From Antedon mediterranea (taxonomy: Eukaryota > Animalia > Echinodermata): a stretch of DNA of 64,000 nucleotides. Shown here one piece after another: positions 1-64,000 of this stretch; positions within the stretch are counted from its first letter, which is position 1, and each line of letters begins with the position of its first letter. The stretch lies in NCBI RefSeq assembly GCF_964355755.1, contig NC_092678.1, forward strand, positions 21,717,365-21,781,364. Reading direction: 5' to 3'. The position numbers were made by a program, and so were the translations under genes. Under the pieces are notes generated by a model. The model ran no database searches. It saw only the letters and a list, made by a program, of their open reading frames with translations, and had not been told where the DNA came from.

Positions 1-397
1 AGATATTACGTAGTTTTTGTTTTAAAATAATTCGGGTTGAAAACTAGGCCTATGCTTTCCGCCAGCCTATTTATGCTAGCTGGGCTTACCGTACCGTAGT
101 AGGTGTAGCCTATGGACCATAGTATCTGGCTGGGCCTAGAATAGAAGCAGTAAGTTACTATAATGTGTACAGGCGCGGCTGGCTGGCCCAGCAGGCCTAG
201 CCTGTTTTGTGTTTAAACTGGTAGCGTCAACTGAGATGTGAAACGCGTTACTGTGTCACAACTATAACTTAAAACAAAACGGATTATACTTCTAGATTGT
301 AGAAAAAATAAATATAACATTTTACATCTAAATACAATACAGGTTTTATCTGAAATTATTTGTCACCGTGGTTTCACTACTGACGCTGCGATGTAAC

Positions 398-3300
398 ATG
401 ATGGAAGGTGTGTCCTCAAGCCACGACCAACCTGTCAATCATTGCATTGTTAAGGGTTCGTCAAACAATGTTGTCATGACTGGAGATGGAAGTAGTGTCT
501 CTGGTAATTTGTTTTTTTATATATTTCTTTCATTTTTTGCTTGGTTTATTTATACTAATGCACTTGTCAATTGTATGACCCATTATGCGACCCCCGGGAA
601 AAGTGCATCATACTGTAGATGCGTCATCATTTACACAAAATTATTGATGCAGGGGTGCGTCAAAAAACCTAGATGGTACGTCACATCAACAAATAACAAT
701 GTGCCAATGTTCGTCACTTTACCACCCACCATATCATAAACAACATGATCACAGTGCGTCAAAGTAGGTGCATCATGATCACCTAAAGACAAATCACGTT
801 TTGATGGTGCATCATGATATTCATAAGGTATGAAAAACATCGGACAAATGACGCAAACTATCCCAGGGGTTGTATAGAGGGTCATACAATTGACGAGTGC
901 ATTATAGAGCTACGTTTTATTTGTTTTATAATTAAGCCCTTGAATTACAAAAAAAAATAAATAACATTTAACTATGCCGAGAGTCAAATACGGAAAGGGG
1001 TAAGACTTTTGTTGTGAAACTGATTTGGTTGTTGATGACTGTGTTCCCTTTCACCCATTTACTTTCAATAACTGCATGCTTTGTTTTTCCAGTGAATCTA
1101 TATAAACCAAAACAACGACAATCAAACAGTGATAGCGGTTATGAAGATGATGCTTCACAAAGGGACTCCACGACGGAGGACATGACTGAGGAGGATGCCA
1201 AAAGTAACGAGGATGACCTTCCAATGGAGATGGACAATCCTGTGACATCATCATGCATCGTCAAAGGTGATGAAAATGTGGTGGTAATGAGCGGTGACGG
1301 GAGCAATGTCAAAGGTCAGTAGTTGTGTATTTTTATTAAGATCATCAACTTAACTTTAATAACCACTATTTAAATTCTTTCCTTTATATAAACTAATAGG
1401 AAAATATTTAATATATTGGTTCCAAGAGATTAAGGTTTTATTTTTAACCTTTAAGTTATGCAATTACATCATAATAGGGAGGTTTCGCAACCTTACGAAT
1501 ATGATAACGAAAACAGATACGTCATACATTTGTGAAACTTTTGAGCTGATCCCCATTTCATTCGTAAAGCGTATTCGTGTTGAGGAATATCACCAGTCAT
1601 ATTCGTAACTACAAAACGAGTATAGTTTTTGATCTATTTTGCACATTTTGCATTTGAATCAGGAATGATTCATGATTATAATATAATTATAGATTTATTG
1701 AAAGTAATTTACTAAAGTAATTTACTAAAATGCCATGTCAATTTTGATAAATAGCAATTTTTAAAGTCCTCACTCGCTTTGATGTTACGCTAGGCCTAGG
1801 CATCCAAGCACCAAGCATCACATACCTGTCATATTTTGGACGAGCCTCAATATTTCGTTGCCATGCGAAACAGATTGTTTTATGGCTTACGAATACGTAT
1901 GCGTGACATATCCGTATTCGTGATCGTATTCGTAAGATTGCGAAACCTCTCTACTATTGGGTAAATTAAAGGTTCAACAAGAAAGTAAAAAATAACATGA
2001 TTATTATTTGTCTAGCGTTTATATATAGTAAAAATAATACATAGAAAATAAGGTTTATATTGTATACTGTACAATAGAACCAGGAGACACACCCATAATC
2101 AGGGAGAGACACACCCATAATCAGGGAGAGACACACCCATAATCAGGGAGAGACACACCCATAATCAGGGAGAGACACACCCATAATCAGGGAGAGACAC
2201 ACCCATAATCAGGGAGAGACACACCCATAATCAGGGAGAGACACACCCATAATCAGGGAGAGACACTTCCATAATCAGGGAGTTGAAATCTGTTTCAGAA
2301 CTACACCCCTATTAAAGCGTGTTTCCCACTAGCGACGCAACTCAAGGACGTAACAAAATGCAAGTGAATTGACCAATCACAAGCGATGGCTTATTCGCTT
2401 GTGATTGCTGTCTGTAACTTCGCTTGTCATTGATTAAAACGCTTGCGTTGCGTTTACGTCCTTGCGTTACGTTCTTGCGTTACGTTCTTGTGGGAACCAA
2501 GCTTAAGGGGACATGTTGTTTGATCCCTTTATAGGGGTTCCTTCCATTGTATAATATTATCTCTTTTTATTTTAGTCAATGTAAATGATAATAAAGCCGC
2601 TGATGAAGATATTACAGAAGATGATGATGATAAGCAGAGTGATGTCAATTCCAATAACAACAACATGAAGAGTAACCAGTGTCCACCTAAAGAACAGACA
2701 GACGCATTCCCTAACTTAGACACCAAAGATAGCATGTTGCATGATGGGACTGATGTCGGGGAACGACCCGTGGCTCATGTTCAACCAATGCCACAAAAAA
2801 AAAAAAACGAAGACGAGATTCCAACCAGATCAAACTCAAACAACGCAATAGTATCTAATGAATATTCATTAGGAAATAGTAACCCTTCTTCTTTACGTCC
2901 TAAGCGAAGGCTGGTTGAGGAAGTAGAAGAAAGTAATGAATTTTGCAAGAAACAAAAAACAAATGATGCTGCAGCACAAGGCGAGTACTGTACCACCTGG
3001 TAGTGCAAATATGTAAATGTTATGCAAATTAGCTCATGGCATAATATTATTTTGTAGTTCTAACTCGGCTTTTTTTATTTCAATACCAAATTTAATCTTT
3101 TTTAAGCATTAACATTTTAAAATTATTTTGTATTTTTTCAGAATGTGGACCAAGTTCTTGCCAAACATTTCATCGAGTAAATATAGAGGGCGCCGATAAC
3201 ACTGTAATCACTGCGGGCTCTGGAAGCACAATTCATTGCAAGTTGATGTTTTGTTTATTTTGTTTAGAAACCTTTCTGAATTATTTTATTAAATAATTTC

Positions 3301-4577
3301 ATTTTCATCTTTATTTCTTTCCTCAGATTTCCAATGTAAACATTCACAAAAAGAATCAACGAAGAACGATTATAATATTGACCATATTGACGGCGAAACC
3401 TTGAAAAGTAAGTTCTTGAAAATACTTTTTAATTTCTTCTTTCTCAAAGGTGTCTTCTTTCACGTGAAAATCATATCAATGTATTTTGTGTTTTATAATA
3501 TATAGTTATTTTTCTATGCTGTTTGTAATTGTGCCTCTTTTACTTTTAATTATATATGTATATTGATTGTAAACAAACGTTATCAGCCAATGGCTGCTGT
3601 TTTGTATGTGTTTTTAAACCTAAATAAATAAATAAATAAATAAATAAAAAATACAATGCTATGGTTTCAGTGTTAGTCACTAAACCTACACATTTTGACA
3701 TTTTGTAAAAATAGTGCATAAATATACTAATTTAAAAACATTAAACCAGGTCATTCCTTTTCTTAAATGTACGTTTTATGGTTAGTTATGGGAAAAGGAG
3801 AGAAACCATGCACTACCTGTGTAGCTTGCGTCGGTTTAGCTAGGCTTAGTTGTGTAGGCCTAGCTGGTTAAAGAGCGGTAATGTAAGAACATCGTACGCT
3901 AGCTATAGGCCTAGCCCGGTGTTGTCTTGTTGCTGAATTGTCTTTCCATTTTTGGCAGAATCTGTTAATAATTTCGCTGAAAAGTTACGGTTCTTTTATT
4001 TGTTTACCCCTTCAAGATCGATCGAAAGTGGGTGCATCACACCACAATATGAGAATATCAATCCGTGTGCGATGCATTCTGGTATTTATAGTGGGCCGCT
4101 TAGAGACAAACAAAATTGTCGCAATAGGTCCATTTTATTTTTACATAAAATGTAGTTTGTGACCTTAAATTAAGTCTATAAAACGAAGGTCTAGTGGCTT
4201 TAAATTATATTTTAATTGAAAGTATGGATTTCCAAGTGATATACTAAGCACCTGTGAAATGAATCTTCTTCCTAGAAACCGGAATGATGTCCTTTTTCCA
4301 GCGGATCTCGAAACATATCGGAAGCACATCCAACAAATGGAAGCAACTTGCCAGGGAACTTCCGATGGTTAGTTACGACATTCTGGAAAAAGAGATCAAA
4401 TTTCTGGAACAGACGCCAGAAACGACTGAGCAAAAAGCCTTTGCTGTACTGGTAAAATGGTGGAGGAGGAACAGTGGGGATACTGGCATGAAAAAGAATC
4501 TGGTAGCGGCCTTAAGATATATTAAACTGCCATGGTTAGCTGCAACGCTTGAAAAGGAGATAGAGGGGCTGTCATGA
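398..4577 (+). CDS. Death-domain adaptor-like protein with three RHIM-like repeats (6 coding exons, 403 aa)
   Basis: Exons 398-503, 1093-1314, 2576-2980, 3142-3237, 3327-3407 and 4276-4577 join into one open frame (1212 nt, ATG to TGA). All introns are phase 1 with polypyrimidine-AG acceptors; the donors at 2981 and 3238 are GC. The last exon encodes a death-fold pattern (ISKHIG..KWKQLARELP..EQKAFAVLVKWWRRN..LVAALRYIKLPWLAATLE). The middle of the protein is acidic and low complexity. Confidence 0.8.
556..904. mobile_element. MITE in intron 1 (about 26-bp TIRs)
   Basis: taatgcacttgtcaattgtatgaccc at 556 and its near reverse complement gggtcatacaattgacgagtgcatta ending at 904. Confidence 0.75.
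1476..1952. mobile_element. MITE in intron 2
   Basis: Terminal inverted repeats agggaggtttcgcaaccttacgaata ... tattcgtaagattgcgaaacctctct. Confidence 0.75.
2083..2282. repeat. 22-bp minisatellite, about 9 copies
   Basis: Tandem agggagagacacacccataatc. Confidence 0.95.
2316..2503. mobile_element. PIF/Harbinger-type MITE
   Basis: Imperfect TIR agcgtgtttcccac / gtgggaaccaagct with TAA on both sides. A related degenerate copy lies near 58130-58260. Confidence 0.6.
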
Positions 4578-4885
4578 CATATTTGATTGCGGGGGTGTTT
4601 TTTCTTTATGTGTGTTAATTAAGTTTCTTTATTGGGCAGTAAAACTAATTTGGTAATTATACCCAATTGCTAAAAAAGCAATCATATTTTTTAGCAATTC
4701 AGTTACCATACAGTGAAATTAATTAGAAAAAAAATATTATGTGTGTAAATTGTAATGATTTAGGGAGTTACTATCATTCGATAACCTCACAGCTCTACAA
4801 ATATGCTTCGTAGCCAGCAATCCTCCTAAAATTGTTTTTGATGTTTAATCACAATTGTTTTAGTTAATAAAAACACAATTGAGAC

Positions 4886-5890
4886 TTAATATATATACTT
4901 ATATATACTTAATATATATACTTATATATACTTAATATATATACTTATATATACTTAATATATATATTTATATATACTTAATATATATATTTATATATAC
5001 TTAATATGTATACTTATATATACTTAATATGTATACTTATATATACTTAATATATATACTTATATATACTTAATATATATACTTATATATACTTAATATA
5101 TATACTTATATATACTTAATATATTATACAAATAATGAATGTTTATGAGTGCAATGGTATAAATAATGGCACGAGGTGAATGATGAAAGGTTATATCAAC
5201 GAGGCAAAGCCGAGTTGATATAACCTTTCATCATTCACCAAGTGCCATTATTTGTACCATTACACGAATACAAAACATTCATTATTTTTTTTATATAAAA
5301 TCTAAATAAATTCTAGTTATGTTTCAAAAAGTACTATTTAACGATCGTTGAATAGTGCGTACTATTGCACGCCATGTGACCCACATTCGTCCAATCAAAT
5401 GACAGGAATTTATATAGGTGTTATATAAATATTTATATATACTTAATATATATACTTATATACTAATGTTAATGTATACTTATGTGTATATAAAAGTATC
5501 TCTCTGGAGATCCCGGTATAAAAAGTGTTCTATGCCTAATGTCTTAATATATATACAGTACTTTATATGTATACTAAATCCATATATATATACTTAATAT
5601 ATATATTTATATATACTTAGACGGTCCGAGTTCGAGTCTCGGTTGGGGCGACTTTTTCTCATTCTCACAGATTTCCTCATCTTTATCGTTTCAAAAATTA
5701 ATTAAATAATTTTCAGTGTATCGCCGGGCGGTTTGGAATTTATTTCTATGCCTGTTGTGTTTATATATACTTAATATATATACTTGTATATACTTAATAT
5801 ATATATTTATATATACTTAATATGTATACTTATATATACTTAATATATATATTTATATATACTTAATATGTATATTTATATATACATATC
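4886..5890. repeat. AT-rich simple repeat (atatatactta variants) interrupted by inserted elements
   Basis: Repeated atatatacttaatatatatactt blocks at 4886-5125 and, discontinuously, 5430-5890. Confidence 0.85.
5127..5428. mobile_element. Palindromic non-autonomous element (about 75-bp-arm hairpin, Crypton-like centre)
   Basis: Arms at 5131-5205 and 5209-5286 are near reverse complements around cgaggc-aaa-gccgag. The family assignment is an inference. Confidence 0.55.
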
Positions 5891-8800
5891 AACAAGCGCT
5901 TTGGGACAATCAGCTGATTGTTAAAAGCGCTATATAAATACGTATGTTGTATTACATTGTATTCAGTAACGCCACTGCCACTGTTATAGTATCATTTAGT
6001 ATTTTAGGTTGCTTATCACAAAAAAATAATTCCAAAGATTTTAAACTTCTTTTTTGCTAGATTTTACAAGTAGAAAAAACATTTTTGGTATTCGATAGTT
6101 TGTCTGGAAAAGAACTGATTAGCTGTACAATGATCTCTGTAATGCCATTCTGTTCAGAACGTAGCGTTTATCGATTACGACTTATGATAGTACATTTAGT
6201 CAGTGTAGTGTTACCAAATTATACACAAAACTGCCTTACTGCTACTTATGTATAACATGTATAGCAAAAAACACAATATTCTCGGTGTGCTGATCGGGTA
6301 GGGACTGTGCTGCTGCCTTCCCTGGGTCGCGGATCCGAATCCAAATTTCCTCAGTTTCCCGTTAAGCTTGAGGACCAGAATAAATACCATTACAAAACTG
6401 TTATCTACTCAAAATTCAGATGGATACAGTTATTAATACAATTATTTAATGAAAATGTTTCCAGAATTCGTCATTGCACTTATAAAATTGGTTGATATCT
6501 GCTGCATACACACCATGTGACCTCGAGGTGCTATCTGAATGTGCTGCTTGTAAATAGCATATACTGTAGCAATATAGCAGTTCACTGTTTAGCAATGCTA
6601 TATTTTTTTGTTTGTACATGCTGCAATTTTATCTATAAAATGTTTTTTTTTTTTGCATTAGTTTGTATGTTGTAAAAATATAATTATGTAATTCCAACCA
6701 TAGTTCAAAATATGATTCCAGTGAAATTTAATTGTCCAAAATTGTAAAAAATATTGCGTCCTACTCATTTTTGAAACCTTATCAGGCAAATGGAACATTC
6801 CATAGAGAATATAAAATTATTCCATTTGTAGTATTCGATTGAGATTTGTTGAGTACTTATTTGTATTAGAATGGTAAATTGTAAACGGATTGTACTGAAC
6901 AGAAAATCATTTGAAAAGGTTAACAACTCAATTGTCGTATTCGATTGGGAACTTTCGTTGTCAACGTAAAGATTCGTTGAGTACTTTTTGTATTCGAATT
7001 GTAAATTTGTGCTCAACAGAAAGTCATTCGAATAGAAAACGTTGACAACGAAAGCTTTTTCGTTAAGAACAATCTCAACGCTCAAAATACTCCGTTAAAG
7101 AAGTACTCAATGGAAAAACTGTACTCAACGGTGAAAGTCTAAATCGAATAGAACAATGTTTTTTAAAAATGTCAAACTCTGACCCACATGTATCAGACAT
7201 TCTTCAACTGCACAAATCCTACACTACAGGGTCGTGGAAATATCAGGGTTGGGTTGGTAAATGTTGTATTTTCTGGATTTTGTTAGTGCAATGAGTAACA
7301 TCTTTTGCCAGAATCTGGATTTACTAGGACCAAGGTAATCTAAAAGCAGGATGCTGAGCTCCATAGATCAAATGGTTTATATGTGGCTGAGACACGATCA
7401 GTGGTTAACAGATACTGCTCCGTGGAAAATATTACAATACTATTAGTATTTGTCGTAGCTCAGCGTCCTGTTGTTAGATTGCCTTGCTAGAACTCGGGTC
7501 CCATGCATTTAAAATAATTGCTTTTGAGCTCCTAAGCTGGACTTAGGATTGTCTTGAAAGGCATTGACATACTAGTTTCACAAAAAAAGTGTGATGTGCC
7601 TAAATATGGTAGTGATATGTTTTGTAATAGAACAATTTTTAAATTGTTCAATGCTAACAAAAATTACCAGTCTTATTACATTTAGGGATATTATTGAATT
7701 TTACTGTTCTTTACTTATAATTTGTAATTATTAATTTAAATTGTATTATTAATGATATGATATGAATGATAGCATTTTATTATTATCATTTTTACCAAGT
7801 GTTTGTAGGTATATATTTTATGTAAATTTATTAATTTGTGTGTGTAATAATAATAATAATGTACTAAATGACATAGACACAGTCTGAGAATTTTTTTTGT
7901 TATATAAAAATCCACCTTGGTGAACCAAGGCGATCTAACAGGATGCTAAGCTCCAGAGATCAAAGGGTTTATCTGTGGCTGCGACACGATCAGTTGCACG
8001 CCCCTGAACTGACCATGTTCGCCGCGGAGAATATGTACATAGTACAGTACTGTTGGTATATTTGTTGCAGCCAGACATAGGATCAAAGGACTGTTACGAG
8101 TTCCTATCTTGGAAAAGCGAGCTCAGCGTACTGTTGTGAGATTGCCTTGGGTGGACACTTTTGTTTTGTTCTGAACCTAACATTTTATCTGTGATTATTC
8201 CCGACTGCCTATTGTAAGAAATATGTACTGTATGTGTAATATATGTGTTTATATATATAATGTAACTGGGCGGTTTACAGTTTATCTATGAGCCCGTTAT
8301 CTATAGATTAGTTATTTATCTAGAGAAGTTTGATTTCATATGGACCAATTATCTCTGAATTTAGTGGGTTGATCACCAACTTGTAGATGGGTAAATAACT
8401 ATGTCTGTAAAAAAGTGTGATGTACCCAAATATGGTAGTGATATGCCCAAATGTGGCAGTGATATGACATCATGTGTCCATATATGGGCACATCACAGCG
8501 CTTGGGTCGCATACTTCCCATTTGTAAGCTAAAATGACATTATGAACTCTATTTCGATATCTATTTTTGACATTCATATTTTTAAGTTAGAGCTACCCAT
8601 TAAAGAAAATCCTGGATCCGCCAATGAATATATATGTTTTATTTTTATTATAACATTTAACAATCACAGAACAGTATAACACAATTTTATTAACATAGAA
8701 GCATTCTTTTATTTGGAAGACAAGATATTACAAAAATAAAATATACAAAACAGTGAATGACTTTGTTCTTAACACTCGTACAATTTGCCCTGTGTGCTAT

Positions 8801-9489
8801 GTACAATATTTCATAGCATTTAAAAAATAACGTAAATAATTATTTTTTTTCATTTAAATAGGATGATGTGACCATTGGAGAAGCAATGATGCCGTACTCT
8901 ACTTGCAGTGATATAGAAACTCCAAATACAACTTTTATGTATTTTACAAGGTGTGCAATCTTTATGGGGGGGGGGGGGAGGAAGGTGGGTGGTTGGTGGT
9001 GGTGTCAAAATAATTCTACCCTACGGTACATGGTTGTCTAGTAAACCAGGGATTGTGGGTAACATGCACACTGACTGAGGTGAGACATTTCAAATATAAC
9101 CACTGTAATCATTTTTTTTAAAATTTGTATGTACTGTATTTGTATGTACTGTATTTGTATGTCGACCTTTAAAATGCAATTACAGCACTTTATACTGTAT
9201 AATTTATATTTTACTTTAATATTGGTATTTCTCAGCAACAATATAAATCTTATATTATACTATATGAAAATGACATTTCCACTGATTATATTAAATTATA
9301 TAATAATTTGAGAAAGATAAATATTTATTCAATGAATGCATTTACAATACATATCCTGAACAAGGTATATAAGTTTACGAGGCAGTCATGAATACCTTTT
9401 TTTTTTATAAATAATAATTAATATGATTTGAATATGCTAATGAGCTTTGCAATGACATAGGCCTTGCCCGTCTGTTACCACCAAAAGTA

Positions 9490-9907
9490 CCGCAAATCTT
9501 CTAATTGTAACCCAGGGTTATTATTCTTTGATTGTTTTTTAGGATGGGTTACTACTAGAAGAGGGGTTACTATTAGAGTAGTGGGTTACTATTACTAATC
9601 CTGAAAATAGTAACCCACCCCCAACTTTTCTGGTCAGCAACTCCTAGCAAAATAATAAAACAGTACGAATAAACAAATTTGGTTGAACTCTAACTATATT
9701 TTATAAACTCAAAAACAATCAATCCTCCTCCACTCCCGAGATCAACATGCATTATCTCCTTATCAAAAATGTTGATTTTAGTGTCAATAGTTTTTGTGAC
9801 TAACAGTAACCCCCATGGGTTACTATTAGAGTAGTGAGTTATTATTGTAGATTGACTTATAAGGTGGGTTACTATTAGAAGGCGGGTTACTATTAGAAGA
9901 CTTACGG
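9490..9907. mobile_element. Tc1/mariner-type MITE
   Basis: TA|ccgcaaatcttctaattgtaaccc ... gggttactattagaagacttacgg|TA, with internal gggttactattaga subrepeats. Confidence 0.7.
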
Positions 9908-10420
9908 TATGTCAAGGAATAGAGTATGGATGCAACTTATGCGCATTATTAATTAACATGACTTAAACTTTTTCCTAATTCAAAAGCATCCCTACTACCA
10001 ACAAAATGCCACATCCATAACAGTGTGCAAACTCCCCCCTACGTCAAAGAGATTCGTTGAGATTAGAATGAGTACGGTATTTTGACTGCTAAAGAAAGAT
10101 GAATTTCAAAATTTAATAACCAAACTTGTGCAAATACTCATGCACATCTCCAAACAATATATACACTATTACTTATAATTTAATTATTAAAGAATTAATT
10201 GTTTTATATAAAAAGGCTTTTGATTGTCAATATTTCATTTTTTCATGCTACATCTAATTTGTATTGCATAGTAATTTAATTGTAAAGGCACTTCTGGTAA
10301 TTTCATCGTATCATATTATGAATAATTGAATATTAACTGGTGAACATAACCTGTAAAATGTTTATAGCGCTTATAACTGTTTTGGTTTATTGCTTGCATT
10401 AAATATTTTTCTATTCTACT

Positions 10421-13400
10421 TTAAATGATCATACTCTTATCGTCCCCACTTTCCTCAAATGATATATCATCGTCATCTTGCGGGATATCTTCAATCATCA
10501 TCTCACCTATTGATCCGCCATCCTCTGGGATCTCTTCCGTCATCTCACCTATTGATCCATCATCCTGCGGGATCTCTTCCATGTGCGTTGACCTCTCACT
10601 TATACTTGATCTATCATTATCTACTAATGTTTCTTCGAAAAGTAATCTTGATTCTCCGTGATTCAAGGTGATAAAATCATCTGGGTTAAGCTCCTTATTT
10701 GCCATCTCCTCTTTAACGAGTTTTGGCGGCTCTAGGTAGAACTGGGAAGAAAAATAATAAATAATAAAAAGATAATCACTTGTTTGTGTATCAGAAAAGT
10801 AAAAATGTTAATTCAATGAAGATTCAGTATCAATGTATAGTTAGTTTTACTTCAGCATTTCAGTGGTTTTGCCAGTGGCATAATGCAGAGATAAGGCCCC
10901 TGGTTTAGCACTCCTAAGGGGCCCTCCAACGCTGGACATTTGGTTGCTTAAGCTCTGGGGCCTCTGGGTTTAGCCAGTGAGCGTTCATAGCCAGTGAGCG
11001 TTCATAGCCAGTGAGCGTTCATAGCCAGTGAGCGTTCATAGCCAGTGAGCGTTCATAGCCAGTGAGCGTTCATAGCCAGTGAGCGTTCATAGCCAGTGAG
11101 CGTTCATAGCCAGTGAGCGTTCATAGCCAGTGAGCGTTCATAGCCAGTGAGCGTTCATAGCCAGTGAGCGTTCATAGCCATTATACCTTAGAATTGTTTT
11201 TCTGTGTATGTCTATAATGATTTTTGAACTCGAGTATGGCGGGTGGAGCCAAGCAGTCTGTATTTTTAACGGACTATAATATTACTGTATATGTTAGAGA
11301 TAGCCCGTTAGAGTTTCCGATTTGGTCATACAGTACTGTAGTATGTACAATAGTAATTGTTTATTGATGAGGAAACAAATTATGCAAATATTGTGCCTGT
11401 TAATTAACATACCTCGTTACCAAATGGGAAGGTTCCCCAGTGGATACCAATTGACACAGTGCTTTGCAGGTCAACATGGACTTGTACTGCTTCTTGTGGG
11501 TTGATGTGCTGGGGCTTCTTAAACCATCTATAAGAGAAGATAAATAGTAGTAACGCTATTATTGTAAATGTCAACTTAGACAGCATCGAGGCCCAACAAA
11601 TCAGTATTATTTTTATTAAGTTTCATTCAGTTCTAATAAATGACAGTGACCACAAGAAATGAAGTTGTGCGGTTGTCAAAGGCCTGTGAAAAAGTTGAGT
11701 TGAGTTGAGGGTGAAACCTCAACAACCGCACTGGTGGCTACAGCCCATTGTATGATTTTCCATTATTTAAACAAATGTTTGTCAAACTGCATGGACGTAC
11801 CTTGGTTCGTAGGCACCAATAGGAATAGCTGCTAGATCAAACGGTCCGTATCGCCGACCAATCTGAGTGAATGCATCACAATAACCGGTATCGCCAGCAA
11901 AAAAGAAACTATGATTTGGTCCAAATACGCACCAACTACCCCATAAATACCAGCCGTTATCATGCAAAGCACGGTTACTCCAGTGTTGTCCTGGTGTGAA
12001 CGCAATCGTTATTTTTGTATGATCAGGATGTCCATTCTCTTGCCACCAATCCATCTCGATGACATTTTCGCATCCCGCCCTCATCATCCAATTCATAAGT
12101 CCGAGCGGTACAAACCATCGCAATTTTGACCCAAAACGGGCATTTAAACATTTTACAGTCGGTAAATCAAGATGATCATAATGTGCATGACTGATTAGGA
12201 CGGCGTCAATGTTCGGAAGGTCGTGAATGTCGCACGGGGGTTTACGATATCGTTTTGGACCTATGTGCGCTGAGGGGCTACATCGCATACTAAAGATAGG
12301 GTCTGTTAAAATTGTTATACCATCAAATTGTACAAGAACACAAGCGTGGCCAAGCCACGAAACACGGATTCCGCTATGCGGCGGTAACTTCCATTCTTCC
12401 AAATTTGGAGATATGATGGGTAAAGTTTTGTCCAATACCTGCAATTCAAATATAACAAAATAATCATATATTATAATATAATTATACTATAAAGCACTTC
12501 CTATTTGTTTAATACCAAAAGGCTTTGGAACTTTTTTATGGATTTAAATTTTTTTTATAAAGCATGCAGCTTTGATGTACCGTAATGCCTTATCACCAGA
12601 TACACAATCGTATTACTGTATGTCTAGCGACTATACACATTACACATATTGTAACTTCTGACCACAACCTTACTCCCATGTGAAACTGTCACTATACAGT
12701 AGCATTTACTCTTCAAAATACCAACTACCAACTAGCTGATCGGTTGATTTCGCTTTCTAATCGGTAGACCTTTGTTCGAACCATAGTGTGGTCATTTTTT
12801 TGTTCATATAGTAGTAGTGAGAGATTATTTAAAGGGTTAGGTCAAGTTTATTGTCTGGGGGGGGGGGGGGACATTATACTGAGAAGGCTGTTATACTATC
12901 TTATTGACATTCAGAAAGATAACAGCCAAATGTATACATTAGATAAAAGAACAGGATTTAACTATACTACAATCAATATTATTATATAAAGAATGTTGAG
13001 GTAGTTTTGTACACAGTAGACCACTGTTTTCAAAGTCAATGTTCAATGCTACTTTAAAGGTGGGCAATACCATGGAGGTATATTTTATACAATACTATGT
13101 CCATAGAATTCATATTTACTCTTTACAGTTTTGTGATCAATTGAAGAAGTTCCAAAAAGTTGATCAACTTATTATTGTGTTCCAGTCTGTTTGCCATGTA
13201 CTGTAGGCCTTTAATTCCTATCATGTGACCAACAACATCATGTGACCAACATACAAACAAAAATCTCAGAAATCAAAGTTATAATACTTACATTTTTATT
13301 AGGAATTGCACGATTATTTTTTGAAAATAATTTCCATTTTAAAACTCCACTTAAACTTGGCATTGTCCATGAATTCCAGGGATTTATAAAGTTACCCCAT

Positions 13401-26661: not shown

Positions 26662-26741
26662 ATACTAGCTTAGGTAGTTAGGCCTTACAAACTTTCAAAT
26701 TGGAACACTGTACAGAGAAGAATAGCATTTCCCCATGCCAA
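26662..26741 (+). pseudogene. Degenerate U6-like copy (nt 1 to about 70) with retained promoter flank, unit 2
   Basis: Same alignment as 24678. The upstream catttgaaa..ctatatgtaa..atttctgctataaat mirrors the true U6 upstream region. Confidence 0.75.
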
Positions 26742-27200
26742 ATGGGAGAACTGGACTGATCCATTAGTTAGCAGGTGTGTAGAGTAAATTTCATAATTTT
26801 TAGCATGAATAAAGAATAAATATCCATTTATTCTTTTACAACGTCAATAAAAAAATTAAAATTAATATAGAATATATTCAGGAATAGGTAGAATAATAAC
26901 TGTTAACAAAAATTGTTTAATAATAATGGACCAATCCAAGATATTGTGAATTGACCAATCACCAATTAGTTATAGTTACTGTAGCAACTTTTCTCAGTTT
27001 CCAAAATGTAATAGTTTTTGGTTTGTTGTATTTTGCAGCAACAAATTAGCATAAAAAAGTAATTTAAATAATCAGAAATTATTCCAGACGCATCTGAACT
27101 AGGACGTGAATACAATGGTTTAATACCAGGCCTACTGTAATACCATTTTACCCCAAGATATAACAACATATTTCATCACTTTATTATAAAGTATTAGGGT

Positions 27201-27347
27201 TGATATAAGTTTGCGGTACACCACGTATATTGGTTCTGAAAAGAATTGTTGAGTTTCTCGACGTTTCGATCAATATGCTTTGATCGTCCTCAGGAGTGAG
27301 AATCTTTTCAGAACTAAACATACGTGGTGTACCGCAAACTTATATCA
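27201..27347 (-). ncRNA. Minimal hammerhead ribozyme within a palindromic insert (unit 2, GUC triplet)
   Basis: Minus strand: ctc-CTGAGGA-c-gatcaa(agcata)ttgatc-GAAA-c-GTC-gag. Stem I is ctc/gag. Confidence 0.75.
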
Positions 27348-27910
27348 TCAACATTTGATTTCGCCATGCAAACCTTCAAACAATAAAAGTATTGGTCTAA
27401 TGTATTATATATTATGATAAATCAAAGACAATTAATAAGACATAGTCTACCTCTAATTTAAAACCTCAAGTTGGACCAAAGTTTCAGTGGTCTACCAAAA
27501 TGAATTTAAGTACACAACGAAGCGAATCGCATTGTTTTAGAGACGCGACGCCAATGAGAGCAAAAAGAATTGATGAATAAAAACAACAGAATTTAAATCC
27601 AAGTGGTGCCGCCTTGTTGCTTTGTACTTCGTTGCTTTTGTGTCAATTTTCTATTCATATTTAAATGACATCTTTTAAAAGACAGTAGGTATAAGACGTT
27701 TAAATAATATATATTATTAAATCATTATTATTATTTTTAGATGTTATGTAAACTAAGTCTATGAGGCAATAAACTGATGGGAAATTGCTTAACGATTCAT
27801 GTAATGTGTTTTTTACCTAGAAGACTCGCGTTCACCCGAATTCACATTTATATACTTGAAAGTAAATTTTGTTTAACGGATATATAGAAGTCATTATTTT
27901 TGGTATAAAT

Positions 27911-27935
27911 GTACTCGCTTAGGCAGTACATATAT

Positions 27936-27967
<32 letters not shown>

Positions 27968-28017
27968 GGCCCCTGCGCAAGGATGACACGCAAAATCGTG
28001 AAGCGTTCCATATTTTT
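27911..28017 (+). ncRNA. U6: U6 snRNA, copy 3 (UUAG loop)
   Basis: Full-length U6 identical to copy 2. Confidence 0.96.
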
Positions 28018-28634
28018 AATTTTTAAAAACATTATATTAATTTTGTTTCTCGAAAAATTGAGTAAAAACTGATATAAAATTGTTAGCAGCAGAGACTCAT
28101 CACATCATGGTTAAAACGGTTATTATTGGGGGTTTTATAATAATATATCCGTTAAATATCAAAACGAGTAAATTTATTAATCTCTCTGTGCTAAATTTAT
28201 GATAAAAAGATGAATTTTGTTTGTTATTAGGTTCTTAAATTTTGTTTACGGTGTTTGAAGTTTAAATTATAGAATTAAAACCTTTTGAATGTTTAAACCA
28301 ACAATTAATTAAAGAATATCATATTTTAATTACTAAAAATTAATAAAGATTAGAAATTATTCTAAATATTGACGTAAAAATAATGATTATTGATATCAGT
28401 ACCATTTCAATTCAACAGCAAAGATTATGAACAAGTTTTCTCATAATAGAGGGCGGGCTGTCGACTTGGCTTTCAGATTCTTTAGCTTTGTTGTAAAAAT
28501 AATACTATCAAAAACTAGACTGACTGTAACCAACTGATATAAATTATACATATCCTTAATAAAATGACACAGTCATATATTGTCATTTGAAATTTGGTAA
28601 CGTCTATATGTAATTCGTTATTTCTGCTATAAAT

Positions 28635-28714
28635 ATACTAGCTTAGGTAGTTAGGCCCTACAAACTTTCAAATTGGAACACTGTACAGAGAAGAATAGCA
28701 TTTCCCCTCGCCAA
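28635..28714 (+). pseudogene. Degenerate U6-like copy (nt 1 to about 70), unit 3
   Basis: Same alignment as 24678 and 26662. Confidence 0.75.
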
Positions 28715-28986
28715 ATGAGAGAACTGGACTGATCCATTAGTTAGCAGGTGTGTAGAGTAAATTTCATAATTTTTAGCATCAATAAAGAATAAATATCCAT
28801 TTATTCTTTTACAACATCAATAAAAAATCATTCATTTGAAAATAAAATTTACATATTCAGGAATAGGTAGAATAATAACTGTTAACAAAAAGTGTTTTAA
28901 AATAATGGAACAATCCAAGATATTCTGAATTGACCAATCACCAGTTACTTTTAGCATACCTCCATGCTTTTAGCTAGTTACTCTTA

Positions 28987-29812
28987 AGCCCCTTTCTTAC
29001 AGATGTGCCTGCAATATACCGGTACAGTGCTGGCGTCGTGCCGGTATCGTTACCGGCATATACCCATTCTCATCGGACTATCGTGCCGGAAATATAACCG
29101 GTATATACCGGCTTTCTGTGAGAAAGGAGTCGGGCATATTCGGCCAATAAAAAGTCTCTGACAAAATAATTATTGAGGGCGTCCTTTATTGTTATTATTT
29201 TTGTCTAGCGATGATATGGCGGCGAATGTTAAGTTACAGATTATTATCTTCCTTTATAGCATATTTATGCAATACATGCTATGTACAGTATATTGTGCAT
29301 ATATTATACAGGTATAGCAATTAATTTGCCGTCATCGGCAATCTGTAAAACACCTTAGAAGGCTGTAGGCCTACAATTTACAAGGCGACGAAAGGTCAGG
29401 CACCAACAAACAAAGAGCTAATGGCCTAGCCTAGCGGCCTATATAGATTATGCTACAAATTTCTTCTTGTCCCCTTATTTTAAGCAGCTCTCTTATCTCA
29501 TTATCCCTCCAGTTCCACATTATTATTGTTAATTGAATTGAATAGGCGCCAAAGTGATACACTTGACTGCGCAAGGTGTCAAAGCCTCGACGGGGAACCC
29601 CGGAATATAACGGCAATACGTTCTCACAGAATGCCCGTCTGGCATTGCGGGGAATATCCCTAGAATATTACTAGGTCTAAAGCAGGTCATGTCGATGCCG
29701 GCATGGTGCCGGCATGATGCCAAGACGACCCGTTCTCACAGAAAACCATACCGGCATGGTAATGGTATATTCCCGCAATATTCCTGGCACACAACTCTGT
29801 GAGAAAGGGGCT
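28987..29812. mobile_element. Non-autonomous PIF/Harbinger element with Myb/SANT-like remnant
   Basis: TTA|agcccctttcttacaga ... tctgtgagaaaggggct|TTA, absent from the equivalent position of the other units. The minus strand at about 29431-29520 reads MWNWRDNEIRELLKIRGQEEI, like the start of a Harbinger Myb/SANT (trihelix) protein. Confidence 0.8.
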
Positions 29813-30002
29813 TTATAGCAACTTTTCTCAGTTTCCAAAAATTGAATCAGTTTTTGGTGTTTGATGTATTTTTCAGCAATAAATTAGCATAAAAATGTAA
29901 TTTAAAAATAATAATTTATTCCAGACGCATCTGAACTAGGACGTGAATATCATGGTTTAAGGTACAAAAGACGTATAAATAATATATATTATTAAACCAT
30001 CA

Positions 30003-30366
30003 TTACCTCCGCCAAGGAGGTTATGTTTTCTCCCCTGTATGTTTGTGTGTTTGTTTGTGTGTTTGTGTGTGTGTTTGTGTGTTTGTGTGTGTGTCTGTGA
30101 ACTGCCTGGAGGCCACAGTTTTTATCCGATTCTAACCAAATTTGGACACAATGATCTATGCCCAAAAAGCTCGGACGAGTTCGAATTTGAGGGGTCATAG
30201 GTCAAGGTCATAACTAACAAAAAAACTATTTTACTGCCTAGAGACCACAGTTTTGATCCGATTCTCACCAAACTTAGCCACAATGATCAATGACACATCA
30301 TATAATTGTGGTTACATTTTGAAGGGTCAGGGTCAAAGATCAAGGCCCACCAAAAAAAAAAAGAAA

Positions 30367-30397
<31 letters not shown>

Positions 30398-30610
30398 CTC
30401 AGTGGGACTTGAACCAGCGATTTCAACTGTGAGAGGCTGGATACATAACCATTACATCACACTGTCATCCACAACTTTGTAGTGTGCAGTTAACATATTT
30501 ACACTTAGAACTAATAAAAAAAAATGTAAAAAAAAAAATATTCAGGGGGCATTTTATGTAGGGGAATTTTACAGTAGGCGGAGGTTTGTACTCTCGGAGT
30601 ACCCTCTAGT
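30003..30610 (+). mobile_element. Non-autonomous Helentron/Helitron2-type (HINE/DINE-like) element
   Basis: 5' ttacctccgccaaggagg, GT/GTTT microsatellite, subterminal inverse ggcggaggt, 3' hairpin gtactc-tcg-gagtac and a ctagt end. It is absent from the other units. An internal antisense tRNA-like fragment lies at about 30396-30460. Confidence 0.75.
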
Positions 30611-30788
30611 TGTTAATATTATTAGATGTAATATAAACTAAATTTATGAGGCAATAAGCTTATGTGAAATTGCACGATTCATTTGTGTGTTTTACCTAGA
30701 AGAATCGCATTCACCCAAATTCACATTTATATATTTCAAATTAACATTTGTTAACGAGTATATAGAAGTCATAATTTCTGGTATAAAT

Positions 30789-30845
30789 GTACTTGCTTAT
30801 GCAGTACATATATTAAAATTGGAACAATACAGAGAAGATTAGCAT
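30789..30845 (+). pseudogene. U6 copy 4, 5' half only (nt 1-57)
   Basis: gtacttgcttatgcagtac..acagagaagattagcat, then U6 similarity ends abruptly. The promoter flank is present. Confidence 0.9.
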
Positions 30846-31373
30846 TTTTACTAATTGTTTTTGTAGGTTTATTGTGTAACAGGTTAAACAACAAAACATA
30901 CCCTGTACTATAGTACAAAGATTTTTTGTTGGAAAAATGTGTAACTAGGATTTTTTAATATAATCAACAAAAATCATACAGTAATTAAAAATAATTATTT
31001 ATTTTTATTTAAGAAAAGTTTTCTCACACAAAAGATAGCAGGCTAAACACTGCTTTTATTAATTTTATTGGTAGGAATATTATGTAACCAGGATTTATTT
31101 TATTTATTTAAACAACAAAACATACCCTGTACTATAGTACAAAGATTTTTTGTTGAAAATGTATTGTAACTAGGATTTTTTAATATAACCAACAAAAATA
31201 TATTTATTAATTTATTGTTATTCTAAAAAGTTTTCCCTCTGCTTTTTTGTAAGGGCTTGGGACCTTCAAATACAAAGAGCAGTGATTTGAGAGTAAATTA
31301 ATGTTAATCATCTAAAAGGTAATTATAATAATAAACTTTAATTATTTTTTTACAAATTACAGAATTCACTACT

Positions 31374-31670
31374 TTAATCATTGCTCTTTGCATTCGGCAG
31401 CATTAAAAACTTTTTTATAGTGTCGTGCAGTGACTGGACATCAATTCCGCAGAATTGATTCCAAGTTTTGATGGCATTTCCTCCACCAAGGGTATTACAG
31501 ACACGACATACCCAAATTCGGGTGTACGGGGGACACCCATTCCAGGTTTTTATACACCGCCCAGTATTCGGTGTTGGCGATCGCTGGCTGTACTGTCCGA
31601 CACCCGAAGATGCCACGCCACAGTAGCAACAAAGTTGGCCAGACACTCGGCTAAATTCTGTCACATACAC
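31374..31670 (-). CDS. Small Cys-rich ORF just downstream of the transposase stop
   Basis: 98 open codons in a GC-richer patch: LCCYCG..RCIKTWNGCPPYTRIWVCRVC. There is no ATG start. Confidence 0.35.
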   Translation of the reverse strand: MYVTEFSRVSGQLCCYCGVASSGVGQYSQRSPTPNTGRCIKTWNGCPPYTRIWVCRVCNTLGGGNAIKTWNQFCGIDVQSLHDTIKKFLMLPNAKSND

Positions 31671-31694
31671 ACACTATTTCCGCAAAATCAGAAT

Positions 31695-34600
31695 TTATTT
31701 CTTCTGCTGTTTACGGAGGCGACGTTGAGCAGCCATAGCAGTTTTCCAATCTTCCATGGTTTGATTTGACTTAGCAGCACAATACCAAGTCCCGAAATAC
31801 TGAGCGTGGCTTTCCATCAGTCTCGGTTGTTTGCACTGAGAACAAACACTCACTGATGTTCTTGGCTTGTAGCGTTTTACTTGTTTACCTTCAGCTATTC
31901 TGTTCGCTGCTTGTTTCCTGTAGTAGGCGACGCTTCTAGGTATCGGTCTCTCTACAGGAAGGCTGCTGCTGCTACTGGCTGCAGGGGCAGATGACGTAGA
32001 AGGTAGTGGTGGTATTGCCATCTTGCCTGGTGGAACTGGAATTGACGTTTTGTTCCTTACTGTCGCTTGCCCAACAGTGCTCTCTGGCAGGACAAATGTG
32101 AATGATGGAGCGATCGTCAACGTGTATAGCACTGCTGGCTTGATCAAAGGTTCGGGCAAGGCTCTAGAGGTGACAAGCTTGGGTTTGGTTGCAGATATGC
32201 CAGATTCCAAGACTTGCCGCTCTTGCTTCTTCGATGTTCTGTTGTACCTGTTGAAAATAAGCAAAATAATTGAAAATGAGATTGTATTTATAGCAAAAAC
32301 ACCACCACCACAGAAACAAAAAGTAAGAAACTTACCACTGTATCAGTGTGGTACGGTTTATCTCCATCAACTGAAGCGGAGCAAACGACGAAAGGTGTCC
32401 GTTCGTTAGCACTTTGCGACGGATGTTCTTGTATCCCTTGACGATAAGGGGCCAGCGCTGCGATCGGTTGCCTCCGACTGAGATGACGGTAGATTTGTAG
32501 GCTTCACACAGTTTTGTTATAAGGCACTCCATGTACCGATTACAGTCTGGCCATTGGGCTGGTCCGGTGTTTTGACCCAAGAAGCATCTGTAATATTTAA
32601 AAAGAATATTGTATTAACAGTTGATTAAATTAACATCAACTCGCATTCATCACATCAACCAACAAATTGAACAAAAAGTAGGAAACTGTCTTACCGTCTA
32701 GTGCTTTCGACACCTGGGATTACTGTCGTTTTACTCCTTTTGAACCTGCCCTTGGACAGGTAATCTTGATGTCGTTTGATGATTTTGTCATAAGGTTTGA
32801 GGTTGTTCCATAGCTGTGTAATCTGCTCGGCTTGAGTTTTACTTATGACCCCACTGTCTCCTTTGAACTGGAATAGACAGTCAGCCAGGGCTTCTACCTT
32901 TGCATACCCTGAGATGTTGTCCGGTCCTGCAGAATCCTCAAGCTCCTGTAATTGTTTTTAATGTGAATTAAATTTTTTGAAATGTTTTCCGTATATTTTT
33001 GACACTCACAGGGAAGAGGGAAAAATAAAAAAAATAGAAATCTTCATAGCTTTAAATTCAGAACAGAACAGTAATTAACTCATTGTCAACAGTCATTCAT
33101 TTCAAATATTAGGGTTATATAAGAAACAAGTTCCTTAAAAAATGAAGAGACAAACAAAATATATGTATATACACAATATAATAATATTGATTTAATAAAA
33201 AACTACTTACAGTGTCGATCAGAGCTGCGTCTTCTTTAGCATCACTACCATGTGATGATGGAGGCTGCTGCGGGATCGGCGAGGGTTGCCTAACTTCCGG
33301 AGGCGCACGATGATGACGTCCACCCAATCGGCGAAGTGATGGAGGTTCGTAGTCCGGTTGAGTTATGTCATCATACCCTACGTCAACATCGAAAGTGTAC
33401 ACATCTTCGTCGAAGTCTGCATCGTCACTTTCATCATCTGAAAATTGAGTGAGGAACCACTTGACAGAGGGCACTGGGATCATTTCTGATACCTGGTCGA
33501 ATTTTGGTGCGGTAATAAGAACACTGTCAGTGTCACGAGCATCACGGAACGTCTTGCAATCTTGCAAATAGAGAGCCACTCTCTCATTCCACCGTCTTAT
33601 ATGTTGCTCCAAGACTTGTTGGTGAAGCTGCGAAGGGCTGTTGCCGAATCCGCGGTGCTTGAGGAGCTGCAACACCCGGTTGTCGCATGCTAGGCGGTAC
33701 GAAAGCACAGCGGGGAACTGGAGTCGATGTGCTAAATCAAGTTGTTCCAATATGTTGTTGCTCCAGCCGATTTGTTTTGCGTGGCAATTAGGGCACTCCA
33801 GGTACTCTGTTGCGAGTATGTAGTGGCAGTCTAAGTCCAGGACCAGACGAACGTGTCTGTAGAGACCGGCAGATGTGAGTGGGCGGCTCTTGCATCCTGG
33901 TCGAGTGCAGACTAGCTTGATTAGCCAGATCTTGTGAAGCATCCAAAGAAGGAGACGATGACCGAAGTAGCTTCTGGGTTTTGGTATGTTCTTGCAGAGC
34001 GGATCCGGTTGTGGTGGGTCGAACCACATTTGCTTGAGTTTGGTAGAATCCAACTCTGCAGTCCCCTTCTTTGATTCCTTGAATAAGGCTTTGGAAATCC
34101 ACTCTTGGTCAATCTCGGACAAAGTCTGTTTCCATCCTTCTTGTACAAGGCAGTCTGAAATAAAATTGGACACTATAATTTCTACAATACAATCAAATAA
34201 ATCCTTTAACCAAATTAAATAACATTAAATGGTACATGTTTTTTAACTAAATGAATAACACATGTAAAATGAATTCAGTCAGCCAGTCAGCAACTGAATT
34301 ATACACTAATCATACATTAAACTGAAATGTTGGTTTCAAAATAAACAAAACATAAATAAATAATTACCATGCCCCTTTGACCAAGAGACTGTCGTAGGCA
34401 TAGTATTAGCAGGTTCTGTGGATGCACTTGGTTGGGCTAGGTTAATCAATTTGTCAAAGAAATGTGTTAATAACATTAATAAATCTACAGAAATACCTGT
34501 TCTTTACACAGATAGCATTTTTTAATATTTAAACAAAAATACATGTAGCAGTTTACATAATGCATCAGTAGCGGAATGTTAATAAAGGTGCAGGTAAAGC

Positions 34601-35563
34601 TTACAGTGAATAATGAAAAAAAAAACATCTTCAGACAAGATGAATACATGACTAAACAAGAGTATAAATATAATACATGAGAAAACAAGTACAAATACAT
34701 GAGAAAACAAGTACATTTACAATATGAGAAATTATGTAAATCAACAGTAGTTTTTAACACTGTAGGCCTAATAATAGATGTTGTTTTTAATTTGTTTTTT
34801 AATGCATAAAGTACAAAATCAAAAGAAAATCAAAAACATGACAAGTAGACAGGGTTTTGTCTAACTACAAGAGATACTGCAAACAAAGCATATTTTCTAT
34901 ATTAATTTCTACCACATATATTTACCAATTATGCCAAATACATTTAGTACACTATAAATATAGAAAAAAAAAATTCAAATTATTAAGTAACAAAAAATGG
35001 ACTAAAAAAGTTAATTGAAACAAAAGAAATTAGAAAAAAAAATTACCTGGTGCATCAGTGGATGGTGGCTGACGAAAAGCAAAAACTGATTTACCAAGAG
35101 GTTGAGTTTGACTCTGAGAATGTGATGTCTGATGTCTAGTTGGTCGGGTTCTCCCGAGGCGTTCTTTCTCTTTCATAGCTATGGCTTCTTTGCCCTCAGG
35201 AAAAGACTCCAAGTACTTCTTGAACTTGAATTTGTTCAAACTGAGTGGACTCGTACTCGGAGCTTCGTTTGACACCTGGGTCACCAAATATGCAGCGTAT
35301 CCAAGGACATTTTCGACTATCCACTTGAATGATTGCCCTTGGTATTTGCCGAGCTGAAGTTTGTAGCAACCCAAAATATCACATTCGTCTTTGGTGTCTC
35401 CTCCCAGAATGCATACTTCCTTCAAGGCATCTTGATGTACTTCATCAGGAAGTAGGCATTTGCGAGTCGATTGCTTTTTGGACCTGCTGAATACTACTGC
35501 AGCAGTTGTATCACCCAGTCTCAGGACACCCTTCTCATTTCGCTGAAAGATTGGTCTCAACAT
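31695..35563 (-). CDS. Dada-type transposase derivative lacking the catalytic DDE core (6 coding exons, 861 aa)
   Basis: Exons 35563-35047, 34436-34368, 34154-33211, 32945-32695, 32587-32336 and 32247-31695 all have GT-AG sites and join without stops (2586 nt). Motifs: LQLGKYQGQSFKWIVENVLGYAAYL; LVCTRPGC..LECPNC..QFPAVLSYRLACD; C-terminal CSQCKQPRLMESHAQYFGTWYC. Confidence 0.75.
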
Positions 35564-35859
35564 CTTAAAACCTGCAAGACTTAAAAAAAAAAACAGATCA
35601 CGTGCAAAAATGTATGTGAACAAAGTAAGTATAAACAAAAGAAAATGTTACCGTAAATATTGATGACTCGGTGAAAAGCCAGTTGAAGTGAATGCTAATA
35701 AGTGGTAAAAAGAGAAAAATATAGATTACTTAGAGCTACCACATAATTTAATAATAATAATGAAAAATTTAAAAATAAAGTAATTTAAAAATAAACTACT
35801 TTCTTTTGTCATTGTTGGTGCACCATGAATTTGGGTGCAATAAACTCTGGTAATAATTA

Positions 35860-36550
35860 TTATATATGTGACCTTGATATAAAAACACATTGAATATTTA
35901 TTCAATTATTAATATGTTTATTAATTGAAACAATGTTATGTTAATAATACTAATAAAATTATTACATAAAGCTACTTCTATTCTAAAACATATTTCTAAA
36001 AGGTTAATAATTGTATAAATTGATTCTACCTTACAGCCAGTAAATTAGATATTAGTAATGTTATATAAACTTTGCAAAAAGAAGTTAAAATGGTGTTTAC
36101 AGGACTTATGTTAAATTAATTAAAATTAAATTCTAGGGATTAAGATAACTTGATACATAACAGCTGTCTTTTTTTACATACCTTATCTAGCCTATGCCCA
36201 AAGTTTATGAGGTGTAGGTATATAAGACCTTTATATAAAAACACATTGAATATTTATTCCATTGTAAAATGTTAATAATACTTTAATAAAATCATTACAT
36301 AAAGCTACTTCTATTCTAAAACATAATTCTAAAAGGTTAATTAATTGTATAAATTTATTCTACTTACATACAGTCAATAAATTTGATGTTAGTAGTGTTA
36401 TATAAACTTTGCAGAAAAAAAAATGGTGTTTACAAGACTTATGTTATAAGTAATTATAATTAAATTCTAGGGATTAAGATAACTTGATACATGACAGCTG
36501 TCTTTGTTTACATACCTTATCTAGCCTGTGGTATATAAGACCTTGAATAT
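35860..36550. repeat. About 350-bp tandem duplication inside the transposon 5' intron
   Basis: gaccttgatataaaaacacattgaatatttattc.. at about 35870 is repeated at about 36227, with matching downstream sequence. Confidence 0.85.
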
Positions 36551-37366
36551 TAAACTAACTGCATTTACTTAATAAACTACTTTAGTAATTATCAGCGGTA
36601 AAATAAACTACTAATTGTATAAAGTAAACAATACAATATACAATATTTGATAAGACATAAACGGTGTAGCTAGTTGAGAAAAGAGTGTGTTAATAATGTG
36701 GTCAGTGCATGATAATATTGGGCTTTGCCCATCTCATCTGACCAATTAGGATTAAGAGAATTAATGTGGTTTTCTGTTAGTTATTAACATTCTTAAAATC
36801 CATTAGCTAGAAAAGTGAAGGTTAAATAAAAAGATATATACAGGATGTATAAATAAATCAAATTAAAAGTAAATGTTAAAATGCAATTAAAAGCTATGTG
36901 GTACACAACATTAAAAACAAACTATATATATAAAAAAAACTAAACAATAAAAGGAGAAGAACACTTTCAGTCTCTCACATATAGACTAGGGGAGGGCTAG
37001 ACCTAACTTATATCTATATCTATCTATTCTAGCCTAGTAGCTAGGCCTCTTCTTTGTTTGTTTGCCTCCTACCTATATAGCAGCTAACTAAGAAAAACGG
37101 CCTATTCATTTTTAATGTAATTGAATTTGTAGGCTAAACAAAAATATAACAAAAAATACACTAACAGAAAACAACGCACACAATGTATTAATTTTTACAA
37201 AAAAACTAATTAAGGCGACGTACTCGGCCGTACTAGGTCTGGGCGCGGCCGACAGCCAGGCAGCGAACGGCCATCAGGACCGATCACACGTCTCTCGCGG
37301 AGCTGGTCATATATTTGGCCATATTTTAAATGCCCGTTTGTTGACTAAAATCAAATTTCTTCTTAC

Positions 37367-37680
37367 CTTGAATACAAGCACACGGTTCCAGGATAATACA
37401 GCTTCTAGATGGTCACTTCAAATCGGATTGCGCTTAGAAAAATGATTGAATTCTGAGAGAGTTTAGAACGAGATGTTGTCACAGAAAAATCTGATCAAAA
37501 TCTCAAGGAAAAACCTCTCTGTTTCCTTCCTCACAACACTGAAAAAGTCTAAAGTTACATTACGTCACTCTTCAGCGCTCTGATAGGTTAACTTTTGATA
37601 CACTGACTTTCTGTGATCATGACCTGATTGGTCAATAACCAGTTCAATTTGCAGTGAACGTCTGTGATTGGTTAACATTT
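37367..37680 (-). promoter_or_regulatory. Candidate transposase promoter and non-coding first exon
   Basis: Minus-strand donor AAG|GTAAG at 37366, a CRE-like tacgtca at 37561, and CCAAT boxes (tgattgg at about 37625 and 37665). Confidence 0.45.
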
Positions 37681-38400
37681 GAATCATGAATTGAACAAAC
37701 TAAACTTTGCATAAGTGAAGAGAACTGGACTGATTCATTATTCAGCAAGTGTTTAGTGAATTTAAATCATTCATAGTGTGAAATGAATAAATATCCATTT
37801 ATTGTTTTACAACATCAATAAAAGAAATCACTCATTTTAATTAATATATAATATATTATATATTCAGGAATTGGTAGAATAATAACTGTTAACAAAAATT
37901 GTTTTATAATAATAGACCAATCCAAGATACACCTAATTGACCAATCACCAGTTACTTTTAGTTACTGTAGCAACTTTTCTCAGTTTCGAAAAATTGAATT
38001 CAGTTTTTGGTGTTTGTTGTATTTTTCATTAACAAATTAACCCCAGGATATAACAACAGATTTCATCTCTTTATTATTAGTGTAATGTATTATTTACTAT
38101 GTACAATTAACATGATATTATATTTAAAATTCATGCCTGTACCTGAGCTTTAAGTACACGACGTAACGAGTATACGCATTGTTTTAGAGAAGACACGCCG
38201 CCAATATGCAAATAAAAAGAATTGATGCATAAAAACAAAAGAATTTAAATACAAGCCTTGCTGCTTTGTACTAAGTTACTTTTGTGTTTTCTATTCATAT
38301 TTAAATGACATCTTTTAAAAGACAGTAGATATTAGATGTATAAATAATAATAATCATTGTTATTATTAGATGTAATATAAACTAAATTTATGAGGCGATG

Positions 38401-38454
38401 GCATGGCCCCTGTGCAAGGATGACACGCAAAATCGTGAAGCGTTCCATATTTTT
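38401..38454 (+). pseudogene. U6 3' half (nt 54-107), GCGCAA mutated to GTGCAA
   Basis: gcatggcccctgtgcaaggatgacacgcaaaatcgtgaagcgttccatattttt followed by the normal U6 downstream flank. The promoter and 5' half are missing. Confidence 0.9.
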
Positions 38455-40464
38455 AAATAAAAAAATAATATAATGATTTTTTTTTCTAGAAAAATTGAAA
38501 AAAAACTGATATAAAATTGTTTTGTAGCAGGGACTCATCACATCATTTTTAAAACGGTCATTATTATGGATTTAATACTAATATATTTGTTAAATATCAA
38601 TAAGGATAAATGTATTAATCTATCTGTGCCAAATTTAGGATAAAAAGTAGAATTTCGTTTGTTGTACGGTTCTAAAATTGTGTTCACTGTGTTTAAATTA
38701 TAGAATTGTCACTACGAGTGTTTCGTTAATCATTGGTAGAATGTGCCAGTCATAACTTGTTTATATTTATGAGATACCAAACCAAGTTTCATGTTTTTTT
38801 TTGCAATATTGGCATATAATTTGCATATCATTCGCATACATGTTGGGAAAAACTACTGAAAATATTACATTTCACACTTTTATTTCTGACAACAACAAAA
38901 TAAGCAATGTCGCCCTCTATATTTGTTCTCCGTTCTTACAATTTCAGTTTGCTCAGAATGTAAACAGTGTAGTTGTAAACATTTTACCGTCTGCTAGCAA
39001 GGTTTCTTGCCGGGAAAATTTGGAAACGTATTTTTATTGAATCATTTAATTACACCATTGTGATTTTCAAAGGTCACAGCTAATCTCTGTGGGAGTATTT
39101 ATGTGAAATATGCATTATTTCAATGTAAGTATTTGTTATTTTTCGAGTGTAGTCGGTCGTGTTAGGCTAAGAGTAAGCTGATTCTTATTTAGATTCCGTT
39201 ACTGTCTTGTTGGGGGCTGGTGTCCCAGTCGAAGATGGAATCGGTTGGGTGCTTGTGAACAATTTGGTTTAGGGCTTCGGAATGTCTCAGTAATAGTAGT
39301 GTAGAAGTTAGTGTTGGTAATGCTTTGTATTTTATTTATTTATTTTTATAGAAAAAATGTAGTTAGAGGCTATACTATATGGTATTAATTTGTTACTCTT
39401 TAAGTCTTAGTATCAATTAATGCATTAAAATAATATAGGCATATCTATTAAACAAGAATAGATTCCGGGGTTGGTTGCGTTCCACAGGGCCTAGACATAA
39501 AATTAGATACACCTCCATGATTGCTGCTGGCATACTATATATCCACGCTTTTTCATATTTAAACATGAAATATTTCTTACAAAAAACGCTGCTCCCTTAT
39601 TGACGTAACAGTTTTAAAGATATTGTCCCTCTGAAAAATATCTTTCATTTCAAATTTGTGTTTGAATGTGTCATTTTATTGACACATAATAGTTATTTTA
39701 CCTGAAAAAATGTAATTTAATGCAAAAAATACTTAAATTGTCTGTCAGACAATGGTTTTTGAGTTATAATTAAACGTTTCTTTTCTTTTTTTATATGTGA
39801 ACAAATATTATTTTTTTGTTACAGAGTTTGTGTTTCATATCAGTCACTTTAGTTTATTTTATTGCTAAGGTCAAGTCTGGGGGTCACTTCATCATGCCTA
39901 GATACTTCATTCAAATGTGAAGTATCATCTGACAGGAATTATATAATATCATGGGACTCATAAATACCACAAATGCTTTGGGATTTCTCATTCAACTGTT
40001 CCCAATCTTTCCCAGACATTTTTTAAATTACAGTTGAGTATACATTTTAGCAAAACTGTCAACCTTAGATATATAACTGCTGCTTTACTTTCGGTTTCTT
40101 AATGAGTCATCCTCCTGGGACGTAGCGGGCTAAAGCAGCAGCGTGAAAACCTTAAGACATTGGTAAGAATAGAATCATACTCTCATTCAATAACTAAACA
40201 TGTGCCTTTCTCTAGTCAACCTTTCGATTAAACATTAAGAAGTTTATCCTGTGAACAAAACACCAATTTTATAATAATTTTCAATAATAATATGCAATGA
40301 TATACATTTAAAGATAGGCACATTTATTTATATTGGCAATGGGTTGTAGTTATTTAAAAAATATTAATATTATACAATATCTCCACGTATTCTTTAATAA
40401 TGAGATGTATATTAATAATTTATCGAGAATAATCCTATGCTTGAATATTATCCCATCCATAAAA

Positions 40465-40615
40465 GTTCTACACTATCAAACTTTATGTGACAAAAAAATG
40501 TGATGTGCCCATATATGGACATGATGATGTCATATCACTACCATATTTGGGTGTATCGCTACCATGATCACATCACACTTTTTTTGTCAAACTAGTTTTA
40601 TAGTGTAGACAGAGG
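40465..40615. mobile_element. Short dispersed MITE-like family, at least 6 copies in the window
   Basis: tctacactatcaaac..tgtgatgtgcccatatatggacatgatgatgtcatatcactaccatatttggg..atagtgtaga. Other copies at about 7570, 8410, 19070, 46630 and 51960. Confidence 0.75.
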
Positions 40616-43549
40616 CTAGACTTAATTTTAGACAGATTTATTATAATCTAAAGTATCTTTCTCAACCCGAATTTTCCCCAAATTTCCAGCCTACTGAACG
40701 TTCAAGTTCAAAAAACATTTATTTGTTCAATGTAGGTTCAAATGTATAATATTTTTGTATTTTGTTTTTTTTTTAGTATTTTAAACTATTTCTGGTGGTA
40801 GAAGGTCTTGCTCCTGAGCAATGATCATTTTGTGGCATCTTGCATTTAGCCTTGCAGCTGTTTTATTATCATTCAAGGTTTTTCAATAATAATCATAATT
40901 AGACACCTTGAACAACTTATGAATGAGTAATAGTAATTCATACAAACAATAGACCATTTGTTTAAAGCTAGCTACTGGTTTAAAATTCCTTGTCTTTGAA
41001 AATCATAGGCGTGCTATAAATTGCACTCCTCAATACATTCAGGGGTGCTGTAGGTGTGCTGTTTGTGTGTGGAAGTTTACCAAATTATTAAGGCGTGTTG
41101 TAAATCGCAGTACTCCTCAAGGGCAGTTTAGGAGTGTGTTAGGTGAGTGATCGCACTTGCTTGCCTGAAATTAAAAGACAAGACCTGAATTTGTTATAGT
41201 TTTTATTGCCAATGCAATCCGAGTATACTGTAATCTCACCAACTATTAACTTTAAACTGTGGTGTCCTTTTTGAGTCCTCCGTTCCTCCCTCCTCCCCTC
41301 CCACATCACATTTGTAAGGCATAAATGTTTATAACCCCCGTCCAAGTATTGACTCTTGCTTGCCAAAAACATATGCTGGAGGAATTTTTTTAAAGCAAAA
41401 AAACCCCCAAAGGTCACCTTGTGTCATTGGTAAAGAAATATATGGTATATTAAGGCAGCAGAAATGAGTTACAAAATATACATATTGGAATATACCGTAT
41501 AATATCCACAAACAAATGAATTATTTATACTGTAATGACGGTAAAATATGGTATATTTTTATAAGACCCATTTCTGATGCCAAAAAAATACCATACGGAC
41601 GGTATATTTCTGGCGGCAAAAACAGGGCCTATAAAGAAGACATATTATAAATAGAGATCCAATAATATAATAAGAGATAAGATAATTTAATATAAGTTAT
41701 AGTACTTTTTGACAAGCTACTGTATGTACAGAAGCCTACCCTTTAAATGCCAAAGTTATTAGCATAAATGCAAATTAAAATGTGTCGTCTGGTTTTGTAA
41801 TTTCAAAACTGTATTATTTTTATTGCTGTATAGAGTGAGTCAGCGGAATGAAATATTTTCTTATTTTATGAAAAATTTATCTGGAATATAATGAAATACA
41901 TGAGCATGGCATGGTACACTTCTACGGAAAATGATATGCTTGCGCTTTGTTGCAATGTGTTTGATCTACGTCAAATTGTGCCTCAAGGTCTCGTATCTTA
42001 ACAAAATACGTTAAATAGTATTGCGTCGTTGAATGCATTTTAATTTTGCATTGACCATTACTCGTATTTGTCATAGTGTAAAAATTTATAATCATCTCTG
42101 AGGGATACTGTATGTTGTTATTGTGGTAATTTTAGAGTTGTTAACTGATCGTTGAAGAATTTTATTTATGAACATTGTAGTAGAAAATGTTGATATCGTA
42201 GACAAGATTTATGTTTTGAAAAATTCTGATTTTGTAGTTCAAATGTTGATATCAAATATTGATGTCATAGAACATGTTCAATCATAGAAAATATTATAAC
42301 CCATTAATATTTATTGATCGTTTGTTGCTCCTGTTATTATTAACTGTATATAATTGTTCAAATAGTAAAAAAAACAGACTATGAAAAAATGCATAAATCT
42401 TGTTAGTATTCTCAGTTCGGTAGTAGGGAAATGCTAGAAAGCTGGTCTATTACTAAGTGTGGATCCTTCTCATTTCCAATACAATCTCACACATGTTCTT
42501 GTCTTGATACAAGAAAACTGAAATTGAAATTTGTTGAATGTACTGAACATATTCAATACTAGAACTAATAGCTGACCTTTTTGCTTTCAAACTATGATTA
42601 TGATGTAATTTTAGACAGATTGAAAGTGGGCTTTTTCTTTGAAGCTTGTTTGAAACATAGCCCATTCATTTCCATTTAAACTTATACCCTAAATAATTCT
42701 CAAAATTAATTAATTAACTTTAAGTAAAGTACTCTAGATTTTTTAAGTTTATAGTAACAATCTCTTTTTGTACAGTAGGTAAAAACTCAATATGCATGCA
42801 CTTTTGTCAAAGATATTTTCACGAATATTTCTTGTGTTGAACTCACTATAGCAATTTGAGTTTAAACATAGTAGCGTGGGCCTAATAGCTCATTATAACC
42901 CATCTATGATCATTGAACTAACACGGTGAACAGTAATATTCCATTTTTAAATTAGTAACTGTATAGGCTTCTTGCCGTAATCAAACTGGCGTGGGATTAT
43001 TGGAATATTGTTGCTGGTACACTAGCTGTTTGTCATTGTGTGGGTTGTGATATTTAAATGCGAAATCAAAAGTAGTGAATTAAATTGATTAATTAAATGA
43101 TACATGCCGGCAACTAGAGTACAAGATAGTACTTATTGTGAAATTTATCTGTGGTGATTTGACATTTACCACTATCTACTGTACTGTGATCTAGAGGTTG
43201 TAGGTTCGAGTCAGGCCAGAGGAAGTTTTATTTTGTGGATGCGTTGATTTTAAGTAAGTTTAGTGTCTAAAACTAAAGGTACTGTAAACTGTTAATTTGT
43301 CATAATTATCCTTAGATATGTAACCATATTTCTGCTTAACATCTAGTTATTGTATCTGTGGTGACATTTATACCGCCGTCTGTGGTATAGAGGTTGTAGG
43401 TTCGAGTCTTAAAAAGTTTATTTTCCCGATGCATTGATTTTTTATTTTACATCTTAGAATTGTAACCATACTTCTACTTAATATCAAAATTATTATTTAT
43501 TATAAATGTGTAGTAGAACTCCTCCTTTCAGATACCATATTTAGAGTTA

Positions 43550-43850
43550 TCCCTATTAAGGGATACACCCCTACAGGTATTAAGGGATACACCCCTATTA
43601 AGGGACATACCCCTATTCAGAGGACACCCCTATTAAGGGCGACACCGCTATTCAGAGGAAACCCCTATTAGAGGACACACCCCAATTCAGAGGACACCCC
43701 TATTAAGGTAGAAACTTATATTCAGAGGACACCCCTATTCACAGGATACCTCTATTAAAGGCAGACACCCTATTCAGAGAACTTCCATATTAAGGAAGAG
43801 ACCCATATTTTAAGGGAGACACTCCTATGGTACATTGTATTCAGGGGACA
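43550..43850. repeat. Degenerate about 19-bp minisatellite (ggacacccctatt core)
   Basis: Repeated agaggacacccctattca/aag, probably the interior of a MITE. Confidence 0.8.
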
Positions 43851-44644
43851 CTTTTACATGATAAGAATGAAATTCAATATATATCACTACAGCCAACCTT
43901 TATTCAATGGAAACCTCTATTTAGTATTAACATTTTCTTGTGTCCTTAACGTGTCCTTGTGGTTCTACTCTATAGTACAGTATATTAAATCTGACCAGTA
44001 AAAATTCAGAACCACAACATAAACCAACAATATCATTGTTCACTTATAGTTAGCAACAGTGTAAGGATGTACAGTGAACAACGTGATGATGTTACAATAA
44101 CTTAATATGTGGCTTTGTAATCAGCGATCAATTGCATCAATTGTAGCTTCTTGCCCGTGGCCAAATGATGATAATCTCGCAGATGGTATAATAATACAAC
44201 ATACAAAATTACAGGCTTTAACTTATAATATTGTGATTAGAATTAGTATGAACTGACGCTTATAGGTTATGGCAACAAGTCATAAAAGCAGTTGAAGAAA
44301 CATTTTATATTGGATCAATGCGAACAGAGCTTTAGTCTTCTTCCCCCATTTCCTATCCTTTATTACTGAATCTGAAACTATATGTATATTTATACATTGC
44401 AGAGGATGTAAAATAATATCAATCCAATCAAATTTGAACCATACCATGGAAGCTGCAGTGGTAAATAGTTTAGTACATGTCTGGCAGAAGATTTTAGGTT
44501 TGAATCTTGTTTGGGGTGGCCTTTTTTTTCTTGATTTTCTTGTCTTCACCATTTATACATTTTTTTGATTTCCAGTTCAGTGCAATGTTTATAGTTTCTC
44601 TATGTCTGTTAAGTTATAATCATCACGAATGCTAAATGTCTTGT

Positions 44645-44820
44645 GACATAGCGCTCTTAACAAACCTTCTCCAATCAGAGTGATTATTGGCCTAAGTGTG
44701 CATAGACTCACTGTATCTATTTTTCTTTTCTTATCATTTTCTAAAATTTTTATCCATGTGGTTTGGGGTCTTCTTCATGGTCTCTTGATTTTCTGATTGA
44801 TTTGGATAGAGCTCTTTGCG
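44645..44820 (-). mobile_element. Degenerate RTE-like LINE 3' fragment
   Basis: Minus-strand remnants RP*RRPQTTWIKILEND and ..DWRRFVKSAM, with a stop and a frameshift. Confidence 0.4.
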
Positions 44821-45090
44821 GACTATAAACCGTAGGTCCAGTGTATGCATATTGCTTGTGTGCACTTTAAAGAATCTAGTACATCTTTCGAGACGAGTAG
44901 GGGGTTACCACGGTGTACTAGTTCACACACACACACTGTCGTGGACAGACGTAATGGCGGCGTAGTTGGCTGCCGATGACACAATGTGACCCTTAGTGGA
45001 GAAGAATGTTGTTGAAAAGGTGTAACATTAAAGTCCACAGCGCTCTGATCTTCATGAAATAGCGCTATATAAATGTCGTATTACATTACA

Positions 45091-45240
45091 TATGGCGCGC
45101 CAAGCTTTCATTTATTCAAGCAATAGAGATATCTTAGTTTTAAATAGAGATAAATCTTACTTTTAAATAGAGATATCTCTATCTTAGTTTAAAACTAAGA
45201 TATCTTTGTTTCCGAATAAATGACAGCTTGGCGTGCCATA
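45091..45240. mobile_element. 150-bp palindromic MITE
   Basis: tatggcgcgccaagctttcatttattc ... gaataaatgacagcttggcgtgccata. Confidence 0.75.
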
Positions 45241-45885
45241 GACATTAAGAGTCTAGACGAAGAAGGTGTCCACACCATGTCAAGCATCTTCTAATTATCA
45301 CTGTGCTCCACATTTTCTTGTTTATGCTGTTTATAATCTATATTTGTTACTATAGTTGGCCATATGATTAGTTATAACATTGTAAAATATGTATTAATAT
45401 TTTTAATATTGATATTCAATATAAATACTGTAACACTTTAAAACATTCACCAGTTATTATTATTATTATTTCCTGTCTATTGTAAAAATTATATTAAATT
45501 TAGAATATTTAATATTTTCGCAATGCGGTTTGTAATGCTATTTAAAATGCTGGATAATAAGATAATAAAAAAATAATCACTTGTCCAAAAAACACTAAAT
45601 CCTCTTGGACAGGTCTATTTTATTCAGAGGGAGTTGACATTTTAATTAATGATAGTACAGTATAGAATATAGATTTTTTTAAATGTATCGTTGTACCATA
45701 AACTAATAATACTGTAAATACTATTTCTTGTATAAGAGGTAAAAAAAAAATCAAATATTCTAGGAGCGAGTCGTCGATACGTTGACAGGCATATTTAATA
45801 CAGGATATTTAAAGTATTTAAGGCAATAAAATATTTTTAATTTGTAAATATATTAATAAATTACATCCCCGTATAAAATATTATT

Positions 45886-45970
45886 GTCTATTTCGTGCCT
45901 AGCTTACCTGGATAAACCGACAATAGCCTTTCTCCTTGAAGAGCGAGATATACCTCGAAAAGTAGAAATT
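45886..45970 (+). repeat. Member of a short dispersed repeat family (CTTACCTGGATAAACC), about 9 copies at 45.9-62.1 kb
   Basis: Copies at about 45890, 47240, 48878, 51078, 53675, 53750, 53905, 55990 and 62045. Confidence 0.8.
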
Positions 45971-48383
45971 TTCTTATGTTCTTTAAACAAATGATTTTTC
46001 AAACAAATATAATTTTACTAGATTTAGAAACTCCATTCTATGCAGCCTAAACTATCCAATTTACACATGGTATAGGGCTTCTTGTGTGATCAGTAATAAC
46101 TCTTAAATCTCGATACAATTCAATCTGATGTACCTCTGATAAACCCCTAAAAGTACTATACATCTGAAGGTAATTTTACCTCCGATATATTTCAGAATGT
46201 AATATTAAATCAGTTGGTTATTATCTATGTATTTTTTTGTGTTTTTAAACAAAGAACAAGCTAAACCGCAATGTAACTTCAACACACCACAATTTATACT
46301 CCGAAAAAGAGTGTGTGTCTTAACAAAGTTAAATAATATTAATATTTGTGTCAGTTTGTGGTAGATATTAAATTATTGATTATGAATATATTATCAAATT
46401 AATGTCGGTTGACATCCAAAATAGTTCAGTAACCTTTAATACAGATAAAATTACACAGCAGCTCCTTGTCAATATGGCCTATTGTTGTGTATTCATTTTT
46501 ATTGGTTATATCACATAATTGATGGTAAGAATAAAAATAAAGGTCACTGGTACGTTGAGTCATTATGCCGCGAAATATGCTTGTTGTTACGTGTGGCAAA
46601 GCTGAAATAGAGTTTGTCTGCTTTCTACTCTAATGTGATGTGCCCATATACGGACATGATGATGTCATACCACCACCCTATTTGGACATATCACTACCGT
46701 ATTTTGGCACATCGCACTTTTTTTGTTGTGTACACATAGCTTTAATACAGCTGGTATGCAACAATATTATAATGTCAATATTGTAAGTGTAAATATATTT
46801 TGTAGCACTTGATTGTCTGTTATTAAAGTAAATATTGCAAAGTGTAAATATAATTTGTGCACTCAATTGTCTGTTTAATAGTTTTAAAGTACCGTAATAA
46901 ATTTATTGAATTTCTTGATTATTCTCCTTCGCTGAACAAATTAAAGGCAGTAATTATGCGATTTCAAGATTTCTTGGAACAGATAGCCAGAACTAAAACA
47001 AGTAAATACATTAGGCCTAAAAAAGTTGTCAATTTGTTAAATAAATAGGCCTATAGTGTTGCCCAGATTTTGTTCTTATTTGATTTTGGGTAATTCTTCT
47101 AAAATATCTGGACCAAAACAGAACATTGCTTTAAAAAAATTACTAATATTTTCAACAAATTATTTTATATTTACCAACAAAATTTAAATCCGACCCAAGA
47201 TTTTCTCAAATTATTTTGACTTACTGTATTTGGATTATTTGGATAAACCAATAACAGCCTTTGTCTTCAATGATATTGATAAAAATAAATACAGATTTGT
47301 TGAACAACCCTATCCACTAATGGTACAGTCCATGAACCTTAGCATTTATAGTAGGTTTTCTTTCCATTTAAATTAAAGTTCTTTCAAGTAATGTTATTAA
47401 AATATTCATTTGAATGAAAATTTAGATATCGAGAATGAGTTAATATATGCAAATGACGTTGTCCTGCGGCTGTATGCGAAAAACTGTCAGAAAAAATCCG
47501 GTGGATTGTTTCAATGTTGACGTTAATGGCGTGTCCCATATGTTAATAGTCGTCGATCACAAGTCGATGAATTGGTTAATTTGCAATTCACATCTGTGAC
47601 TACAGTGTTTTAATTTCATGGTCTAAAATTGTATTTTCATGATGATTCTTTTGTTCTCTTTTGCTTTAGCTGTACTGTAAATTGTCTAAATTAAAAACAT
47701 TTACAGTAGGGATAAATTTTAAATAGAGATCAATTTAGAAATGTGTTTTTTTTTATCTGGTTTTTGTTGATTGCTTGTTTGATGATAAATTCATTTAATG
47801 AAAGCCGACTGTAGGAATTAATCAATGTGAAATCCTGTAGTACAATATTTTAGAAAAAAATTATTTGTTATTTCTTGATTACAAGGATCTCAAATTCTTT
47901 CTACTGAATTGAACAGTGTGTTGGCTTGCCATAATCATAGTCAAACAATGGTCTCATTTATACAAAGGGCACAGGTTCAATCTCTCCTCGACCATACTGT
48001 AGTTCTGGTGGTAGAACAATTCTTGGATAAGGACTTAAAACTAGAGATCCAGTGTACACATCTGGCTTGTGAGCACTTTAAAGAACCCAGTGCATCCTTC
48101 ACAAAAGTAGGGGTTACCCTGGAGTCTACTGTATCTCAGGCCCTGTTGTGGAGAGAAAAATGAGTGCCGTTTTGACAAAAGTTCCACACGAAGGGAACAC
48201 TATGGGTGATTAAATTTCTTATATGTGATATCATAGTCCACTGCGCTTTGTATGTACAGTATAGTATGAAGTGCATTTAATATATGGAATACAAATCTGT
48301 TGTGAAACTCACAGATTTCTCTTTACTTTACAGATAATGTTGAAATAGCCAACGCTTGGGAATTGAAATATAAACTTTTAAAT

Positions 48384-51300
48384 ATGTATGACAAAGTTGC
48401 ACCTGACTGCAATGAGTCGAACAGTTCACGGTCAACAGGACCGTTGTCGCTTCCGCACTTATCCAAAAGTTCCCGGAGTTCCAGTTCTCCGGAGTTACGA
48501 TTTTCCCCGGAAGTTACAACGAATCCTTTGATGCCTGCTCCAACGGAGACAACACCGCCACCACCTCAAACCAACTGCTCAACGTCAAGCAGTGCACATC
48601 AAATGCATGAGCCTTTAAAAAGAACTTCAACTTCGTCAGGGACGGACAAAAAATACGACCTACGTTGTTGCACGCTTCCTGTTTGTATTGTGACTCTTCA
48701 GATTCTATTAGGATTTATAATTACGACTTTTGGAATTGTGATGTTGCTAATGACGCCCTCTATAAAACACAGAGATGCACCTTATTGGGCTGGAGTCCTG
48801 GTAAGTACAGTATTTCATAAAAAGATGTACCGTAACTAAGTAAAAATGTGATGTTTGTAATCTATAAAAGTAAACCATTACCTGGATAAACCAACATTCC
48901 CCTTAACTTTCCCTCTGAAATTTTTGAAATCGTTGAACTTCCCTCTAATAAGTGGTATCGTCCGTAGACCAATCATGTTGGCGACCACCTTTATTAACAA
49001 TTTTAATCAAATAAAATGACTTTTTATGTGATTATGAAATTGAGTTTTCAAAAAACATTATCATGTATTTTAACGGAAGATTATACTCAGAAATGGCATT
49101 TATAATCAACTCAATCCTTGGAAGTTGACGCGTACTTATGTAACGACGTTGGCTAAGTAACTTTTGATTTGTATATTTACATTCATACAATATAATTTTC
49201 TTGAGGTCAATCACTGATATTGATTTGTGTATGTAGATATAGTTTATAGGTAATTAAAGAGTAGTTGGCTCAATTATTTTGGCTTTGTGTAGAGGTGTGT
49301 TTGTAAATTTAACAATCTACAGGTAATTGTAATAATCTGTTTTTGAAAATGTTTGTAGACGTTTATGCTACTGTAGATAGTTAATAGTAATACTCAACAC
49401 TATTGCAGCATGAAATAGAAATGTTAAAGCCCCATTCCCTACGTTTTTTAGATCTAATTTAAGATCACAAACTATATTTAATGTAAAAATAATACTATAT
49501 GGTCCTATTGCGATAACTTTTTTCGTCTTTAAACGGTTAAAAATGTGAAAAATAAGTCGATTCTAATAATTATAGCGGCCCGCTATAAATCCCAAAATGC
49601 ATTGCGCGCGGATTGATATTTTTGTTTTTCACCTGTAATTCGCCCACTTTTCGATCGATCGATCGTGAGGCCAAAACAAATGGAAGACTCCTAACCTTTC
49701 AGCGAAAATACCGGGTTTTCCCCAATTTGTATCAACGGAGTCTGGCAAAAATAGAAAGACAATTAATGCAGCAACTATACAACGTCAGGCTAGGTATATA
49801 GCTCGCGTACGATGTTCGTACGTTACCGATGTTTACCAGCTAGGCCTACAAAACTAAGCCTAGCTAGGCTAGGCCTAAGACCGTCCACGAGAGGTCGATC
49901 GCCGCGAGCTACTTAGGTAGAGCATTGTTTCTCACTTTTTGTCATAATTTACCATAAAACGTACATTTAAGACAAGGAATGACATGGTTTAATGTTTTTA
50001 AAGTGATATATATGTATTATTTTCCAAAAAACGTCCAAAATTGCAGGGAAGGGGTCTTTAAGCATTTTTTGTTGTACTATTTAAATTTAGTACTATCCAG
50101 GAAATTTGGTTCAATATGAATTTTGAGTAGAACATGGAAAAGGAAAACATAGTTTTGTAGTGCATTTTTTGCTATACTTTGGTGAATATGCATCTTAGCA
50201 AGATGTAGCATTTGGCTAGCTATACTATTCCCTGACATACAGTAGTTTTGTAGTGCATTTTTTGCTGCACTGTGATAATGCTTCCTAGCAATCAAGTGTA
50301 CTGTAGTATTTGGCTACATGCTATACCGGTGACAACGTTCCCTGGCTCCTTATTGTTTTATTATTATTTATCTCTAGATCTTCTATCTGGATAGATTCAA
50401 TAAACGATATGTGGTGATACAATTCAAATTCAATTTAAGTCAAACTTATTCACTGAGTGAGTCATATGGCCGAGCGGTTAAGGCAGGGGCGCCGTTTACC
50501 GTACCTAAAGAGCCAACAACAACATCGGCAAGGGTTCGAGGCCGACTCGCTCCTAGTTCTGGTGGTGGAACAAGTCTTCTCGGATAAGGACTATAAACCG
50601 TAGGTCCAGTGTACACAGTTATAACCTGTGTGTACTTTAAAGAAACCCAGTTCATTATTCGAAAAAGAGTAGGGGGTTACCCCGGTGAACTGGTTCACAC
50701 AATAGCCCCTGTATCAGGGGGATTACCACCTATCTGATAGGACAGTGATTAATTCACTATTGGTAATCCTTGGCCACATTGCCTAAAGACATAAAATAAA
50801 AAAAAAATAAAAAAAACCTTCCCTTAATAGGAGAAACGTAATAAAACAGTATATTGTACAATTTAAAAAAACACATTGATTTGATTTAAAATTCACATGG
50901 TCTATAGCAAAAGAAAGTCAAAATGGTTAATTAGAAAACAAATTTATAAAATATCAAAATCATATCATTGTGAAAAATTGCAGACTTAACGCTACAGTAT
51001 AATACTCTAGATTGACACACAGTAGGTTAGTTTTAAATAAATTCTTGGGATCACAAACTGGTTTTTTTTTGCAAAACATACCTGGATATTTAACCAACAT
51101 TTAGTCTTTCTCCCTCATTTAGATTTCAATCTTCTTGTAGTGTATTTCTAAATTCTGGTCTGGATTTGCTCTGTAGACCATTGTACACTTTGTACCATAC
51201 ATTACTCTAGTCAACTATCACAATAAAGGACTCCGTGAAAACCGGAAACTCTCCCAACACCCAAATTCATTTATACTATTAAAAACACATTCCAAATACT

Positions 51301-54300
51301 AGACTTTCCGAAAAAACCAAGCCCAAAGGTGTTTGGTATTGGTAGAGTTGTATATATTGATTTATATAGGAAATTTAAGTTACTGTATAATGTACAGTTG
51401 TTATTAAATAGCCTTGTTTCTGATAATGTATTTTGGTTTATTGATTATGCTTGTTCAAGATCGACGATTTCATCTCATAATTGTACATTGACGTGTTGAC
51501 ATAAAGCCCCTTAGGATCAAGGACAAACGCTAAATGAAAATATTACAGTTATATGAAGCGTGATGATACAATTAATATAATAACCTGCAGTTATTAATAT
51601 GTGAACCACTGCAGTTAGTATACTAAACCTGCAGTTATTAATATGTGAACCACTGCAGTTAGTATACTAACCTGCAGTTATTAATATGTGAACCACTGCA
51701 GTTAGTATACTAACCTACAGTTATTAATATGTGAACCACTGCAGTTAATATACTAAACCTGCAGTTATTAATATGTGAACCACTGCAGTTAATATACTAA
51801 CCTACAGTTATTAATATTATTATATTATTATTATATATTTGAACCACTGCAGTTAGTCAGTCCAACACAGTGGGCCTACAGTACAATTTAGTACAAAAAA
51901 CTAGTAGAATTTAATATTAAATCATTTAATGTTTGTCTAAAACGACAAAGATAACACTAAAACTAGTTTTACAAAACCAGTGTGATGTGCCCAAATATGG
52001 TTAGTAATTACCCAAATATGGTAGTGATATGACATCATCATGTCCATTGTCCATATATGGGCACATCACATATTTTTGTTGCATAAAGTGCAGGCAGAGG
52101 TTTATTCAATATAATAATTCTAGTTATGTTTATTCTATGTTGCCATTAGTACCAGCATAAGCAAATGTGGCTCTGTTAATTAACCACTTTTAATTGAATG
52201 AAATGTGTGTATTGACACAATTCGGGCAAGCAAATAGTGTCAGTCATTATGTTGGCTTTTACCCATACCAGCTAATAGGCTAGCAAATATTTGCTGACAT
52301 TGACAAATTGTAAAGAGGTACGGTACAGTATTAATGATATGACATTGGGTGTCTGAATGCACAGCCTATACATATTACAATCTTAGCTTAAGCGGTACCG
52401 CTCTTTAATTCCTCATGTGCACTTAATATAACCTAGTACATCTTTCGAGAAGAGTAGGGGGTTACGCCGGTGTATTAGTACATCACAGCCATAACTGGGC
52501 CCTCTGGAAGACCAGTCGATTGAAGAGGTCGCCCAGTATAAATATAATATTTCAATTCAATTAAGATATCCACATCTCCACCAAGGTGTAAAGTACATGA
52601 TAAGGTCCAACACACAGTGATGTAGTCACAAGAAATAAAGAGTTGCAGTTCTCGCAAGAAAGGGGAAAATTCCCCTGTGCAACCCATAGGGTTGTCAAAG
52701 ACCTGTAAGAAAAAACCTATACAGTAGGGCCACAATGGAAATACTGTAAGTTTGACCATTGGTTACTTTTTTTGTGCTACCATGAATTCATTCCTGTACT
52801 GTTTTAATGTTATATTGTTTTTGAATTCGAATAAAGATAAAAAAAATATTAGTAGTAGTACCAACCATACTGGTGACTACAGTGCTGACACAACTAAACT
52901 GATTACTAGCTGCAACATTATGGGAGCAGTCCATGTTTTATCCAATTAACCGGATAGTATAGCACTTATGTAATTAATATCAACACACAGTAACCTCTAT
53001 TTAATTCATCAAAACCCATCAGTAATGTAATGTCAATATGAAGAAATTTATAATAACACTATCAAACTGTATGTTAATAATAAGTAAATAGAGAAGAATA
53101 ATTAATTTAAAAGTACTGGTATGTATAATGTGTTAGATGAAAATGAACGTACAGTATTATGTATTTTTGAGAGCTTTATTTAATTATAAAGCCTAAAATA
53201 TATGATTATTATTTCCACTAGCCCATTAGTCGTTGTTACCAGTGCTAGTATTCCAACTTGATGTACAAATGATTATCCAATAAATATCAAAATACAGATT
53301 ATTACTGTGTGTATATATAGTACAATACATTTAATTTGCAACATGGACAACAGCACAGTGTAGTTTATTTTAATATTATAATAGGGTTGCAATCTATCGT
53401 TTTCATCTAGCCAATACTGTATATCACAATTTCCTTTTATTGTGTGTGCAATATGCACAGCACGCATAATAGATTACCATTTTTGCATTAAAATTAAATT
53501 TAAAATGCTTGCAATGATTTTCTGCTGCTACTGTATAATATTTCCGTAGGATATCTACAGAATTTTCAATAGTTACAAACATTTGATATCCATACAAGTT
53601 ATTAAAGACAAACATATTGTACAGGTAGTTACTGCAGTAAAATAATTTGGGCAGGGTTCATATCTTTATGTGTATTTCGTGCCTAGCTTACCCCTCTCCA
53701 TAAATGGTACTACCAACACCATTTCTGGTTTGTGTAATTTCTTTATGTCTATTCGTGCCTAGCTTACCTGGATAAAACCGACAAATGCCCTATTCTCCTC
53801 AAAGAGCGAGATGTACTCGAAAAGTAGAAAATTCATTGAACACCCCTCTCCATAATGGTACTACTAATTCCATTTCTGGTTTGTGTAATTTTCTTTATGT
53901 TAATTTCGTGCCTACTGTAGCTTACCTTGATACAGTAAAAAACGGACAAATGCCCTATTCTCCTCAAAGAGCGGGATATACCAACACCATTTCTGGTTTG
54001 TATTAAATTTCCTATTAAGATTGTCTCCAAGGGTCTTTAAGATAATTCATCAAAATCATTTTTGGGTCGAATAGCAATTAGTTGATCGGCTGCGAGCAAC
54101 CTCCTGTGGGCTGCAATTTTATAGCCATTGCCGCCGACACTGTGGCACAATTTCAGTAATTATTTTCAGGAGATTAACAACATGAGAGAAAATTCTTGTC
54201 GGGATTGATTTAGTCTACTGTAATTATGCTGTAATTATGGTTGAGGTGTACTTTGATAGATTAAAGGGTGAAGTTACTGTATAGTACAGTATGCCATGCA

Positions 54301-57300
54301 AGAACACCTTCGCTAAAAATTAACGGAAAGTTAAAATCAAAATGATGATATTAAACTGTAAATTGTTGATTACATTTTAAAATAACATGTTAATTATATT
54401 AGTTTTGCCTACTGCAGTGCACCACACTCTGAGTTCTGTGATAAAATCCACTGAAGGATCATGTAAAAATGATGCTGCAGTCTACTGCAGTACAGTAACT
54501 AAATTTTGTTTCCATTTAAAGTTGTACGATATTTATTTAGTTCCTGCACATTGTTTATTACTGCCTACAGAGTGAGTGTTACTTCAATTCGCATTTTCCG
54601 ACCCGCAACTCGCATTTTCTGACTCGCAACTCGCATTTTCCGACTCGCAAGTCGCACTTTCCGAATCGCAACTCACACTTTCCAACTCGCAACTCGCATT
54701 TTCCGACTTGCAACTCGCTTTTTCCGACTCGCAACTCGCAGAAAAGAAACCCTCCTACAGAGTATGCCTGTTTAATTCTACAATTGCTTGGTGTATTCGA
54801 TTGGAACTTCCCATTGAGTATAGTTTTCCCGTTGAGTACCTACAGAATTTAACGGAGTATTTTGAGCGTTATTGTCAACGAAAAAGCCTGCGTTGTTAAT
54901 GTTTTCTATTCGAATGATTTTCTGTTGAGCACAATCCGTTAATAACAATTTACCATTCGAATACAAAAATCACTCAACGAATCTTTATGTTGACTACGAA
55001 AGTTCCCAATCGAATACGAATTGAAGACATTATTGCAGTTTAAAAAAAAAGTACTTTGCTGGCACATTAACTTATAATCTTGCTTTTTTAAAAATAAATG
55101 TTCCAAGAAGTACACTATACCCTTTTTCCAAGTATCCCCTCTTTCATTATTTATTTGTCCATTTAACAATGTCAGAAAATGAACAAGGATATACAACAGT
55201 ATTTAGCATAATATATCCTTTCAACAGTATACATTGTATTTATCAACCTTTTTTAAATTAGCAAACTATATTTAGGTAATTAATAACAATCATCAATCAA
55301 TCCAGACAATATGCTCTTCTGTCAAATTGCCATTTCTCGTTAATCAATTTTTACTGAAACCTTTTTATTATAATTGATGATAGCATAATGTTTTTTCTGT
55401 GACAAATATTTGTAGTAAACTTGTATAATTACTGTTCAACCAGGATGTAGCTAAAAATAGTGTATACAAAGGATGGGAAGAAACGTATGGCACTAGACTA
55501 TGTAGAGACTCATATAACATTGGGTGGCTGCTAATTATTACAGAGTAGCTAAAAATTGAGTGAATTATTAAGACTAAAATAGAATGCACACTGCACACCC
55601 ACTTTGACATCAGCTCAAATGTTATGTCCATTTGTTGGACATTGCAAAGTGTAGGGGTGGATCCAGGAAATTTTAAAAATGGGGGAGCACTAAAAATATA
55701 AATACTGCACAGTCTAACTCTCAAATAAGGGGAGAGTGCACCACAAGAGCAACTCCCTGTGGCCTTATTCAACAATCAAACTTTAAGTGAGATATTTCTC
55801 TTAAATATTAAGTGCTTCCCTTTTATTGTATTCACTTTTTGATAGGAAATTTGTTAAATTTTAAAGGGTAATTGTTTCTCTTCTCTTAGCCTAAGTGTGA
55901 ATGGTGAATACGGCCACTGGATCTCCCTATCCTAAAGGCCAATTTACACATACAAGCGGTAACGGTAATAAAAATATAGAGTCTATTTATCGTGCCTACC
56001 TTACCTGTATAAACCGACAATAGCCCGTGCTCTCCAGAGGGAGGGCTTTAGATACGAAAGTGAAATATAGAATCTACAGCATGTTAGTCATTATGACCAT
56101 TTACACACAACGGAGCAGACGGACAGATAGATATAGATTCTATGGGGAACAAGCTACGCTTAGTTTTTTACCATTACCGCTCGTCTGTGTAAATTGGGCT
56201 TAAGTTTGGTAAATTGAGACCAATTTTAGTCTTAACCCATAACAACACCTATGATGCATTTGTTGTAAACATTAGCTTACAATATAAAACTACTAGGCAC
56301 TTTGGAACATCAAGATTTTTTGCTGTCATTTTTTTTAATATATAAAATAAAAGTATACATTTTATACTACTTTCTTTTACATTAACTTATAATAGTACCT
56401 TTGTATTTGGTTTTAAACTATCTAGAAATACAATTTATGATGATTTATTATTATATGCCTATTGCTTCAGTATTGTACGCGATTGGCGTACCGTACTTAC
56501 CTGGGGTTTTGGACAGCGTGGTTGGGTTGAAACTTTGTCATGTTATGTTATGTTGAAGTATACTGTTAGTATTGATAGTATTAGAACTGTATGTAAAAAA
56601 CAACATTTTATGAATACTCCTGAGATAGATTCCTGCACCAGGTCACCTAATAAATTAATTACGGTGGTTAATTAGTGTTTACTATGCGCATTTCACAAAT
56701 GCTTGGCGACGTAAATAAGAGAAAATGTGTAGGTCATATGCGGTGTAATTACTGAAGTTACGGTAACTTTAGAATGCAGGCGCAAGGCCAAAGCTATTTA
56801 TAGATTCCCCAGGCAGTATGACACACTGTTTATTAGTATTAGTAAAGTAGCATTATCAGAGGTATGATGATAGTTCATTATTGTTTCATTACAGTGTATT
56901 GATTGATGGGTTACTCAATTATAAAGGCAACTAGGTATTGAACGAAATTCTTTAGCATAGCTAACTATTTGTGTTAGTACAATATTGATGGATTGATAGA
57001 ACATGATTTGTTGATTGATTAATTTAAGATTGATGTAAAGTGAGGCAGGAATCAAATATCAAAATATTGACAAAAATCCATATAACATGAAAATATTTAT
57101 CTTTTTGTTGACCTTTTGGGGATCATATGAAAATTATTCTTTACTGAAGTTTAAAGTCTGCAGTAGCTACATTTGTAGTCTGGGTTCCAGACGGAGTTTT
57201 GTCTTAATATTAGTTAAAAGATAAATATTTTGGCACAGATGGCGTTTCATACGTATACTACTTGATTTTGGATACTCCGTCTGGGGAAACACGCACAAGT

Positions 57301-60300
57301 CACGTGGTTTGACACCAAGAATTCTTGGTGCATACGATTATCCGGTTGACTAGTTTCAGCTGCATGCGATTGGCTACTCACTCGTACAATGTGTAAATAT
57401 TCATATTTCAGAATTTCAAAGACTCAACAACTAAGATGATGCGCATGCGCTATGTTACGTTTAGACAATGTGTACTTGGGTACATTATGAAAGTTCTGAA
57501 GGCTAGAAATTATTTTATATGCCTAGTAGTCGGGTAAACATTTGATGGGATCTTTGAAACATGAAAACTCGTCTTGATATATGATAGGCTATAGCTTCTC
57601 CGCAAATCAAACATTGAATGGATCATTTATTACGCGGATATAATTTTGATTTAATTCCCACCGAGACCCTGTCCTGTTCTGTGTGGTGGTGGTATGGATA
57701 TGTATGTAGGCCTACTTCATTGGCGTTTTATTTGGCAGGTCATACGTGCGAGTTGAGTAGGACCTACGAAAGAGGCCTAGCCAAGGACTAAACAATTAAT
57801 AAACAAAACAACTTGGCATTACTATTTTATATTTCAACAGTCTCGATCGTACATTAAGCACTGGTAGGCCTACGTACTCGATCTCTTTCATTTTGAAACA
57901 AAATGATCATTGGTTGATTCGAAATCCATATTTACATACCGCCCGCCCCATATAGCCAAATACGGTATGATAACCTACGTCATTCTTATCGTATGTTTGC
58001 GGTCTGCAAATCGATTTCTATACGTGTTTCACAAGTCTGTATTTTCAGACAAAAATCGCGGTTGAAATAAAAACAAATAAATAAAAAAAAAAGATAATAC
58101 AGACTTGGGGCAAGTCTACTACATTTGTTATGCTTGGCTCTCACTAGAGTGATTCTACACAAGGGCGTAATGCAACGCAAGTGATTTGACCAATCACAAG
58201 CGATTGATTATTCGTGCTGTCGCTTGTCATTGGCCAATACGCTTGCGTTGTGTTTATGTCGAAGTGGTACTGTATGAAGCTGTCAAAGAACAATAATTAC
58301 CCCAAAAAACTAGTAGAAAATTGCATAAACAGATAAATAGTAAACAAAACACTACTACAGTAGGATAATTTTAACACGGTCCCTTAATGTTACGTCAAAT
58401 GAACCTGTGCTTACATATATTTAACTCATAATTATCGAATCAAATTCAAATTCTAATATCAACATACACTTAAAAGTATGTGTACAATTTGCCTGAATTT
58501 TATATCGCCTTGTATTGTAATGACCACCATCAACTCTTTTGAGTAATAATAACAACGCAATAAAGGACTAGACTACTGTATGCAGTAATTACGGATGATA
58601 ATTACATGTTGAATGTGCATTGACACTTTACTTGATTATGTAGCGATTCTTCAGGATCAATCCGATGACCTTTGACCTTTGAGTATAGTAGCCAACAAAC
58701 ACTTCATGTAATACATGATGAGCGCAGGAATCTGCTGGTCAGCCTAGGGATATGAATTACAGATGATTTCAAGTTGTTTAGTTGATGAAATATGAATGTA
58801 CTGTATGCCTCATTTCTTAAACGGGATTATTATATATCAGAAATAAAAGGTAGTTTTATAATACACAAGCTAGAAATTTGACAGCTATATGACATTTAAA
58901 TGTTTTCTATTAAAAAATTACTGTGAAGCCCCGCCCCTCATAAAAAAATTGTTTAGACGTGTCCCCTGAATATGGGTTGGCATAATATTGCCAGTTGTTC
59001 ATTTCTTGGAATTATACCATTAATAGAGGTGTCTCAAAGGAGGGTTCTACCAGGGAGTTGTTATTAGAACTCCCTGGTTCTACTGTGTATAGTATCAACT
59101 GTAAAGAATAGTAGAGTATGTTACACACTATTGAAGTACAGTACTATAGCTTTAAGGCCCATTTACACTAGGACGATAACGATTGACAATAAATAGATAC
59201 ATATGCATTTTTCATACATAAAAACATAGATAACCATCGACAGTATGCGTCCTTTGATGAAAAGTAATATTTTCACACGTCCAAATGACGTCATAATTGA
59301 TAAGAGCAATAATATTGTGACAATAAACAATTTTATTAGTTTTATTAATGATGACTTCATTTGATTAGGTTGGAAAAAATATTATGGTCATTAAAGACAG
59401 CATAAATGATTATCCTATAATTCTAGAAGGAAAACCTCTCTTTTTTCTCCTGTTTTATGTAAGAAAAATGCATGTTTATCTATTTATTGTTGATTGTTTT
59501 CGTCCTTGTGTAAGTGTGCCTTTACATTATATTTTAAGTGTATTATGGATCTCCAGATGTCCATAGCTGAAATGATTGTAATTGTATCCTGTCACTTTAG
59601 TGTCATCTCACTGGTGCCAGATCAGTGACGTTTATTTTATGCAATAGTAATTTGATAAAGCAAAACAACTTTATATATTATGTCAAAGGTCGTCGATATG
59701 TTATCACAAGAGTGTAGTTGATATTTTTATACCCTATTTAGATGAGTATTATATTATATTGGTTGTTGTAACCATGTTGATATTCCCAAGAACAGAGATT
59801 AGCAAGACATGATCATCTGATAGGTAATCAATACCACATTTATTAAGCATTGAGTTAGGTGGTAGAGTCGTTGATCACGACATATCCTATTAAAACATAT
59901 TCCACATGAATGGAGAAGGAGGATATAACATTAAATGCGTATTTTGATTTCAGAAAGAGTTCCGATTGCTAGCAAGGGTTGCAAATTGCTAGAAAGGGTT
60001 GCGATTGCTAGAAAAGGTGGGGAATTGCTAGAAAGCGTTGAAAATTGCTATAAAGGATTGCGAATTGCTATTAAAAAGGGTTGGGAATTACTAGAAAGGC
60101 TTGTGAATTACTAGAAAGGACTGCGACTTGCTAGAAAGGGTTGCGAATTGCTAGAAAGGGTTGCGAATTGTTAGAAAAAGTTAGGAATTGCTAGAAAGGG
60201 TTGCGAATTACTAAAAAAAAGGGTTGCGAATTACTAAAAAAGGGTTGCAAATTTACTAGAAAGGGTTGTGAAAGGGAGTACTCTATTGTATATATGTTTA

Positions 60301-63300
60301 TTCGACATAATAATTAAACTTACTATTTATTTATTATGGTATATAAACATAAAACAAGCAGCCAGTTTCATACATGTATTAATATTAAAAATGATACAAT
60401 ATTTACATCAGAATTAAAATTTAAAAAAAAAAAGCAGAAATGTTTTATTATTAAACTTATAAATAAATAATATATTTTTAAATAACAAGAGAAAATACAC
60501 TTTGTAACTAAAAATAGAATGGTGATTTAATAAACCTACGTCATTTTTAATATATTATTAATAAAACACCCATTTCATATTTATTTATATATACTGATAT
60601 GATTTAATATGATATTTATAACATTGGCCTTCACCTTCTATAATAATATATAGTATAACAATGCTGTAATCTACTTTACCACTCCAATATGTAATGAGAT
60701 AGTATAGGTATATTAAACTTTGTGTGGATCAAATTTATTAGGCGCTCATCCATTTCTCTTAAAGGTGAACTCCGGGTTTAAATTCTATTTTATTCATTCT
60801 GAAACCATCCTCAGTATGTTGAAGTGCAGCAACTCAAGGGTGTCCACATTCTGCTTGAAAAATATTGTCCCTCTGAATAAAAATTATGTTACATATTTAA
60901 TCTAGAAATAATTATATCTTAAAGGTAAACTCTGGGTTTAAATTCTATCTTATTCATTCTGAAACCATCCTCTGTATGTTGAGGCTACAAGGATATCCAC
61001 ATTCTGCTTGAAAAAAATTTATGTTACACATTTAATCTAGAAATAATTAGATCTTAAAGGTGAACTCTGGATTGAAATTCTTTTCTATTCATTCTGAAAC
61101 CATCCTCAGTATGTTGAAGTAGCAGCTCAGGGTTTCCACATTATGCTTGAAAAATATTGTCCCTCTGAAAAATAAATTATGTTACATATTTAATCTAGAA
61201 ATAATTATATCTTAAAGGTAAACTCTGGGTTAAAATTCTATCTTATTCATTCTGAAACCATCCTCAGTATGTTGAAGCTACAAGGATATCCACATTCTGC
61301 TTGAAAAAAAAATTATGTTACATATTTAATCTAGAAATAATTATATCTTAAAGGTGAACTCTGGATTGAAATTCTTTTCTATTCATTCTGAAACCATCCT
61401 CAGTATGTTGAAGTAGCAGCTCAGGGTTTCCACATTATGCTTAAAAAATATTGTCCCTCTGAAAAATAAATTATGTTACATATTTAATCTAGGAATAATT
61501 TTTTCTTAAAGGTTAACTTTGAGTTTAAATTCTATTCTATTAGTCTGAAACCATCCTCAGAGTAATGAAGCAGAAGCTATTTTTTCCGCTTGAAAAATAT
61601 TATTCCTCTGAAACAAATTCATTAAAAAAAAAACTTTTTGAATACTGTATGTCATTTTACTATTTCACCAAACATTTTATCTAGAAATAATCATTTATCC
61701 AATAACCATAATAATGTGTTTATAGAGATTATACACGTCATCGACCAATTGCTGTACAAACTTATGTTATCTTTACTCTCTTTAAATACTACATGGGCTT
61801 CTTTAAAGATATAACGCCCATTTTCATGGGCTTTCAAATTTTTGTCTAATAATAATAATAAATAAATTTTATTTTTCAGCTAATGTTTGCAGGCATTATT
61901 GGACTTTATTACAGTGCAATTCAAAACCAGGTTTACTTTGGATCTCCTAGAGCATTTTTTGTTAAGGTACGTGTAGTTAAATTATGTTAATTAAAAAAAA
62001 CCAACAAAATTTAATTTATTTAATATTTAAGGATTTGTATAATTCGTTCCTAACTTACCTGAATAAACCTTAGCCTGTGCTCTCCTGAGAAAGAGCTATT
62101 AAAGAAAAAAAAAGGAACCTCTACAATAACAGACTTATCTGCCAACCTCAATGGACCATAATAACTGTGTGAAAAAATTACCTCCAGTTTCTTGGCAGAA
62201 GAAACAGTGTAAATTTCAAATAACCGGACATGGCAATCTTGGCAACCCATTGTTTTGGTATTGTATTAACCGGTCATCGCTGTGCAATTTTTGCAATGAA
62301 TAATAACGGTCATTTGATTGAATTAACTATTATATCATTTTAAGCGTTTGACCGCCCGAACACGTTTTTTCGTCAGCAATTTTGGAGTACCGGGACAAAT
62401 TTAGCATAAATGCCATTGATATAAAAATTATATTTTAAAATCTATTTATAAACTGTTTTGTAGCAGAAACAGACCCTAAATTATATCCATGATTTTTCTC
62501 CTTGTTGTTGTCTATTCAAAACTAATTTGAAGGCTCATACAAACATAACAATGTTATCTGCAAATATCGAAGATCAGTCATGTAAATAATCTGTAGAAAA
62601 AACACTCACTGACAGCCAAGAACCATCTAAAATGTAACTCTAATTGCTAATTCATCATACGGTGTGGCGGGTTGCCATGGAAATATCTTGTTTCCATATC
62701 CCAAAGATGCCTCTGTCCATTCCAAACTAATACATTTGATTGAGTTTTTCATTTTTAAATGCATTAGGAAATAAACTTGATATGCTTGTATTGTGCTACA
62801 TTAAAATTAGCTTAGCTTTCACAATTTTGTATTGCAAAGTTGATTCGAACCACATCTACCAAAAAATGTTTGTTGGTTTCATCTGAACTACCATATCAAA
62901 CTACTTGGTATATGCTTTATAACATATATTTTAAAAATATATTTGTAATATTTGATTAGCTCTGACAAAGGAATAGCGTTTTTGCAACACTCCTTTCTGG
63001 CTGTTTTACTTTTACTGTTTTGATTTTCTTTCCACATATTTTATTTGTATCTCCATATTTCAGTAATTTGCCTTTGGATTTATAATACTTGATTACATAT
63101 AATATTGGAAACAAGTTCAGTATCAGGTTAGATTTGGACCATGGCAGGTCCACACGAATAAAAAGCAATACCCAACTGAAAGTGCCACTGTACAACAACC
63201 AAACAATTTAGGAGCCGCATGTCTTTTAAAACTGTTTTTATACAGTAGTTAAGAAATTGGTCATAATCTTTTTGGAAGAAGTCAAACCATGTTTGGAATA

Positions 63301-63920
63301 ATATTTCATATCTATATATCGTTTTTGTTCAGCATGCTACTAATTTTTAAATACGTTCAACCAAAAACCCCATCCATGAAAATCATAGTAACATTAGTAA
63401 TAATTTTTTTTTTTAGACCGTGTGCTTTGGACTCTCTTTCTGTTGCGTTTTCATTAACACAATTGCCAGTGCGTTCTGTGGAATACAAGCAAATATTATA
63501 GACTCTCTTCATCAAAACTACCAACACGTTTGCGACGGTGACCAAAACACTGTAATTGCGAATCGCGATTGTGTCTGTACGCGGAGAGAGGACAATCTAA
63601 TAAAACATACGTACATATTTGAAGAAATTGCTGATTGTCGGAATTTCCTTCTGAATCTTAAAACATACCTCGTATTTCAGTGTTCGCTTAATGCAATCGG
63701 CGGACTCGCTTGTTTTTTAGTTGTCATTATGATGTGGCGATCACGTTATATGGATTTTCATTCAGGATTACGGTTTTACTCGTACAGCGCCAGCATTCCT
63801 AGTCATCCATGGTCAGACCGATTGTCACCGCCATATGAAATGTTTCTAATGTCCGAATCAAATAATAACAACCCAACAAACAGTAACCCTGCATCGCCGA
63901 GGCCGGGGAACGCGAGATGA
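48384..63920 (+). CDS. SSPN: Sarcospan (CD20/MS4A-like four-TM protein; 3 coding exons, 335 aa)
   Basis: Exons 48384-48800, 61880-61966 and 63417-63920 (GT-AG, phase 0) join in frame. Motifs LQILLG..RDAPYWAG, C..CVC..YIFEEIADC, YLVFQCSLNAIGGLACFL and MWRSRY match the pattern recalled for vertebrate sarcospan (RDTPFWAG, DVTDC, MWKHRY). Confidence 0.88.
49428..50057. mobile_element. Kolobok-type MITE (TTAA TSD)
   Basis: TTAA|agccccattccctacg ... tgcagggaaggggtct|TTAA. An inverted fragment of the same family lies at about 3690-3930. Confidence 0.7.
50456..50815 (+). mobile_element. tRNA-derived SINE with Deu/Nin-like core
   Basis: A box tggccgagcgg, B box ggttcgaggcc, core ggataaggactataaaccgtaggtcc..aagagtagggggttaccccggtg, and an A-rich tail. 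Partial copies at about 44821-45090, 47970-48260 and 52415-52550. Confidence 0.8.
51580..51857. repeat. 39-40-bp minisatellite, about 6 copies
   Basis: Tandem aacctgcagttattaatatgtgaaccactgcagttagtatact. Confidence 0.95.
54585..54740. repeat. 21-bp minisatellite, about 7 copies
   Basis: Tandem cgcaactcgcattttccgact. Confidence 0.95.
54775..55030. repeat. Dispersed repeat, inverted relative to the copy at about 6810-7150
   Basis: Shared blocks such as gtattcgattgg(g)aactt(t)c, ttgtcaacg and tacaaaaa..actcaacgaatcttta. Confidence 0.6.
55936..56200. mobile_element. PIF/Harbinger-type MITE containing a CTTACCTG-family copy
   Basis: TAA|aggccaatttacaca ... tgtgtaaattgggct|TAA. Confidence 0.7.
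57176..58118. mobile_element. 943-bp non-autonomous DNA element, TAG..CTA ends, 9-bp TSD (Academ-like?)
   Basis: ctacatttg|TAGtctgggttccagac ... agacttggggcaagtCTA|ctacatttg. Confidence 0.8.
59155..59521. mobile_element. PIF/Harbinger-type MITE
   Basis: TTA|aggcccatttacactaggacgataacgattgacaataaatagata ... tatctatttattgttgattgttttcgtccttgtgtaagtgtgcct|TTA. Confidence 0.75.
59960..60275. repeat. 20-bp minisatellite, about 15 copies
   Basis: Tandem gcgaattgctagaaagggtt variants. Confidence 0.93.
60758..61690. repeat. Tandem repeat with dimeric higher-order structure (about 159 + 135 bp)
   Basis: Units starting cttaaaggt at about 60758, 60918, 61053, 61211, 61346 and 61505. Confidence 0.9.
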
Positions 63921-64000
63921 CAGAAGAATGTTGATAAGTAACAGACAAGAGTTCATAAAAGTACTAAGAAGATATTGAATTTATTCTATTGTACGCGATT

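What the first reader, a model, noticed from the sequence alone, without database searches (positions are those of the whole stretch)
398..4577. Kinase-less death-domain adaptor with three exon-encoded RHIM-like amyloid motifs
Seen: three related ~25-aa motifs (HCIVKGSSNNVVMTGDGSSVSVNL, SCIVKGDENVVVMSGDGSNVKVNV, RVNIEGADNTVITAGSGSTIHYF) are separated by acidic low-complexity linkers. Each ends across a phase-1 exon junction, and a death domain follows. Established: RHIM/cRHIM motifs (hydrophobic-x-hydrophobic-G-x-x-N-x-hydrophobic) drive amyloid signalling in RIPK1/RIPK3/ZBP1/TRIF and insect IMD. Inference: this may be an IMD/RIPK1-C-terminus-like amyloid adaptor built by exon duplication, with a divergent motif (IVKG/NIEG instead of IQIG).
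Basis: partly seen in the sequence, partly recalled or inferred. Interest (0 to 1): 0.72.

Follow-up and report, generated by a model that had tools for sequence, protein, structure and literature searches.

The report
Echinoderm death-domain adaptor, non-RHIM stacking motif
A spliced feather-star gene encodes a death-domain protein with three copies of a 22-residue motif that sea stars and sea urchins keep as a single copy; the motif is not a canonical RHIM, but it likely stacks into amyloid-like filaments and would then be a new kind of animal signalling-assembly motif.

Summary
Six coding exons (398-4577) give 403 residues, identical to an NCBI model labelled Antedon mediterranea. One spliced contig covers five exons in contiguous order, with an 81-nt gap the size of the sixth, and supports two GC-AG introns. 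The C-terminus is a Pfam death domain; the rest is predicted disordered. Three 22-residue motifs are cut by a phase-1 intron at the same codon, so they arose by duplication. Orthologues in sea stars and sea urchins (21-23% identity) carry one copy, 44-52 residues before the death-domain WK, with G-x-x-N invariant. The RHIM label fails as membership: no Pfam RHIM hit, no (V/I)Q(V/I/L/C)G tetrad, and a polar or charged residue where the RHIM core is aliphatic. The layout still resembles amyloid signalling motifs: three short hydrophobic strands with G/N/S turns at 9-residue spacing (RHIM: 8), inside disordered sequence. Best reading (0.45): a kinase-less adaptor whose motif stacks as a beta-solenoid or amyloid rung to cluster death domains. 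Aggregation, partners and immune role are untested. A conserved bipartite basic site points to a nuclear rival.

The parts
343..503 (+). Exon with the start codon (ATG 398) and motif 1; preceded by an acceptor AG at 341-342; an upstream exon lies outside what was laid
443..503 (+). Motif 1 (aa 16-37), columns 1-20 and first base of column 21
1093..1314 (+). Exon 2 (phase 1-1): end of motif 1, acidic linker 1, motif 2
1131..1142 (+). DSGY site (aa 49-52), resembling a beta-TrCP phosphodegron (label recalled, untested)
   Evidence: loose pattern D[SEAD]G[YF] in 6 of 7 orthologues
1254..1314 (+). Motif 2 (aa 90-111), columns 1-20 and first base of column 21
2576..2980 (+). Exon 3: disordered linker 2; ends at a GC donor; holds 10 of the 16 substitutions seen in run X1
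2767..2787 (+). PxAxVxP site (aa 174-180), SIAH-degron-like; crinoids only
   Evidence: 2 of 7 orthologues; pattern tied to SIAH in search listing
2902..2958 (+). Bipartite basic site (aa 219-237), NLS-like
   Evidence: K219 R220 invariant in 11 of 11; loose pattern in 7 of 7
3142..3237 (+). Exon 4 (phase 1-1) with motif 3 (aa 257-278; 3177-3237), the copy shared with sea stars and urchins; ends at a GC donor
3327..3407 (+). Exon 5: end of motif 3 and short conserved linker to the death domain
   Evidence: 81-nt gap in the spliced contig
4276..4577 (+). Exon 6: death domain (Pfam stretch aa 312-395, about 4299-4550) and stop codon

Best explanation
This is an echinoderm-wide, kinase-less death-domain protein whose 22-residue motif (one copy in sea stars and urchins, three in crinoids) likely acts as one rung of a beta-solenoid or amyloid-like stack that would cluster the death domains to recruit a downstream death-domain partner. 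Shown: gene structure, splicing, death domain, motif homology across three echinoderm classes, triplication with a shared intron position. Predicted: disorder around the motifs. Inferred: one 22-residue unit with three short hydrophobic strands cannot close a beta-helix alone, so single-copy orthologues would have to stack it on other chains; the three crinoid copies could pre-stack in cis and lower the nucleation barrier, as proposed for ZBP1 and HET-s. Inferred more weakly: an innate-immune or cell-death role, tuned by degron-like sites and nuclear import. It works like a RHIM/HRAM-type motif but is not a member of the RHIM family as defined.
For: G261 and N264 are invariant in 11 of 11 aligned proteins, 9 of which are only 21-23% identical to the query. 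A profile from crinoid motifs alone ranks the star/urchin motif first among all windows in 5 of 5 proteins, and the reverse profile ranks motifs 3, 2, 1 as the top three in 2 of 2 crinoid proteins. Hydrophobic residues fall at columns 1, 3, 10-11, 19, 21, with G/N/S/T between (copies there were picked by a pattern, so that table is descriptive). Motifs are 68-73% identical between crinoids, linkers 1 and 2 only 42-46%. AlphaFold2 leaves residues 1-296 essentially under pLDDT 50 while the death domain reaches about 87. Known motifs are 20-25 aa, flanked by disorder, and occur as double or triple copies (PMC4262963; 10.1101/2020.01.06.895854); folds persist at 17% identity (PMC7889193). Leads only: weak DUF3060 match on two stretches (E 0.032, below cut-off); 4 of 10 Atlas structure neighbours of motif 3 are curlin, DUF3060 (2) and CAP_C clusters, all under the tool's bar.
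Against: No aggregation or binding data. No RHIM, HET-s or other amyloid-motif family in Pfam or among PDB chains at E<=10. The Atlas feature search on motif 3 gave no usable hit. AlphaFold2 builds no beta structure for any motif beyond one bridge (2 and 11 sequences, so weak). Star and urchin copies have a proline at column 14 and D/E at column 12 (5 of 5), which must sit in a turn. Motif 2 holds 5 charged residues of 22. No second protein with the motif was found, in a search that also missed the known positive P0002. The best-conserved non-domain feature besides the motif is NLS-like, which does not itself suggest a cytoplasmic signalosome. Nothing here links the gene to immunity except the death domain.
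Confidence: 0.45

Rival explanations
1. Nuclear death-domain scaffold: the motif is a linear binding site that adds a beta-strand or hairpin to a folded partner (for example SUMO-type binding by the central hydrophobic run), and the three crinoid copies give avidity without any filament.
For: K219-R220 invariant in 11 of 11, bipartite basic pattern in 7 of 7 and degron-like sites. The central V/I-rich run with acidic neighbours in motif 2 resembles a SUMO-interacting motif (recalled, not tested).
Against: Conservation spans 21 columns with fixed spacing and invariant G and N, longer than such motifs usually are (general knowledge). No gaps in the motif between crinoid and star/urchin copies in the ungapped profile test.
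Confidence: 0.25
2. A true but highly divergent cRHIM: the gene is an echinoderm counterpart of IMD or of the RIPK1 C-terminus, and the motif would cross-seed with RHIM/cRHIM partners.
For: Motif-then-death-domain order with a 44-52 residue gap to the WK. cRHIMs are loosely defined as V/I-x-x-G in a three-strand unit (PMC9387487). With column 14 as the RHIM glycine, 5 of 6 crinoid copies read [VI]xxG and positions 529, 531, 539, 547, 549 are hydrophobic. Atlas top hits include arthropod death-domain proteins of 183-206 aa at 0.84-0.85, lead only.
Against: Tetrad absent in 7 of 7 proteins. In that register the glycine is proline in 5 of 5 star/urchin copies, and 533 and 541, two of the four aliphatic residues that nucleate RHIM amyloid (10.64898/2026.02.19.706818), are G and T/S/A/Q in 11 of 11. 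The death domain is not RIPK1-specific.
Confidence: 0.15
3. The motif folds as a closed hairpin packed on the death domain or on a metal site and is part of an extended globular domain; the extra crinoid copies are tolerated duplicates.
For: The motif sits at a near-constant distance from the death domain (44-52 residues) and linker 3 is well conserved in crinoids.
Against: AlphaFold2 with 11 sequences does not pack it on the domain. Copies 1 and 2, 170-240 residues away, are as conserved as copy 3 (15, 15, 16 of 22).
Confidence: 0.1

Closest known systems
RIPK1 C-terminus (RHIM + death domain) and RIPK3/ZBP1/TRIF RHIMs
   Same: Short three-strand hydrophobic motif in disordered sequence ahead of a C-terminal death domain; a G-x-x-N turn; several copies on long linkers as in ZBP1.
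   Different: No kinase; no (V/I)Q(V/I/L/C)G; strands 9 residues apart instead of 8; the G-x-x-N follows the first strand with an extra polar residue before G; conserved NLS-like site.
Insect/crustacean IMD (cRHIM + death domain)
   Same: Kinase-less adaptor layout; loose V/I-x-x-G core met by some crinoid copies.
   Different: About twice the length of the Atlas arthropod hits; core not met in sea stars or urchins; no PGRP-like partner with the motif found; orthology not shown.
HET-s/HRAM and bacterial BASS amyloid signalling motifs
   Same: 21-25 residue unit with a conserved glycine, hydrophobic-polar alternation, and one copy in some proteins and two or three in others.
   Different: No sequence match; animal death domain instead of HeLo/Bell; no adjacent NLR gene in the window among the ORFs scanned.
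DUF3060 / curlin-type beta-solenoid repeats
   Same: phi-x-phi-x-G-x-x-N-x-phi spacing; weak Pfam match on two stretches (E 0.032) and sub-threshold structure neighbours.
   Different: Those are contiguous repeats in folded or secreted bacterial proteins; here the units are isolated by 50-145 disordered residues or occur singly.

Membership tests
RHIM (Pfam RHIM; RIPK1/RIPK3/ZBP1/TRIF) | Core tetrad (V/I)-Q-(V/I/L/C)-G | tested here: not met
   0 of 7 proteins; definition from passages
RHIM (Pfam RHIM; RIPK1/RIPK3/ZBP1/TRIF) | Match to the Pfam RHIM model | tested here: not met
   No RHIM row at E<=10 for 6 exon pieces and 8 whole proteins; HMMER filters drop weak matches
RHIM (Pfam RHIM; RIPK1/RIPK3/ZBP1/TRIF) | Aliphatic residues at RIPK1 531, 533, 539, 541 | tested here: not met
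   Position 541 hydrophobic in 0 of 11 copies in either register; 533 is G in 11 of 11 in the second register (positions)
RHIM (Pfam RHIM; RIPK1/RIPK3/ZBP1/TRIF) | G-x-x-N-x-hydrophobic turn | tested here: met
   G261, N264 invariant in 11 of 11; following position V/I/L in 10 of 11 copies, A in one
RHIM (Pfam RHIM; RIPK1/RIPK3/ZBP1/TRIF) | Forms cross-beta fibrils and cross-seeds other RHIMs | not testable with these tools
   Needs bench assay
cRHIM (IMD, PGRP-LC/LE, Pirk) | V/I-x-x-G core with invariant G | tested here: inconclusive
   First glycine: met in 4 of 11 copies (crinoid motifs 1, 2). Second glycine: met in 5 of 6 crinoid copies, proline in 5 of 5 star/urchin copies. Criterion is weak
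cRHIM (IMD, PGRP-LC/LE, Pirk) | About 25 residues, mostly hydrophobic, three predicted strands | tested here: inconclusive
   22 columns with three hydrophobic clusters; AlphaFold2 gave no confident strands
cRHIM (IMD, PGRP-LC/LE, Pirk) | Same motif shared by receptor and adaptor of one pathway | tested here: inconclusive
   1 hit (the query) among 208 candidates, known positive missed; no genome held
Death domain (PF00531) | Profile score above curated cut-off | tested here: met
   29.3 bits vs 22.6; orthologues score 16-21 bits, under the cut-off, and Diadema and P0008 gave no Death row
Death domain (PF00531) | Six-helix death fold | tested here: met
   Helical domain at pLDDT about 87; top Foldseek rows all death domains, probability 1.0, but 0 with E<=0.001
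RIPK1/IMD orthologues | Death domain closest to RIPK1/IMD | tested here: inconclusive
   Ankyrin, FADD and THOC1 domains rank above RIPK1 with near-equal scores; family profile hits only FADD, E 0.79; no tree built
RIPK1/IMD orthologues | N-terminal kinase (RIPK1) | tested here: not met
   No kinase row in 8 of 8 proteins; full-length orthologues are 403-480 aa
RHIM/PP/BASS3 group | Central G-phi-Q-phi-G signature | tested here: not met
   Signature from passage; its tetrad absent

The most novel reading that the evidence does not exclude
Echinoderms, reported to lack RHIM-bearing RIPK1, use a separate animal amyloid signalling motif (phi-x-phi-x-G-x-x-N, 9-residue spacing) on a conserved death-domain adaptor, and crinoids turned the one-rung form into a self-seeding three-rung solenoid by duplicating an intron-bearing unit.
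Probability: 0.33. Interest if true: 0.78.

Novelty: new variant of a known kind. Interest (0 to 1): 0.52.

Why it matters
Known animal amyloid signalling rests on RHIM and cRHIM, while fungi and bacteria have about a dozen motif families (PMC12261475, abstract passage). RIPK1 homologues with a RHIM tetrad and death domain were not found in echinoderms (PMC12119088, passage). A second animal motif family on a death-domain adaptor conserved across crinoids, sea stars and urchins would fill that gap. It is directly testable with three short peptides and with the sea urchin orthologue LOC576011. The one-copy versus three-copy split is a natural test of how repeat number sets the nucleation threshold.

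Tried and rejected
Whole-genome partner search: no genome is held for this window. Motif-profile search for partners: only the query among 208 candidates, and P0002 was missed, so no evidence either way. Family-profile word search: 3 hits among 6663 candidates, all known, 8 known members missed. The wide structural search was busy and not run. PDB sequence search with the death domain alone: 0 hits at E<=1; with the motif profile: 4 chance hits, none amyloid. First AlphaFold model (2 sequences) too poor for fold comparison. No run is on record as RNA; X1 is RNA by guess, though its contig is spliced. No paralogue or fourth motif in the 64-kb window. Second-ranked profile windows in star/urchin proteins do not fit the motif on inspection, so degenerate extra copies were rejected. 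A TRAF6-type site at the conserved PMEM stretch fits Anneissia but not this protein: rejected. An N-terminal extension cannot be excluded from the window (frame open from 343 to 397), but the Anneissia start aligns within a few residues. No earlier findings of the scan matched. Kleino 2017 (PMC5665175) was not held. Figures and the supplement of PMC4262963, which list invertebrate RHIM proteins, were not seen and could include an echinoderm member.
Full report
Gene structure. Six exons (398-503, 1093-1314, 2576-2980, 3142-3237, 3327-3407, 4276-4577) give a 403-residue frame with 5 of 5 introns in phase 1. It equals stored protein P0001, an uncharacterised NCBI model labelled Antedon mediterranea. 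Introns 3 and 4 begin with GC. Of 4 runs laid, X1 holds one 1697-nt contig that lies on 342-502, 1092-1312, 2574-2978, 3140-3237 and 4276-4800 with contiguous record coordinates; the unlisted gap is 81 nt, the length of exon 5. The 1-2 base offsets equal the shared G/AG at the junctions. X2, X4 and X5 give unspliced pieces. X1 is RNA only by the tool's guess and is a single study. 149 nt of the contig precede window 342, so there is an upstream exon. No whole genome is held.

Domains. Exon 6 matches Pfam Death at E 9.7e-7, above the cut-off. AlphaFold2 with 11 sequences models aa 300-400 as helices at pLDDT about 87 and leaves 1-296 essentially under 50; with 2 sequences the whole model was poor. 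Foldseek's top rows are all death domains (ankyrin, FADD, THOC1, RIPK1, RAIDD, TRADD), none at E<=0.001, so the subfamily is unresolved. The family profile hits only FADD in PDB sequences, E 0.79.

The repeats are real. Motifs 1 and 2 share 16 of 22 residues; their score of 82 was reached by 0 of 1000 shuffles (maximum 49). Motif 3 alone is borderline (score 39; 20 of 500 and 47 of 500 shuffles). All three align without gaps when anchored on the donor site, and each is split at the codon of column 21; random placement gave this 1 in 2,000,000 times. Duplication of an intron-bearing unit is the simplest cause. Between the two crinoids the motifs are 15, 15 and 16 of 22 identical, against 22 of 52 and 66 of 145 for linkers 1 and 2.

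The family. HMMER over 1.84 billion representatives gave 7 hits at E<=0.001: the query, five full-length proteins from Patiria, Acanthaster, Asterias, Diadema and Strongylocentrotus (LOC576011), and one unnamed 74-aa fragment. No hit outside echinoderms was named; this does not prove absence. In an alignment of 11 proteins (several near-identical), G261 and N264 of motif 3, K219-R220 and death-domain residues are invariant although 9 rows are only 21-23% identical to the query. Stars and urchins have one copy, 44-52 residues before the death-domain WK, as for crinoid motif 3 (7 proteins). A profile built from crinoid copies ranks the star/urchin motif first in 5 of 5 proteins; the reverse profile ranks motifs 3, 2, 1 on top in 2 of 2. 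One copy next to the death domain is likely ancestral, since motifs 1 and 2 are closest to each other and motif 3 is closest to the single copies; loss in the other classes is not excluded.

Is it a RHIM? Mammalian RHIMs have the tetrad (V/I)Q(V/I/L/C)G, three strands, and need aliphatic residues at RIPK1 531, 533, 539, 541 (10.64898/2026.02.19.706818, passages; PMC12575786, passages). The tetrad is in 0 of 7 proteins and Pfam shows no RHIM row for 8 of 8 proteins. cRHIM is defined loosely as V/I-x-x-G (PMC9387487, passages; PMC13506858, passages), so that test is inconclusive. A motif profile finds no RHIM or HET-s chain among 177,635 PDB sequences at E<=10. It should not be filed as a RHIM.

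What it works like. The pattern is phi-x-phi-x-G-x-x-N-x-phi-phi-x-x-(G/P)-x-x-(S/C)-x-phi-x-phi: three hydrophobic clusters about 9 residues apart with G/N/S turns (copies picked by pattern). That is the size and make-up given for amyloid signalling motifs, which are 20-25 residues and come as single, double or triple copies (10.1101/2020.01.06.895854, passages). Two or three RHIMs on long unfolded linkers were proposed to form a solenoid seed (PMC4262963, parts 1-3 of 4 read, figures not seen). Such folds survive at 17% identity (PMC7889193, passages). The only family-level hints are beta-solenoids and are sub-threshold: DUF3060 at E 0.032 and 4 of 10 Atlas structure neighbours. The Atlas feature search found no usable hit for motif 3 and only death-domain clusters at 0.84-0.85 for the whole protein. 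My inference is that a lone rung cannot fold alone, so it stacks between chains and clusters the death domains. This is not shown: no fibril, binding or partner data exist here, and the structure models show no strands.

Rivals. The invariant basic pair and bipartite basic pattern (7 of 7), a D[SEAD]G[YF] site (6 of 7, loose pattern) and a crinoid-only PxAxVxP site (2 of 7) (labels recalled, SIAH link seen only in a search listing) fit a short-lived, possibly nuclear protein whose motif might bind a folded partner (0.25). A divergent cRHIM (0.15) and a motif packed on the death domain (0.10) are less likely for the reasons given in those entries.

Novelty. A search for six locus or accession ids found 0 papers. 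Listings for RHIM + echinoderm + death domain, sea urchin adaptors and crinoid + immune + death domain showed no title on this family; the library lacks most subscription papers. RIPK1 homologues with RHIM and death domain were not found in echinoderms (PMC12119088, passages; PMC11507063, passages), and a sea-cucumber immunity review has 0 occurrences of RHIM or amyloid (PMC13673367, term count and passages). Verdict: a real, apparently undescribed echinoderm adaptor family with a conserved motif; new variant of a known kind; interest 0.52, rising to about 0.78 if the motif proves amyloid.

Noticed in passing
window 2981-3141 and 3238-3326: Two consecutive GC-AG introns flank the motif-3 exon; both fit the spliced contig. 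The second donor matches the usual donor consensus at only 5 of 9 places, so skipping of the motif-3 exon (phase 1-1, frame-preserving) is possible but not seen.
   Followed up: partly
window exons, run X1: 14 of 16 substitutions between X1's contig and the window are non-synonymous when read singly (two pairs share a codon), 10 of them in exon 3, with in-frame indels; exon 4 has none; one falls in motif 2 (V98M, the residue Anneissia has). Small numbers; relaxed or diversifying selection on the linker untested.
   Followed up: partly
window 11785-12486 (minus strand): Exon with a metallo-beta-lactamase-fold match (Lactamase_B_2, E 5e-29), NAPE-PLD-like by recall; further exons near 11.4 kb and 13.2-13.9 kb.
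   Followed up: no
window 31700-35650 (minus strand): DUF6729 match (33118-34224, E 1e-77) with several neighbouring open-frame pieces in a GC-richer stretch; looks like a broken mobile element.
   Followed up: no
window 48306-48836 (plus strand): Exon ending in a CD20-like transmembrane start (E 9e-5, below cut-off).
   Followed up: no
window 2084-2282 and introns 1, 2, 5: A 22-nt tandem repeat in 9 copies and high-copy interspersed repeats, seen as very high summed depth.
   Followed up: no
P0007/P0013 and P0014/P0015: Strongylocentrotus has two near-identical loci (LOC576011, LOC115917956), each with isoforms differing at the N-terminus; may be haplotypes or a recent duplicate.
   Followed up: no
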